Made by a program: the position numbers and the translations under genes. Below are positions 1 to 64,000 of a stretch of 64,000 bases of DNA, one piece after another. Position 1 is the stretch's first letter. Each line of letters opens with the position of its first letter. Source of the stretch: a bacterium (GTDB lineage: Bacteria; UBA8248; JACPRG01; G963555815); assembly GCA_965218795.1 (NCBI GenBank), contig OZ244653.1, positions 4,224,001-4,288,000 of the forward strand. The letters are read 5' to 3'. The notes beneath the pieces are model-generated. The model was not told the DNA's origin, did not search any database, and saw nothing but the letters and a program-made list of their open reading frames with translations.

Positions 1-27
1 TTCACTGCTTGCGGTATCAATTCGGAT

Positions 28-1161
28 TCAGGGTGTGTAAACTTTCGTCCCCGGCTTGAAGGCGAACCATGAAAACGCGAAGTGGTTGCCGTGGAGAACC
101 GGGGTCAGCCGGCTGCCTTTGAGCCGCCCTCCGATCGCCCGCCCCAGGATGTCCCAGCGGCTTCCCGTCTCCTTGTCCGTAATGCCGTCCTTCGCGGATT
201 GGAATGTCAGTTTCTTCCCGTTCAGGTTCGGGTCGAACACGCCCGTTGCGCCCACGTCTCTGGACTTGGCAATGCTGCTTCCGTCCAGGGCGGAGGTGGC
301 CCCGTCGGAGTGAAACACCACCACGTCCCGCCCGCCCACCTTGTCGTGGACGACCCGTTTTTTTGACAGGACGGAGTAGGGATAGGCCTTGTCGTTCTTT
401 CCGATCGTCACGGCCACGACCCGCTCCATCGGTGGCAGGCGATCATCCTTCGGCCCCCTGTAGAGGAAGGGAATGCTCCGGATATCGTCATAGCCGGTAT
501 AGGGGTTCCGGCCGTAGGCCCGCGTGAACCCGGTCTTGCGCGAGAGCACGCTGCCGCCGGGATGGGCTTTCTTGAAGTGTCCGTAGCCGACGATTGAGGC
601 GGGCACCATGCTCAGTTGTTTTCCGAGCAGGTCGCCGATGATGGCCTCGCCCGTGAACTGTTGCCACCAGGACTCGGTCTGGCGGTCGTACATGACCAGA
701 TCGCTCATCCTGAGCTTGCCGGTCGTCCCAAAATCGAGGAGACGCCCGTCGATCCTGCGGTCGAAGGCGATGGCCGCGTTGCACAGGGGGCAGAACGTCA
801 CGGAAACCGGAAGGCCGTTCAACCGATCGTTGACGATCTCATGCCAGGTCAGGATCTGAAGCGGATAGGCGCGGGCCTCTCCCTTGTGCTCGACGACGAC
901 GACCGGCTCGATGTTCTTGAGCCACTTGTCGGCCTCTTTCTGGGAGACGAATTTCGGGTTGTCGACAGCCGGGATGCCGTCCTTGGGCGGGCCGCCCGAC
1001 ATGATTTCTTCATAGGGAACCGAGTGTTTTTTGAAGTTGGTCTTCCACCCCCAGGCGGAGAAAAGCGGTTTCTCGCTGGCGGCGCGCGCGAGGTCAACGG
1101 CGGGATCCGCCGCCCATCCCACCCATGCGGCCAGCATCAACATCCAGAGCAGTCTCAACAT
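28..1161 (-). CDS. DUF3179 domain-containing exported protein (Cys form, FCPLC)
   Basis: ATG at 1161 follows a GGAG SD; signal-peptide-like N-terminus; family motifs GGPPKDGIP, HEIVND, TFCPLC, SDLVMYDRQTESWWQQ. Confidence 0.85.
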   Translation of the reverse strand: MLRLLWMLMLAAWVGWAADPAVDLARAASEKPLFSAWGWKTNFKKHSVPYEEIMSGGPPKDGIPAVDNPKFVSQKEADKWLKNIEPVVVVEHKGEARAYPLQILTWHEIVNDRLNGLPVSVTFCPLCNAAIAFDRRIDGRLLDFGTTGKLRMSDLVMYDRQTESWWQQFTGEAIIGDLLGKQLSMVPASIVGYGHFKKAHPGGSVLSRKTGFTRAYGRNPYTGYDDIRSIPFLYRGPKDDRLPPMERVVAVTIGKNDKAYPYSVLSKKRVVHDKVGGRDVVVFHSDGATSALDGSSIAKSRDVGATGVFDPNLNGKKLTFQSAKDGITDKETGSRWDILGRAIGGRLKGSRLTPVLHGNHFAFSWFAFKPGTKVYTP

Positions 1162-1263
1162 TGAATGTCTCCCGTTCCAGAAAGGACTCCTCCGAGGGGC
1201 GCGTATCCGTATACCGCCCATCAGCGGGAATCACCCATTGCGAGTGATAACCGGAGGGATGGT

Positions 1264-1898
1264 TCAATGATTCCCGGCGGAAGGACCGGGATCATCGGCC
1301 AGCAGTTCTTCGACGACGGCCTCGTACACTTCGGCGGGTTGCGCGCCGACGGCCCGGTGCCCGTCGGGCAGCACAATGGTCGGCGTGGAGCAGATCCCCT
1401 GTCCGGCCTCCTCCTCATGGTCCCGCCAGACGGCTTTTTCCAGGTTCCCGTTCCGGTCAAGGTCCTCGAACCGGGGGACGTCCAGGTCCAAGCGAGGCTG
1501 ATCAGGACATCGTCATCGGCGATGTTGAGGCAGTCGACCAAGTGGGCCTCCTCAATCCGCTCCACATAGCGCGCCTTGGCCTCCGGCCCCTGGACCGCCG
1601 CGGCCTTGATACCGACGGAGCCGGGCATGGAGTAAGGATAGGAAAAATCTCGGGTGGCCATGAGCTCGGGATTCACCCGCTCTCCGCCGGGGCGGGACTT
1701 GACCATGGTCCAGTGACCGAGGATATCCTCCTTTCGGTGGGAAATGCCTTCCGCCGTCGGCGAAAGGAGGAGCGTCTTGTAGGTGATCCGGAGCTGATCC
1801 CCATATATCTTTTTCAGTTCGTGCAACCGCCCGGTCGCCAGAAAGCACCAGGATCAGTGGACGCACTGAAAGTAGATCAAATTCGCCGTCCCGGCCAA
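1264..1898 (-). pseudogene. DsbA/FrnE-like thioredoxin-fold selenoprotein (UxxC) with a frameshift near 1490
   Basis: TTG start at 1898 with AAAGGGAG SD; frame reads YFQCVH-TGA(1856-1854)-SWCFLA into ORF 1221..1826; the DsbA-like C-terminus (GICSTPTIVL...GAQP) lies in a different frame (ORF 1264..1491). Could be a real lesion or a sequence error. Confidence 0.75.
1823..1838 (-). promoter_or_regulatory. candidate bacterial SECIS hairpin of the DsbA-like gene
   Basis: GCGACC-GGGC-GGTTGC stem-loop, stem starts 16 nt after the UGA, G-rich apical loop at +22. Confidence 0.6.
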
Positions 1899-2164
1899 TG
1901 GACGTCTCCCTTTCATGGATTGTCGGTGGGATATGATGGGTCGTCTGATGCTACTGATTAACCTATCAGCCCGCATGAGGGGATTCAAGACGGCGCCCCG
2001 CTGATTCGGACAGGTTTATGAAGACCTCCCCCGACATCCCGGGCTGGGGCCTCCCGGTCCTTTGAGAAGGCGTCCGCCGGCCGTAAGCTTGAGGGTCTTG
2101 CGAGAATGGCCCAAATTGGTGCAGAGGGCCGAGGACGTAGGAGAACGGAATCGGAGCGGCCGGA

Positions 2165-2389
2165 ATGAGTGATAGCCCGTCCGCGGCGTCGAGGAACGTC
2201 TGGAGGGAACCCCAAACGTCCGGATCACGACTACGGGTCGATGGGATGGACTGCGCCGAAGAGGTGCGGGCCATCAAGGGAGCCCTGGGAAAAATGTCCG
2301 GGGTCGAACAGGTCCTTTGTGACCTGACGTCCGGGAAGGTCCGGGTTCGGCACGCATCGCAAACGGTGGATCCGGAGGCGATCCGCTAG
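2165..2389 (+). pseudogene. isolated heavy-metal-associated (HMA) domain, probable remnant of a Zn/Cd P1B-ATPase N-terminus
   Basis: LRVDGMDCAEE motif with HMA-like spacing; stops after 74 aa, no ATPase follows. Confidence 0.55.
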
Positions 2390-2409
2390 ATCTTTCAGGA
2401 TCGGAACCC

Positions 2410-2994
2410 ATGAAAAATATCGCGGTGATCGGCTGGGGTTCTTTGATCTGGTCTCCGGGGCGCTTGGAGCTTCAATCAGGATGGCGTCGGGACGGGCCGC
2501 TTTTGCCGGTCGAATTTGCCCGCGTATCTCAGGATGGAAGGCTGACTCTCGTCATCGTGGAATCCGACGAGGTGGATGAGCAGCGTGCGCTGTGGGCGTT
2601 GAGTGGGTTTTCAGATATTGAGAGCGCCATTGAAAATCTCCGCGCGCGCGAGCGCACCACAATGGAGTGGATCGGGAATTGGGATGGGCAACCGAAGCCC
2701 CGCACTGATATTGAAGGGAAAATTGCCGGATGGTGTGAAGAAAGGACGCTGGAGGGGGCTGTCTGGGCTGCTTTGCCTCCTCGAGACAAGAATGGGAATA
2801 AGGGAAAGGTGATGCCCCACGCGGAAGCGATAAAGTATCTGAACGATTTGGATGGCGATTGCCGAGAGCGGGCGAAAGAATACATTCAAAAAGCGCCCAA
2901 CCAGATCAATACAAAAATGCGTCAGCTTGTTCGTTCGCAGCTCGGCTGGCTAGACTTGCCTTCGGCGACATCGTTGTTTGAAGATCCCGCTTGA
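2410..2994 (+). CDS. hypothetical protein, possibly gamma-glutamylcyclotransferase-like fold
   Basis: N-terminal IAVIGWGSLIW (Y/WGSL loop), LPVEFAR, LRARE. Confidence 0.6.
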   Translation: MKNIAVIGWGSLIWSPGRLELQSGWRRDGPLLPVEFARVSQDGRLTLVIVESDEVDEQRALWALSGFSDIESAIENLRARERTTMEWIGNWDGQPKPRTDIEGKIAGWCEERTLEGAVWAALPPRDKNGNKGKVMPHAEAIKYLNDLDGDCRERAKEYIQKAPNQINTKMRQLVRSQLGWLDLPSATSLFEDPA

Positions 2995-3210
2995 AGGTAT
3001 GGAGAGTGATCACGCCGGTTCTCTGGATTCATCAATTTTTGAGAACGCGGTCGTTTTTGATTTGCGCAACTTCCGATTGAGGGCCAGGAGCGGCGTGTCC
3101 GCCGGCGCCGCTCGATACATCGTAAGGGCGCAACATGCGGCGCCCTGACCCTCATTTCCGATCATCGACAACAGACATGGAAAATATTCGAAATCAATCG
3201 GAGATTGAGA

Positions 3211-4968
3211 TTGCTCAACGCCGAAATCGCCGAAATCTTCGAGGCCATTGGGGACCTCCTGGAGCTCAAGGGAGAGAACCGGTTCCGGGTGATCGCCTAC
3301 CGCCGCGCTGGACAGACCCTCCGGGACCTCTCCGAGCCCGTCGAGGCCGTGGCCGAACGCGATGAGCTGGATTCCCTTTCCGGGGTCGGCAAAGACCTGG
3401 CGCAGAAGATCCGCGATTACATCGAAGCGAAACACATCAAGCAGTACGACGAGCTGAAGGCCGAGTTCCCCGAAGGCATCCTGGACCTTCTCCGCATCCC
3501 CGGTCTCGGCCCCAAGACCCTCGCGCTCATCTACAACGAACTGGGCGTGGGAAGCGGTGATGATCTTCTGGCCGCCATCGAAGACGGCCGCCTCATCGAG
3601 CTGCCTGGAATCCAGGAGAAAACCCTCGAAAACATCCACAAGGGCCTTGCTTTCATCGCTTCCAGCGGGGGCCGGCGACTGCTGGGGGAAGTGCTCCCGC
3701 CAGTGGAGGACCTGCTTCGGGCCGTGCGGAGGATCCCCGGCGTCAAACGGGCCGAGACGGCCGGTTCCCTGCGCCGCATGCAGGAGACCATCGGCGACGT
3801 GGATATCCTGTCTGCTCTCAAACCTGTCGCCAAGGGAAAAGGGCCGAAGGGCAAGGATGTCGTCAAGGCGTTCACCGAGCTTCCACAGGTCGCCGAGGTC
3901 TTGGCTCAGGGGGACACCAAGGGGAGCGTCCGCCTGGGCGACAAGCTTCAGGTGGATCTCCGCGTTGTCGACGAGGACGAATTCGGCGCGGCCCTGCAAT
4001 ACTTCACCGGTTCCAAGGCGCATAACGTCAGGGTCCGGGGGCTGGCACGACAGATGGGACTCAAGATCAATGAGTACGGCGTATTCAAGGGAAAAAAGAA
4101 AATCGCGGGCAAGACGGAGGAAGAAGTCTACGCCGCCCTCGGCCTCCCCCTGTTCGAACCGGAACTCCGGGAGGACCGGGGGGAAGTGGAGGCCGCCCGG
4201 GCCGGCAAATCGAAGCGGGGCAAGCTCCCGAAGCTCGTAACGCTGAAGGACCTCAGGGGCGAGATCCACGTCCATACCGAATGGAGCGACGGAGAGGGCG
4301 CCCTCGAGGAGGTGGCCCTCCAGGCCAAGGCCGCGGGATGCGAATACGTGGCGCTCACGGACCACTCGGTCACCGAACGCATCGCCAACGGCCTGAGCGT
4401 CGAGCGGATGTGGAAGAAGATCGAGGCGGTCGAAGCCCTCAACAAGAAACGGATCGGCATCGAGGTCTTCAAAGCCGCGGAGGTGGATATCCTCTCGGGC
4501 GGGAAGCTCGATTACCCAGACGACCTGCTCGAAGCCCTCGATGTCGTCGTGGCCTCGGTCCACAGCGGGTTCAAGCAGACCTCCGACAAGATGACGGGCC
4601 GGATCGTGGACGCGCTGGATCATCCCCGCGTGCATGTTCTCGGCCACCCCACCGGACGACTGATCAACGCCCGGGAGCCTTACGCAGTGGACCTCGACCG
4701 CGTCATGGCCAAGGCGGCGGAGCGGGGCGTCGCCCTGGAGATCAACGGCTCCTACCAGAGGCTGGACCTGTCGGACGTTCACGCGCGGAGGGGGCTGGAG
4801 CTGGGCGCGATTCTCTGTCTGTCCACTGACGCCCACCGGCTGGCGGCTGTCGGACGATTCGAGTTGGCCGTGGCCACCGCCCGACGCGCATGGGTCCAAA
4901 AATCCGACGTGCTGAACGCAAAACCGCTCGCTTCCTTCAGGGAGTGGCTCGCCGAAAGGCGAGGTTGA
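3211..4968 (+). CDS. polX: DNA polymerase X family / PHP 3'-5' exonuclease
   Basis: NAEIAEIF N-terminus, HhH IPGLGPK, AGSLRR...GDVD catalytic motif, [21 protein letters not shown] and TDAH; TTG start after GGAG. Confidence 0.95.
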
Positions 4969-5016
4969 TCGCGCAAATTCCGTATCCGTGCTTGTTGGGC
5001 ACAGGAGTGACTGCCT

Positions 5017-5548
5017 GGGGGCTTCTTGAAAGACGCCCCCAGACCCCCCTTAGAACTTTTGACGGCCAAGCCGTTGGCTTGGCCTGCTCGCGGCGTGGGC
5101 GGGTCCGCTGACCACGGGTCTGCCGGCGCGGAACATGAACAATGAGGAAAGCTGTTGCGATGGAGGACCGCCCATGTACATGGGCGGTCCTCCATCGCGA
5201 AATGAAAGTTTTTGAGGGGGGTTGGGGGACAATTTTCAAAATGTCCCCCAAAACGAAAGTGGTCTCTGAAGCGAGTCGCATCATCCCTCAAGCAAGTATC
5301 ATTCGGGGGGGCTTCTTTGAAAAGCCGCCCCCCACGACCCCCCGAGAAACTTTCGACGGCCGAGCATCCGCTCGGCCTGCTCGCGTCGCGGCGTAGGCGG
5401 GTCCGCTGACCACGGGTCTGCCGGCGCGGAACATGACAATGAGGAAAGCTGTTGCGATGGAGGATTGCCCATGAACATGGGCGGTCCTCCATCGCGAGAT
5501 GAAAGTTTTTGAGGGGGGTTGGGGGGACAATTTTCAAAATGTCCCCCC
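5017..5548. repeat. tandem pair of ~235-245 bp structured repeats (about 5017-5248 and 5305-5548)
   Basis: two closely similar units with quasi-inverted G/C-run ends; copy 1 has a perfect 42-bp palindrome at 5157-5198. Confidence 0.85.
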
Positions 5549-5663
5549 ATAATCCCAAGTATTATTCCAAGGGCGGCTTTTCAGAAAAGTCCCTCTGGAT
5601 GTGAGCTTGGAATGTCGTTTTTTCCTCTCATGGAAGCGAGCGATGACTGAGGAGGATTCTGCT

Positions 5664-7058
5664 TTGTCGGACATGCAAATCATCGGCGGGGGGACGGTCT
5701 TGACGCTGGACCCGGAGCGGAGAGTCATTGAAGACGGCGCTGTGGCCGTTGAGAGCGATCGGATCCTGGCCGTCGGAAAAACGGCCGCGTTGCGGGCGGA
5801 GCATCCGGAAGCTGAGGTGATGGACGTCGGGGGCGACATCATCATGCCGGGCCTCGTGGACGCCCACGTCCATCTCGCCCAGGCATTGCTTCGCGGTTGT
5901 GCGGACGACCTGACGCTCATCCCCTGGCTCACCGAGCGGGTCTGGATGCTTCAAGGATGTTTTGACGAGGAGGACGGGCGGACGAGCGCGGAGCTTTGCA
6001 TGCTGGAGATGCTCCGGTCTGGAACGACTGCTTTTGTGGAGACCCTGATTGCGGGACGTTACGGCCCGGACGGCATCGCCGAGACCGTCGAGCGGTGCGG
6101 GATCCGCGCGGGGTTGGCCAAATCCATCATGGATGTGGCCACGTACGCCGAGAGTCCCGTGCCCATGTTCGAGGGGATGATCGAGGACAAGGAGACCACC
6201 TTCCGGCAGGCCCGGGAACTGTACGGGAAATGGCACGGGAAAGCCGACGGCCGCATTCAGGTCTGGCTGGGGCCCCGGACCCTGGGCGGAACCACCCCGG
6301 AATGTCTGCGGGAAGTAGCGGCGCTGGCCCGGGATCTGGGCATCCGGATGAACATTCATTTTTGCGAGGTCCGGGAGGACGTCAAATTCATCCGTGAGCA
6401 GTATAACCGCCGTCCCACGGAATTGTTTGAAGAGCTGGGGCTCTTGGGGCCGGAGATGATGCTCATCCATTGCGTCTGGCTCGACGACGAAGACATCGAC
6501 GCCATCGCGCGGACCGGCACCCAGGTCGCGCACAACCCGGCATCCAACAGCAAGCTCGGCTCCGGCGTCGCCCCCGTTGACAAGATGCTGGAGGCGGGGA
6601 TCAACGTCGCCCTGGGATGCGACGGAGGGCCGAGCGACAACAACTACGACATGGTTCTGGAGATGCGGCTGGCCTCGTATATTCATAAAGTCAACCGGCT
6701 GGACCCGACCGTGACGCCCGCGGAGACCGTTCTCGAGATGGCAACCTTGGGCGGCGCGCGGGCCATGGGCTTGGAGGACGAAATCGGCTCGCTGGAGACC
6801 GGGAAAAAGGTCGACCTGGTCGTTCTGGACGTGCACAGGCCCCATATCGTCCCCTGTCCGGACCCCGTATCGGCCGTGGTTTGCGCCGCCCGGGGGGACG
6901 ATGTCCAACACGTCATGATCGACGGAAAGTGGGTCGTGCGGGACGAGAGCGTTCTGACCCTGGATGAGCAGGAGGTTTTGGAGCGCGCGGCCGAGCGGGC
7001 CAGAAGGCTTTACGAAAGGGCCGGCGTTGAGGTTCGGCCCAGATGGCCGGTGGTTTGA
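5664..7058 (+). CDS. metal-dependent amidohydrolase, MtaD/SsnA-like purine or nucleoside deaminase
   Basis: MPGLVDAHVH, HFCE, HCVW, HNPASN, GCDG, GSLETGK; TTG start at 5664 after GAGGAGG. Confidence 0.88.
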   Translation: MSDMQIIGGGTVLTLDPERRVIEDGAVAVESDRILAVGKTAALRAEHPEAEVMDVGGDIIMPGLVDAHVHLAQALLRGCADDLTLIPWLTERVWMLQGCFDEEDGRTSAELCMLEMLRSGTTAFVETLIAGRYGPDGIAETVERCGIRAGLAKSIMDVATYAESPVPMFEGMIEDKETTFRQARELYGKWHGKADGRIQVWLGPRTLGGTTPECLREVAALARDLGIRMNIHFCEVREDVKFIREQYNRRPTELFEELGLLGPEMMLIHCVWLDDEDIDAIARTGTQVAHNPASNSKLGSGVAPVDKMLEAGINVALGCDGGPSDNNYDMVLEMRLASYIHKVNRLDPTVTPAETVLEMATLGGARAMGLEDEIGSLETGKKVDLVVLDVHRPHIVPCPDPVSAVVCAARGDDVQHVMIDGKWVVRDESVLTLDEQEVLERAAERARRLYERAGVEVRPRWPVV

Positions 7059-7396
7059 GCAGAAGGGGAATGCGTCCTTTCGCGGCGGCAACGTGCCGAG
7101 GCGTTCTTGTTGCACAAAGCGCGGCAAGTGAGCGGGTGCCCCTATCCACACGGGTTCGTTCTTAAGGGGACAAGCCCCGCGGGAATGACAGACAAGCCCC
7201 GCGCACAACCGCCCGTCATTCCTGCCCCCGCCTGATCCCTTCGGGGACAGGCTCAATTCGGTCACCCCTGCGCGCCTCTGGGCAGGGGGCTCCACAACCC
7301 CCCTTAAAAACTTCCATCGCAACAACTTTCCTCTAAGTATGGTGTCCCCGGAATGGGTCCCGTGAGTTGAATGGCCCGGCGCTTGACGCCCAGGGG

Positions 7397-7429
7397 AAAA
7401 AAGAAGGCCCCTCTTTCGAGGGGCCTTCC
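7397..7429 (-). terminator. rho-independent terminator of the NCS2 permease gene
   Basis: GAAGGCCCCTC-TTTC-GAGGGGCCTTC hairpin with a T6 tract on the minus strand. Confidence 0.85.
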
Positions 7430-7487
7430 TGCGGGTTCGGTCGATCCGGACGGGCGACGCCCCCACCCGGATTTACGGGATGGGGGC

Positions 7488-8912
7488 TTACGGTTTCTCC
7501 TCGACCGCGGTCACGCCCCTTTCCTTGTGCGTGCCCTTGATGAAGTTGTCCAGGATCAACCCGAGAACGGCCGCTACGGCCATCCCGCTGCCGGCCAGCG
7601 AGTTGACGATGTTCCCCAGTCCAACCCCGAAGACTTCGCGCATCCGCTTGGCGCCGTCAATTTTGAAAGGCGGCGCGCCGCTGATGTAAGCGGGCAGGCT
7701 CAGGCCCATGAACAGGATGAACCCCATGATCAGGAGGTTGCGGTCGGAATACAGGTCCGCCTTGGCTGCCTGCTGGATTCCGACGGCCGAGATGAGCCCG
7801 AAGAGCGCGCAGTAGAGCCCTCCGACCACGGGCGCCGGGACGGTGGCGATGATCGCGCCGAACTTCGATATCAACCCGACGATGATCAGGATGATCCCCG
7901 CCACGAGCGTCACACGGCGGGCGGCCACCCGCGTGATGCCGACCAGTCCGATGTTTTCCGAATAGCTCGTGCTGGAAAATCCGCCGAGAAGGCCGGTGAT
8001 GAAGCAGCCCAGCCCCTCGGACGCGATGCCGCGGTTCAATTGCTTGGTGGTCGGGGCGGGCGCCCGGGACATGGCGGCCACGGCGTGATAGTCGCCGAAG
8101 CTCTCAACCATCGAGGCCAGGTATCCGGCCAGGACGGCGAAGAAGAAGCCGATGTGAAACTTCGGCGCTCCCCACGGTAGGATGATGCTGTCCGTGCTCC
8201 ATTTGAACCAGGGCGCCCCGGCGACGGGCGCCCAATTGATATACGCGGGATGCTTGGGCCCGTACACTCCCGCGGCGGACAGGAGCAGGCAGAGCACCCA
8301 GACGACCAGGATCGCGCCGAAGATCGGAAACATCCTCAGGAGCAGGCTCTTCTTGGACCAAACCTGTGAGAAGAGGAAGATCAGGAGGATGGTGAGGATG
8401 GAGGTCGGCCAGTGAAGCCCGGCCTGGGGCGCCCCGACGGAAAACAGAGCCAGGCCGATGAGCATGATCACCGGCCCGATGACCACCGGTGTGAGAACCC
8501 TTCTCAGGTGGCCGACGAGCTTGCCCCATCCGATGGCCATCTCCACAATCGCGCCCAGCAGGATGGCCCCGGCGATGTACTGCATGGCCTCCGCCCCCTT
8601 GAACTGGCCCGCGATGGCGAAAAAAGCGGCCAGAAAGGAGAAAGACACGCCCTGGATGATGGGTAGCCGGCTTCCGATGGTGACCTGAAGAATGGTGGCG
8701 ATCCCCGAGCAGAGCATGACGGCGGTGACGAGGATGCCCACCTGGGCGTCGTTCATCCCGAGTGCGCCGCGAAGGATCAACGGTACGCTGACCGTCGCGC
8801 CGAACATCGTAAGAACGTGTTGTAAGCCGAAGACGATGGTTCTCCCCGTGGGCGGGACATCGTCTATCCCATAGAGTATCTGTCTGGGTTCTTCTTCGTG
8901 AGTATGCGCCAT
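7488..8912 (-). CDS. NCS2 family xanthine/uracil/purine permease
   Basis: FGLQHVLTMFG, ESFGD, SYSENIGLVGITRVAAR NAT signature, many TM segments. Confidence 0.93.
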   Translation of the reverse strand: MAHTHEEEPRQILYGIDDVPPTGRTIVFGLQHVLTMFGATVSVPLILRGALGMNDAQVGILVTAVMLCSGIATILQVTIGSRLPIIQGVSFSFLAAFFAIAGQFKGAEAMQYIAGAILLGAIVEMAIGWGKLVGHLRRVLTPVVIGPVIMLIGLALFSVGAPQAGLHWPTSILTILLIFLFSQVWSKKSLLLRMFPIFGAILVVWVLCLLLSAAGVYGPKHPAYINWAPVAGAPWFKWSTDSIILPWGAPKFHIGFFFAVLAGYLASMVESFGDYHAVAAMSRAPAPTTKQLNRGIASEGLGCFITGLLGGFSSTSYSENIGLVGITRVAARRVTLVAGIILIIVGLISKFGAIIATVPAPVVGGLYCALFGLISAVGIQQAAKADLYSDRNLLIMGFILFMGLSLPAYISGAPPFKIDGAKRMREVFGVGLGNIVNSLAGSGMAVAAVLGLILDNFIKGTHKERGVTAVEEKP

Positions 8913-9230
8913 CCTTTCCTCCCCCATCTTTCCGCGAAGGCCCGCGATGCGGCAACCGCGCGGATGATCCGAATCGTGTCACCGAATCAGAATTCCCATC
9001 GTTCCGGTCTAACAAACCGGCATCACGGGTGATGTTGAGGAAAACGGGGCGATTTCGCCGTCGATTCGAGAACCTTGAAGGACCGAACGGGCAGAACCGT
9101 TTTCCCAAACGAGACGTCTGGGAATGCAGGCAGGGAAGGCAAGGCAGTAAACCACTACCACTCTATACCAGACCCTATTTTACAAACGGAAGAACACCGT
9201 ATGTCAATAGACAATATGGGGATTTTTAAT

Positions 9231-9340
9231 GGAAATTATACGCTTGACTAGCCAGCCTTTTTTCTGGATTCCCGCTTCCGCGGGAATGACAGGCTGTTGT
9301 GCGGGGGCCTCGTTTGTCATTCCCGCGGAAGCGGGAATCC
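9231..9340. mobile_element. truncated copy of the MITE at 17598-17926 (one end plus two REP-like palindromes)
   Basis: GGAAATTATACGCTTGACTAGCCAG end; GGATTCCCGC...GCGGGAATGAC palindromes at 9266-9290 and 9316-9340; spacer matches the MITE interior. Confidence 0.7.
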
Positions 9341-9400
9341 AGAGTAATTCTGGGCAATTCCTGGGATTCTGGGGTTTGCTTCAGAGGGCATTTTTGCTTT

Positions 9401-9660
9401 TTGGGGGGACATTTTGGGCACTTGCGCGCCGGCCATTTCGCGGATGAGGATCTTTCTCAGAATCATGGCCTCTGTGGCGCACGTCCATGCGATTGCTTGA
9501 TGAGCAGGCATGCAAGTGCATCAAGCTGACACGATGTGTCCCCCCCAACCCCCGCAAAAACTTTCATTTCGCGATGTTCATTTCGCGAGCAGGCCGATCA
9601 TTCGCTCGGCCGGGTGGGGAGCGTCTTAGAAGAAGCCCCTCGCGAAATAACACTTCGGTA
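9401..9660. repeat. degenerate inverted copy of the 5017-5548 repeat family
   Basis: TGTCCCCCCCAACCCCCGCAAAAACTTTCATTTCGCGATG is near the reverse complement of the unit end; another fragment at about 7286-7333. Confidence 0.65.
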
Positions 9661-9919
9661 ATTCAAGATGAAAAAACCTGGATCGGATTCCTCGTTTGTG
9701 CCTGTGGCCCTCGCCCGAAATGACAGCCTGTGGCAGTCATAGACCGTTACAACGGTCATTCCCAAAGAAGTTTATCGACCCTGTGAGAAAGCTGCACTCG
9801 CCGATCCCCCCGCGAATGGAATGCGACTGCTGACGATACTCCATGAATTTTTGACGCATTGAGGTTAGGATAGATTTTTTCAATACGGCCGAATATGAAT
9901 TCGAAGACGTGATTCCCAC

Positions 9920-11404
9920 ATGGACAAGACGGCCCGTATCGTTCAGGAGTTTTCCTTGCCGCGATTGGTCACAGCCGCCATCGCCGTTGCCGGGTTGATC
10001 GCCGTCGTACTGATGTGTCTGATATTCCTGGATCTCGGCGGACGGGCCGGGATTGCGACCGGGATTCTTCTCGCATACTTTGGCCTGGCGGCCATCGCTG
10101 TGTCGGCGGTGTACGTTTTCCTGTGGATATTTTTGGAGGGCAGGGTCTTCCGGCCCCTTCTCCATCTCCTTCGCCAAGGCGTTACGGCCGACGGGCCGGG
10201 GCGTGGCTGGAAGAGACGACTTGACGCGGGAAGGGCGGGATTGGAGCCAATCGCGGGGGAGGTCGACCGTCTGCACAAGGATCTGGCGTCAGCGCGAAGA
10301 CAGACGGCTGAAACGGTCAGGCAGGCGGTGGCCGAAGGCGAAGGCCAGCGCCACCGGCTGGAATCGATCCTCAGGGACCTCAGCGAGGGCGTTCTGGTTT
10401 GCAATCTGGAACATCAGGTTCTGTTGTACAACCGGTCGGCTCTATGGCTACTGTCCGGGGCGGGAGAGATGGGAATCGGTCGCCCTCTGGAGGGGATTTT
10501 GGACCCGGCGCCGGTCCAAGAGGCGCTTTACGTTCTGCTGGAGTCGCAGCGTGAATCCGCATCCGGGGAGGGTTATGCGGGTACGGTTTCGCTGGCCTGT
10601 ATCGTTTCGGAGGAAGGCCACTCCCTTCCCGCGAGAATGACCCTCACCTTCGACGGGGAGGGTCTGCCGGACGGATATGTCCTCACGCTCGAAACGAGAG
10701 CCGACCCCGACCGGGATTTTACACCCCCGGTCTTGTCGGAATTTTATGATTTCGGATTATTCTCCCGGCCTCTTGCTGCGCCGACAAAGGCCGAAGCTCA
10801 GCTATCGGGTCTCAGCTACGTCGTCTTCGACCTGGAGACCACAGGTCTGTCGCCTTCCGAGGGCGACCGCATCGTATCCATCGCGGGTGTTCGGGTCGTC
10901 AAAGGCCGTGTGTTGCGGAGTGAGGTCTTTCATTCCTTCGTCAACCCCGGCTGCCCGATCTCCATATCGGCCATCCGTGTGCACGGAATCACGGACGGGG
11001 CTGTGGTCGACGCGCCCGTGATGGAAGACGTCCTCCCGCGCTTTCGGCAGTTCGTCGGCGAGTCCATCCTGGTGGCCCACAATGCAGGATTCGATATGAA
11101 CTTCTTGAACATGGAAGAAGGCAACGCCGGAGTTCGCTTCGATATGCCCGTTCTTGATACCATGCTTCTGTCGATGGCGATTCACGTGGACGCCGACGGT
11201 CACGGTCTGGACGTAGTGGGCGACCGATTCGGCGTGGAGATCCCTCCGGGCGAACGTCACACGGCCCTGGGCGATACGCTGGCCACCGCGGAGGTCTTCG
11301 TCCGGCAATTGGGTTTCTTGAAGGCGCGGGGTCTTCAGACGCTGGCCGATCTCAATGACCTGTCTCAAAAGCAGGCCAAAACCCAGCGCTTCGAACCTTC
11401 CTGA
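9920..11404 (+). CDS. membrane-anchored PAS-like + DEDDh 3'-5' exonuclease (DnaQ-like) protein
   Basis: two N-terminal TM helices, coiled coil, LESILRDLSEGVLVC PAS-like start, FDLETTG / HNAGFD / HTALGD motifs. Confidence 0.85.
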   Translation: MDKTARIVQEFSLPRLVTAAIAVAGLIAVVLMCLIFLDLGGRAGIATGILLAYFGLAAIAVSAVYVFLWIFLEGRVFRPLLHLLRQGVTADGPGRGWKRRLDAGRAGLEPIAGEVDRLHKDLASARRQTAETVRQAVAEGEGQRHRLESILRDLSEGVLVCNLEHQVLLYNRSALWLLSGAGEMGIGRPLEGILDPAPVQEALYVLLESQRESASGEGYAGTVSLACIVSEEGHSLPARMTLTFDGEGLPDGYVLTLETRADPDRDFTPPVLSEFYDFGLFSRPLAAPTKAEAQLSGLSYVVFDLETTGLSPSEGDRIVSIAGVRVVKGRVLRSEVFHSFVNPGCPISISAIRVHGITDGAVVDAPVMEDVLPRFRQFVGESILVAHNAGFDMNFLNMEEGNAGVRFDMPVLDTMLLSMAIHVDADGHGLDVVGDRFGVEIPPGERHTALGDTLATAEVFVRQLGFLKARGLQTLADLNDLSQKQAKTQRFEPS

Positions 11405-11419
11405 GCCGATGCCGTCCGA

Positions 11420-12211
11420 TCAGAAGATTTCGCCGGTGAATTCCATCCGGACCTTCTTTTGAAGCGAATCGACAGCCTTCAAAGACTCTCCCAAAAGTTT
11501 TTTCTGCCGCCTTGAAAGGTCGTGGGGGTGAACGAAGTTCCCGACTTTTTCCCCATCCCGGAAGTCGCGAAGCTGCTGCTGCAGGAGGAGTCCCGTAATC
11601 AGGGTGAAAGCGCCCCGCATATCGTCCGCCTCGTCATCGGTGAGGACGCCGGCCCGGTGAAGGGAATCGACGCGGCGAAGGGTGGGCGTCTCCTCGCTCC
11701 CGCCCCTCAGCGCCAAGAGTCGCACCGATCCCACCAGCGGCAGGAGCCCGCCGTGCTTGAGGTTGATCTCCCCCCGGTTTTCGGGCTGATCCCGTTCGGT
11801 GCGCAGGCGGCCGAATAACCCGAGGGCCACGTGGCGGTCCGCTTCCGCGGTGAACATTTCCTGGAGAACGACGGGGTTCTGCCGGCACAGACCGGCGACG
11901 TGGTCACGCAGGGACCGTGAGAGACGGCCGTCGCCGTAGACCGGCTGAAAGTCAAAGAAGATATCGCTCAACTGAGCCGCGAACGTAGTCCGCCTGGCGA
12001 ACCATCCGGTCGTTTGCGCGCGCCACTGGGACAAGGTTTTGCGCCATACGGGATTGGTGGCCATGATGTACCCTTTGCACACAGGGAATCCAACGGCGGC
12101 CAGGTCGCGGGTCATCCGCTCGGCCAGCTCGATGAAGAATCGGTCGATCCGCTCGTGCTCGTCGTCGGGGTAATCCGCAACGACAAACCCGTTGTCCTGG
12201 TCGGGGTACAG
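11420..12211 (-). pseudogene. 3' part of the CBS-DUF294 nucleotidyltransferase gene split by the IS1595 element
   Basis: reads LYPDQDNGF...GFPVCKGYIMATNPVW...NLKHGG from the TSD onward, in frame with the 5' part. Confidence 0.9.
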
Positions 12212-12271
12212 AAAATTTTGGGAATTATATAGGAAAGTTGACGAAAATCAGCAAATAACTAAAAAGAAGAG

Positions 12272-12300
12272 TTGACAATATATCCGTTAAGCCCTATATT
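12272..12300 (+). promoter_or_regulatory. sigma70-type promoter of the transposase
   Basis: TTGACA-N17-TATATT. Confidence 0.75.
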
Positions 12301-12327
12301 ATATAGAAGAAAGGGGCAACGGATAGA

Positions 12328-13254
12328 ATGAAACGTATTGCAAAGACCATTGGCATTTTTGAACTGAATCAGAAATACTCCACAGACTACAAGGCCCGGA
12401 AATATTTCGAAGAACTCAGATGGGGCAAGAAGCCTGTCTGTGTCCGGTGCGGTTGTTTCAAGAAGATCACCAAACAGAAGAAGCATCCGGGCCGTTATTG
12501 GTGCGGAGATTGCCGGAAGTATTTCACGGCCTTCACGAATACGCCCCTCGAATATTCCAAGGTTTCCCCTCGTCAATGGATTCTGGCCGCCTACATGCTC
12601 ATGACGGCCCGCAAGGGCGTGAGCAGTTTGCAGTTGAGCAAGGAGCTTGATGTCACTCAGACCACGGCTTGGTACATCCTGCATCGGTTACGGCTTGCTT
12701 GCGGAGACAACATGGAAGCTCTGTCCGGGGCCGTTGAAGTCGATGAGGTCTATCTAGGCGGCCGGGAATCGAACAAGCACGAAAACAAGAAGCTGAAGCA
12801 AGGCCGAGGAACTGTCGGGAAAACCGCCATTCTCGGCATGCGTTCAAGAGATGGTCGGGTAAAGGCCCTTCCTGTTGAGCGGGTAAACGAAAAGACCTTA
12901 CAAGGGGCTATCGAGGCAAACGTTACGCCGGGGTCAACGGTCTATACGGATGACCACGGAGGCTATCTTGGCCTAGAAGCGGAATACGAACACAAGACCG
13001 TCAAGCATTCCGCGAAAGAGTTCGTCAACGGAATGGCCCACACGAACGGAATCGAGAGCGTTTGGGCCGTCATAAAGCGTGGGTACAACGGCGTTTACCA
13101 CAACTGGAGCCGAAAGCACACCAAAGCCTACGTTGATGAGTTCACCTTCCGGCTGAATGAAGGCTCATGCGAGATCGACACAGAAGATCGGCTAGCATCT
13201 CTGTTCGGCGCAATGGTTGGGAAGAAAATCACATTAGACGAATTGACCTCATGA
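12328..13254 (+). CDS. IS1595 family DDE transposase
   Basis: Zn ribbon CVRC...CGDC, SSLQLSKEL HTH, VEVDEVY, YTDD, HTNGIESVW, YVDEFTFRLN; ORF intact. Confidence 0.95.
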   Translation: MKRIAKTIGIFELNQKYSTDYKARKYFEELRWGKKPVCVRCGCFKKITKQKKHPGRYWCGDCRKYFTAFTNTPLEYSKVSPRQWILAAYMLMTARKGVSSLQLSKELDVTQTTAWYILHRLRLACGDNMEALSGAVEVDEVYLGGRESNKHENKKLKQGRGTVGKTAILGMRSRDGRVKALPVERVNEKTLQGAIEANVTPGSTVYTDDHGGYLGLEAEYEHKTVKHSAKEFVNGMAHTNGIESVWAVIKRGYNGVYHNWSRKHTKAYVDEFTFRLNEGSCEIDTEDRLASLFGAMVGKKITLDELTS

Positions 13255-13321
13255 GGATGTGACTAGTTAGATAGTCTTTTTACCCTTCAAGTCCGTCCCC
13301 GCTTCGGGTTTTTTGTCGCGC

Positions 13322-14284
13322 TCACACCTTCGGTTCCAATATGTTATCGCTATACGGTAGAGACCCCATCAATCGTTCCGTAAATGCCCAGTTCGCCTCG
13401 CCGATATCAGTCACTGGAAGCCGGATACTCGCATCGGCCATTCTTTCCAAATGCCATTTACGTCCATAGTTGAAACGATAACGCTCCATCCTAATCAATG
13501 TACAAACAAAAAGTCCAGACAACGCCGTCATCTTGAATCGAGGGTAGAGGACATTGACATCATCCGATGCCCAGAAGGGCACCGGTTGGTAAAAGGCCTC
13601 GGCCACGGAACCGTTGTAATTTACCGATATAGTATTGCCTTCATGGTTTGGCGTTACGTCAACAAATTCTCTGTAGCCGTTGTTTGAGTCAATGGCACCC
13701 ACGAACGGAACAGCGCCTTCCCCCATGTTGGCCCTAGTCAGCCGGCGCCCCTTCTTTATCTCAAAAATATCTCTGAGTCTGAATGTCCTCCAGTTGCGCA
13801 CATCCAACGCTATATCGTCTCTAGCGATACAAGCGCTCGTACACGATTCCAAGGAAACCCCACCTACCCATTTGGGAACAGCACAAGGATTGGGAATCAA
13901 AATATCATCAAACGCCTTGTTCGCTTCCCGACCATGAGACGTAAACCTGAATCGATTTGAGGATATAACCAGGCAATAGTACACCTTTTGGTTAAAAGTC
14001 ATGGGCCGTTTCGGTGTCAGCACTTTGATGTTTTGCGCTGTGTAGAACCTTTTCGGTTGCACAAATGCTGATAGCAGATAGGTACCACCGAGGGTTACTG
14101 TAATTAGACCGGCAGCATAAGGCGCGATCCCCGGAATTTTCTGCACTCGTCCATCCACCCCCAAATCAGAAGAGGATCGAGAAACAAAATTTATGCCCTC
14201 GGGGTCTTCGGTCATCTTGTTCTTGTTGAGCTGGTTCCCGTACTCTATGTCAAACAGCTCCTGTATTCTGTTTAGGTCAGTCAT
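13322..14284 (-). CDS. restriction-modification specificity (S) subunit, BcgIB-like
   Basis: 320 aa with two TRD-like repeats (ELFDIEYG / DIFEIKKG; RFTSHGRE / RFNYGRK); overlaps the end of the methylase gene. Confidence 0.8.
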   Translation of the reverse strand: MTDLNRIQELFDIEYGNQLNKNKMTEDPEGINFVSRSSSDLGVDGRVQKIPGIAPYAAGLITVTLGGTYLLSAFVQPKRFYTAQNIKVLTPKRPMTFNQKVYYCLVISSNRFRFTSHGREANKAFDDILIPNPCAVPKWVGGVSLESCTSACIARDDIALDVRNWRTFRLRDIFEIKKGRRLTRANMGEGAVPFVGAIDSNNGYREFVDVTPNHEGNTISVNYNGSVAEAFYQPVPFWASDDVNVLYPRFKMTALSGLFVCTLIRMERYRFNYGRKWHLERMADASIRLPVTDIGEANWAFTERLMGSLPYSDNILEPKV

Positions 14285-16132
14285 ACCTCACCTTGAATGC
14301 CACATACTCTCGCAATGCTTGCTTAAAATCCTCCTTTCCTAGTGTCGAATAATCAGTTTCCATATAAGCCTCCGCACACCATTCGTCGGAGGCGGTGATC
14401 GATCTCAAAATACTGAGCCCCGCGACACTCTCACGATTAAGGTAGCAGTTTAGCCACCCAGCCTTGATCGCATCCCACCTTCCTTCATCCACTCGGCCCA
14501 TGTGCTTTGTCTTGCGAAAGCCATCATTCTTGAAGTATCCGAAGAAGACCTTGTAATCCGATGGATGCGGTCGATGTGCCTGCAAGACCATAATGCAGGT
14601 TATCACACCGACTGGATGAAAGAGATCGCTTGGCATCGAGAACACGCTTAGCAATTGGTGCTTCTTGAGTAGCCGTTCACGAATTTGAACCGCCGCTGAG
14701 CCTGTTGACGTTGCACAGCTCATTTGCACGACAGCAGCGCAACGCCCACCTGCGTTCAAGGCACGATAGGGCATTCTCTATGAACTCCAGCTGTCCGTCC
14801 TCGCCTACATCGTATGGGGGATTCAGGAATGCCACTGTCGGAGTCAGCGTTTTGACTAGTTCAACATTGTCAAGAGAAAAGGAGTCCCCTTGATAAATGT
14901 GCGCCTTTCCGTCTCCGCTCATCATCATGTTCGAACACGCGTACGTAAACATATCAGTACGCTTTTCCATGCCGACAAGTTGGTTCTGCTTTATGTCGCT
15001 CTTCTTGTCTGCATCATTTCCTGCCAAGCCCGCCATCCGTTTCATCGCGGAAATCAAAAAACCACCGGTCCCACAACAACTATCGTAGACGACATCGTTG
15101 ACATTTAAGTTGACCACATCACCGACGAACTCTGTAATGTGCTGCGGCGTGAGTACTAGTCCTGTTTTCTTGTCTGTACCCGCATATCGTATAAATTCTC
15201 GATAGAATCTACCCAACACATCGTAACCCCTATCTCCCATAGAGATGAGAGGCAAGATAGACTTCTCCAGTCTTTTCGTCAGGCCTCGCAACACATAGTT
15301 GGGTTCTTCATCTGAGGATTGATTCTTTTTCTTTATCCTCTGTTCTTTGGCAATGGGATACGTCCGGATTTTTGAATACTCTCCCATCATTGAATTGGTT
15401 CGGGCAGTGTCGATGCCATTGTCTTCTAGGACGTTGCCAATACCTGTCATGATGGCTCGGGCCAGCCGCTGAGGCATCGGCTTTAGTTGTTTTGTAGCGG
15501 CTGTCGACTTGTAGGAGGCTTTGAAACTTTGGTTGTGGAGTGCAAGCAATAGCGCACTGACCAATGTACATCTCTCGTACTCTACTATGGAGTAAGAATT
15601 GAGTTCCACATTCAAATCAATTGCTGTCTTCGTTATTTCTCTGCTTTCTATGTTGCGTGCCTGTACATCGTCACGAAGGAAGCTAATGTAGGAAAAGACT
15701 GACAACAGTTTTGTGTCCGCCTCTTCTGCGGCCGTTTGGTTTTGCTTTTGATAAAATGAGGAAACCCTCATCGCATTGTGGCTAGTTCCACTTACCGCGA
15801 TGGCGATTACATTGTATTCTTGCGAGAGAAACGACGCATAGTGGAGAGCACCATCAACCGCGTAACCGGACGGATTGTTGCGGTTTTCACTCTCATGAAG
15901 TTTGGTATCCGCCTTACATTCAACAACAATTATGTCATCTGGAAGCGCCGGGATGCTAATTAGGAACTCAGGATACCCGATCTTTCCGGTTTTGTTCTTA
16001 GAAGCACGAGCCAAGCATTGCTTCGCTTTGGGAATGGAAGTCCTTTGTTCTTCTAACTTTATCGCAGTGAAAAGCGGATCGGTCTTGAAGTGATCTCGAA
16101 TAAACTCTTCCGTAAGTCTCTCGTTAAGGCAT
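14277..16132 (-). pseudogene. fused endonuclease / N6-adenine methyltransferase (BcgIA-like, Type IIB/IIG) with two +1 frameshifts
   Basis: PEF...VVECK nuclease motif, LTPQHI, DSCCGTGGFL, LNPPY; ATG CCT T AAC GAG at the start and a frame switch near 14755 into ORF 14277..14774. Confidence 0.82.
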
Positions 16133-16304
16133 GATCGGAAACCAGATCCCGGTAGCGTAGCCGCTTTCCGACCATGCCCCGCTCCAACGTGGACATTTGG
16201 GCCACAGTGTCGAGATCCCGGATTCAAGGGGTTTGGCTAGTTAAGCGTATAATCTCCCACCAGAGCCTTGAAGCGACAGCCGTCTTCAATCCATGTCATT
16301 GAAT

Positions 16305-16490
16305 TCATTTGCTGCCGGTTTTGACTTCCTCGAAAACCGGCTGGCCATTCCTGAACGAGATTTTGAATGGTCGCTTTAGGTCTTCCTTGGTGGGCGGTGG
16401 AGGGTCTTCGTTGGGCCTCGGGGTGTAAAATATCCGCTCTGCCACCCTGTCTAGTTTCACTTGATCGGTGAGTTCTGGATCACCGTTCAT
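16305..16490 (-). CDS. small hypothetical protein inside the IS right end
   Basis: 61-aa ORF with AAGGAG SD and upstream TTGACA. Confidence 0.5.
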   Translation of the reverse strand: MNGDPELTDQVKLDRVAERIFYTPRPNEDPPPPTKEDLKRPFKISFRNGQPVFEEVKTGSK

Positions 16491-16510
16491 GGGCGGTCTC
16501 CTTCGCTTTC

Positions 16511-16552
16511 GGATAGGGCACTATGCCCTATATAGGACCAATGGTCCTATCC
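16511..16552. promoter_or_regulatory. tandem 19-bp palindromes (candidate operators)
   Basis: ATAGGGCA-CTA-TGCCCTAT (16513-16531) abutting ATAGGACCA-A-TGGTCCTAT (16532-16550), downstream of a minus-strand TTGACA. Confidence 0.55.
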
Positions 16553-16650
16553 TGAAACGGAAATGTCAACCCCTAATCCATCCCCATTCAGGGGGGGGAT
16601 CGACCCACCCACCCTTCTTCTCCGCGTGTCAACTTTCCTATATAATTCCC

Positions 16651-17319
16651 AAAATTTTCGCCCCGTCCTCCAGACCCCATGACGATGGCTTCAAATTCGG
16701 CCGGAGGCCTCCCGAGCCCTTCACGGTGCATGTCGGACAGGGTCTGTTCGATGATCCGCCGGTAGATGTCGTTGTTGATATGGGTCAGCAGGGATTGCAC
16801 CTCGGGGGCGGGCAGATGATCCGTGAACCATTGCTCGGCCACCTCCACCTGCGCGGCCTTGACCTCGCGGAGACCGTCCAGCGTGCCCTCCTGCGTCAGC
16901 CGGTCGATCTGATCGATCATCTGCGACGCCGCGAAGGCGATGGCATCGTGCAGGTTGATGATGCCGACCGGTTGATTTCCTTCATCCACGACCGGCATGT
17001 GCCGGAGGTCGAACCGCCGCATCTTGGCGATCGCCCGGTAGAGATAATCGCTCCCCTTGATCGAACGGACGGGCGTGGTCATCACGGCCGTGATCGGCTC
17101 CGGGCCCTCGCAGCGGAGGGCGACCCGGCGGGTTACGTCCCGCTCGGTGAGGATTCCCACGAGACCTCGTTGAGAGTCGGCGACGAGCGCATGGCTGGCC
17201 CGATTCTCCGTCATGGCCGCCAGGGCCTCCCGGACAGTTGTATCGGGGGAAACGATCAGCGGACCGGGCCGAAAAAATTCATCGACCAGACAGGAGAAAA
17301 TCCGCGTTTGGGACTGCAT
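16651..17319 (-). pseudogene. 5' part (CBS pair + start of the NT domain) of the split DUF294 nucleotidyltransferase
   Basis: GILTERD and RHMPVVD CBS motifs, then IVMGSGGRGENF ending at the TSD. Confidence 0.9.
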
Positions 17320-17597
17320 GGGCGATGATTCCCTCTCAATGGGGGAAGGGTCTCATGCAAATTCATCTCAATGCTTCCATGAATCAATACAGACGGATAT
17401 CCGGGCCCAACAGCCGGAGGGCCTTTCGTCTCGAAAAAACATTCTGAATTGCATGAGAGCGATCATCCCGAGTATCTACGACTTTTCTTCCATCCTGATA
17501 TATCAATGGCCCCGAAATCGTTCCTGTCCAAGCTGAATCATAGTATTTGGAATGAAAGTTTAGGGAATATACGCGAGATCATGTTGAAGTAATTTTT

Positions 17598-17926
17598 GGG
17601 AATGATACGCTTGACGAGCCAGGGGTATCATTCTCACGGAGATTCCCGTGGACCCGTATCTCGCCTCGAGATCGTCAGGCGCCGCGCAAGTCGATTTCTC
17701 CATCGAGATGGATTCCCGCTCAGGTCGGGGAGTGGATTCCTGCTTGCGCAGGAATGACAAATGGCAAACGAGGCCCGCGCCCAACAGCCTGTCATTGCCG
17801 CGGGGCTTGTCCCCGAAGGCTTGAGTCGGGGGCGGGCTCGCTGGGGGATCGGCATGGTTCTGGTTGTCATTCCCGCGGAAGCGGGAATCCAGAAAAAAAG
17901 TCTGGCTCGTCAAGCGTATCATTTCC
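17598..17926. mobile_element. 329-bp MITE, probably IS1595-related
   Basis: 22-bp perfect IR AATGATACGCTTGACGAGCCAG (17601-17622 / 17902-17923) extending to GG ends; flanks TAATTTTT / TAATTTCT (7/8 match); contains REP-like palindromes. Confidence 0.8.
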
Positions 17927-18157
17927 TAATTTCTCAATTTTTCTGTGGTATTCCCGGTTCGCATATGGTAGATTCAGCCGGAATGATTCGGATGGAATGG
18001 GAGGTTCCTTCCAAGACTGACATCGAATCTTCTCAAGAATAATACCTGAGCCGAGCTTGCGTTTAAGGGTTTCACAGGATACAGATTTCAGCATCATTTT
18101 TCCGGTGTCTGGCCGTATCTGGAGTGAACGGAGCGACTGTAGAGGAGGCCTCGGTCT

Positions 18158-20140
18158 ATGAGCGCAAAGGTAGTCTGGCTCTTTGCCTTTGTCGTGCTGT
18201 ATTGGGCCTATTGCATTTTCTGGGGGGTCAAATGCGCACGAATGGCGCGAACCGCCGGTGATTACTTTATCGCCGGCCGTCGCCTCTCGATGTGGGTCTT
18301 TGTCCTGGCGGCAACAGCCACATCCTTTTCCGGATGGACCTTCATGGGGCACCCGGGTCTCGTCTACCGAGACGGTTTCCAGTACGCATACGCATCCTTC
18401 TACACCATTACCATCCCCTTCACAGGGGTGATGTTCCTGAAGCGACAATGGATGTTGGGCAAGCGCTTCGGATACGTCACTCCCGGCGAGATGTTCTCCG
18501 ATTACTTCCAGGGTGACGCAGTCCGGATCCTGACTGTGATCGTGGCGCTTCTCTTCTCGATTCCGTATCTCGGAGTGCAGCTCGGCGCCTCGGGCTTCCT
18601 GTTCAACGTCCTGACCGACGGAGTGTTGTCCGTCAACGTCGGGATGTGGCTCCTGTCCATCGTGGTGCTGATCTACGTAGCGGCCGGGGGGCTGCGCGCT
18701 GTGGCCTACGTGGATACGCTACAGTGCATCCTGCTGGCGCTCGGCATCGTGATCACGGGATTCATCGCTGTCAGCCTCGCCGGCGGATGGGGTTCTCTCA
18801 ATGCGGGGTTGGCGAAACTGGCCGCTTCCGACGTGGCGAAATGGGGGACCACCAAAGGTTACGGCGGGGGGGATTACAATTCCTACTTCGCCATTCCCGG
18901 CGTTATCCAGTTCACGGCTGGACTGGGGAAACAGACTCCCGTGGGCGGGTTATGGACGGGCGTCATGTGCCTGACCTACATGTTCGCGCTGATGGGCATC
19001 CAGTCGTCCCCGGCGTTTTCCATGTGGTCCTTCTCCAACAACAACCCGCGGCCGTTTGCGCCCCAGCAAGTCTGGGCGTCTTCCTTCGGCATCGGGCTGA
19101 TCCTGTTCTTCTTCACGGCGTTTCAGGGGATGGGAGCTCACCTGCTGGGCGCCAACCCCGCCGTAAGCGAAGCGGGCCTCGCCATTTCGAGCGCGCTTCC
19201 GGGAGCCATCGCTAAGAGGCCCGACTCGCTGGTTCCGCATTACTTCAACCAGATTGCAGGCGCGGCGCCCTGGCTCGTGGGTCTGCTGGCCGTCTGCGCG
19301 CTGGCGGCGATGCAGTCGACCGGGGCTGCCTATATGTCGACCGCCGGCGGCATGCTGACCCGCGATCTTTACAAGCGCTATCTGGCCCCCACTGCCTCGC
19401 ACGATAACCAAAAGGTCATGGGTCGGGTTGGCGTGGCGATCATCGTGATTGCCGCGTTGTTGGTGGCGACATTCTCACGGGATGCCCTCGTCTTGCTTGG
19501 AGGTCTCGCCGTTGCCTTCGGCTTCCAGATGTGGCCGTCCCTGGCGGGTGTTTGCTGGTTCCCGTGGATCACCCGGCAAGGCGCGACATGGGGACTGGCG
19601 GCGGGCCTGTTGGGCGTCATCTTCACCGAGAGCTTCGGCCTGACCATCCTCCAGGGGATCGGGATCGACGCTTGGGGCCGGTGGCCCTGGACGATCCATT
19701 CCGCCGGCTGGGGGATCTTCTTCAACCTGATCGTCTGCCTGATCGTGTCGGCCAACACGCAGAACAACAAGGCGATGGTCCACCGGATGAAGTATCACAA
19801 CTTCCTCCGGGAGAACGCCTCTCTGTCGGCGGACAAGCGGAGGCTCCTGCCGTGGGCCTGGGCGGCCACTATTGCCTGGTTGATCTTCGGGATCGGGCCG
19901 GGCGCCGTCATCGGCAACTACGCCTTCGGCGCGCCCGATCAGGGCGTCGCGGGGTGGACGTTCGGTATCCCCTCCATCTGGGCGTGGCAGATCCTGTTCT
20001 GGTTGCTGGGCGTCGCCATGATGTGGTTCCTGGCCTACAAGATGGAGATGTCCACGGTTCCGGAGAAGGATATCGAGGCGTTGGTCGAGGACATCGGCGA
20101 CGTGGCGCCGCAGCCGGCCGCCGGTTCGTCGAGATCATAA
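18158..20140 (+). CDS. sodium:solute symporter family protein (ActP/PutP-like superfamily)
   Basis: DYFIAGR, ATSFSGWTFMGHPG, GGLRAVAYVDTLQ, AAMQST; GGAGG SD; 660 aa, hydrophobic. Confidence 0.92.
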   Translation: MSAKVVWLFAFVVLYWAYCIFWGVKCARMARTAGDYFIAGRRLSMWVFVLAATATSFSGWTFMGHPGLVYRDGFQYAYASFYTITIPFTGVMFLKRQWMLGKRFGYVTPGEMFSDYFQGDAVRILTVIVALLFSIPYLGVQLGASGFLFNVLTDGVLSVNVGMWLLSIVVLIYVAAGGLRAVAYVDTLQCILLALGIVITGFIAVSLAGGWGSLNAGLAKLAASDVAKWGTTKGYGGGDYNSYFAIPGVIQFTAGLGKQTPVGGLWTGVMCLTYMFALMGIQSSPAFSMWSFSNNNPRPFAPQQVWASSFGIGLILFFFTAFQGMGAHLLGANPAVSEAGLAISSALPGAIAKRPDSLVPHYFNQIAGAAPWLVGLLAVCALAAMQSTGAAYMSTAGGMLTRDLYKRYLAPTASHDNQKVMGRVGVAIIVIAALLVATFSRDALVLLGGLAVAFGFQMWPSLAGVCWFPWITRQGATWGLAAGLLGVIFTESFGLTILQGIGIDAWGRWPWTIHSAGWGIFFNLIVCLIVSANTQNNKAMVHRMKYHNFLRENASLSADKRRLLPWAWAATIAWLIFGIGPGAVIGNYAFGAPDQGVAGWTFGIPSIWAWQILFWLLGVAMMWFLAYKMEMSTVPEKDIEALVEDIGDVAPQPAAGSSRS

Positions 20141-20235
20141 ACCGCTGTTTGCTGTGAGTCCGCCGGGGGAAGGGCGAGGTCGCTCTTCCCCCGGTTTCGT
20201 TTTCCGGATGACTGTCCAGCTTCATCGCCCTGTCC

Positions 20236-20472
20236 GTGGCTGAACTCTTTACGACAAAGTACCAATTGCTCTGGGCTATCGCGCTGGCCCTGTGCCTGTT
20301 CCTTCCCGTCCGGCGGCTGATTTGGGTGTTGTATGTTCGGCGGGCGGAACGAGGCGGGGATGTCGACGAGTCCCGCCGCCGGGTGCTGAAAAAGCGAGCC
20401 TCGGTCACCTCGGCGCTCCTTTGCTTCGTCTTCTCGTACTTCTATGCCGCTCATCTCTTTCCGGGACAGTGA
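20236..20472 (+). CDS. small two-TM membrane protein
   Basis: two hydrophobic segments; TGATG overlap with the next gene. Confidence 0.65.
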   Translation: MAELFTTKYQLLWAIALALCLFLPVRRLIWVLYVRRAERGGDVDESRRRVLKKRASVTSALLCFVFSYFYAAHLFPGQ

Positions 20473-21083
20473 TGAATCCGCGGGTCCTTCTACGATTCAT
20501 CAAGCTCATGGCGATTCTGACCGTCGTCATGTTTTCCGTCTGGGCGTTGATTCAAAGCTATTTCAATGAATTGCCCGGTGATTATGACACCCGGCAGGGC
20601 GACATCCGTCTCACGGAAGGCAAGTTCGACGAAGCGATCAAGAGCTTCAACAAGGCGCTCCGGGAGATGCCCAACCACCGGGGCGCACTGATGGGCCGGG
20701 CCTTGGTTTACATCCGGACGAACCGGACCGGCGAGGCCATCGCCGAACTCACGCACCTGATTGAATTTCTCAAGAAGAGTCTGAAATCGGAGGATGTCAC
20801 GGGCCGCGCCGCCCTGGCCGCGGCGTACGCGAATCGGGGGATTGTTCTGGACCGGCTGGGACGGTATGAACAGGCGCTGGCCGACTATATCGAAGCGCTC
20901 AAGACGGACGAAGGCGCCGTCTCGGGGCCGGGCCTGGTCGACAAGATCATTTATGGAACGCCGAAACCGTCCACGATTCGGGACCGGGCCGTGTATTTGA
21001 AGAAGCAGCTTGATCTGCCGGAAGACCAGCGGCTGTTGCGCGTGATCGAGATCGATCGGAAGCAGCGGAGCTATAAACCCTGA
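20472..21083 (+). CDS. membrane-anchored tetratricopeptide repeat protein
   Basis: N-terminal TM; TPR patterns GKFDEAIKSFNKAL and AYANRGIVLDRLGRYEQALADY. Confidence 0.85.
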   Translation: MNPRVLLRFIKLMAILTVVMFSVWALIQSYFNELPGDYDTRQGDIRLTEGKFDEAIKSFNKALREMPNHRGALMGRALVYIRTNRTGEAIAELTHLIEFLKKSLKSEDVTGRAALAAAYANRGIVLDRLGRYEQALADYIEALKTDEGAVSGPGLVDKIIYGTPKPSTIRDRAVYLKKQLDLPEDQRLLRVIEIDRKQRSYKP

Positions 21084-21146
21084 CCGGGCTGGGCGAACTT
21101 CTCCGCTCGCCCCTCACATGGAATCATTCCGCCGCGCGGGTGCGGC

Positions 21147-21347
21147 TCAAAACTTGATGAGGCCAAGCACGTCCTGAAACAGGACCAGGAGGAAGAAGAC
21201 CGCGGCGATACAGCCGAAGAGAAGGTGGATGAAATCGGCGCTCCCGTCGGGGTTCCGCGTCCGCACCCCCTTCCAGGCGATTCCGGCTGTGACGGCGAGA
21301 AAGATCCAGTTGAAGGCCTGTTCGTACTCTCCCGCGAATTCGAACAT
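21147..21347 (-). CDS. small two-TM hypothetical protein
   Basis: 66 aa, two hydrophobic helices, co-oriented with the upstream ORF. Confidence 0.65.
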   Translation of the reverse strand: MFEFAGEYEQAFNWIFLAVTAGIAWKGVRTRNPDGSADFIHLLFGCIAAVFFLLVLFQDVLGLIKF

Positions 21348-21393
21348 CGCTTCGTCCCGGCGGCTTTCCGGCCCGGCGGCGGGCCGCCCCCTT

Positions 21394-21894
21394 TCAGGGG
21401 TTGTTTTTCGGCTGAACCGGCGTACCGGCTGTTCCAGGGCGTGAAATCATCTTCTGCTCGAAATAAGGAGGCAGGACGGAGCCCCCCCGTTCGGCGACCA
21501 CGTGCCCCAAGAAGATCATCCCCCCGATAAAGAGGATGACGATGGCGGAGGAAAGGCAGAATTTGGTCCAGGCTTGGGGAACCCGTCTCTTGTAGTCGCT
21601 GTCGTAGCGGTGGTATTCGGGAGCCTGGTCGTCGAGCTTGCCGGAGGCATCGAGCTTCATGATACGCCGGGCGTAGTGCCGGGCCCAGTGGGGGACCTCA
21701 TCGTAAAACATGTAGCGCTGGAAAAGCCGGTCGACGATCGCCCCGGGCATTTCCGCACCGAACCATTCGTCATAGGAGAGCTGAAGAAACTGGAACTCCC
21801 CGATCTGCAGGAGGTTGGCGGCTTGTGCCACCTCCGAACGTTCGGTGTGCTCCTCACGGTCAGGCCGCATCAGGGTTTCAAAGAAGTTTTGCAT
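21394..21894 (-). CDS. hypothetical protein with C-terminal TM helix
   Basis: ATG at 21894; AANLLQIGEFQFLQL and VPHWARHYAR segments, TM near the C-terminus. Confidence 0.7.
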   Translation of the reverse strand: MQNFFETLMRPDREEHTERSEVAQAANLLQIGEFQFLQLSYDEWFGAEMPGAIVDRLFQRYMFYDEVPHWARHYARRIMKLDASGKLDDQAPEYHRYDSDYKRRVPQAWTKFCLSSAIVILFIGGMIFLGHVVAERGGSVLPPYFEQKMISRPGTAGTPVQPKNNP

Positions 21895-22289
21895 GGTGCC
21901 GCCCCGCTTGGCATTCTGGAGCACGCCGGCCCCAAATGGATGTTTCCCCCCGAGCGGTATCATCTTCAGTCCTTCAAATATAGTCCCTCGAATCTTCTGT
22001 GAACAAGTGCAATTGGGTATCGCTTCATCGGCGAGGGAGGAATACGTGAGTGACAGGGGGAAGCGTCGGTATTTCATCCGTTAAATGGAAAGGGTGCCCG
22101 GATTCGAAAACCCAAAAATGGGATGAGCTTTTTCGCCCGGGGACCCATTATCTTCATTTGCAGTATAATGAGTCAGGGTTGGCGGTCAAGAATGATGCGG
22201 CCGGGGCCGGGTTGGTTCTCCCGCAGAACGGTCGTGCTGGATTCCACCGGTAATCGAAAGAGGGTTCGGCAAGAAGGGAAGGTTCTGAG

Positions 22290-23531
22290 ATGGGCACGGG
22301 CGGCAGCCTCCAGGAAACATTGCTGGAATTCCGAAGTCAAAATCTGTTCATCATCTTCTTTACCGAAATCCTGTTCTATATTTCGTTCGCCATGTTGTTG
22401 CCGACGCTGCCGCTCTATCTGGCGGACTTCGGCGTGGGGACCACCCAAATTGGCTTGGTGATGAGTATATTCGCCGTCGGGCTTTTGGGTTCCCGGCCCT
22501 ACATCGGGAAATTCATCGACAACTACGGGGCGAGGTGCACCCTGCGTTACGGCGGCGGCATTCTGACCGGCTGCTCAATTCTCTACGCCGTGGCGCCGGC
22601 CCTGATTTGGGTCTATCCGATTCGGATCATTCACGGCGTCAGCATGGCGTTCCATTCCACGGCGTCCAACGCCATCGTGGCCTCCTCCACGACGCCGGAC
22701 AAGCGCGGCAGCGTCATGGGCCTTTTCGGGATCTCGCGGGCCGTCGCCTTTGGAGTCGGTCCGATACTCGGAAGCGTCGCCCTGGAAATGTGGGGCCACA
22801 CGGTGGTTTTCATGGTCTCGGGGGCATTCGGTCTCGGGGCTATGATCCTCGCGAAGTTTGGCGGCGAATGCTCGAAGGCGGAAGTGGAGACCTCAAGGGC
22901 GGCCATCCGGGAGTTTATCCAGAATCGGACGCTGCTTTTCTGCACCATTGCGATGTTCCTCTTGACGCTCGTCCACGGCGGCCTCACGACGTTCATTCCG
23001 ATTCACGTGAGTGAACGGATGGCCGGAAACCTGGGCACCTTTTATCTGGTCTATTCGATTGCCATCACGGTGGTGGAGATTTTCGCCGGAAAGGCCTCGG
23101 ACCACGAGTGCCGGGTTCCGATTGTTCTTGCTTCGGTGGCCTTGCTCGGCGTTGGGTTCATCGCGATCGGCGGTGTAGCGGGAACCCTCACCCTGATTCT
23201 CGCGGCCATCATCTACGGCGCCGGGTTTGGAGGCTTCCAGGTGGCGATTGGAGCTTTCGTGGGAGATCAAACGGACGACGAAAACCGGGGCTCCGTGTTC
23301 AGCATCTTTTACGCGTCCTATGACCTGGGCATCGCCCTCTCGGGGGTGGTCATGGGCGCGATCGCCGCGGGCGTCGGGCTTGCGGGGATGTTCTACCTCT
23401 CCAGCATCGTTGTCATACCGTCCTTCTTCCTCATCATGCTCTCGCCTCCGGGAGGGATTCGGGCAGCCTTCATGTGCGGCCTCCTCGGAGACTACCGGCC
23501 GCGCTTCCGCCATCTGGGCGGCAGCTTGTAG
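22290..23531 (+). CDS. MFS transporter
   Basis: GKFIDNYGAR motif-A variant, about 12 TM, RG motifs. Confidence 0.9.
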   Translation: MGTGGSLQETLLEFRSQNLFIIFFTEILFYISFAMLLPTLPLYLADFGVGTTQIGLVMSIFAVGLLGSRPYIGKFIDNYGARCTLRYGGGILTGCSILYAVAPALIWVYPIRIIHGVSMAFHSTASNAIVASSTTPDKRGSVMGLFGISRAVAFGVGPILGSVALEMWGHTVVFMVSGAFGLGAMILAKFGGECSKAEVETSRAAIREFIQNRTLLFCTIAMFLLTLVHGGLTTFIPIHVSERMAGNLGTFYLVYSIAITVVEIFAGKASDHECRVPIVLASVALLGVGFIAIGGVAGTLTLILAAIIYGAGFGGFQVAIGAFVGDQTDDENRGSVFSIFYASYDLGIALSGVVMGAIAAGVGLAGMFYLSSIVVIPSFFLIMLSPPGGIRAAFMCGLLGDYRPRFRHLGGSL

Positions 23532-24387
23532 TTTCGAGGGTCCGGGGGGTTGGAAGACCGCCTGGAAGGGGACGGCGGAACGGGGCGCTGTCGATCGTGG
23601 TTGAACCCCGTGACGGGCGGCGATTGGATTCAAGGCCCGGACGAATTCGACCTCCGGAGTTCCCACCGAGGAATTCCTCAGCCCCTCCCAGTCGAACAGG
23701 CAAGTCTCGGCCAGACAGACATAGACCGTTTCCCTCCGTGGGAACAGCCAGTCGCAGATCGTTTCCAATCCGGGCAGGACCGACCAACCCCCTCGACCAC
23801 GAGCACGCTCCGGTCTCTCTGCCTGGTTGCCGCCTCCGGAGACAGATCGGCTGGTTGCGCGTAATTCAGGACGACCGCGTCTTCGGATTACATTACATGT
23901 ATGACTAGGCTTCTTTCCTGACAGATTGGTAAACTTCCTGACCGTGACGGTGGGTCGCCTCCCCATATTGCGACAGCCCTGATGAAGTCGTTCGGTGTTG
24001 TAGAACTTCAGGGACTGTCCAGGTTCTTCTCTCGCAAACCTGCCCTATGTTGCCTGAATTCCTGCTGCTCACCTGCCCCCGACGAAGACATTCGAGGGCA
24101 GGCATCCGGGGGTTCTCGTTTCTCCTTTGCAAGATATCATTTGTTCGGGAAGATACCTAGCTGGACACCTAAAACAACATGCTCCAGTGCTTCGGAATGG
24201 GCGGTGTAGAACCGCGCGCCCCAGAATCAGTGAAAGACCGCCCGTTTCAGGGAAAAAACTTCCACATCAGGCGGAATTGGCCTTATTCTTAGTGCAAGAT
24301 AAATACCGTTCAAACATCGGAAGAAGCCGCAAATCCTTCGGAATGGCTGTCGTTGATTCTTTTTCTCTGGTTCTCACGGGTGACATC

Positions 24388-27300
24388 ATGAGCGCGGATT
24401 CTCGATACCGAATCGGAGTCGATACGGGGGGCACCTTCACTGACGTCATCGCCGTTCGCCTCTCTGATGGAACCCTCTACTCCTCCAAGGTGCCGTCCAC
24501 GCCGGACGATCCCTCCCGCGCGCTGCTCACGGGCGTGCGGAAGATTCTCGGCGAAGCGGATGCGGAGGAATCCCAGGTCTCGGGCATCATCCACGGGACA
24601 ACGGTCGCCACGAACGTTCTGTTGGAGCGCGAAGACCACAACATGGGCCTGCTGGTCACCCGGGGCTTTCGCTTTGTCCTGGAAATCGCCCGCCAGAGCG
24701 TCCCGGAGGGTTACGGAAACTCGTTCTTCTGGGTCAAGCCTCCGCGCCTGGTTCCGGCGGACCGGGTGCTCGAAGTCGGCGGCCGGCTCGACTTCCGGGG
24801 CGGGGAGCTCGAGCCCCTCGATGAGGCCTCGGTCCGCGCGGCGGCCCGCCGCTTTCGGGAGCTGGGCGTCGCCACCGTCGGCGTCTGCCTGCTTCACTCC
24901 TATGCCAACCCTGCGCACGAGCTTCGCGTCAGGGAAATCATCGGTGAGGAGTTCCCCGAGAGCTTCGTCTCTCTGTCCTGCGAGGTGCTGCCCGAGTACC
25001 AGGAGTACGAGCGCGCGTTGACGACGTTGATGGACGCAGCCTGCAAGCCCGTCATCCGCGACTATATCGATCGCGCGGCGGTGCGGGTGGAGGAGGCCGC
25101 CGCCGGGCATACGCCGTTCCTCGTCATGAAATCCAACGGCGGCGTCATGAGCGCCCGGGCTGCGGTCGAGCGGCCCCTCGCAACGGCGCTTTCCGGCCCC
25201 GCTGCCGGCGTCCTGGCCGGCGCCGCCCTGGCGGCGGAGGCCCGCGTCGAGAAGGTCATCACGTTCGATGCGGGCGGGACCTCGACGGACGTCTCCGTCA
25301 TCGAGGGCGGGCGTGCCGCCTACACGACACAGACCACGCTCGGCAACTACAACGTCAAGATTCCCATGATCGACATTGTGACCGTCGGCACCGGAGGGGG
25401 CTCGATTGCGTGGATCAGCCCGGAGGGTCGTTTGCGGGTCGGGCCCCAGAGCGCGGGCGCCGACCCGGGCCCGATGTGCTACGCCAAAGGAGGCGAGGAG
25501 CCGACCGTGACCGATGCCGAGATCGTGCTGGGGCGGCTGCCCGAAGTACTGGTCGGCGGGGAATTGCCTCTGGATAAGAGCCGCGCAGAAGCGGGGATCG
25601 GGAAGATCGCCGAGGCCCAGGGGCTCGGCCCGGAAGATGCGGCGCGGGGAATTCTGGAAGTAGCGGCCTGGAATCAGGCCCTGGCCATCCGGCAGATGAC
25701 CGTCAACCGGGGAAAGGACCCCCGCGAATACGCGCTCGTGGCATTCGGCGGCGCGGGACCTTTGATGGCGGCGGACATCGCGGAAATCCTCGGCGTGGAG
25801 GAGGTCATCGTGCCGCCCGAGCCCGGATGCGGCAGCGCCATGGGCCTGGTCGAAGTCGACTTGCGCAACGACTACGTTCGCACCTGCATCGCCCGCATCG
25901 ACGAGATCCCTCCGGAGGACATCGAGTCGCGATTCGTTGAGATGATTGAGGAGGCGAACTCCGCGCTGGAGAACGAAGACGTGCCCGAGGCCTCCCGAAG
26001 CTTCGAGCGATCGGCCGATTTCCGCTACTACGGCGAGGGCCAGGAGATGACGGTCGATTTTCCCGTGGGCGGGACCATCGCGGACCTTCTGGAAGGCGCG
26101 GAGCGGCGTTTCCACGAGGCCTACCTGGCGCAGTTCGGCTTCAATTATCGCGATCGTACGCCGGTGGAGGTCGTCAATCTCCGGATTACCTCGGTGGGCA
26201 GACTGGAACGGGCTCCGGCCCGGGAGACCCCGAGTGGGCGGGGGATCGAGACGGCCCGCACGGGCGCGCGTCCGGTCTACTTTGCGCCGATGGGGTTTGC
26301 GGACACGCCGATCCATGCCCGCGAGCGGCTCGGCACGGGCGACGTTCTCGAGGGTCCCGCCATTGTCGAAGACTACGGGTCGACGACGGTCGTTCCTCCG
26401 AGAGGCCGGTGTGAACTGGATCCTTGGGGCAACCTGCGGATCCATTTGCCCGCCGCGGGAGAACAGGAGGCCGGGACCCGCAAGGGGCCGGAGGTGGACG
26501 TCAGCCCCGTGGTGCAGGAAATCGTGGAAGGCGCGCTCTATGCCGCCGAGCGGGAGATGGAGGACCTCGTCGAGCGCACGGCCCGGTCGCCATTGATTCG
26601 GGACATGCACGATTACCGGGTCGGCCTGTTCGACCGGAATGGAAACAAGCTCACCGGCCGCTCCTATTCGGCCGTCGTTGCGCCGGTGATGAAGAACTGG
26701 CCGATGGAGGAGGTCCGCGAGGGGGACGTCTTCCTGTGGAACGACGTCTACGAGTCCGAAGGCGGGATCGGCCACCTGCCCGACCTGTGCTCCTGCGTGC
26801 CGATTTTCCACAAGGGGACGCTCAGCGCCTTCGCCCTGGTCTTCGGCCACCACGACGACATCGGCGGAGCGGTCCCGGGGAGCCTTCCGACGAACGCCAC
26901 GGAAATCTTTCAGGAGGGAATCCTCGTTCCGCCCATCAAGCTCTACGACCGGGGGGTGATGAACGAGGCCGCCTACCGCATCATCTTTCGCAACAGTCGC
27001 TTGGGCGAGCACCTCCAGGCGGACATCGATGCGGAGATTGCCGCTTGCCGGGCGGGCGGGGCGCGGCTGCTCGAACTGCTCGATCGTTTCGGCCGGGACA
27101 CGGTCTTTCGATGCTTCGATTCCCTCCTGGACAAGTGCGAGCGGACCATTCAGGACGAGCTGCTCTCGAAGATCCGGGACGGGACCTACGAATGGGAGGA
27201 CTACATCGAGAGCGACGGCGTGGAGCCGGACAAGGTCCACGCCCTCAAACTGAAGATGACCAAGGCGGACGGCCGCCTCACGCTGGATTTCCGTGGCACC

Positions 27301-28317
27301 TCGCCCCAGGCGAAAGGACCGATCAACTGGCCCGGCGACTACGCCGACGGGGCCTTCCTGAAGAAGTGGGTCGGCCCGATCCTGCGCAACCTTGCGGACA
27401 GCTACGATCGCATGTTCGAGGTGGACATCAACGAGGGGATCTGCCGGCTCATCGACGTAACGTTCCCCGAGCCGGGCAGCCTCATCACGCCGGTTTTCCC
27501 CGGCCCGACGAACATGCGGACGTTCACCATCCTCCGGCTCCTGAGCCTTTTCTGCGGGGTCCTCGGCCTCGCCACCGGTGGAAAGATGCCCGCCGACCAG
27601 GAGACCATCCGCTACTGGGGCCTTCACGGCCGAGACCCCGAGGGCAGGTTCTTTCTCTTCCGGGAGATCCTGGGGGGCGGCTCGGGCGGCCGGCCCTGGG
27701 GGGACGGGGTGGACGTGATCCACGTCGTGCCCAACAGCCGGAACCTGCCTGCCGAGTTCAGCGAGAGCCGGTTCCCCGTGCGGGTCGAGCGGCTGGGGCT
27801 GGCGGTGGACTCGGGCGGGCCGGGCAAGCGGCGGGGCGGCCTGGGCTACTTCAAGGAGTTCCGCGCGCTCTGCGACTGTGAGGCCCTGAGCAACGCGGAC
27901 CGCTCGGTCATCGCCCCCTGGGGGGTGAACGGCGGCCGGGCGGGCGGGCTCTACTCCGTGACGATTAATCCGGGCGAGACGGGGGGGAGAGAGGAGCGCA
28001 TCGTTCCCGCCCTGAGCAACCGGGTCCCGGTGCAGGCGGGGGACCTCATCCGGATCGTCACGACGGGCGGCGGCGGCTGGGGCGACCCGCTGGAGCGGGA
28101 GACGGCCCTTGTCCGGGAGGATGTAGCCTGGGGGAAAGTGAGCCCGGAGGGGGCGAGACGGGACTACGGCGTGGCGTTCTCGGATGAAGCGGCCTTGACC
28201 GTGGACGAGAAGGCGACGGCGGAATTGCGGGAGCAAATGCGCTCGGAGCGGGGCGAAGTCCCCTTCTTCGACCATGGTCCGAATTTCAGGGCGCTCAAGG
28301 AAGCGGGGAGGGTGTAA
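24388..28317 (+). CDS. fused hydantoinase A/B (5-oxoprolinase-like) ATP-dependent cyclic amide hydrolase
   Basis: IGVDTGGTFTD, HGTTVATN, SGPAAG, DAGGTSTD, HLPD, HHDDIGG, GGGGWGDP. Confidence 0.92.
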   Translation: MSADSRYRIGVDTGGTFTDVIAVRLSDGTLYSSKVPSTPDDPSRALLTGVRKILGEADAEESQVSGIIHGTTVATNVLLEREDHNMGLLVTRGFRFVLEIARQSVPEGYGNSFFWVKPPRLVPADRVLEVGGRLDFRGGELEPLDEASVRAAARRFRELGVATVGVCLLHSYANPAHELRVREIIGEEFPESFVSLSCEVLPEYQEYERALTTLMDAACKPVIRDYIDRAAVRVEEAAAGHTPFLVMKSNGGVMSARAAVERPLATALSGPAAGVLAGAALAAEARVEKVITFDAGGTSTDVSVIEGGRAAYTTQTTLGNYNVKIPMIDIVTVGTGGGSIAWISPEGRLRVGPQSAGADPGPMCYAKGGEEPTVTDAEIVLGRLPEVLVGGELPLDKSRAEAGIGKIAEAQGLGPEDAARGILEVAAWNQALAIRQMTVNRGKDPREYALVAFGGAGPLMAADIAEILGVEEVIVPPEPGCGSAMGLVEVDLRNDYVRTCIARIDEIPPEDIESRFVEMIEEANSALENEDVPEASRSFERSADFRYYGEGQEMTVDFPVGGTIADLLEGAERRFHEAYLAQFGFNYRDRTPVEVVNLRITSVGRLERAPARETPSGRGIETARTGARPVYFAPMGFADTPIHARERLGTGDVLEGPAIVEDYGSTTVVPPRGRCELDPWGNLRIHLPAAGEQEAGTRKGPEVDVSPVVQEIVEGALYAAEREMEDLVERTARSPLIRDMHDYRVGLFDRNGNKLTGRSYSAVVAPVMKNWPMEEVREGDVFLWNDVYESEGGIGHLPDLCSCVPIFHKGTLSAFALVFGHHDDIGGAVPGSLPTNATEIFQEGILVPPIKLYDRGVMNEAAYRIIFRNSRLGEHLQADIDAEIAACRAGGARLLELLDRFGRDTVFRCFDSLLDKCERTIQDELLSKIRDGTYEWEDYIESDGVEPDKVHALKLKMTKADGRLTLDFRGTSPQAKGPINWPGDYADGAFLKKWVGPILRNLADSYDRMFEVDINEGICRLIDVTFPEPGSLITPVFPGPTNMRTFTILRLLSLFCGVLGLATGGKMPADQETIRYWGLHGRDPEGRFFLFREILGGGSGGRPWGDGVDVIHVVPNSRNLPAEFSESRFPVRVERLGLAVDSGGPGKRRGGLGYFKEFRALCDCEALSNADRSVIAPWGVNGGRAGGLYSVTINPGETGGREERIVPALSNRVPVQAGDLIRIVTTGGGGWGDPLERETALVREDVAWGKVSPEGARRDYGVAFSDEAALTVDEKATAELREQMRSERGEVPFFDHGPNFRALKEAGRV

Positions 28318-28574
28318 GCGGGTTCAATGAATGATGCCGCTAAAGAGAGCCTGAACACAAAGGGGCGCTATGGGCGCGCGACCCATCCGCGCATGGGTCT
28401 GCCTGGAAAGCAGGGGTATTGCGTGGCAAGTTGTACATGTCGCCCTTTCGTGCAAGGTCGAAGGGGGTTCAGCCTCTCGTGGGCGTTCGGTGGACACGGG
28501 GTGGAGATCCTGCGAGCGTTGGTCCCGTTGGGGCGATTGCACGTGGCGGAGGTGTTTGAGTCTGATGTAGTGCG

Positions 28575-28886
28575 CTAGAGGGGGGCGGCCCTACCGCCGG
28601 GCCGCCTGGCGCCCCGGCCGCGTGCGGTGCGGCCGGTCACCGGGACTATGTTTCCCTTGGGCGCGCCATGCTGTTCTTGCCAGTACGGATGGGGCTCGCG
28701 TTGGGCGTTCCGGGTCGCGGCGACGTGGCCCGCTGTGATTCCCGCCTGGACATCCCCAAGCTGCTCAATGAATCCGAATGCTTCACAGAGATCCCCCCGC
28801 TTCGGAAAAAGCTTTGGCAGGTGCTTGGGCGTGTAGAGATCATCGATCGGGACGGTGGTCATGAGCCTCTTGTACTTTGACACCAT
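28575..28886 (-). pseudogene. degenerate remnant of a second asparaginase-like gene
   Basis: AATRNAQREPHPYWQEQHGAPKGNIVPV aligns with the C-terminus GAARNVNLTPHSYWKEGMDAPEGNFAPV of the upstream gene. Confidence 0.6.
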
Positions 28887-28907
28887 GTCCCGCGGCGTCT
28901 TGATTCC

Positions 28908-29831
28908 TTATTCAAAGACCGGGGCGAAGTTGCCCTCCGGCGCGTCCATCCCCTCCTTCCAGTAGGAATGGGGCGTGAGGTTGACGTTGCGCGCCGCGCC
29001 GACGTTGCCGTCCCTGTCGATGCACACGAGGAACATGAGCGGATTGTCGAACCGGGCGTTCAGCTCCAAGACCGCCTCTTCGGCGGCCTGCCGGGCCGGC
29101 TTGCCCCCCTTCAGGTTCTGGACCATCCGGTAGCCCAGGCAGGTTTTGATGACGATTTCGCCGGCCCCCGTGATCGTGATGGAGCCTGCGCCGTTCTCCG
29201 CATAGGTCGCTGCGCCGATGACCCCCACGTCGCCCACGCGGCCCGGCATCTTGAGGGGGAATCCGCCGCTCGACGTGCCGGCGGCGAAGTTGCCCTCCTG
29301 GTCCAGCGCGCAGCACCCGACGGTGTCGGCCCACCTGCGGATCTTTTTCCAGTAGGAATAGAAGCCGCCGAGCTCCTCGCCGCTCTTGATCTTGGTGATG
29401 AGATCCATCCACTCCTCCCTGCGGTGCGGGAGCTCGGGGTCGTATTCCTCAAAGCCCATTTTGCGGGCGATCTCCTCTGCTTCCGATCCGACCAGCATGA
29501 CGTGGTCGGTTTCGTCCATGACGGCCTTGGCGACCTGAATGGGATTCTTGACGCGCATGAGGCCGCCCACGGCGCCGGCCCCAAAGGTCTTTCCGTCCAT
29601 GACGCTGGCGTCGAATTCGATCTGGCCCTTCAGGTTCAGCCGGGCGCCGGTGCCCGCGTGATACATGGGGTCGTCTTCAGCGGAGGTGATCACGGCGATG
29701 ACCCCGTCCAGCGCGGACCCGCCGCCCTTCAGGATATCCACGCCCACCTGGATGTGCTTGATGGCCGTCTCGCCGAACTCGCCGTCCGAGGGGTTGATGG
29801 CCCCTCCCTGAAACGCGATGGCAGATGTCAT
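28908..29831 (-). CDS. isoaspartyl peptidase / L-asparaginase (Ntn hydrolase)
   Basis: EFDASVMDG, VKNPI, DTVG nucleophile site, AAGTSSGG, GRVGD. Confidence 0.92.
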   Translation of the reverse strand: MTSAIAFQGGAINPSDGEFGETAIKHIQVGVDILKGGGSALDGVIAVITSAEDDPMYHAGTGARLNLKGQIEFDASVMDGKTFGAGAVGGLMRVKNPIQVAKAVMDETDHVMLVGSEAEEIARKMGFEEYDPELPHRREEWMDLITKIKSGEELGGFYSYWKKIRRWADTVGCCALDQEGNFAAGTSSGGFPLKMPGRVGDVGVIGAATYAENGAGSITITGAGEIVIKTCLGYRMVQNLKGGKPARQAAEEAVLELNARFDNPLMFLVCIDRDGNVGAARNVNLTPHSYWKEGMDAPEGNFAPVFE

Positions 29832-29837
29832 CTTCGC

Positions 29838-31025
29838 TTACTCTCCCTGATACGGGCAGACGATCAGCTCGAACGGCAGCGATTCGCTCAGCACCTCGGT
29901 TCCCGTTTCCGTCACGAGCACGTTCTGCTCCATGTTGAAGCCCGACAGGCCCTTCCAGTAGAAGGGGGTCTCGACCGCGAAAACCATGCCGGGCTGGAAG
30001 GTCCGCTTTTCTCCGGGTTCGATGAAGGGGTATTCTTCCACCTCGATGCCCACGCTGTGTCCCATCATCCCCCGCTTGTAGTGAGGGTAGCCGTTTTCCT
30101 TCACGTACTCCACGCCGATGGGGAAGATGTCCTCCATGGGAACCCCGGGCTTGATGGCCGCGATCATCCGGAGCGTGGACTCCTTCATCAGGGCGTTGAG
30201 CTCGTGGATTTCATCGCTCGCTTCGTGGATGCACATGGTCCGGGCCAAGTCCGAGGTGTAGTGCCGGTAGACGCCTCCGATATCCCAGCGGACGGGGTCG
30301 CCTTTTTTGCCCACGTAGTCGTCCATGCCCGCCTGATGATAGGGGTCCGCCCCGTTGATTCCGAGGCCCATCGTCGTGTGCCACCAAAGGCAGTCGCGCT
30401 TGAGGAAGCCCTCCTTGAGCGCGCGGAGGACCCGGGTCTCCGGAACGCCGTCGTCAATCGCGCGGCACATGTCCTTGATCGCTTCGCAGGTCCTGTGATT
30501 GGCCTCGCGCGTCAGATCGATCTCCCTCGGCGTCTTCACCATCTTCATGTCGATGACGGCCTCCCGGGCGTCTTCGAATGTTGCGCCCGGCAGCTCGTTC
30601 CGGAGCGTCTCCGCGTGCATCGCGGGGAGGTCGTCCATCTCGATGCCGATGACGGCGTTGCTCAAGTGGTTCTCCCCGATGGCTTTGATGAGTCCCTTCA
30701 TGGCTCCGGATTCGTACATGTCCGGAATCGTCTCGCCCTCGGGCAACTCGAGGTGCATGCCAGTGGGCGTGAAGCCGATCCGGGGATGCTCCTTGAGCTT
30801 TTCCAGGTACATCGAAGTCCCGTAGCTGACGATGAGCCGGGGCTCTCCCTCCCTGGGCACCAGGACGAAAACCGGGCCGATGCGCCTCAGCATGAAGAGG
30901 ATGGTGTTGCGCGAGGTCGGAAGACAGTCCAGACCGCTGGTGTAAAAGACGTTCTCGGACGATGAGGCGATGAGCGCGTCGAGATTTCTCTCTTTCAGAA
31001 TGGCCTGCACGCGCGAAAGGTCCAT
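29838..31025 (-). CDS. Xaa-Pro peptidase (M24) family protein
   Basis: creatinase-like N-domain; D..D (DIGGVYRHYTSD), GHSVG, VETP, MEQ metal ligands. Confidence 0.88.
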   Translation of the reverse strand: MDLSRVQAILKERNLDALIASSSENVFYTSGLDCLPTSRNTILFMLRRIGPVFVLVPREGEPRLIVSYGTSMYLEKLKEHPRIGFTPTGMHLELPEGETIPDMYESGAMKGLIKAIGENHLSNAVIGIEMDDLPAMHAETLRNELPGATFEDAREAVIDMKMVKTPREIDLTREANHRTCEAIKDMCRAIDDGVPETRVLRALKEGFLKRDCLWWHTTMGLGINGADPYHQAGMDDYVGKKGDPVRWDIGGVYRHYTSDLARTMCIHEASDEIHELNALMKESTLRMIAAIKPGVPMEDIFPIGVEYVKENGYPHYKRGMMGHSVGIEVEEYPFIEPGEKRTFQPGMVFAVETPFYWKGLSGFNMEQNVLVTETGTEVLSESLPFELIVCPYQGE

Positions 31026-31112
31026 TAACACAGTGAATCTCCTCGATCGGGTTTCAATGGGATCTCAAGGAAACTGCAATAGCTTTGTCCCGTAGGGACA
31101 AAATACCTTCGG

Positions 31113-32555
31113 TTACGATGTAACCACTACCCCATCCTCCGCGGATGGCGGGCCCGCGTCGTTTGGCTCATGCTGATCGTCAGATTGGTCTGACTCCGAC
31201 TGCGAGCCGACGTCACCATTGCGCCTTTCGCTTGCTTCGACGATATCGGTTTCCTGAATGGGGTCGTGTTTATCAATTGATGGAGGTGGAGGAGCCCAAG
31301 GCCGTAAATTCTGACCGATACGATCGTAGAAATCCGGTATCAGATGTTCCAAATCTTCTATGAAGGTTCGTCGCCCAGAGAACCGGCCAGCGAGATCTCT
31401 GATCATGACAACTTCGAAGCTTGTCGGTGCTGCACCCGGACGATCGCTCTCAAGACACTTGGAGTCTGCCTCGATCTCCGACAATGACGCCTGAGTTGGT
31501 CTCCTTCTCCCGAGCCAGAATGCCCGAACGATCACATCGTCGCCATCAACGCCTTGCAACTGTCGAACGAGCCAGTTTATCCTCGCGCTGGCTCGCTTCC
31601 TGTCACTCGGAGCATTGAGCTTCATAGAGCAGGAGACCGTTCGGCGTTGCAAATTTGCTGTTACTTCGAGATCGCTGGCAGCATTTGGTACACTGAAGAA
31701 ATAGCTCAACTCCTGCGAAGCAATCAACGAATCGCATGCATCTCGGAGCCGAAGTGCGGGATCTACCTGATGCTTACGCGAAAGGCGGATACCGACCCGT
31801 TCGCCGATACGGCGGCTCAATATCAGACATACATCTCTTTCTTCCTGATGACAGCTCGCAACGGTATTTTCGATCTCGGGCGAAGATCGCTTGAACGGTT
31901 GCTCATTTCGAATTCCAAGGACGAGCGACCGCCATTCTGAGTTCATTTGATCAAAACGTTTGACTCCAGAACTCGGATGTTCGAAATAGCGTGCCATCTC
32001 TTCAAGAATAAAAGCTTGTTCTCGACTTATCCCTTCTTTATCTCTCAAAATCAATGATGCTTGGGTGAGCACGCTAATCCAAGAAATATGAAAAAATTTG
32101 ACACGATTACTGAGCCTCTTCGGAACTGAATAGGGAACATGTGATGGTAAAGGCACCAGTTGATTTGACAACGTGATCACTGCATCGATCCCGTATTCGC
32201 GTGCTATCTCTGCATATCTATGCACTTGCTCTTCGCTTATCTTAGTTTGGTCGATCTTTGCTTCGAGAAGCGCTGTCCACCGGGCCTTACGCGTCAATAG
32301 GCTCAAAACACCGTCGGGCCGGTCTTTGCTGCTTCCGTCGGAAGCTACAAATTCGACCTCTGTAGCTGCGTGTAGGTTGGATGTCTTCCCCATCCTTACC
32401 CCACAACGCTCCAATAGTTGTTCGGCAAACGGATGCACCACGGACAGTGTCGCAAGAAGAACGGATACTATTCGCTCTTCCTTGCTGGATTCGGCAACGG
32501 TAGGGATGAGCCTTGCGCGTTGGGCATCTCTCAAAATGGCGTCGAGAGCACTCAT
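31113..32555 (-). CDS. hypothetical protein with a PD-(D/E)xK nuclease-like motif
   Basis: RPDG...LLEAK and QVHRY motifs; lower GC than the flanks. Confidence 0.7.
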   Translation of the reverse strand: MSALDAILRDAQRARLIPTVAESSKEERIVSVLLATLSVVHPFAEQLLERCGVRMGKTSNLHAATEVEFVASDGSSKDRPDGVLSLLTRKARWTALLEAKIDQTKISEEQVHRYAEIAREYGIDAVITLSNQLVPLPSHVPYSVPKRLSNRVKFFHISWISVLTQASLILRDKEGISREQAFILEEMARYFEHPSSGVKRFDQMNSEWRSLVLGIRNEQPFKRSSPEIENTVASCHQEERDVCLILSRRIGERVGIRLSRKHQVDPALRLRDACDSLIASQELSYFFSVPNAASDLEVTANLQRRTVSCSMKLNAPSDRKRASARINWLVRQLQGVDGDDVIVRAFWLGRRRPTQASLSEIEADSKCLESDRPGAAPTSFEVVMIRDLAGRFSGRRTFIEDLEHLIPDFYDRIGQNLRPWAPPPPSIDKHDPIQETDIVEASERRNGDVGSQSESDQSDDQHEPNDAGPPSAEDGVVVTS

Positions 32556-32633
32556 GATGACTGCATTCCTCTGTTAAGGTCAGAAGAAAATCCACTATAT
32601 CAAGGACTTGAGCGATGATCGAGTGTATCAGAC

Positions 32634-32770
32634 TCAAGCTCTGGGGTCGAGCTTCCGTTGAACTGCTCCCGCCACGAGCTCGGCGGCACCGATCAGGGTG
32701 GCGTCGTCGAGATGCGCGTAGCGGTTGGTGGTGGTCGTGCGTCGGTGGCCGAGCAGACGTCCCGTAAGGT
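32634..32770 (-). pseudogene. C-terminal fragment of a tyrosine recombinase/integrase
   Basis: GRLLGH...TTNRYAH box II motif; upstream part replaced by repeats. Confidence 0.75.
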
Positions 32771-32792
32771 CGTTACCCCGGTACGACCGCAT

Positions 32793-33176
32793 GGATTCCT
32801 GCTGTCGCCTGTCCCCGAAGGTTTCTATCGGGGGCAGGAATGACCAACGACTCAGACAGTGCGGAATTCCCACACTTTCGTCGAACTCCCCCTGTCCAAC
32901 CCTTTTGATTGTCATTCCCGCGCAGGCGGGAATCCAGGATGCAGGGGCGGCGCCCCTACACCCGCCACAAGGACTCCTGCGGAACCTCCCAACCCGTCAT
33001 TTCCGTTGGCCTGCCCCCGAACGTTTCAGTCGGGAAATGGATAATGGATTCCTGCTGCAACCTGTCCCCGAAGGTTTCTATCGGGGGCAGGAATGACCAA
33101 TCGAAGTCGCGTGGAGCCCCGCTCGTCATTCCCGCGAGGCTTGTCCTCGAGTGCTTGAGTCGGGGAGCGGGAAACC
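32793..33176. repeat. cluster of GTCATTCC..GGAATCC REP-like palindromes, simple and loop-expanded
   Basis: 52-bp near-identical copies at 32793-32844 and 33046-33097; simple copy at 32911-32935; variant at 33125-33176. Confidence 0.8.
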
Positions 33177-33474
33177 GGATTGGCCGGATCATAGCGGTCG
33201 GTGGCGAGTGCTTCCGTCGCGCCCCGCCGATTGACACGGGCGGGAGGCGCTCGCCATGAATCGGTTGAAGTCCGAATTTCAAGGTCTCGATGGATGCCGT
33301 TATGGCTCATTGAGTCATGGGCCGCGGGTTCCCCAGGTCATGAGAGGCGAAGGTCCGAAACGGAAAATGTGCTATATTGGAGGCGCTCATTCTCCCATGG
33401 AAGGAGCGCCTTTCGAACGATGTGACCCGTTCTTCTCATGATCGGGAGTGGCGAAACGAAGGGAAAGAACTCTC

Positions 33475-34110
33475 ATGCCGAACATCACAATGCTGGACAT
33501 CGAGGACCTGGAGAGCACAAAGCTCGGGCCTTTTATCAAGAAGAGTCTCAAGCACCGTGCTCCCGACCCGGCTTTTCACGCGATGATGGGCCACAACATC
33601 GAGCTGACCCAGGCGATGTTCATCGCCTGGGGGACCGTCTTCAATACCGGGAAGATCGACCACAAGCTGAAAGAGATCATTCGCGTGCAGTTGTCCCGAA
33701 TGGTCGATTGTAATTACTGAGGCAACGTCCGGTCCGCTTCGGCGAAGCGGCAGGGGCTGACGGAAGAGATCATCGATGAGGGAATTGAAAACTACGAGAA
33801 GAGCGATCGATTCACCGAGGCCGAAAAACTCGCCCTGCGCTACAGCGAGTGGATGGGCGACGACCCGGGAAAGATCGATGCCGCCTTCTACGAAGCGCTG
33901 AGGAAGCATTACACCGAAGAGGAAATCGTCGAGCTGGGGGTCTTCATCGGCTTCAACGTCGGCTACCACACCTTCTTCGGGACCCTCAAATTTTATCCCA
34001 TGTTCGACAAGGAGGGGAACCTGGTCAGTCAGGAGGAGTCCGCACGGGTGTACGGATGTCGGCCCGTTTCGCATCTGAAACAGCCGGAAGAAGCGGCCCC
34101 CGTCGCCTGA
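33475..34110 (+). CDS. AhpD/carboxymuconolactone decarboxylase family selenoprotein (CxxU), 211 aa
   Basis: KEIIRVQLSRMVDCNY-TGA(33718-33720)-GNVRSASAKRQGLTEE continues without a stop into ORF 33853..34110 (EKLALRY, HYTEEEIVELG). Confidence 0.88.
33734..33750 (+). promoter_or_regulatory. candidate bacterial SECIS hairpin
   Basis: perfect CCGCTTC-GGC-GAAGCGG stem-loop, loop at +21 from the UGA; possible lower stem CGTC/GACG. Confidence 0.7.
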
Positions 34111-34142
34111 TTTGTCCTGACTTCGCTCGAGGAGTGAGCCTG

Positions 34143-34745
34143 TTGCCTCATATCGATCCCGTCCGCCCGGAGGATGTCCGGGACCCCGGTTTCTCCGAGA
34201 TTCGCAAAACCTGCGAAGAGCTTCAGGTGCCGGATGACCTCTTTCTGGGCATCCTCGGTCACGTGCCCGGATATGCAAAAGCGTTGACGGATGCCATGAT
34301 CGAATCGCATGCGAAGGGGAACGTCGACCACAAGCTGAAGGAGATCATCCGTGTCCGGCTCGCAAGAACGGCCCAGGATACGTATTTCGCCAATCTCCGA
34401 TCGCGCGAGGCGCAGGCCGAAGGTCTGACGGAGGAGAGGGTCGAGGCGGGGTCGGGGGATTTCGAGAACGATACCCGATTCACCGAGGCCGAAAAACTCG
34501 CGCTGCGGTATGCGGACTGGATGTATCGTGGTGACCCGAAGAAGCTGGACGCCGCCTTCTATGACGAGATGAAAAAGCATTTCACCGAAGCGCAGATCAT
34601 GGAACTGGGCTCCTTCATCGCCCTTCATTACGGGATGCAGGTGTTTATGCGCACGCTTCGGGCCTTCCCCGCGCGCGACCGCGAGGGGAACCCGGTCGAT
34701 CAGAACCAATCAGAAAAAATCTACGGCTCCGAAGCCGGGCGGTAA
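34143..34745 (+). CDS. AhpD/CMD family paralog lacking the CxxC/U motif
   Basis: DHKLKEIIRVRLARTAQDTYF aligns with DHKLKEIIRVQLSRMVDCNYU; TTG start 8 nt after GAGGAG. Confidence 0.82.
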   Translation: MPHIDPVRPEDVRDPGFSEIRKTCEELQVPDDLFLGILGHVPGYAKALTDAMIESHAKGNVDHKLKEIIRVRLARTAQDTYFANLRSREAQAEGLTEERVEAGSGDFENDTRFTEAEKLALRYADWMYRGDPKKLDAAFYDEMKKHFTEAQIMELGSFIALHYGMQVFMRTLRAFPARDREGNPVDQNQSEKIYGSEAGR

Positions 34746-34921
34746 CTGAAGGGCAAGGTCCGGACCGGTTGTCCATCGCCCCCTTGAGGGATGTGTCGAG
34801 GTTTGCGCGGACAATGCGGCCGGCCCGAGAGTTTCCTTGCGCCCGGAGCTGCGTAGAGGCATGAGAGGGGCGACATCGATTGACGCTGGTGACCCAAAGC
34901 AGTGGAGAAGGAGGTCCTCGC

Positions 34922-35524
34922 ATGGCGGAAGAGACAAAAATTCATGTGCCGGGCGGAGAGGGAAGGGCGTTCGAAGCCAAGGCCGGGCAGGTCGTTGCCG
35001 TGGTGAATCTGGAGGGAAAACAGGTCGCGGACTTCTGGGCGTTCAACGCAAAGAATTTCGATGAGCCCCTCGGTGCCAACCATACGGTGGTCCACATTGG
35101 AAGACTGTTCCCCCAAGTGGGGGATGAGCTGCTGACCGATATGCGGAACCCGATCCTGGAAGTGACGCGGGACGATTGCGGACGCCACGACATGATGATC
35201 GCCGCGTGCGACATTCGACGCTATGAAATCTACTACAACGTCTCGGGCCACCGGAACTGCATAGACAACGCCCTGGAGGCCCTCGCCTCCAGGGCGGTCG
35301 AGCGCCGCCAGCTGGCCCAGCCGATCAACCTGTTTCAACACATGGGTTACGGCGACGACGGGAGCCTGGAGTTCCGCGAATCTCTCGCCCAGCCGGGCGA
35401 CCGGATCGTATTCCGGGCCTTGATGGACGTGGTCGGTTGCGTGTCCGCGTGTCCGATGGATCTGAACCCGATCTCCGGAGGCAGGATCACGGATCTGGAA
35501 ATCCTGATCTCGGATTCCGCGTAA
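34922..35524 (+). CDS. DUF1989 / urea carboxylase-associated family protein
   Basis: GKQVADFWAFN, HDMMIAAC, HRNC, INLF, SACPMD; AGGAGG SD. Confidence 0.88.
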   Translation: MAEETKIHVPGGEGRAFEAKAGQVVAVVNLEGKQVADFWAFNAKNFDEPLGANHTVVHIGRLFPQVGDELLTDMRNPILEVTRDDCGRHDMMIAACDIRRYEIYYNVSGHRNCIDNALEALASRAVERRQLAQPINLFQHMGYGDDGSLEFRESLAQPGDRIVFRALMDVVGCVSACPMDLNPISGGRITDLEILISDSA

Positions 35525-35547
35525 GGCCGGGAAATGCGCGCCGCCGT

Positions 35548-35884
35548 GTGAGTGCATCTCGCGCCCGCCGTTGACGAGAACCGTCCGACCCGTGATGTAT
35601 GCGGCCTGATCCGAAGCCGGGAACGATACGAGCGACGCGGCGTCTTCGGGCCCGCCGATTCGCTCCAACGTTGTCCGCTTTGCCGCCTTCGCTTGGTACT
35701 CCCCGCACATCGGGCGTCCGTCACCGATACCCGTTGCCGCGGCCCCGGGAGCGGCGCGGACCACCCGAATCTCGGGGGCCGGATGCCGGGCGCTCCACTT
35801 CGTCATCATGACCCGGCCGATCTGCGCGACGTGACAGGGCAGGCTTTGGGGAACCGTGACGAACGCCAACTCGGACCCGATGGA
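35548..35884 (-). pseudogene. 5'-truncated, degenerate paralog of the adjacent SDR
   Basis: IGSELAF...PGAAATGIGDGR...YITGRTVLVNGGR parallels the SDR C-terminal half; no Rossmann N-terminus. Confidence 0.7.
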
Positions 35885-35918
35885 ACGGTCCGCGGGCGGC
35901 GTCGGGTGAAGCCCCGAG

Positions 35919-36665
35919 TTACCGGCAAATGCGTCCTCCGTTCACCAGGTAGGTTTGACCGGTGATGAAGCCGGCCTCGCCGGAGACCAGGAAGGCAACG
36001 AGGCTTGCGACGTCCTCGGGCTGTCCGAACCGGTCCATCGGGGTCTCGGCTGCAACGGCCTCCTGAACTTCGGGTCTGAGAAACCTGCCGTCGCCGATGC
36101 CCGTCGCGGTCGCTCCGGGACAGACGCAGTTCACGCGAATCTCCGGGCCCAGATCGTGCGCCAGCCATTGGGTCATGGATATTCGCCCGCTTGCCGAGAT
36201 GTGGTAGGGGAGGGTTTGGTATTTCGGTTTGAAGGCCAGCTCCGATCCGGTGATGACGATCACGCCTCCGCCCGCTTGCCGCATTCGCGGAACCGCCTCC
36301 CGCGTGCAGTAGAAATGGCTCTTCAGGTTGACGGCCAGAATCTGGTCCCACAACTCGTCGGTGATGTCCTCCAGCTTTGGAGCGGGGATTGCGATCCCTG
36401 CATTGTTCACCAAGATGGAGAGGGGGCCAAGGGCAGCGTCCACCTCCCGGAAGAGGGATTCCACCTCATCTTTTCGGGAGACATCCCCCCCGACCGCAAC
36501 CGCGCGGACGCCAAGCTCTTCAGCCTTTCGTGCGCCCGCTTCCGCCCGTTGCCGACCCGTCTTGTAGTGAAAGGCCACGTCGTGCCCGTTACGGGCGAGT
36601 TTCAACCCGATGGCCTGGCCGATACCGCCGCTCGCCCCCGTCACCAGGGCGACCTTTCGCTCCAT
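35919..36665 (-). CDS. SDR family NAD(P)-dependent oxidoreductase
   Basis: TGASGGIG, VNNAG, FITGQ; YHISA in place of the canonical YxxxK. Confidence 0.9.
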   Translation of the reverse strand: MERKVALVTGASGGIGQAIGLKLARNGHDVAFHYKTGRQRAEAGARKAEELGVRAVAVGGDVSRKDEVESLFREVDAALGPLSILVNNAGIAIPAPKLEDITDELWDQILAVNLKSHFYCTREAVPRMRQAGGGVIVITGSELAFKPKYQTLPYHISASGRISMTQWLAHDLGPEIRVNCVCPGATATGIGDGRFLRPEVQEAVAAETPMDRFGQPEDVASLVAFLVSGEAGFITGQTYLVNGGRICR

Positions 36666-36700
36666 GGTCTCAGTCCTCTGGCGGGATGACGCGTTCGAAG

Positions 36701-36735
36701 AAAGAAGAAGGGCTCACCACCGGCGGGTGAGCCCT
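36701..36735 (-). terminator. terminator after ftsZ
   Basis: AGGGCTCACC...GGTGAGCCCT 10-bp stem followed by a pyrimidine tract on the minus strand. Confidence 0.65.
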
Positions 36736-36773
36736 CTCGATCCTTTTCAGTATGCGTGTCTTCTGCGTCTTCG

Positions 36774-37913
36774 TCAATCGGCCTTGTTGCGGAGGAAGGT
36801 GGGCGTGTCCAGTTCGTCCTCTTCGTAAGCCTGATAGGCGAGGGACCCGCTGGTCGGCAGGTGCACGCCCGATGGGTTCCGCGTACGAATGTGCGTGGGG
36901 ATTTCCAGATCCTGCTGGACCACGGACTTGAGAACCGGCTCGCCGGCCTTCTTCTCGCCGAATCCCGTCGCGATGACGGTCACCCGGACCTCCCCCTGCA
37001 TGCCCTCGTCGAGAACGGCTCCGAACATGATGTTGGCGTCGTCGTGGGACGCATCGTAAATGAGCTGGGCGGCCTCGTGGATTTCGTGAAGGGTGATGTC
37101 CTCGCCGCCGGTGACGTTGAAGAGAATCCCGCGTGCGCCCTCGATGGAAGCCTCCTCCAGGAGCTGACTGGAGATGGCCTGCTGGGTGGCCTCGACGGCC
37201 CGGTTCTCCCCGGTGGCTTCGCCGGTCCCCATCAAGGCCATGCCCATATCGGCCATAATGGTCTTGACGTCGGCGAAGTCCAGGTTGATCAGTCCGGGCT
37301 TGATCACCAGGTTGGAGATCCCCTCCACGGCTTGGCGCAGGACATCATTGGCCAGGGCGAACGCCTCGGCCATCTTGGTGGTGCGCACCACGGCGTTCAT
37401 CAGCCGCTGGTTGGGAATGGTGATGACGGTGTCGCACGCCTCCTTGAGCTCCGCCAAGCCGTCATCAGCCTGCGAAAGGCGCTTCTTGCCTTCAAAGACG
37501 AAAGGTTTGGTCACGACGCCGACTGTCAGCGCGCCGCAATCCCGCGCGATGGACGCGATGACCGGAGCCGCGCCCGTCCCCGTTCCGCCGCCCATGCCGG
37601 CCGTGATGAAGACCATGTCGGTATCCACCATGAGCTCGGAGATTCGTTCGGAGTCCTCCAAGGCGGATTTTCGGCCCACCTCGGGATTGGCGCCGGTTCC
37701 GAGTCCCTTGGTGAGCTTGGCTCCGAGCTGGAGTTTGGTGGATGCGGCGGAATAGTCCAAGGCTTGCAGATCCGTGTTGGCTGCGATGAATTCGACCCCG
37801 TCGACATTGGCTGAGATCATGGCATTGACCGCGTTTCCCCCGGCCCCGCCCACGCCGAAGACCTTCAACCGTGCACCGATGTTTCTTTCTTCGCCTAGTT
37901 CAAACAACATCAT
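36774..37913 (-). CDS. ftsZ: cell division protein FtsZ
   Basis: [29 protein letters not shown] tail. Confidence 0.98.
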
Positions 37914-37960
37914 TGGTTGGCTCCCTGCATTGAGTTTATCTTCTCCACTCTCCTGCGGTT

Positions 37961-39202
37961 TCACTGAAACACCCTTGCCAACACCGATTTCACCTGTTGG
38001 ACGACATCCCCCAGACTTCCAGCGTGACCGTTGCCTCCCTGCCAGGAGGAACGGACCTTCTCGTTGAGACCGTATAAGAGGAGACCGATACCCGTGGCGT
38101 GAATCGGACTCCGCACCATTTGGACCAGGCCGCCGCCGACCCCTTCGGGGATTCCCCGACGGACCGGGATGCCGATGACCTCTTCGGCCGATTCCGGCAT
38201 GCCTTCGAGCAGCGTCGCCCCCCCCGTAATGACAATCCCCGATGCAATCACCTCGTCATATCCGCTCTTTTGGATCTCCCGCCGGACCACGCGGAAAAGC
38301 TCCTCCACGCGCGGCTCGATGATCTCGCACAGAACGCGGCGGGAGAGGATGCGGGGCTCGCGCCCGCCGATGCTGGGCACTTCGATGGTTTCATTCCGGT
38401 CCACGAGGCCCGCCTTGGCGCAGCCATACCGCCGCTTGATCCGCTCCGCCTCCCGCGTCGGCGTCCGGAGACCGACGGCCAGGTCCTTGGTGATGTGATC
38501 GCCTCCTACCGGGATGACCGAGGTATGCTGGATGGAATGGTCGTAAAAAGTGGCCAAGTCCGTCGTTCCACCGCCGATATCCACCAGTGCCACCCCAAGC
38601 TCGCGCTCGTCGTCGGTCAAACAGGCAAAGGATGACGCCAGCTGCTCCAGGATCAGCGATTTCGTCCGCAGGCCCGCTTGCTCCACGCTCCGGGTCAGGT
38701 TCTTGGCGGCCGTCACCGAACCCGTCACGATATGGGCCTTCCCTTCCAGACGTACGCCCGAGATCCCGAGCGGGTCCTGAATCCCGTCCTGGTTGTCCAC
38801 CACATAGCTCTGGGGAAGTACGTGAAGGAGCTGCTGATCCGGGGGCAGGTTGACCGCCTGCGCGGCCTCCAGAACGCGGGCCACGTCATCTTCGCAGACC
38901 TCCGAATTCCGCACCGCCACCGTCCCGTGACTGTTGAAGCTCCGGATGTGTCCCCCGGCGATGCCCACGTACACTTCGCCTACGGGGACATTCGCCATGA
39001 GTTGGGCTTCACCGACGGCGGCGACAATCGAGTCGACGGTCTGCTCGATATTGACGACGACGCCTTTCCGAAGCCCCTGGGAAGGGTGGATCCCCACGCC
39101 CAGGATGTCCAGCAGGCCGTCTTCCCCTCGTTCGGAGATCAGGGCGCACGTCTTGGTCGTCCCGATGTCAAGCGCGACGATGTATTCTCCCTTTCGGCTC
39201 AT
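37961..39202 (-). CDS. ftsA: cell division protein FtsA
   Basis: [21 protein letters not shown]; position in the dcw cluster. Confidence 0.97.
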
Positions 39203-39228
39203 CTTGATCCCTCTCGCTGGCCGATGGA

Positions 39229-40098
39229 TTATCGAACCACCGCCCGGCTCCCCATGGACAAGTCCACTTCCCCCGGCCACGATTTTCCATTCCAATGCCG
39301 GAACAGGGCCGAAAACCGTCTCAACCCTTCATCTAATTTCCGCGGGTCGAGGCGAAGCCAGACCGACTGCCCCTGCGGGCCCAGAACGTCCATCGAGATC
39401 CTCTGTCGCGCCGGAAAATCCTTCAGACGGACCGCCGCCAACCGGATCTTGCCTTTTCGGTTTGCCGGCCATAGCGTCCGGAAGGTGCTGACGGCGGCCA
39501 GCCCCGCCTGGAGTTGCTCTCCGGACAGGGCCTGACCGATTTTCAGTTTTCGCGACGCCCGTTTCGGCGCGATCTCGCGCAAGACGGGAAATCTTTGCGG
39601 ACCCGCGCCCACTTCGCCCAGAATCACCCCCTCGCCGTCCACGATGTAGCGGATCTTCCCGCCCAGGGGAATGACGGCGGCCGAGGGCCTTCTTTCCACC
39701 ACCTCGACGATCAACGTGTCGGGCAGGTCGCGGGAAAGCGAGGCGGACCGCACCCAGGGGTGGCTCTCGATTTTCTCTCGCAAGACGTCCAGATCGATCG
39801 CCAACAGGTTGTCGGAAGACTTGAGGCCCAAACGAGCCTTCACGACAGACCGCGTCAAGTGGCTGACCCCCGTAACGGTCACGCTTCTCACTCTGAAGTA
39901 AGGCGAAGTGAGCGACCAACGGTAGAAGGCGTCGGTCCCGAAGTAGAGGAGCAGGAGGATGGCCGCATACATGCCCAAGCGAGTCCAACGCCTCCTCCGT
40001 CCGGCAGAGGCATCCTTCCCCAATTCGGCCGTTCGGCCTTTTGTCGCCCGGCGGCTTCGCGGCGGAGCAACCGGAGTCGCCATCACCTGTGTCCCCAT
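39229..40098 (-). CDS. ftsQ: cell division protein FtsQ/DivIB
   Basis: TM helix plus POTRA (HPWV...PDTL..V.ER); synteny. Confidence 0.9.
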   Translation of the reverse strand: MGTQVMATPVAPPRSRRATKGRTAELGKDASAGRRRRWTRLGMYAAILLLLYFGTDAFYRWSLTSPYFRVRSVTVTGVSHLTRSVVKARLGLKSSDNLLAIDLDVLREKIESHPWVRSASLSRDLPDTLIVEVVERRPSAAVIPLGGKIRYIVDGEGVILGEVGAGPQRFPVLREIAPKRASRKLKIGQALSGEQLQAGLAAVSTFRTLWPANRKGKIRLAAVRLKDFPARQRISMDVLGPQGQSVWLRLDPRKLDEGLRRFSALFRHWNGKSWPGEVDLSMGSRAVVR

Positions 40099-40113
40099 TC
40101 CCTTGGGTCTCCT

Positions 40114-41034
40114 TTAGACATCCTCATCCGGCTCTCCCACGCGGTGAATCTCCATTTCCAGATCGGGTCCGACACGGCGCCGGATTTCCTCCATCAGCCG
40201 TTCAATGTCTCGCGCCCTGGCCCGGCCCTGATTGACGATAAAGTTTCCATGAACCTCCGAGATCTCCGCATCGCCCGCTTGAAGCCCCTTCAGTCCAGCC
40301 TCTTCAATCATCCGGCCGACCGACCCTCCGGGCGGATTCCTGAAGACGGAGCCCGCACTGGGCTGACTCAGGGGCTGCGTATCTTTCCTCTGCCGAACAC
40401 GGCGGCGAATATCCTCGATCGTTTCCTTCTTCGACCGGTTTCGGCAGCGCAAAGTGGCCCCGACAATGGCCCCCAAGACGGGATATACGGTCTTCCGGTA
40501 GCCGAAGCCGATCTCTTCTCCCGGCACCAGCCACAGCTTGCCCGCCCCATCCACCACTTCCACGGAATCGACCACGTCGCCGATGAATTCCTCCACCGTC
40601 CCGCTGTTCATTACCAGCGCCCCTCCAACCGTGCCCGGGACACCGGCAAGAAATTCGAGTCCGCCAAGGTCGACATCCGCCGTCCGTCGCAGCAGGTCCC
40701 CCACTTGGGTACCGGCGCCCGTATAGACCTCGGCGCCCTCCTTTGTCCGGGATACGACCCGGATTTCGTCAAAACCCTTTCCGAGCGTGACGACGACTCC
40801 CCGAATGCCCCGGTCCGACACGAGGAGATTGGTTCCGCCGCCGACGATGCGGATGGGGATCTGCTCTGCGTGACCCCTGGCCAAGACCTCCTGAAGGGCC
40901 TCTAGGGTCTCGGGGATCACGAGAGCGTCCGCCTTTCCCCCGACACGATAGGACGTCCGTTCGCTCATCGGTACGTCCGTCTGGAGCTGGGCGTTCAGTC
41001 GTGTCAGCCAATCCATCCAAGCTTCCTGGTCCAT
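40114..41034 (-). CDS. murB: UDP-N-acetylmuramate dehydrogenase
   Basis: GGGTNLL, PGTVGG, SAGSVFRNP, HGNF. Confidence 0.96.
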   Translation of the reverse strand: MDQEAWMDWLTRLNAQLQTDVPMSERTSYRVGGKADALVIPETLEALQEVLARGHAEQIPIRIVGGGTNLLVSDRGIRGVVVTLGKGFDEIRVVSRTKEGAEVYTGAGTQVGDLLRRTADVDLGGLEFLAGVPGTVGGALVMNSGTVEEFIGDVVDSVEVVDGAGKLWLVPGEEIGFGYRKTVYPVLGAIVGATLRCRNRSKKETIEDIRRRVRQRKDTQPLSQPSAGSVFRNPPGGSVGRMIEEAGLKGLQAGDAEISEVHGNFIVNQGRARARDIERLMEEIRRRVGPDLEMEIHRVGEPDEDV

Positions 41035-41041
41035 CGCGTTC

Positions 41042-42514
41042 TCACGCCGCTTCGCCGCCCACCGCGGGGGCCGCATCCCGGCCTGTGGTGTCTCTTCTCG
41101 GAGTCGGGGAGCCTTCACGAAGACGCCGCACGAACTCCGGAGCCGCCTTCCAGATGTCTCCCGCTCCCAGGGTGATCACCAGATCACCCGGTTGGACGGC
41201 CTGCAACAGAAAGTCCTGGGCCTCCTCCAGTCCGTTGACCATCTCGACGCTCACGGCCCCGCGACCCCGTACGCCCTGAAATATCCGGCGCGTATCCACG
41301 CCGGGGATAGGCTCTTCCCCCGCCGCGTAAATGGGAAGAAGGGCCAGGCCGTCGGCCTCATCGAAAGCCCCGAAGAATTCCTCCAGTACGTCCCGCGTGC
41401 GCGTGTAACGATGGGGCTGGAACAGAACAATAACGCGGCGAGCCGGCCAGGCCCCGCGCGCCGCCGACAGCACGGCCCGGATCTCCCGGGGATGATGGCC
41501 GTAGTCGTCCACGACCGTGATACCGTTCACCTCGCCGATATGCTCGAATCGCCTCTGAATGCCGCTGAACTCCCCCAACGCATGCTGGATCTGCTCGAAG
41601 TGAATCCCGAACTCCATCCCCATGGCGACCGCGGCCATGGCGTTGGACACGTTGTGGCGTCCCCTCAGGCGAATGCGCAAGTTTCCCAGCTGCGCCTCTT
41701 TTTGATATGCGGTGAAGGTCATCCCGTCGGGAGCGGATTCCACGTCACGGGCCGTGTAGTCGGCGGTTCCCTCGATACTGTATGTCACGACCTTGCGATC
41801 CATCAGCGGGATGAGCTCTCGGACGTGAGGGTCATCCGCACAGAGGATGGAAAAGCCGTAGAACGGAACCTTGTTTGAAAATTCCCGAAAGGCGTCCAGG
41901 ATCGCGTCGAAACTTCCGTAATGATCCAAGTGCTCGGCATCGATGTTGGTCACGACCGCGACGGTGGGCGTCAGGCGTAGGAACGAACCGTCGCTTTCGT
42001 CCGCCTCGGCGATCAGGTAATCGCCGCTGCCCAGGCGCGCGTTCCCTCCAAGGCTGTTCACCCGCCCGCCCACGATGGTCGTGGGATCCAGCCCGCCTTC
42101 CGCCATAACGGCTGCCACCAGCGAGGTCGTGGTGGTCTTTCCGTGGGCCCCGGCCACGGCGACCCCATACCGCATCCTCATCAGTTCGGCCAGAATTTCC
42201 GCACGCGGAATGACGGGGATCTTCCGGACGCGGGCCGCCTGGACTTCCGGATTCGACGACGCGACCGCCGAGGAGTAGACCAATACGTCCACTTGCTCGA
42301 TATTCCCGGGGGCGTGGCCCCGGCCCACCTTTGCGCCCAATGTCTCGAGCCGGCGGGTGGTCTCCGATTCGGAGAGATCCGAGCCGCTGACCTCATATCC
42401 CAGGTTCATCAGCAGTTCAGCCAGGCCGGACATCCCCACGCCTCCGATACCCACGAAGTGGATCCGGCGGCACCGGCTCAGAAAGGGATAGTTTTCAATC
42501 GGATTGGCGATCAT
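41042..42514 (-). CDS. murC: UDP-N-acetylmuramate--L-alanine ligase
   Basis: GIGGVGMS, GAHGKTTT, EADESD, DDYGHHP. Confidence 0.97.
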   Translation of the reverse strand: MIANPIENYPFLSRCRRIHFVGIGGVGMSGLAELLMNLGYEVSGSDLSESETTRRLETLGAKVGRGHAPGNIEQVDVLVYSSAVASSNPEVQAARVRKIPVIPRAEILAELMRMRYGVAVAGAHGKTTTTSLVAAVMAEGGLDPTTIVGGRVNSLGGNARLGSGDYLIAEADESDGSFLRLTPTVAVVTNIDAEHLDHYGSFDAILDAFREFSNKVPFYGFSILCADDPHVRELIPLMDRKVVTYSIEGTADYTARDVESAPDGMTFTAYQKEAQLGNLRIRLRGRHNVSNAMAAVAMGMEFGIHFEQIQHALGEFSGIQRRFEHIGEVNGITVVDDYGHHPREIRAVLSAARGAWPARRVIVLFQPHRYTRTRDVLEEFFGAFDEADGLALLPIYAAGEEPIPGVDTRRIFQGVRGRGAVSVEMVNGLEEAQDFLLQAVQPGDLVITLGAGDIWKAAPEFVRRLREGSPTPRRDTTGRDAAPAVGGEAA

Positions 42515-43625
42515 GCAGTTCTTCTCCGCGAGCGGCCTCCAGGCAAAGATGCGCAATGCGGGCGGCCGCGCCCGTCCGGTCCTTGAGAAGTCCGGCCCTG
42601 GACATGGATTGACGCGCCCCGGCGTCCCGCACCAAGTCTTCCACCTCGTCCACAAGACGTACCGGGAGGTCTTGTTCCCGTATCGTTCGGGCCGCGACGC
42701 CCGCGGAGGCCGCGTTGGCCTCCTGGTGTTGATCCGTCCCTGACGGCAAGGGGACCAGGATTGCAGGGAGCCCGACCGCCATCAGCTCGGTTACCGTCAG
42801 TGCGCCCGCCCGGGTCAGGGCGAGCGAAGCGCGGCGGTACGCCGAGGCCATGTCTTCGATGAAAGGAAAGACCTCGGCATCGAGCCCGGCCTCCTGATAG
42901 GCCCGCCGGACCCGTTCCAGCTCCGTCGGTCCTGTCGCGTGAAGGAACCGAAGGTTCAAGCCGCGGTCCTTCCACGCCGGCAACGCACCGCAAACGGCCT
43001 TGTTCAGCGACCGGGACCCCTGGCTTCCCCCAAAGACCAACAGCGTGGGCGGCCCCGGGGCCTCCATGCGTGTGTCCTCGTCCGAATCCAGCCCGGATTG
43101 CCTCTCCGCGGCCAGGGCCTCGATCTCCGGTCGAAGCGGGTTGCCCGTCTCCGCGCAAGGGTTGCGAGGGAAGGAGGCGCGCGCTTCGGGAAATCCCAAT
43201 GCAACCGATTGCGCAAAACGCGCGAGAAACCGATTTGCCGCACCGGGCCGGGCGTTCTGCTCCATCAGGACGACGGGCCGGCCCGCGCACCGGGCCGCCA
43301 AGACGGCCGGGGCGCTGGCATAGCCGCCGCCCCCCAAAACAACGTGAGGCCGGAATCGAACGACGACCCAGAGAGAGACCAGGAATCCCATGCCCAACAG
43401 GCAGAGGGACCGAATGCGCTCCAGGACGGATTTCCCCTTGACGCCGCCCGCGGGAACGAGTCGGTAGGGCAGGCCCGCGTCCGCGAGGATTCGGTGGTCC
43501 AGAGGCCGTCTCGCACCCACCAGCAAGATCTCCTCTCCTTCGGCCAATTCCAGCCATTCCCGGGCGACGGATATTCCGGGGAGCAGATGCCCGCCCGTTC
43601 CGCCCGCCGAGATCAACATCTTCAA
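42495..43625 (-). CDS. murG: lipid II GlcNAc transferase
   Basis: GGTGGH, GGY, EQN, GGSQG, HQEAN. Confidence 0.96.
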   Translation of the reverse strand: MKMLISAGGTGGHLLPGISVAREWLELAEGEEILLVGARRPLDHRILADAGLPYRLVPAGGVKGKSVLERIRSLCLLGMGFLVSLWVVVRFRPHVVLGGGGYASAPAVLAARCAGRPVVLMEQNARPGAANRFLARFAQSVALGFPEARASFPRNPCAETGNPLRPEIEALAAERQSGLDSDEDTRMEAPGPPTLLVFGGSQGSRSLNKAVCGALPAWKDRGLNLRFLHATGPTELERVRRAYQEAGLDAEVFPFIEDMASAYRRASLALTRAGALTVTELMAVGLPAILVPLPSGTDQHQEANAASAGVAARTIREQDLPVRLVDEVEDLVRDAGARQSMSRAGLLKDRTGAAARIAHLCLEAARGEELHDRQSD

Positions 43626-43640
43626 CGTTCGGCTCCCTCG

Positions 43641-44759
43641 TCATGAATGACGGCCTCTCTTCCGGCTGCCGCCGCCGACGCTCAGGATGACGCCCACCGC
43701 GGCCATGGAAGCCACCAGCGCGGACCCTCCCGCGCTGAAAAAGGGCAGGGGAAGCCCCTTGGTCGGCAGCAATCCGGAAACCACACCCAGGTTGCCGAGG
43801 ATTTGCAGCCCCAGCAGCACGGTGAAGCCGGCTGCCAGGTAAGCCCCGAACGGATCCTTGCAGAGCGTAGCCGCCCGGGAGGCCCTCCAGAGCATGACCC
43901 CAAACAGCGCCAGGACCGCGCCGGCCCCCAGCAGCCCGAGTTCCTCGCCGAGAACGGCGAAGACAAAATCGGTGTGAGGCGCGGGGAGGAAGTGAAGCTT
44001 GGCCTTCCCCTGCATCAAACCCTCGCCCACCCAGCCTCCCTGCGCGAGCGAGAGATAGGATTGCACCATCTGGAATCCCGATCCCTCCGCATCGGCCCAT
44101 GGATCGAGGAAGGTCAGCAACCGCTGCCGCCGATATCCGGCCGAAACGACGAATGCGGTCACCAGCGGCAGGGCGGCCGCCACCGCCGTGCCCAGATGGA
44201 GCGGCCGGGCGCCGGCCACCAACAGCAACGTAAACGTCACGCCGAGAATCAGGAGGGCCGAGCCCGCGTCCGGCTGAAGCATGACCAGAACGGAGAGGGG
44301 GGCTGCCATTCCGAGCGCGGGAAAAAGTCCGAAGCGCAACTCGCGAATCCGCTTTCCCTTCGCCGCAAGGAAATGAGCCAAGAGGATCACCAGGGAGAAT
44401 TTGACGGCCTCCACGGGTTGAATGGAGAACGCTCCGACACGGAACCATCGCCGGGCCCCCCCCGCCTGCAGTCCCAACCGGGGGATGAGCACCAAGGCCA
44501 GCGCCAGGAAGCACAGGATCAGAAGCGGATATGCAGCTTTTTGCCAGAAGGAATAATTCATCCGGGTGATCACGATCAGGACACCCAAACCCACGGCCGC
44601 AAACAGGATCTGCCGCTTGAGGAAGTAAGAGGCGTCCCCGTACCGGTCCAGGGCGAGTACGGCGCTGGCGCTGTACACCATCACAATGCCGGTGCTGACG
44701 AGCGCCAGTACGGACCCCAGGAGCCAATAATCGAATGATTGCTTCGCGCTGGTGCTCAT
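43641..44759 (-). CDS. ftsW: SEDS peptidoglycan polymerase FtsW
   Basis: GARRW, QPVE, HTDF..EE, PTKG; synteny. Confidence 0.96.
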   Translation of the reverse strand: MSTSAKQSFDYWLLGSVLALVSTGIVMVYSASAVLALDRYGDASYFLKRQILFAAVGLGVLIVITRMNYSFWQKAAYPLLILCFLALALVLIPRLGLQAGGARRWFRVGAFSIQPVEAVKFSLVILLAHFLAAKGKRIRELRFGLFPALGMAAPLSVLVMLQPDAGSALLILGVTFTLLLVAGARPLHLGTAVAAALPLVTAFVVSAGYRRQRLLTFLDPWADAEGSGFQMVQSYLSLAQGGWVGEGLMQGKAKLHFLPAPHTDFVFAVLGEELGLLGAGAVLALFGVMLWRASRAATLCKDPFGAYLAAGFTVLLGLQILGNLGVVSGLLPTKGLPLPFFSAGGSALVASMAAVGVILSVGGGSRKRGRHS

Positions 44760-46135
44760 GGGGAAAGCTTCTCCACCTCCTCCGCAAAACGGCGGCCGCG
44801 GTCTTCGTAGTCGTCAAACATGTCGAAGCTGGCGCACGCCGGAGAGAGAAGAACCACGTCGCAGGATTGGGACGACCGATCGGCGGCCTGGACGGCCTCG
44901 GCCATCGATCCCGCTTCCATGCATTCGGTCAGGCCCGCAAAAGCGGAGCGGAACCGCGTTCTGGCCTCTCCGATCAGGATGAGGGTCTTGACCCGATCCC
45001 GGACCAGAGGTCGAAGGGGCGTCAGGTCGCTGTATTTGTCGCGCCCTCCCGCAATGAGGACGATGGGAACTTCAAAGCTCTCAATCGAGCGGACGGCCGC
45101 GCCGACATTCGTTCCTTTCGAGTCGTTGTACCATCGGACTCCGGCGCGCTCCCGTACGAGCGTAAGACGGTGTTCGATAGGGAGGACGCCCCGGAGGGCC
45201 GGGCCCATGGCCTTTGCCGGAGCGCCGCATACGGCCGTGGCGGCGATGGCCGCCAGAGCGTTCTCGACGTTGTGCACTCCGTGGAGCGGAAAGTCTACGC
45301 TTGGAAGCACGGGCACGGAGGAGCCCTCGGTTCGCAAAACCAGGTCCCCGCCGTCCAGGCACGCGCCGTCAGAGGTCAGGGTCCGGCGGCTGAAGGTCCG
45401 AACGGCGGCTCGGGCCCCCCCCGCAAAGGAGCGCACCATTTCGTCATCTTCGTTCAGGACCACAAAATCTTCGCCTTCCTGAAAGGCGAAGACCCGCTTT
45501 TTCCAGCCGATGTATTCCGCCAAATCCTGGTGACGGTCGAGGTGGTCGGGGGTGATATTGGTGATCACCGCCACAAATGGGCGGAAGGTTTCGATCCATT
45601 CAAGCTGAAAACTGCTGACCTCGACGACCATGAAGTCTGGGGGGTCCTTCTCCGGGAGCGCTGCGATAAAGGGCTCTCCGATGTTTCCCACCGCCGGCGC
45701 CCGAAGCCCCGCCGCCTCCAGAACGGTATGGATGAGATGGGCCGTGGTGGTCTTCCCGTTGGTCCCCGTCACGGCGATGACGGGGGACTTGCAAAAACGG
45801 AAGGCCAGCTCGATCTCGCTCCAAACCGGTACGCCCGCCGCCGCCGCCCTCGCAAGGAGCGGGTGCTCCCGCGAGACGCCCGGACTCACTACGACGCCGT
45901 CGGCTTCATCAAACAGCCGTTCCGGGTGGCCGCCCAGAGCCTTGGAAACGTCCGCCGGAAGCCTGGACAAGACGGGCGCCAGATCTTCTTCCGACCGCTG
46001 GTCGGTCACCGTCACGCGGGCTCCCCGGTTGGCGAGGAATCGGGCCGCCGCCTCGCCGGTCCGCGCCAGTCCCATGACGGTATACCGTCGTCCTTTCACT
46101 TCGGGCTCCAGAACCGGGGCCACCATGAGATTCAT
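44756..46135 (-). CDS. murD: UDP-MurNAc-L-Ala--D-glutamate ligase
   Basis: GTNGKTT, EVSSFQL, NDSKGTN, SPACASFD. Confidence 0.97.
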   Translation of the reverse strand: MNLMVAPVLEPEVKGRRYTVMGLARTGEAAARFLANRGARVTVTDQRSEEDLAPVLSRLPADVSKALGGHPERLFDEADGVVVSPGVSREHPLLARAAAAGVPVWSEIELAFRFCKSPVIAVTGTNGKTTTAHLIHTVLEAAGLRAPAVGNIGEPFIAALPEKDPPDFMVVEVSSFQLEWIETFRPFVAVITNITPDHLDRHQDLAEYIGWKKRVFAFQEGEDFVVLNEDDEMVRSFAGGARAAVRTFSRRTLTSDGACLDGGDLVLRTEGSSVPVLPSVDFPLHGVHNVENALAAIAATAVCGAPAKAMGPALRGVLPIEHRLTLVRERAGVRWYNDSKGTNVGAAVRSIESFEVPIVLIAGGRDKYSDLTPLRPLVRDRVKTLILIGEARTRFRSAFAGLTECMEAGSMAEAVQAADRSSQSCDVVLLSPACASFDMFDDYEDRGRRFAEEVEKLSP

Positions 46136-46148
46136 CCCTTGATTCCCG

Positions 46149-47234
46149 CTACCGCAGCTTCAGGGTGCTCAGGCTGAAAAGGGCCAGGATCACGGCGATA
46201 ATGAAAAATCGCACGACTACCTTCGGCTCCTCCCACCCCTTCAACTCGAAGTGATGGTGAAGGGGCGCCATTCGAAAGATCCGTTTTCCCGTCAGCTTGA
46301 ATGAGACAACCTGAAGGATGACGGACACCGCCTCCAGAACGAAGATCCCGCCGGCGATCATGAGCGCGACTTCCTGCCGTGCGATCACGGCGATGGTCCC
46401 CAACGCCCCACCGAGGGCCAGCGCGCCCACATCGCCCATGAAGACCTGAGCGGGATAGGCGTTGAACCATAGAAATCCAAGACTGGCCCCGAGCATCGCC
46501 CCGCAAAAGACCGTCAGTTCTCCCGCACCCTTGACGTGGATGACCTGGAGGTACCGGGAGAAGACCGCATTGCCGGCCACATAGGTGAAAAAGACGAAGG
46601 CCATCGTGGCGACCAGAAAGGGCCCCAGCGCGAGGCCGTCCAACCCGTCCGTCAGGTTCACGGCGTTGGACGTGCCGGTTACGACCACAAGAATCAGGAA
46701 GACATATCCAATACCCAAATAGGGAAACACGTTCTTGAAGAAAGGTACGGCGAGTCGCCCCCGGATTTCGGGGTTCACCGGGTCGTTCAGCAGGAAAATG
46801 GCGATGGCGAGGCCGAGGACGACCTGTCCGATGAACTTGTAGGAAGCCGGAAGGCCTTTGCCCCGATTGCCGCGGACCTTGAGGAAGTCATCCAGAAATC
46901 CGATGGTCCCGAATCCCAGGGTCGCGAACAGGGCCACCCAGATATAGGGATGGGTCAGGTCGGCCCAGAGCAGAGTCGGAAAGACCAGGGCTAGGATGAT
47001 CAGGAGGCCGCCCATGGTCGGCGTTCCGGTCTTCATCTGGTGACGCTCGGGAACGTCCTCCCGAACGGATTGATCGGGCTGGAGCGTCTTGAGGAAGCGG
47101 ATCAAGGGGGGTCCGAGAATGAAACTGATGAGAAGCCCCGTCAGAACGGCGAAGGCGGACCGCAGGGTGATGTATCGGAACAAGTTGAAGAAGGCGTGCA
47201 CGTCCTTGAGGGGCGCCAGAAACAGGTACAGCAT
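46149..47234 (-). CDS. mraY: phospho-MurNAc-pentapeptide transferase
   Basis: GTPTMGG, NLTDGLDG, FMGD, APLHHHFE. Confidence 0.98.
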   Translation of the reverse strand: MLYLFLAPLKDVHAFFNLFRYITLRSAFAVLTGLLISFILGPPLIRFLKTLQPDQSVREDVPERHQMKTGTPTMGGLLIILALVFPTLLWADLTHPYIWVALFATLGFGTIGFLDDFLKVRGNRGKGLPASYKFIGQVVLGLAIAIFLLNDPVNPEIRGRLAVPFFKNVFPYLGIGYVFLILVVVTGTSNAVNLTDGLDGLALGPFLVATMAFVFFTYVAGNAVFSRYLQVIHVKGAGELTVFCGAMLGASLGFLWFNAYPAQVFMGDVGALALGGALGTIAVIARQEVALMIAGGIFVLEAVSVILQVVSFKLTGKRIFRMAPLHHHFELKGWEEPKVVVRFFIIAVILALFSLSTLKLR

Positions 47235-48688
47235 CAGGCCGACCCTCCCTTGCGCCCGGTTTTGATCAGCCCCTCGAGGATCCGTTCCAAGCCCATCCCC
47301 CGTGATCCCTTCAAAAGCACCCAGTCTCCGGAATGCGTGTGCCGCCTCAGCCAGTCGGCCGCGTCTTCATGGTTCTCACACACGGTGATCCGCCGCCGGC
47401 TCATACCGCGCTTCAGCGCCTCATCCGCCATCAGCCGGGCCCTCGACCCCACGACCAGCAGGTGATGGATACGGCCCTTGCGGCCCTCGGCCAGCCGGGC
47501 GACGGCGGCGCCGATGGACCGGTGGGCGGTGGCGGACCGCCTGCCCAACTCCAGCATGTCCCCGAGGACGGCCACGGACTGGCCGCCGTTGGCCAAGCCG
47601 ACGAAGGTGTCCAGCGCGGCCATCATCGAATCCGGATTGGCGTTGTAGGCGTCGTTCACGATGTGCAATCCACCCGGCAGATCGAACATTTCCATCCGCA
47701 TCGGCGCGGGACGGTAGGTTTCCAGGCCTCGGGCCGCTTCATCGGCAGACAACCCCAGCGTCCATGCGGCGGCCGCGGCCGCCAGGGCGTTGGACACGTT
47801 GTGCTCTCCCGGGATTCGGAGCCGGACGTCCCGCCGCTCGGTTCCCAGACGCAGGGTAAAGGCCACGCCGTTCCGTCCCAGCGGACGGATCCGGGTCGCC
47901 TGCACGTCGGCGGCGGCAAGGCGGCCGAAAAGGGTGATTCTGCCGGGAAGTCTTTTGGCGTAGCGCTCGGCGAGAAGCAGGCCATGGGGATCATCGGCGT
48001 TCAGAATCAGCTTTCCCTCATCCTGAGTGGCCAGGAAGGCCGCAAGCTCGGCCTTGGCCTCCCGCACCTGCGCGACCGTCTTCAGGAATTCCAAATGGAC
48101 CGGCCCGATATTCGTGATGACGCCCGCGGCCGGTCGGGCGATCCGGGCCAGCCGGCGGATCTCCCCCTTCCGGTTCATCCCCATCTCCACGACGGAGACG
48201 CCGTGACGGGGGCCGAGCTGGAACAGGGACAGAGGCAGGCCAAACAAGTTGTTCAAGTTGCCTTCCGATTGATGGACGCGATATCTGCCGTCGAGGACGG
48301 CCGCGGTCATATCCTTTGTGGTGGTCTTGCCGCTGCTGCCGGTAATCCCGATCAATGGCAGCTCGAACCGGTTGCGGTGAAAGGCCGCAAGGTCCCCGAG
48401 GGCGCGCGTCGTGTCACCGACGGCGAAGATCCATCGACCGACGGCCCGCTCCAACATCTCGGGCCGGACCCGCTTTTGTTCCACGATGACAGCCGAGGCC
48501 CCGGCCTCCAGGGCCTGCGGAATAAAGGTGTGGGCGTCGTACCGCTCACCGACCACAGGAACGAAGATCATACCCGGTCGGAGAGTCCGGGAATCGATCG
48601 AGATCCCGTCCAGGTTTTTACGTTTTCCCGGCCGGTGGACGACGCCCGTCGTTGCCTCCAGTATCTCTTCCGGTCGAAAACGGGGCAT
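47234..48688 (-). CDS. murF: UDP-MurNAc-tripeptide--D-Ala-D-Ala ligase
   Basis: GSSGKTTTK, NDAYNANP, GDMLELG, KGSR. Confidence 0.96.
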   Translation of the reverse strand: MPRFRPEEILEATTGVVHRPGKRKNLDGISIDSRTLRPGMIFVPVVGERYDAHTFIPQALEAGASAVIVEQKRVRPEMLERAVGRWIFAVGDTTRALGDLAAFHRNRFELPLIGITGSSGKTTTKDMTAAVLDGRYRVHQSEGNLNNLFGLPLSLFQLGPRHGVSVVEMGMNRKGEIRRLARIARPAAGVITNIGPVHLEFLKTVAQVREAKAELAAFLATQDEGKLILNADDPHGLLLAERYAKRLPGRITLFGRLAAADVQATRIRPLGRNGVAFTLRLGTERRDVRLRIPGEHNVSNALAAAAAAWTLGLSADEAARGLETYRPAPMRMEMFDLPGGLHIVNDAYNANPDSMMAALDTFVGLANGGQSVAVLGDMLELGRRSATAHRSIGAAVARLAEGRKGRIHHLLVVGSRARLMADEALKRGMSRRRITVCENHEDAADWLRRHTHSGDWVLLKGSRGMGLERILEGLIKTGRKGGSA

Positions 48689-48772
48689 TCCGCTTTTTCC
48701 TCGTTCCGTTTTGTCCCGCGGCTTCATCCTCAACGAGGCGGTCCGGAGGCCCGACGAGAGGGCCCCCCGAAG

Positions 48773-50311
48773 CTATTCCGTTCGGGTTCCTTTGAACCCC
48801 AAGGCCCGCAGGCTCTGACGCGCTTCCTCTCGATCGTCGAAGGCGATGACTTTCTGCCCGACGATCTGATAGTTCTCGTGTCCCTTTCCCGCGATGACGA
48901 CGCCGTCGCAGGGCCCCGCCTTTCGCAGGGCCCGGCGAATCGCTTCCCTTCGGTCCACGCACATCTCATATCGGCCCCGGTTCGGCCCGAGGCTGAGGAT
49001 CCCGGGCTCGATGTCGGCCAAGATGGCCTCGGGGTCTTCGGTACGCGGATTATCTGAAGTGACGACCACGTCGTCGGCGATCTCCGCCGCTGCGGCCCCC
49101 ATGCGGGGCCGCTTGGTGCGGTCTCGGTCTCCGCCGCAGCCCATCACGGCGATCAAACGGCCGTCGATGACCTCTGCTGCGGTTTGAAGGACCCGCCGCA
49201 GCGCATCCTCCGTATGAGCGTAATCTACGACCACCAGAAAAGGCTGTCCCATGTCGATTCGCTCGAACCGCCCGGGGGCGTTTTCGAGCCGCCCCAACCC
49301 CTCCGCCACGACGTCCGGCGGAATACCCAGCGAGAGGGCGGTGGCCGCGGCCGCGAGCGCGTTGGAAATATTGTGGCGTCCAGTCAGGCGCAGGCGGACG
49401 GGTACCTTCACCCCGGGGGTGGACATCCGGAATCGCAGGCTTGAGCCGTCGCTCATCACATCCTCGGCCCGAACGTCCGCTTCAGGGGTCAGCCCGAAGG
49501 TGAGCCCTGCTGCTCCGGACGGCTGTTCCTTCACATCAGCCCAGAGCCGGGCACCGTGGGGATCATCCAGGTTGACGACGGCCCGGCCGACCGGATAATC
49601 CAAAAACAGCGAGCGCTTGGCCTGGTAATACGCCTCCAGGTTCTCGTGAAAGTCCAGGTGGTCCTGCGTCAGGTTTGTAAACACAGCGGCCTCGAACGCG
49701 GTTCCCCTCACCCGCCGCAGCGAGATACCGTGGGAGGAGACCTCCATCAGGCAGAATTCCACATCAGCGTCGGCCATCTCCCGGAGGACGCCTTGAAGAT
49801 CGGGCGCCTCGGGGGTCGTCTGGCCCGCGGGACGCTCGATCCGATCCCCTGGACGGGTCCCGAACTCCCACCTGTAGGCGATCGTTCCGATGACGCCGGT
49901 TGTTCGGCCGGCCGTCCGTAAGATAGATTCCGCCAAGTATGTCCAGGTGGTTTTCCCATTGGTTCCGGTCACGCCGACGACGCGGAGCCGGCCGGAGGGA
50001 TGCTCATAAAAACGGTCTGCAACGTGCGCCAGGGCTTCGCGAATGTCCGGAACCTCCGCTACGGCGACCGAGGCGTTCAGGCCCCGGGCCTTGGCGTCGG
50101 CCAAGTTGCGAACCATCAATCCCGCCGCCCCCCGCCGGACCGCCTCTTCCAGAAAGTGTTGGCCGTCAGTCCGCGTCCCCGGGACGGCGATGAACAAATC
50201 TCCGGAGTTGACTTTGCGGGAGTCGTAAGCGATTCCCGTGATGTCGGCATCCAGAGGCCCGGAGACCGGCAGATCACCCAGCCCCGCCAGGAGTTGATTG
50301 AATCGGACCAT
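48773..50311 (-). CDS. murE: UDP-MurNAc-dipeptide--meso-DAP ligase
   Basis: GTNGKTT, TTPE, DYAH, DNPR (DAP-type), GKGHE. Confidence 0.96.
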   Translation of the reverse strand: MVRFNQLLAGLGDLPVSGPLDADITGIAYDSRKVNSGDLFIAVPGTRTDGQHFLEEAVRRGAAGLMVRNLADAKARGLNASVAVAEVPDIREALAHVADRFYEHPSGRLRVVGVTGTNGKTTWTYLAESILRTAGRTTGVIGTIAYRWEFGTRPGDRIERPAGQTTPEAPDLQGVLREMADADVEFCLMEVSSHGISLRRVRGTAFEAAVFTNLTQDHLDFHENLEAYYQAKRSLFLDYPVGRAVVNLDDPHGARLWADVKEQPSGAAGLTFGLTPEADVRAEDVMSDGSSLRFRMSTPGVKVPVRLRLTGRHNISNALAAAATALSLGIPPDVVAEGLGRLENAPGRFERIDMGQPFLVVVDYAHTEDALRRVLQTAAEVIDGRLIAVMGCGGDRDRTKRPRMGAAAAEIADDVVVTSDNPRTEDPEAILADIEPGILSLGPNRGRYEMCVDRREAIRRALRKAGPCDGVVIAGKGHENYQIVGQKVIAFDDREEARQSLRALGFKGTRTE

Positions 50312-50340
50312 CACTCGGCGCTTCTTCCAGCCGACCCCTG

Positions 50341-52107
50341 CTACGCTGTGCCGGGCCGGGCCTCCCCCCGAAAACTGGGAGGGCGGGGCCGGAAGCCCGG
50401 CCCCGAGGCGCGCAATTGCGGTTCTCCGGACGGAGGAATCCGCAGATAACGGAGAGTCTTTTCGGCGATTTCTCGGAAGACGGGCGCGGCAATGACCCCT
50501 CCGTACGTATGCGTCTTGGGGTGGTCGATCGAGACGAAGATCACGACCCGCGGGCGCTCCACGGGTGCGAAGCCGACAAAGGAGGCCACGAACCGTTCCT
50601 TGGAATAGGCGCGGGTGGCCGGGTCGATCTGCTGGGCCGTGCCCGTTTTCCCGGCGGCGGAATAACCTCGCGGCCGCGCCGCCTTTCCGGTACCGTGCTC
50701 GACGACGCCGGCGAGCATTCTTTTCAGTGTTCGTGCCGTGCGTGCGGAGAGGACCCGGCGGACGATTTTCGGAGCGAAAACGCGAACCGCTTGGCCTTGA
50801 TCCCGAATGAGCCTGACGATGCGGGGACGCATCAGGTAGCCGCCGTTGGCGACCGCCGCATAGGCCATCGCCACTTGCAGGACGGTGGCGGCTACCTCTT
50901 GTCCGATGGGAACCGCGGCGATTGAGCCGCGCGTCCAATCCTTCGTTTTTCTTACCAGTCCTGGGGATTCCGAAGGCAGTCCCGAGCGCGTCGATACGCC
51001 GAACCCGAAGCGGCGAATGGTACGGTAGAGCCTTTCCGGCCCCATCTTTTCCGCAATCTGGATCGTGCAGATGTTGCTGGAGACCTGGAGCACCCGCGCG
51101 ACGGAAAGTTTGCCGTAGGGATGGACGTCGCGGACGGTCCGTCCGCCGATGCGGTAGCGTCCCTTCCGGCAGTCGAACCGATCCCGCGGAGAGGTTCCAC
51201 GCCTCTCCAGGTAGGCCGCCATGGTAACGAGCTTGAACGTCGACCCCGGCTCGAACACCGTGGTAATGCCCGGTATTCCGCGGCTCCCGCTCGGAGCGTT
51301 GCGAAAGCGGTTGGGGTTGAAGCCTGGGGAAGCGGCCAGGGCCAGGATTCTCCCCGTATCCGGCTCCAGGACAAGGGCGGTTCCCGACTTCGCCCGGGTT
51401 TTTTCCAACGCCCGGTCTAGTGCGGACTCGGCAAAGTACTGAACGGCTTCATCAATGGTGAGAACCAGGTCTGAGCCCCGCCGGGGCGGTTGTTGCAGCA
51501 TCTCGAGGGGATACAGGTTCCGACCGCGGCCGTCGCGGGAGACCCGGATGCTGTCGGAGACCCCGCGGAGGTAGGGGTCATACGCATACTCCAGGCCCTC
51601 GAGGCCTTTGTTGTCAACACCGACGAATCCCAGTAAAAGGCCACCCAGCGAGTCCTTCGGGTAATAACGCTTGCCCCCGGAAACCGTTCCAACCCCCGCG
51701 AGCTTCAGTTTACGCACGCGCTTGGCCTCTTGGAGGGTCGTTTGGCGCTTCAGCCAGACAAATGGCTGCTTCGACGCCATCTTCTTTCGGGTTTCCGGTT
51801 CGGGCAGCGAGAGTGCTTCGGAGAGGAGCCGGGCTGCGGCAGGCGGCCTTGCCAGGGCGGCCGGCCGTACAAAGACGGAATCAGCAAGAACGCTCAGGGC
51901 AAGCGTCCGACCCCGCTGATCCAAAATGGTCCCACGCTGAGGCTGGATGGGAACACTCTTCGTATACTGCCGCAAAGCCCGGCCCAGGGTGAGCGAATTG
52001 GGTGTCACCTGCAGCTGATAGAGCCGCACGGCGACCGTGCATAATCCTGCGATCAGCAGGGTGAGGAATATCTTTTGACGTCGCCGGAAAGGTTCCAGGG
52101 TTTTCAA
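50341..52107 (-). CDS. ftsI: class B penicillin-binding protein FtsI
   Basis: GSTFK, SSN, KTG motifs; TTG start overlapping the ftsL stop. Confidence 0.95.
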   Translation of the reverse strand: MKTLEPFRRRQKIFLTLLIAGLCTVAVRLYQLQVTPNSLTLGRALRQYTKSVPIQPQRGTILDQRGRTLALSVLADSVFVRPAALARPPAAARLLSEALSLPEPETRKKMASKQPFVWLKRQTTLQEAKRVRKLKLAGVGTVSGGKRYYPKDSLGGLLLGFVGVDNKGLEGLEYAYDPYLRGVSDSIRVSRDGRGRNLYPLEMLQQPPRRGSDLVLTIDEAVQYFAESALDRALEKTRAKSGTALVLEPDTGRILALAASPGFNPNRFRNAPSGSRGIPGITTVFEPGSTFKLVTMAAYLERRGTSPRDRFDCRKGRYRIGGRTVRDVHPYGKLSVARVLQVSSNICTIQIAEKMGPERLYRTIRRFGFGVSTRSGLPSESPGLVRKTKDWTRGSIAAVPIGQEVAATVLQVAMAYAAVANGGYLMRPRIVRLIRDQGQAVRVFAPKIVRRVLSARTARTLKRMLAGVVEHGTGKAARPRGYSAAGKTGTAQQIDPATRAYSKERFVASFVGFAPVERPRVVIFVSIDHPKTHTYGGVIAAPVFREIAEKTLRYLRIPPSGEPQLRASGPGFRPRPPSFRGEARPGTA

Positions 52108-52436
52108 CGTCCCATTCCGTCGGAATCGGCCTGCCTCTGGGCCCGGACCCAAATGACCTGTCCCGGTTTCGGGTCGGTCAGGCCCAGGCGCTCACGGGCG
52201 ACGGCCTCAATTCTGCGCAGGGATTGTAGTCTCGCGCGCGTCAGGCGAAGGCGGCGGTTTTCCCTGAGAAGCTCGGTCTGCTGAACGCGCAGCGAGCGGT
52301 ACTCGTAACGCAACCGGAGGTCGTGAAGCCGCGGCCAGGCCAGGGCGACGGCCGCGGCCGCCAGAATCGGCACACAAACCAGAACGTACCATCGGCCGTC
52401 CTGCCCCCTCCGTGTCAGGAAGCGGAATCCCTTCAA
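52104..52436 (-). CDS. ftsL: cell division protein FtsL
   Basis: TM plus coiled coil, RIEAVARERLGL; between rsmH and ftsI. Confidence 0.85.
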   Translation of the reverse strand: MKGFRFLTRRGQDGRWYVLVCVPILAAAAVALAWPRLHDLRLRYEYRSLRVQQTELLRENRRLRLTRARLQSLRRIEAVARERLGLTDPKPGQVIWVRAQRQADSDGMGR

Positions 52437-53410
52437 TTGTTATCCCTCCGCTCGGCCGCGCGGAACAGCGCGCTCCGGCACCGCGGATTCTCCCGGATCT
52501 CCGGTTCGCCCGGTTTCAATGGTCTTTTCGTCAGGATGTCGAGAATTCGGGGCCCCTCCGTCCCGGTCAGGGGGAACCGCCCGCCATTGTCATTTCCGGT
52601 CGCCAGCCTGCGGAAGGTCTGCTTGACCAGCCGGTCCTCGAGGGAATGGTAGGAGATGGCGACGATTCTTCCTCCCGGCCGAAGCCGTTCAGCGGCGGAC
52701 TCCAGAGCGTTCGGTATCGCGTCAAGCTCGTTGTTCACGGCGATCCGAAGGGCCTGAAATGTCCGCGTGGCCGGGTGACGCTGGGTCGGCCAGTACCGGG
52801 AAGGGATAGACGAGGCGACAATCGCGGCCAGTTCCGCGGTCGTCTTGATGGAAGACTTCCGCCGGATGTGCACGATGTTTCGGGTAATACGCTTGGAGAA
52901 CCTTTCTTCGCCAAAGGTCCGCAGGATTCCGTTCAGGTCCGCTGCGGAAAGCTTGTTCACCAGGGTCGCGGCCGTGGTCTCCTGGTCCCGGTCCATTCGC
53001 ATGTCCAACGGGCCCGGATGTGTCCATCCGAACCCGCGGTCGGGCTCGTCGACCTGCGGGGAGGACATGCCGAAGTCAAAGAGGACGCCGTTGATTTCCC
53101 GGATTCCGAGGTCGTCCAAGGCGGCCGCGAGGTTCGAGAAGTTCTCTTTGACCAAGTGGACCCGTGCCCCGAACCGCGCGAGCCGGCTGGCGGTGGATTC
53201 CAGGGCCTCCGCGTCACGGTCGATTCCGATGAGCCGGGCGCCGTCTCCGACCGCCTCCAGGATGGCCTCGGTATGACCGCCGTAACCGACCGTCGCGTCC
53301 AGGTAGTCGCCCGATACGGGACGCAGGAATTCCAGGGTGCGATCAACCATGACGGGCTTATGGAGGGCATGTCCGGTCATGATGTCGATTTCCGCGGTTG
53401 TGGTTGCCAT
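52433..53410 (-). CDS. rsmH: 16S rRNA m4C1402 methyltransferase
   Basis: HKPV, DATVGYGGH, LDMRM, FQALRIAVN, SYHSLED. Confidence 0.97.
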   Translation of the reverse strand: MATTTAEIDIMTGHALHKPVMVDRTLEFLRPVSGDYLDATVGYGGHTEAILEAVGDGARLIGIDRDAEALESTASRLARFGARVHLVKENFSNLAAALDDLGIREINGVLFDFGMSSPQVDEPDRGFGWTHPGPLDMRMDRDQETTAATLVNKLSAADLNGILRTFGEERFSKRITRNIVHIRRKSSIKTTAELAAIVASSIPSRYWPTQRHPATRTFQALRIAVNNELDAIPNALESAAERLRPGGRIVAISYHSLEDRLVKQTFRRLATGNDNGGRFPLTGTEGPRILDILTKRPLKPGEPEIRENPRCRSALFRAAERRDNN

Positions 53411-53458
53411 CTGTGAATTCCTGTCGCCCCTCGCGGGTCCGTATGGGGACGTGTCCCC

Positions 53459-53896
53459 CTAAAATCCGATTCCCGCCGCGGCTGCGATTTCCACCATCCG
53501 ACCCTGAGCGGGCTGGACCTCCTGCTCCCAACGGTCCCGGCTCCAGACCTCGAACTTGACGCCAATGCCGGACATGAGAACCTCTTTCTCCAGCCCGGCG
53601 TCTGTCCGTAGATGTTCCGGGATGAGGATTCGGCCCTGGCCATCCACTTGGCAATCCGCCGCGTTGGCGTAAAATATCCGCAGGAAGTTGCGGACGTCCT
53701 CCTGGCTGGTGTCCAGCTCGCGGGCTCGCCGCTCCACTTCCTGCCATTCGTCCATCGGGTAGGCCACCAAACAGCGGTCCCAGAGGGTGATGACCAGTTG
53801 GTTGGACCCCCGGACGCTGAGGCTCTCCCGGAATTTGGCGGGCACACTGATCCTGCCTTTGGGATCCAATTTGACTTGGTGTTTCCCGATGAACAT
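53459..53896 (-). CDS. mraZ: division/cell wall cluster repressor MraZ
   Basis: two DxxGR motifs (DPKGR, DGQGR). Confidence 0.96.
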   Translation of the reverse strand: MFIGKHQVKLDPKGRISVPAKFRESLSVRGSNQLVITLWDRCLVAYPMDEWQEVERRARELDTSQEDVRNFLRIFYANAADCQVDGQGRILIPEHLRTDAGLEKEVLMSGIGVKFEVWSRDRWEQEVQPAQGRMVEIAAAAGIGF

Positions 53897-53906
53897 GAGT
53901 GGGGTT

Positions 53907-53973
53907 CTCCACTTCTTCCCACTTTATGGAAAAATTCACCACCGATGATGGCAGGATGACAAAAAGTTGTCAA
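53907..53973 (-). promoter_or_regulatory. dcw promoter with MraZ-box-like repeats
   Basis: TTGACA-N17-CATCAT with extended TG (53973-53945); GTGGGA and GTGGAG repeats 10 bp apart (53922, 53912). Confidence 0.7.
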
Positions 53974-54718
53974 GCGGAATTCAAGCGATTTACCAACTTT
54001 TGATAAACAAAAGTAAAACGAAAATCTCGGATTGTTTTTTTCGGATCTACCCTGCGAGGTTCGAAACTCGATAACAGCGGTCACGGGTTTATTCTCATTC
54101 TTACAACGGAATCTTGTAATCCTTGGATAAAAAAGGGCCTCGTTCCGCTATGCCCATGCCCATCACGATTTCCTGAATGTCTTATATCTAATTGAAAATA
54201 TGTCGATGATTGGATTGTGGGCAATGGCCGAATGATTATCGGTCTCCCCTCTCCTCCTTCATATCATCGCAAGCGGCATAGCACTGCCCGGCCCCTCGAA
54301 AATCGATCAGATCCCTCCCGACGAATGATTGGGGGAATCCAACCTCCCTTTGCTTTCTTGATTTGAGTCGAGGAGGGACAGCTTCGTTCTGAAAAATTTC
54401 GGTGGGATGATGAAAGGAAAAAGGACGGAGGGGGAGGCTCGCTTCTCCCCTCCGTTCATAGGGACAAATTCTTGAAGATCCCCGCTATTTCTTCTTAGGT
54501 GGGGCGCGCCGAACTTTTCGAACGGCGGGCAAGGGCTTCAGCCACCGCAGAAGACCGTTTTCTCCTCGATCGGGTGGGTCAAGGTCGCCCCAGGCCGCCT
54601 GGCCCGCAAGGGCCCGCGCGCTCAAGGAGACCTGTTCCCGTCTGGCCGGAGGCCGTCCAATGCGCGGCGACGAATCCTGTGCATCGCCTGTTCATGAGAT
54701 CTCCCCCGAGGCAAGGTT

Positions 54719-55483
54719 TCATTCGAAAATATAGCTGAACTGCTCCGCCGTTCCCTTTTCCTCATGCCAATCGGGCGATTCGATGGACTGGCCCGTTTCT
54801 TCCATCTCTGTAAGGATGTAGAGTAGCGGCCCGACGGTGTGGTCGGGGTTCCAGCACTGCTGGCCGACGAAGTAGCCCCTCGGAGAGTTCCGCTGAAAGT
54901 AGGTATACGCGAGTCCCGGGCAAAGGGCATTCACGCGGATGTTGTGCTCTTTCTCCGTCACGGAGAGGCACCACGTGATCCCCTCGACCGACCATTTGGT
55001 GGATATGTATGGAATGCTTCGGATGTGCGAGAAGCCATAGCGGGCCGTCGTGGAAGATATGTTGACGATGTGACCCGCCTTCTGTTCCCTCATGTGAGGC
55101 AGGACCTCCCTTGTGCAGAGGAAGACTCCGTTCACGTTGACCTGGTAGACTGCTTTCCATTCTTCATAGCCCGCCTCGACGAAGTCGCCGCTCGGCCCCG
55201 ACACCCCGGCGTTGTTCACCAAAACGTCAATCCGCCCGAACTGGCCGATGGTTTTCCGGACCATGTCCCCCACCTGTTCTTCGTCGGACACATCAGCTTC
55301 CACAGCCAGAGCCGATCCTCCTGCGGATGCGATCGTGTCCGCGACCCGTTCTGCTTCCTCCATGTCCCGGTCCACCACCGTGACGTTGGCCCCCTCCGCG
55401 GCGACGCCCTTGCTCATGTTCTCGCCGAAGCTGCGTCCGCCCCCCGTTATGATGACGGTCTGCCCCTCCAATTTGCCGCCCAT
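54719..55483 (-). CDS. SDR family oxidoreductase
   Basis: TGGGRSFG, VNNAG, YISTK; AAGGAG SD. Confidence 0.9.
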   Translation of the reverse strand: MGGKLEGQTVIITGGGRSFGENMSKGVAAEGANVTVVDRDMEEAERVADTIASAGGSALAVEADVSDEEQVGDMVRKTIGQFGRIDVLVNNAGVSGPSGDFVEAGYEEWKAVYQVNVNGVFLCTREVLPHMREQKAGHIVNISSTTARYGFSHIRSIPYISTKWSVEGITWCLSVTEKEHNIRVNALCPGLAYTYFQRNSPRGYFVGQQCWNPDHTVGPLLYILTEMEETGQSIESPDWHEEKGTAEQFSYIFE

Positions 55484-55524
55484 AGCTGGATACTCCTTTC
55501 GCCGTTTCATGTTGGGTTTTCTGC

Positions 55525-56706
55525 TCAGGACGCCTGGGCCTGGATCTCCCGGTGGATCTCCAGCATTTGATCCGTGTTGGCGGAAACGGGATATCGTTCC
55601 GCAAGGGCGCGGGCCGCAGCCCCCATTCGCGTTCGGACATCCTCGTCGAGCAGAGACTCGAAATACCCGGCCATGGCATCCACGTCCTCGGCCTGTTCGA
55701 GGATGTAACCGTTTTCGCCTTGGGTCAGAATCTCCGCGGCCCCGCAGGCCCGGCTGACGATGCAGGGAAGTCCGCTGGCCAATGCCTCCAGGCAGGCGAA
55801 GCCGAACGGTTCGTAGAGCGACGGCAAACAGAACAGGTCGGCCGCGCGGTAGACGTCCGGCGGGTGTTCATCGGCAGCCGTGAAACGTACGTTCTTTCCC
55901 ATCCCCCATCGCTCCGCCATCCGGGCGGCTCCCCCCCGCCCCCCGGGCCTTCCCATCGAGACAATGCAAATCTTCGCGCCGCGACCCTTGAGGACCGCGC
56001 CCGCCCGGAGCAGATTTGCAAATCCCTTCCGGAAAATCCCCGACCCGACGAAAAGGATCGCAACGTCGTCGGGGGCAAGGCCGAGCCGCTTCCGCAGCCG
56101 GTTTTTCTCTTCCGGGCCTTGGGCAGGTGAGAATTGCTCCGAATCCACGCCATTGTAAATGACTTTGATGTGTTCTTCATCAATGCCGGTCCCGTCGGTT
56201 CCTCCATAATGTCGGAGGATATCCTCCCGTACCCGTTGGGAAATTGCGACGACGCGGGGAGAGAGAGCCCCGGAAAAGAGCCGGCGCTCCACGCCGAGGT
56301 GGAAGGCGTGAACCGGGTCCAACCGGTGGCGTATCCGGGCCACCGGAGGCAGATTCCGGGCCGCCACCCGTAGCCATTCGCGGTGACACCCCTCGCCCGC
56401 GCGGTAGATCCCGTGGATGGGCACGCGGTCAAAATTGAAGATCGCGTTGAAGGACTCTCCCCGAAGGGCGGCGATGGCGCCCCGGGCAAAGCTGCGCGCC
56501 TTGGACGCGGAAAGTCCGCCCATTCGCCCCACGGGCCGGCGAACGACCGCGGACGGGAGCCCTTCCCAGCGCCGTGCGAACAGGTAGACTTCGTGACCCC
56601 GGGCGGCCAGGTCTCGAGCAAATCCCCAGACGTACCGTTCTACGCCGCCGCGGCGGTGGACGGCGTTGCGCACAAGGGCGATTCGCAGGATTCGATCAGT
56701 GTTCAT
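55525..56706 (-). CDS. GT4 glycosyltransferase, WaaG/RfaG-like
   Basis: GGVERY, VGSG..RKG, EPFG...LEA. Confidence 0.88.
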   Translation of the reverse strand: MNTDRILRIALVRNAVHRRGGVERYVWGFARDLAARGHEVYLFARRWEGLPSAVVRRPVGRMGGLSASKARSFARGAIAALRGESFNAIFNFDRVPIHGIYRAGEGCHREWLRVAARNLPPVARIRHRLDPVHAFHLGVERRLFSGALSPRVVAISQRVREDILRHYGGTDGTGIDEEHIKVIYNGVDSEQFSPAQGPEEKNRLRKRLGLAPDDVAILFVGSGIFRKGFANLLRAGAVLKGRGAKICIVSMGRPGGRGGAARMAERWGMGKNVRFTAADEHPPDVYRAADLFCLPSLYEPFGFACLEALASGLPCIVSRACGAAEILTQGENGYILEQAEDVDAMAGYFESLLDEDVRTRMGAAARALAERYPVSANTDQMLEIHREIQAQAS

Positions 56707-56751
56707 TTCTTGAACATCATGGAATGGATTCTTCCTGTCTCAGCCGGCTGA

Positions 56752-57003
56752 TCATATCCGGCAGTCTTTCAACGCGATGACGATGCGCGTGCTCCCGCTG
56801 CGCCCGTTCATGGCTTTGCGGGCCATCTCCGAGGTCTTCTCCGGCTGGGAGAAGTAGTGTTCGATCTTATGCCGCAACTCCTCACGATTGCGGTAGGTGG
56901 CGACTTCTTTACCCGGCTCAAAGAAGTCCCCGATGTCCTCCTTGTGGTTCACCAGGAGGAATCCGCCACCGGCTTGGTCGTGCGTGGCGATGAGGAATTT
57001 CAT
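56752..57003 (-). pseudogene. C-terminal fragment of a CgeB-like glycosyltransferase
   Basis: GGFLL...FFEPGKEV..Y...EEL..KI.HY only; N-terminal part absent. Confidence 0.6.
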
Positions 57004-58178
57004 CGGACTTCAGCCAGGAGAGCGCGGATCCGCCTCTCCAGCTCCTCGGCCATGAGCGCGTTTCCTGCGGGGGTGAAATGACCGTCCTTGTCGTAGAAAA
57101 GATCCGCGGCATCGGGCCGCCGGAATGCGGGCCGCAGATCCCAACAGGAAATCCCCGCCTTCCCGCAGAGCGAGAGAAGGTCTTCGAACAGGCTTCCCTC
57201 GTACACCTTACCGCAAGCGAAATAGGATTTTCTCCGTCCTTTGCACCAGGCCATCGGGTGGATCATGTGTCCTGTCGGGTGAATGGAAAGCGCGAATCTC
57301 ATTCCATTCGCTTCGGCCATGTTTCGGATCCAGGCGATGTACGTCAATGTCCGTCCCACCTGCTCCCGTTAAACCGCTCCCGGATTCGGGCCCAGCCGCG
57401 TCCAGCCGTATTTGTCGTATTCGATATCGCCCAGCCGCTTGCGCACCCACGGCTTGTGCGTCCTCCGAATCCAGTGCCAGACCCCGCACCTGAGAAGGTA
57501 AATGTCGCGCCAGGGCGGGCCCGGGAGGGATTCCAGGAAGTGACGGCCGCAGGTCGGGTAGGGCGGAAGGAGGCCCTCATGTCCCACCCGGAGAAGTTTT
57601 CCATCTCCATCCTGAACGGCGCCCTTTTCGTAGAAATGGTCGTCCGCGAAGTCCGACCCGTCGAAGTTGAGCAGGACAAAGTCCCCCGGCAGCTTGTCCA
57701 CGAATTCCTTGAGCCGGAGGAACTCCAGCAGGGGCGAGAAACTCGCGACGCCGAGATTCGCCACTTCATAAGTGATGCCCTCCTTCGGCGGACGCGCGTT
57801 CAGGCGGTGCTCGAGCCGCTTGATGAAGCTATCCGCCAGATCGGAGGAGTAGCCTTCCGTAAAGGAATCTCCCAAGGCCAGGATGCGGTAGGTCGAGGAC
57901 GGCTTTGCGCGGGGGTATCCCCGATCGCGCATCCCCAGGGAGTTGATTTGGTAGGAGGCGCGGAATTCTCCCTTGGCGGTGTTGGTTCCGGACGCACCCG
58001 GGACCAGTCCGTGATGGTAAACGGGGTGGTGCCGGCGAAATGGGGGCATCTTGTGACGGCCGACGATTCGGATCGAACGGGAGTCCTTGTATCGAAGGAC
58101 GGCCTCGCCGATCCCAAGGGCGATACAAATCGACAAGGCCAGCAACAGAAGATTCTTGGCTCGATTGGACAGGGACAC
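57000..58178 (-). pseudogene. SGNH/GDSL hydrolase-like protein interrupted by an in-frame TAA (57371-57369)
   Basis: NSLGMRD, LGDSFTEG and the C-terminal DGHFTPAG lie in the same frame either side of the stop. Confidence 0.75.
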
Positions 58179-58187
58179 GGGGCGGAT

Positions 58188-58847
58188 TCAGTCGACTCGC
58201 CGGGCGCCGGGATTTCTTTTGGAGACGAGGAACTCTCCGAGAAAAAGGTGCGGCAGCCCCGACTTCTCAAAGGTCTCCACCGCCTCAGCCGGCGAGCAGA
58301 CGATGGGTTCTCCGTGAAGATTGAAAGATGTGTTCAGGACACCGCCCACCCCCGTCCGCTCTTCAAAGCGCCGCACGAGCCGATGATAGGCAGGATGGTC
58401 CGTCTCTCGCAGGATTTGGGGCCGCGCGGTCGCGTCATATGGATGGATGGCTGCGGGCAGGCATTCGCGTCCTTCGGGGGTGGTGTCAAAGGCCAGCATC
58501 ATGAAGGGGGATTGCAGCCCCTTTGGATTTTTCAAGTAGTCGAGTGCCCGCTCGGCCAGCACCGTCGGCGCGAAGGGCATCCAGAAATCCCTGCTTTTGA
58601 TCATCTTGTTGAGCCGGGCCACGACCCGAACATCACGGGGGTCCGCCAGGATGGACCGCGGTTCCCGAGTGCCCGCGCCTCCGTCCGGTAGAAAACCGAG
58701 GCAATAATCGACCGATTGGCGGGGGTATCCCCCTTCGTTCTTCCTCCGGGTGAACCGCTCCTCGCTCACGCAGGCGACGATTCGGCCGTCGACCAACAGG
58801 GCGGCGGTCGCGCAGTGGGAATCGGTAATCCCCAGAATGACCGTCAT
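58188..58847 (-). pseudogene. NodU/CmcH-type carbamoyltransferase with a large internal in-frame deletion
   Basis: N-terminal EERFTRRK joined directly to RSILADP...PFAP...LNTSFN; 219 aa, far shorter than a two-domain enzyme. Confidence 0.8.
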
Positions 58848-60061
58848 GGCGCGCGCTCCGTCATGACGGGAGCGGCGTCCGGACCATCAGTCGCCGCCGT
58901 CTGCCCCAGAACGCCCCGGTAAACGCCCACCCATTTACGGGTCCAGACGAGACGGTCGTACTCGGATTCGGCCCGCGCCCGTGAAGCCGCCCCCAGTTGA
59001 CGCCGGAGATCGGAGTTCCGTACGATCCGTTCCATGGCGCCGGCCAAGGCGGACGGATCCTCCGGAGGCACGACAAGCCCCGCCGCGCCGTCCTCCAGCA
59101 GTTCCCGTACGGATCCCACATCCGTTGCGACCACGGGTTTGCCGAGGGCCATCCATTCCAGGACGGCGCGGCTGGTTCCCTCTGAGCTTCGGGCGGCAAA
59201 CAGACCTGCATCGGCGGCCGACAGGGCGGCCGGGAGGTCGTTACGAAACCCAAGGAAATGAACCGCGTCCTCGATCCCCAGGTCGGCGGCCCGGACGGCC
59301 ACTTTTCCCTGGTCTCCTCCCGAGCCGGCCATCATCAGACGGGCGGGGAGGCCGCGGTCTTTCCGTAGCCGGGCGAGCGCGTCGACCGCATCCATGTGGC
59401 CTTTGAGGGGGATGAAACTGGAAGACATGCCAAAGACGATTTCTCCGTCCGGGATTTTGAATTGCGCCCGAATTTCATGACTGTCCGGGCCCGGCCGGAA
59501 GTCCCGCGTGTCGACACCGCCGCGCAGCGTAATGAACCGCGGCTCCTGGAACACCCGGGTTTTCATGTACCCCCGGCGGATCGTCTCCGTCGCCGCGGCG
59601 GTCTGGGCGGTTGCGTGGTTGTAGAGCCAGCGGTTCAGCCAATGTGTGCGCACCGGTTGCAGGATGTGCCTGGAACGAATCAAGGCGGGCGGGCGGCTAT
59701 GCGTTCCGGCGATCAGGCGACGCGCGGCGGCGGCGAGCCAATGGTCCTGTCCCCGGTGGGCGTGAAGAACCTGAATCCGGTCCTGGCGCCATCGCTCGAC
59801 GATCCCCCGAATGTCGTGAATCCAGGCCTTTGGTGCGAACCCCGTCCGGAAGGAGAGAAACATGATGCGCCGGACGCCGGCATTCGACGCTCGTTCCGCC
59901 ACGCCCCCGCCCCCGCCTTTGCGGCAAATGAGGATGACGTTGTGGCCCAACTCCTGGAGTCCCAGCGTGAGGGAGACCGCCGCCCATGCGTCCGAGCTCC
60001 AGCCCCGGCAGCTCATGAGCTGGAGGATGCCGAGCGGCTCCTCTTTTGAGTCCTCGGCCAA
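58844..60061 (-). CDS. GT4 glycosyltransferase
   Basis: KGH, EGTSRAVLE, VVATDVG. Confidence 0.88.
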   Translation of the reverse strand: MAEDSKEEPLGILQLMSCRGWSSDAWAAVSLTLGLQELGHNVILICRKGGGGGVAERASNAGVRRIMFLSFRTGFAPKAWIHDIRGIVERWRQDRIQVLHAHRGQDHWLAAAARRLIAGTHSRPPALIRSRHILQPVRTHWLNRWLYNHATAQTAAATETIRRGYMKTRVFQEPRFITLRGGVDTRDFRPGPDSHEIRAQFKIPDGEIVFGMSSSFIPLKGHMDAVDALARLRKDRGLPARLMMAGSGGDQGKVAVRAADLGIEDAVHFLGFRNDLPAALSAADAGLFAARSSEGTSRAVLEWMALGKPVVATDVGSVRELLEDGAAGLVVPPEDPSALAGAMERIVRNSDLRRQLGAASRARAESEYDRLVWTRKWVGVYRGVLGQTAATDGPDAAPVMTERAP

Positions 60062-60062
60062 G

Positions 60063-61838
60063 CTACCGAATTCCCCCGTTATCGGCTGGGCGTTCGCCGG
60101 CCGGGTGGACGGCGGGAGCGGGACTCATGGTTTGCAAATCGTACAGCCGCGCGTACAGGCCTTCCTGCGTCAGGAGGGAGTCGTGCGTCCCCTGTTCGAT
60201 CAGCCGGCCCCGATCGAAGACCATGATCCGATCCGCCCGGCGGACCGATGCCAGCCGATGCGCCACGAGCAGCGTGGTTCTCCCTTCCATGAGCTCATTC
60301 AGCGCTTGTTCAATCAGCCGCTCGGATTCCGCGTCCAGTGCCGAAGTGGCCTCATCGAGGATGAGCAGGGCCGGGTCCCGAAGCGCGGCCCGGGCTATCG
60401 CAAGCCGCTGCCTCTCCCCCCCTGACAGCTTCACTCCGTCTTCGCCGATGAGGGTTTCGAATCCCTGGGGAAGGGCGGTGATGAACCCGTAGGCGTTTGC
60501 GGTTTTTGCGGCCGCCTCGATTTCGTCCGCGGAGGCCCCCGACAGGTTGTAGGCGATGTTGGCGGCGACGGTGTCGTTGAACAGGACCGTTTGCTGCGTG
60601 ACGACCGCCATCTGCGATCGAAGGGAGTGAGGATCGTATTCCGTCATGTCCGTTCCGTCCCACAGAATGCGCCCCGACGTCGGCTCGTACAACCCCATGA
60701 CGAGGTCCAGGATCGTCGTCTTGCCAGCCCCCGTCTGACCGACGATGGCGGTCACTTCCCCCTTGGGAAGATCGAGCGAGACATTCTGAAGAACGGGAAC
60801 GTCCTCATACTGAAAGGAGACATGATCGAATGCAATGCCGGCGGCAAGCGCGGGTACGGACCGGCCTCCGCGCCGTTCCTTGAGTGGCGAGGTCTCGTCC
60901 ATCAGGCCGAAGACTTCGTCCGCGGCGGCCATCCCCTCCTGGAGCGTGTGATAGGTGCGCGAAAGCCGCTTCATCGGGCCTATGATGAGACCGAGGGCCG
61001 CAATGAAGGAGATGAATTCGCCGGGTGTTCGCGTGCCGCTCAGGACCTGCCGGCCCCCATACCAGAGGATAAAGGCGGCTCCGGCTCCTCCGAGGATCTC
61101 GACGATCGGGTGGCTGATCGCCCGCACGCGTCGGGCTTTCATGGCCAGGTCGAAAAACTTCCGGTTTCGCCCGCCGAACCGGACGGATTCGTGCTCCTCC
61201 GCGTTGTAGGCCTTGACGACGCGCGCGGCCTGAAACGCTTCTTTCATCGACGTGCTGATGTCACCCATTTGAGACTGCATCCTCCGGGTGATCCCCCGGA
61301 GCTTTCCGCCCAGCCGTCCGATGATGAGCCCCAGAGGCGGCAGGATCACGACGAAAATGCCCGAAAGAAAGGGATCCCGGTAGAAGGCCAGCGCGAGGAG
61401 GAAAACCAGACTGATGGAATGGTGGCCCAGGTCCCTCAGGCCCGTGGCGGATGCCTGCTGCATCAGGGTGATGTCGTACGTGATTTTCGACATGAGCTCG
61501 CCCGAAGTTTTCCGGACGAAGAAGGCCAGGGGCAATTGGTGGAAATGGCGGTAGAGGTCGTTTCGAACGTCCATCACAAGCCGCTGACCGAGCCAAAACA
61601 TGAAGTAGCTCTGGCCGTAGGCAAAGATCCCCTTGATCACATAAGTCAGGAGGATGGCTGCCACAATGAGGTTCAGCGTCCACAGATCCTTCGCAATGAA
61701 AACGTCGTCGATCACATTCTTTGCAAGGTAGGCGGGCACGGCTGTCACTGCCCCCAGGACGATCATGCAGATCGCAGCCTGAATGCACCGCCGCCCATAA
61801 GGTTTGAGGTAGCAGAGAATCCGCAGGTACTTCTTCAT
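60063..61838 (-). CDS. msbA: MsbA-like lipid/LPS ABC exporter
   Basis: TMD+NBD fusion, GQTGAGKT, LSGGERQ, ILDEATS; located among LPS-type glycosyltransferases. Confidence 0.8.
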   Translation of the reverse strand: MKKYLRILCYLKPYGRRCIQAAICMIVLGAVTAVPAYLAKNVIDDVFIAKDLWTLNLIVAAILLTYVIKGIFAYGQSYFMFWLGQRLVMDVRNDLYRHFHQLPLAFFVRKTSGELMSKITYDITLMQQASATGLRDLGHHSISLVFLLALAFYRDPFLSGIFVVILPPLGLIIGRLGGKLRGITRRMQSQMGDISTSMKEAFQAARVVKAYNAEEHESVRFGGRNRKFFDLAMKARRVRAISHPIVEILGGAGAAFILWYGGRQVLSGTRTPGEFISFIAALGLIIGPMKRLSRTYHTLQEGMAAADEVFGLMDETSPLKERRGGRSVPALAAGIAFDHVSFQYEDVPVLQNVSLDLPKGEVTAIVGQTGAGKTTILDLVMGLYEPTSGRILWDGTDMTEYDPHSLRSQMAVVTQQTVLFNDTVAANIAYNLSGASADEIEAAAKTANAYGFITALPQGFETLIGEDGVKLSGGERQRLAIARAALRDPALLILDEATSALDAESERLIEQALNELMEGRTTLLVAHRLASVRRADRIMVFDRGRLIEQGTHDSLLTQEGLYARLYDLQTMSPAPAVHPAGERPADNGGIR

Positions 61839-61935
61839 GCTGTCTGTTCCGCCAACGCAGCAATTTTCAACCGGTTGCCACCAATCGAGTATAACAGGAT
61901 GCCCATGAGCGGCAACCGATTCCCGTGCGATGGAG

Positions 61936-63087
61936 TCATGCCCCTTTTTCCCGTACGGAAGATAAGAGAGATCGATACATCGTCTCCACCCGGTCGCCCT
62001 GGACCCGTTCATCAAATTCGGACGCTGTTCTTTCACGGGCGCCTCGCCCCAAGGCTCCCGCGCGTTCGGGCTCCCTCAGCAGGCCGATAATCGCCCCGGC
62101 CATGGCGTTCGGATCGGAGGGAGGGACAACGACCCCCGATGTTCCGTGCTCCACGATTTCGTCCAGGCCGTCCGCCCGGGCGACCACGCTTGGAAGTCCG
62201 TAGGCCATGGCCTCCAGCAGTGCGCGCGCGGTTCCTTCGGATCCTCCGGACTGGAGGACGAACACATCCAACTGGCACAGAACGTCCCGAAGGTCACCGT
62301 CCCAATACCCCGACAGGATGACCTCACGGCCGGGGTGCAGCCCCAGGCGCTCCGCTCGCCGGACAATCGCCTCGCGGTATTCCCCTTTACCCGTCAGCAG
62401 AAGCCGGGCTTCCGGAATTTCGTCCCGGATGCGCCGGAACGCCTCGAGAAGGGGAAGGTGCCCGCGGTCCGGCGCCAGCCGGGAGACCGTGCCTACGACG
62501 GGACCCGTGCCGTCCAATCCCAGCCGGTTCCGCCCGCCCGCGTTTCCCGTGCCGGGCTTGAAGAAATCCGTGTCGACCATTCCACGAAGGGCGAACGTCC
62601 GTTCCTTCGGGGTGCGCGCCTCCTTCTCGCATTGCGTCCGGATATCTTCCGATACAGCGAAGAAACCGTCGGTCCGTTCATAACAGAACTTGCGATGTAA
62701 CGGATCCCGCCGGACGTGCCGGGCCCGATGGAAGGTTCGCACCACGACGGGCGAATCCCCTGTTCTTGCCGCCACCGCGACCCAATGGTCGTGGGACAGG
62801 TGGGCGTGCAGGATATCGACGGCTTCCCGGTGGACAATTTCACGAAGACGACTTCGGTCGCTCAAAAAATCAAGGAGGCCCAACCGGCGATTGAGCCGCA
62901 ATCCCTCGAACGTGAGGCCCGCCTCGCGGACGCGCTTTTCCAACTGGTCGTCCGAGATGGCGGCCAGGACCACCCGATGGCCGCGACCCCGAAGAACGCG
63001 GGACAATCCCAGCGTTGCGGAAGCCGCCCCCGTCAGCCAAGGGCTGCTGATGATCTGAAGAACCGAAAGCCGGTCCGGCCCCGTCAA
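61936..63087 (-). CDS. GT4 glycosyltransferase
   Basis: RGH, EGTARALLEAMA. Confidence 0.88.
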   Translation of the reverse strand: MTGPDRLSVLQIISSPWLTGAASATLGLSRVLRGRGHRVVLAAISDDQLEKRVREAGLTFEGLRLNRRLGLLDFLSDRSRLREIVHREAVDILHAHLSHDHWVAVAARTGDSPVVVRTFHRARHVRRDPLHRKFCYERTDGFFAVSEDIRTQCEKEARTPKERTFALRGMVDTDFFKPGTGNAGGRNRLGLDGTGPVVGTVSRLAPDRGHLPLLEAFRRIRDEIPEARLLLTGKGEYREAIVRRAERLGLHPGREVILSGYWDGDLRDVLCQLDVFVLQSGGSEGTARALLEAMAYGLPSVVARADGLDEIVEHGTSGVVVPPSDPNAMAGAIIGLLREPERAGALGRGARERTASEFDERVQGDRVETMYRSLLSSVREKGA

Positions 63088-64000
63088 CGTCCGTTCCCTT
63101 GGGCCCGCCGGAGCCTATCCTCATAGAGCCGTTCCAAAGCGTCCAACATCCCTTCCAGCGAGTAACGCTCGCGGACGCGCTCCAAGCCCGTGGCTCCGAG
63201 TCGGTTGCGAAGGGCCTTATCTGCAATCAACCGCCCCACGGCATCCGCGAGCGCCGGCGCGTCGCCCGGCGGGACAAGGAGTCCCGTTTCACCGTCCCGG
63301 ACAATCTCCGGGATTCCCCCGACATCTGTCCCCACCAGGGGCAGGCCGGTGGCCATGGCCTGAAGGCCCGCCTGTGGAATGCCGTCCGTCCGAATTGAGG
63401 CCATGACCAGTACGTCCAGGGCCGCCATGACGGCAGGGATGTCCTCCCGGTAACCCGTCAGGCGAACCCGGTCCGTCATCCCTTCCCGATCCACCTTTTC
63501 CCGTACTATGTTTCGCCAGAGACCGTCACCGACGACAAGGAACCGCGTATCCGGATTTTCGCCGGACAGGAGCCGCGCCGCCTCGATGAAGGTGTCGTGC
63601 CCCTTGGATCCGCGGAGCTGGGCGACGATTCCCACGAGCGGGGTCCTTTCGTCCAGCCCGAACTCTTCCCGAAACGGCCGGCCGGAAACGTGGGGACCGA
63701 ACCGATCCAGGTCCACCCCGGTCGGCAACGTCACGACCCGTTCCGGTTCCAGGCCGTATTGCCGTACCAGATGATCCCGAGTGGCGGATGCCGTGACGAT
63801 GATCCGGTCCGGTATCCGGTACACCGGATTCAGGCGATGGGCGTGGACCGGGATAGAGACATGGCGCGTCCGGATCAGGACCGGGACGCCGGTCCGCTTG
63901 CCGGCCAGTCCGGCCAGCCAGCTGTCCTTGGAGCTGTGGGTATGAAGGATGGCGGGCCGCTCGCGGCGGAGCAGACGGTGGAGCCGGAACCAGCCGTTCA
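63084..64000 (-). CDS. GT4 glycosyltransferase (5' end outside the window)
   Basis: frame open to the window edge (LHTHSSKDSW), KGH, GTDVGG. Confidence 0.85.
   Translation of the reverse strand, partial: NGWFRLHRLLRRERPAILHTHSSKDSWLAGLAGKRTGVPVLIRTRHVSIPVHAHRLNPVYRIPDRIIVTASATRDHLVRQYGLEPERVVTLPTGVDLDRFGPHVSGRPFREEFGLDERTPLVGIVAQLRGSKGHDTFIEAARLLSGENPDTRFLVVGDGLWRNIVREKVDREGMTDRVRLTGYREDIPAVMAALDVLVMASIRTDGIPQAGLQAMATGLPLVGTDVGGIPEIVRDGETGLLVPPGDAPALADAVGRLIADKALRNRLGATGLERVRERYSLEGMLDALERLYEDRLRRAQGNGR

Follow-up and report, generated by a model that had tools for sequence, protein, structure and literature searches.

A short segment of a 64,000-nucleotide stretch of bacterial genomic DNA (hereafter, the window) carries two listed open reading frames, 33448..33720 (90 aa) and 33853..34110 (85 aa), that lie in the same frame and are followed by two further genes in the same orientation. 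The locus raises the question of whether the two frames are one gene containing a selenocysteine (Sec) codon, and whether the product of this gene works together with those of its neighbours. The original prediction proposed a Sec-containing AhpD-type protein, its association with a catalytically erased twin in a hetero-oligomer, and the possible participation of a DUF1989 protein in the same system. The features of the locus are collected in Table 1.

Table 1. Features of the locus, with positions given in the window
Feature	Position	Strand	Basis
Sec-containing AhpD/CMD-fold gene, 211 aa, C79-N-Y-U82	33475..34110	+	Continuous frame with TGA read as U
Predicted UGA selenocysteine codon, residue 82	33718..33720	+	Conserved TGA; aligned to second Cys of CxxC
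SECIS-type hairpin: stem 33734-33740 / 33744-33750 (7 bp), loop GGC 33741-33743	33734..33750	+	Pairing and covariation
Paralogue without Cys or Sec, 200 aa, redox motif replaced by D-T-Y-F	34143..34745	+	42% identity to Sec gene
DUF1989 gene, 200 aa, lineage-specific neighbour	34922..35524	+	PF09347, 167.5 bits

With TGA read as U, the first gene translates into an unbroken protein whose sole internal stop is the TGA at residue 82, so that the two listed frames are one frame split by this codon, as had been proposed; the true stop is a second TGA at 34108-34110. The motif around the codon reads D-C-N-Y-U-G-N-V-R-S, and homology spans it, with the Pfam CMD match covering residues 51-106 and the PDB alignments residues 61-160. 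The placement of the TGA at the second Cys of the AhpD/CMD CxxC was borne out by the alignments with PDB chains, in which U82 falls under the second Cys of both P. aeruginosa AhpD/PA0269 and Bmp8. The TGA was kept at this column in all 160 related loci analyzed (80/80 from genomes, the best 80 of 278 relatives, and 80/80 from metagenomes, the best 80 of 403), and the best match carried TGA in each of the 43 positive genomes among the 51 of the phylum. Among the relatives beyond the best 80 of each set, there could be genes with Cys in this column or without the partner. Trp was printed at the Sec column in five database proteins (P0004-P0008) among the 120 clusters listed; the 80 metagenome relatives nearest to these five all carried TGA, and none of the five had an exact match in the 80 metagenome loci kept, with either table 4 or table 11. 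Gene prediction cuts the reading frame in two: of the 120 database hits listed, 88 were fragments from beyond the TGA. The true stop of the Sec gene was TGA in 33, TAG in 35 and TAA in 12 of the 80 genome loci, and TGA was the ordinary stop in 63 of 76 metagenome loci. Since this stop varies and TGA is among the codons used, TGA is still a stop in these organisms.

A perfect 7-bp hairpin with its loop at +21 had also been noticed, and the positions agree: the stem starts after a 13-nt spacer from the UGA, and the loop begins 21 nt past it. This arrangement corresponds to the bacterial SECIS element as worded in the available portion of PMC1088965, that is, a stem-loop just 3′ of the UGA whose apical loop is small and includes G. 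In each of the 81 sequences compared the stem was wholly paired; pair 18-32 was C-G in 37 of them and U-A in the other 44, never mismatched, and a synonymous Ser TCC/TCT change in the stem covaried with Arg CGG/Gln CAG. None of 500 shuffles reached the observed percentage of pairing or the covariation score. Furthermore, third codon positions were invariant within the stem-loop (entropy 0-0.16 bit) and free beyond it, and the equivalent columns of the paralogue were fully paired in 0/42 cases and had no frozen synonymous sites. The folding energy of the hairpin was ordinary (z = −0.27, with 70 of 200 shuffles folding equally well; over 42 loci the Sec gene averaged an MFE of −16.0 and the paralogue one of −14.9), and an Rfam scan of 33400-35000 with E values up to 10 gave no match to the hairpin. 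The support for this element is evolutionary, not thermodynamic.

The profile search of the genome for the decoding machinery on which the original prediction depended recovered selA (565.8 bits), selB (386.7 bits), selD (319.1 bits) and tRNA-Sec (72.1 bits), all above curated cut-offs. The tRNA was called by ARAGORN as tRNA-SeC with anticodon tca, and selD itself contains one TGA. Altogether, the sequence comparisons indicate that the in-frame TGA does encode selenocysteine, within a CxxU protein of the AhpD/CMD fold.

Regarding the family of the Sec protein, its sequence matched Pfam CMD (PF02627) with 37.1 bits (cut-off, 23), and its AlphaFold2 model (pLDDT 83.6, pTM 0.84) was all-helical, with 12 helices. 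None of the curated NCBIfam selenoprotein models reached its cut-off for this protein, which lay below the cut-offs of all three curated AhpD-type (seleno)protein models, NF053654 (61.5 vs 310), TIGR01926 (30.6 vs 81.8) and NF041047 (19.1 vs 110). The canonical AhpD motif C-x-x-C-x-x-x-H is absent from the Sec protein, which has C-N-Y-U-G-N-V-R instead; the position of the AhpD His is occupied by an invariant R86, and for this reason its chemistry may differ from that of AhpD. M. tuberculosis AhpD and P. aeruginosa AhpD/PA0269 (7xw1, 2ijc, 2o4d) share the CMD fold with the Sec protein and have a CxxC redox centre where the latter has CxxU. In PA0269 the motif is C-A-Y-C-V-N-M-H, with the His four residues past the second Cys, at the place of the invariant Arg. 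AhpD and the Sec protein also share a Glu 12 residues before the first Cys, which is the invariant E67 in the latter. The second Cys, the nucleophile in M. tuberculosis AhpD, corresponds to U82. The Sec protein is about 60 residues longer than AhpD. Canonical AhpD partners an AhpC-type peroxiredoxin that is usually encoded nearby; of the 33 neighbour clusters that occur in at least six loci, 17 were scanned, and none of these was a peroxiredoxin.

When the model of the Sec protein was used as a Foldseek query, the top hits were Bmp8, 2prr, 2pfx, 3c1l and 6k40, with TM values of 0.64-0.76. The best solved relative was Bmp8 (PDB 6ohi/6ohj), a thiol-dependent reductive debrominase of tetrabromopyrrole, with a profile E value of 8.9e-13, a fold TM of 0.67/0.74 and an identity of just 21-22%. 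The G-C-M-Y-C motif of Bmp8 aligns to D-C-N-Y-U of the Sec protein, and a C82A mutant chain marks its first Cys. Unlike the Sec protein, Bmp8 uses Cys and sits in a bromopyrrole biosynthetic cluster; no such cluster was seen here, and the neighbours scanned around the Sec genes included neither halogenase nor bmp-like genes. We know of no partner paralogue of Bmp8. Given that the nearest solved relative is Bmp8, peroxide defence is not the sole candidate function of the Sec protein.

The next gene had been described as a full-length paralogue in which both redox residues are lost, and this description holds. It starts with a TTG codon 32 nt past the stop of the Sec gene, preceded by GAGGAG at 34129-34134, with a GTG at 34134 as an alternative start, and its similarity to the Sec gene is clear (E value of 4e-55), while its match to Pfam CMD, at 20.9 bits, lies under the cut-off of 23. 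The D-T-Y-F of the paralogue stands where the Sec gene has C-N-Y-U. Across the related loci the motif columns of the paralogues read D-x-Y-F and never contain Cys or Sec, with Asp in 75/78 and Phe in 76/78 genome loci and both residues in 60/60 metagenome loci. The paralogue also has nearly invariant polar residues of its own (H56, D79, H162, Y163, Q166 and R170) that are absent from the Sec protein. To call it a catalytically erased twin is correct insofar as Cys and Sec are gone, but the wording is too strong for a protein with a nearly invariant Asp and Phe at these columns and its own set of conserved polar residues. The Sec clade and the paralogue clade were reciprocally monophyletic, and the paralogue is an ancient paralogue of the Sec gene.

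Conservation of the motif-less paralogue beside the Sec gene was evident in both sets of relatives. It was found directly downstream in 79 of the 80 genome loci (the best 80 of 278), the lone exception being cut off by the end of its contig. Of the 80 metagenome loci (the best 80 of 403), 63 had it in this place, and most of the rest ended too early to show it. The median gap between both genes was 9 nt in genomes and 19.5 nt in metagenomes, and they overlapped in 7 and 11 cases, respectively. An adjacent second match was present in 39 of the 43 genomes of the phylum that have the Sec gene, and co-occurrence of the pair was near-universal over at least five phylum-level labels among the genome loci examined. 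As for deviating arrangements, one metagenome locus (L185) had 1.5 kb downstream of the Sec gene without the paralogue, and a Meth_synt_2 gene lay between the two genes in L095/L153. In a SAR324 genome (L043) the Sec gene and the paralogue were fused in one reading frame of 426 aa, and 19 of the 120 listed database clusters were fusions in which a single ORF comprised the post-TGA part, a linker and the paralogue. Fused forms occurred in at least two lineages, SAR324 and betaproteobacterial, and these natural fusions argue that the Sec protein and the paralogue act together. The distance matrices of both proteins were correlated (r = 0.82; 0 of 1000 permutations as high), a correlation that is expected for any linked genes and shows co-inheritance, not contact. 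RNA evidence was weak: one contig from a run that was only guessed to be RNA (X17) ran from the Sec gene's end into the start of the paralogue (34041-34271), and contigs of two metatranscriptome libraries (X18 and X19) with at least 99% identity lay on the paralogue (34487-34695) and on the 3′ end of the DUF1989 gene (35393-35648); being contigs, they show no transcript, strand or level, and the uncovered parts prove nothing. A scan of 32900-36000 returned no promoter-like and three terminator-like signals, vs 2.8 expected for the latter, and was uninformative on operon structure.

Taken together, these data lead us to favour, with a probability of about 0.7, a conserved two-gene module made of a Sec oxidoreductase and a non-redox partner, with the DUF1989 gene outside it. 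Linkage and fusion, as sequence-level evidence, support a putative two-subunit enzyme, and the paralogue is somewhat more likely than not to belong to that enzyme as a subunit or domain without redox function, whose role may be structural, substrate-binding or regulatory. The main alternative is that the paralogue is an independent protein, for instance a non-redox CMD-type enzyme or a binding protein with its own homo-oligomer, acting before or after the selenoenzyme in a pathway, with linkage reflecting co-expression only. Its own polar residues would suit a separate site, AhpD/CMD proteins crystallise as homo-oligomers with 6-12 chains per entry, the pair can be separated by another gene, as in L095, and two enzymes working one after the other would likewise be compatible with fusion and co-inheritance. 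However, the single-polypeptide fusions in at least two lineages, the very tight or overlapping spacing and the near-universal co-occurrence across phylum-level labels argue against this alternative, which we regard as possible but unlikely.

The DUF1989 gene follows the paralogue in the same orientation, as had been noted, after a gap of 176 nt. Its product matched PF09347 over its full length, at profile positions 2-168 of 168 (cut-off, 27). The closest known proteins are the DUF1989 proteins 3oru/3siy and the corresponding domain of TMAO demethylase (9q59). The product matched PDB 3oru with an E value of 8.7e-36 and residues 190-382 of 9q59; in contrast to TMAO demethylase, it stands alone at 200 aa, and it scored 127.5 with the TMAO demethylase model (cut-off, 1100), over positions 165-362 of 763 only. 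Scores with the urea amidolyase-associated models UAAP1 and UAAP2 were 107.6 (vs 284.7) and 69.3 (vs 205.95), and neither a urea carboxylase nor an aminomethyltransferase domain was found beside the gene in the window. The inclusion of this protein in the system did not survive comparison with other loci. DUF1989 was absent from 78 of the 80 genome loci within 4 kb flanks (the best 80 of 278) and from all 80 metagenome loci within 1.5 kb flanks (the best 80 of 403). Among the 160 other loci, L028 and L029, the two nearest relatives of the window, were the sole ones with DUF1989 beside the pair, and the three positive cases, being close kin, count as about one event. Neighbours at other loci were heterogeneous (FAA hydrolase, CoA-transferase, HMGL-like, cupin, MFS and SDR genes), some loci having creatininase, M24 creatinase-like, class-III aminotransferase or pyroglutamyl peptidase genes; the neighbourhoods are made of varied catabolic genes with no universal partner. 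Separately, a tyrosine-recombinase fragment suspected in the ORF 32634-32915 (− strand) of the window gave no Pfam match.

A three-part system in which the Sec subunit, a pseudoenzyme partner and the DUF1989 protein would act in the catabolism of nitrogen compounds might draw on the position of DUF1989 in the window and its two relatives, on the occurrence of its domain in TMAO demethylase and urea-amidolyase-associated proteins, on the creatininase-type and related genes at some loci, and on the RNA-library contigs that map to the paralogue as well as to the DUF1989 gene. Nevertheless, the near-absence of DUF1989 elsewhere, the 176-nt gap and the heterogeneous neighbourhoods make it very unlikely, and the DUF1989 gene is a neighbour in a small lineage only, outside the module. 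Finally, a reading in which the TGA truly terminates translation, leaving two genes or a pseudogene, or in which a different genetic code makes it Trp or Gly, which might appeal to the split gene calls, the five Trp-bearing proteins, the unexceptional folding energy and the empty Rfam scan, is hardly tenable and already contradicted by the conservation of TGA and frame in 160/160 loci, the homology across the stop, the covarying hairpin, the complete Sec machinery and the use of TGA as an ordinary stop of the same gene in 33/80 and 63/76 loci.

Returning to the two-gene module, the first gene encodes an AhpD/CMD-fold oxidoreductase with a C79-x-x-U82 redox centre, and comparative evidence indicates that its UGA is read as selenocysteine by SelB and tRNA-Sec under the direction of the hairpin 13 nt downstream. 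By analogy with the family, the selenolate of U82 would attack an oxidised or halogenated substrate, C79 would resolve the adduct to give an intramolecular selenenylsulfide, and an external thiol reductant would recycle the redox centre. The second gene is an old paralogue that lost the redox residues, with a nearly invariant Asp and Phe in their place, and that has been inherited with the Sec gene, often translationally coupled to it and fused in some lineages. In Sestrin2 one AhpD-like half keeps the catalytic Cys, and the other is degenerate and binds a ligand. The module would resemble these active and degenerate halves, both on one chain in Sestrin2 (PDB 5dj4, 5cuf) as in the fused SAR324 and betaproteobacterial forms; Sestrin2 is eukaryotic and lacks Sec, and its weak Foldseek match to the Sec protein (E values of 0.34-0.47, ranks 38-39) makes this an analogy, not family membership. 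A more specific and rather doubtful proposal is that this widespread environmental selenoprotein, instead of being an AhpD-type peroxidase that stands alone, would supply the catalytic half of an AhpD-fold enzyme whose two subunits (in some lineages two domains) are obligate partners. An invariant Asp/Phe/His pocket of the Cys-less half would bind or position the substrate, and the selenolate/thiol pair would strip a small organic molecule of a halogen or other leaving group in a Bmp8-like, cofactor-free reduction. According to the available portion of PMC5577590, Bmp8 is proposed to dehalogenate via oxidation of its cysteines to a disulfide.

The original prediction also held that the arrangement had not been described, and this is only partly so. 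AhpD-like/CMD CxxU selenoproteins of marine metagenomes were published in 2005 (Zhang, Fomenko & Gladyshev; PMC1088965) and in the GOS survey of 2008 (PMC2398784), and appear again in a 2026 review (PMC13188914), as far as the available portions of these sources go. Few predicted selenoproteins of ocean and soil metagenomes are as common as the CxxU AhpD/CMD-like proteins, the two AhpD-like families numbering 299 and 70 sequences in the GOS survey. In the same portions, the published proteins have in common with the window gene the AhpD/CMD fold, a CxxU motif with Sec second, a SECIS hairpin whose short apical loop includes G, and an occurrence in marine and soil bacteria; they are classed as AhpD-like 1, AhpD-like 2 and CMD, and the window gene is likened to them by description and not by accession-level sequence comparison. 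They are listed alone, without a partner, in the available portions of the three papers, and the words 'paralog', 'heterodimer' and 'pseudoenzyme' have no occurrences in that of the review. The literature found, insofar as its text was available, reports no function for these proteins, and literature searches gave no account of the pairing. The Sec gene by itself is therefore ordinary, and the pairing with the paralogue is the part for which no published description was found.

These results reveal a gap in annotation, since, of the 120 clusters listed, public gene calls end or begin at the TGA in 88 and print Trp in 5, and no curated NCBIfam model captures the gene. If the subfamily is obligately paired with a redox-dead paralogue, and at times fused to it, biochemical studies should co-express both genes, for which the natural fusions already provide a construct in one chain. 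Because of the relationship to Bmp8, substrates other than peroxides also deserve testing, and the Bmp8-like two-subunit proposal, if true, would provide a bacterial analogue of the deiodinase reaction.

Translation of 33475-34110 with TGA read as selenocysteine (Sec, U) resulted in an uninterrupted protein of 211 residues, in which the sole internal stop is found at residue 82, within the stretch D-C-N-Y-U-G-N-V-R-S. The ORFs 33448..33720 and 33853..34110, which the ORF listing placed in one common frame, are therefore a single gene broken only by this TGA, as stated in the original prediction. ATG 33475 was assigned as the start since all orthologues aligned share the N-terminus M-P-N-I-T-M-L. 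Scans yielded 278 genome relatives (one genome per species) and 403 from JGI metagenome contigs, and the Sec column was read in the best 80 of each. TGA was present in 80/80 of the best 80 of 278 genome loci, the first-Cys codon being TGC or TGT in all 80, and likewise in 80/80 of the best 80 of 403 metagenome loci, in agreement with the expectation of Sec at this column. Within the phylum of the window, the gene was present in 43 of 51 genomes, with exactly one TGA in every best match. The real stop of the gene varies among the genome loci (TGA in 33, TAG in 35, TAA in 12), which argues against TGA being a general sense codon in these organisms. Five database proteins from short metagenome contigs (P0004-P0008) show Trp at the Sec column (C-x-Y-W-G); since TGA was found in all 160 loci examined, this Trp probably reflects TGA read under another translation table.

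The perfect 7-bp hairpin that had been described downstream of the TGA was also observed. Its folding energy is ordinary (z = -0.27), and the hairpin stands out in its evolution rather than in energy: the seven stem pairs are formed in every one of 81 aligned sequences, pair 18-32 being C-G in 37 and U-A in 44 with no mismatches, and one sequence carries a second compensatory change, from U-A to C-G. Of the two covarying bases, one is the synonymous third position of a Ser codon and the other the middle position of an Arg/Gln codon, and third-codon-position entropy was 0-0.16 bit in the stem-loop vs 0.8-1.9 bit outside. At the same columns of the Cys/Sec-less paralogue, used as negative control, the stem was formed in 0/42 sequences and every third position was variable. 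No Rfam family matched the hairpin. Regarding the Sec machinery, whose presence had been proposed as a check, the genome (one contig of 5.17 Mb) contains selB (386.7 bits, cut-off 242.25) with selA adjoining it (565.8 bits, cut-off 267.9), selD (319.1 bits) and tRNA-Sec (72.1 bits; anticodon tca according to ARAGORN). The in-frame TGA of selD suggests that the selenophosphate synthetase is probably itself a selenoprotein in this genome. Because the hairpin is conserved and covarying, and homology continues across the codon, we estimate a probability of about 97% that TGA 33718-33720 is decoded as Sec. Altogether, the comparative data show what is predicted to be SelB/SECIS-dependent insertion of Sec into an AhpD-fold protein, at its residue 82.

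Coordinates of the features discussed (plain coordinates are window positions)
Feature	Location	Strand	Remark
M24 peptidase/creatinase-like gene	29838-31031	-	
480-aa ORF	31113-32555	-	between M24 gene and repeat region; no Pfam or NCBIfam match
ORF tried as tyrosine recombinase end	32634-32915	-	rejected; no Pfam match
57-nt direct repeat	32791-32847 and 33044-33100		95% identical, 253 nt apart; non-coding, upstream of Sec gene
Sec gene	33475-34110	+	
Sec codon TGA	33718-33720	+	
Hairpin	33734-33740 / 33744-33750	+	perfect 7 bp, loop GGC; begins 13 nt past TGA
True stop TGA of Sec gene	34108-34110	+	32 nt before TTG 34143
Paralogue	34143-34745	+	TTG start; 32 nt past Sec gene stop
DUF1989 gene	34922-35524	+	downstream of paralogue
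selD	G000:C1:5147448-5148413 (L010)	-	one in-frame TGA
Distant AhpD-like gene 1	L026 (G000:C1:1016746-1020039), match C1:1018246-1018539		T-C-N-N-U at motif with TGA=U
Distant AhpD-like gene 2	L027, C1:3004290-3004652	-	one in-frame TGA
Meth_synt_2	L095 4714-5883		between Sec gene and paralogue, in that order
Meth_synt_2	L153 1343-2512		directly after Sec gene
Meth_synt_2	L141 779-1945		directly after Sec gene
Meth_synt_2	L158 857-2023		directly after Sec gene
Meth_synt_2	L061 5667-6827		after the pair

The Sec protein was assigned by Pfam to the CMD/AhpD family (37.1 bits), and the paralogue fell slightly short of the threshold of the same CMD profile (20.9 vs 23). No curated NCBIfam selenoprotein model was reached by the Sec protein, the best being NF053654 (61.5 vs 310). 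An AlphaFold2 model based on 42 orthologues was all-helical (pLDDT 83.6, pTM 0.84), with debrominase Bmp8 (6ohj/6ohi, TM 0.67/0.74) and the AhpD-core 'peroxidase-related' proteins 2prr, 2pfx, 3c1l, and 6k40 as best structural matches. Bmp8 also ranked first in a profile search of PDB sequences (E 8.9e-13), and its C-x-x-C aligns under C79-x-x-U82, with the TGA at the second Cys of the motif. The C-x-x-C-x-x-x-H of P. aeruginosa AhpD (PA0269), on the other hand, corresponds to C-x-x-U-x-x-x-R in the Sec protein; since the motif His is replaced by an invariant Arg, the protein is an AhpD-fold thiol/selenol oxidoreductase and not a canonical AhpD. By analogy with the chemistry of AhpD and Bmp8, the U82 selenolate would attack the substrate, C79 would resolve the adduct to give a selenenylsulfide, which would in turn be reduced by an external thiol system. 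The second Cys is the nucleophile in M. tuberculosis AhpD. For Bmp8, a disulfide mechanism has been proposed (PMC5577590).

The full-length paralogue anticipated 32 nt downstream is 42% identical to the Sec protein (E 4e-55) and carries D-T-Y-F at the position of C-N-Y-U. Its conservation beside the Sec gene was likewise confirmed: it lies directly downstream in 79/80 genome loci (best 80 of 278), the exception being a contig end, and downstream in 63/80 metagenome loci (best 80 of 403). Among the 17 metagenome loci with no visible paralogue, 12 have less than 300 nt past the Sec gene, L127 has 315 nt only, and in L141, L153, and L158 a Meth_synt_2 gene follows and the contig then ends; in L185, the 1.5 kb downstream contain a PTPS-family gene and the paralogue is absent there. 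The gap between both genes has a median of 9 nt in genome and 19.5 nt in metagenome loci, with 7 and 11 overlaps, respectively. No Cys or TGA was found at the two motif columns in the paralogues of 78 genome and 60 metagenome loci: the C79 column holds Asp in 75/78 and 60/60 (otherwise Ala or Ser), and the U82 column Phe in 76/78 and 60/60 (otherwise Ser). The paralogue has near-invariant polar residues of its own, and its mean column identity (60% vs 73% for the Sec protein) indicates purifying selection, at an evolutionary rate ca. 1.5-fold that of the Sec protein.

A joint tree (long branch, midpoint rooting) separated one Sec clade from one paralogue clade, with support of 0.37 and 1.0, respectively, and the distance matrices of both proteins were correlated (r = 0.82; 0/1000 label permutations that high). 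These data indicate a single, old duplication, after which the two genes were passed on together, by inheritance or by transfer; the record labels include Nitrospinota, Tectomicrobia, Alpha- and Betaproteobacteria, SAR324, and Acidobacteriota. As far as gene content can tell, the loci show an obligate genetic partnership of the Sec gene with a redox-dead paralogue.

In a SAR324 genome (L043), a single frame of 426 codons joins the Sec domain, a linker of ca. 55 residues, and the paralogue domain. When the 120 best database clusters were sorted by architecture, 88 were fragments starting just past the TGA, 19 were single table-11 ORFs comprising the post-TGA part, linker, and paralogue, five were of full or near-full length with Trp at the Sec column, two were hybrids, and six were unsorted. 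One hybrid, P0022 (181 aa), starts as the Sec protein and continues, from the motif to the C-terminus, as the paralogue, and P0066 (201 aa) has the reverse make-up; they could be tandem-gene recombinants or assembly chimeras. Of the evidence available, gene fusion points most strongly to the two proteins acting as one unit, but a hetero-oligomer in species with separate genes is not thereby proven. More likely than not, the paralogue belongs to the same enzyme as a subunit that is either non-catalytic or catalytic in a different way.

The third gene of the original prediction is a genuine DUF1989 gene (PF09347), and its membership in the module proved over-extended: DUF1989 follows the pair in 2/80 genome loci (best 80 of 278), those of the two nearest relatives (L028, 86% identical; L029, 82%), and in 0/80 metagenome loci (best 80 of 403), placing it, on this distribution, outside the Sec gene-paralogue module. 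Among the relatives of the protein are 3oru and the TMAO demethylase DUF1989 domain, and it scored below every curated functional model. In sequencing runs X18 and X19 (metatranscriptome, labelled sponge metagenome), contigs at least 99% alike were found on the paralogue and the DUF1989 3' end (window 33300-35700); the organism or a near strain thus occurs in such libraries, and these contigs do not prove transcription.

Neighbouring gene families formed 33 clusters found in at least six loci, of which 17 were scanned and several of the remainder were antisense shadows. An FAA hydrolase and a class-III aminotransferase occurred upstream in 27-28 loci, and HMGL-like, cupin, and MFS genes in 11-14; CoA-transferase, SDR, creatininase, M24 creatinase-like, pyroglutamyl peptidase, and Meth_synt_2 genes were rarer. 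Neighbourhoods vary by lineage, with small-molecule catabolism as shared theme, and no peroxiredoxin was found among the 17 clusters scanned. Gene context therefore does not support a role in peroxide defence, and the role in nitrogen-compound catabolism proposed in its place is not established.

The window's genome contains two more distant AhpD-like genes with one in-frame TGA each, whose products share 30% and 28% identity with the Sec protein. The gene of L026 is directly 3' of a Meth_synt_2 (MetE-like) gene. The Meth_synt_2 gene found near the pair in other loci (390 aa; PF01717, 105.5 bits), across which L095 and L153 are identical, encodes a protein 59% identical to that beside the L026 gene. 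There may be a recurring link of MetE-like proteins with AhpD-like selenoproteins.

CxxU AhpD-like and CMD-domain selenoproteins appear in the Sargasso Sea (PMC1088965, 2005) and GOS (PMC2398784, 2008) studies and in a 2026 review (PMC13188914). The Sec gene is thus real, well-supported, and of an already known kind, and the novelty claimed for the arrangement does not extend to the selenoprotein. It holds for the pairing with a Cys-less paralogue, of which no published description was found in the portions of the literature available, where supplements of the three papers might list neighbours; the conserved partner is apparently unpublished. The interest of the locus lies in this conserved Cys-less partner and not in the selenoprotein itself.
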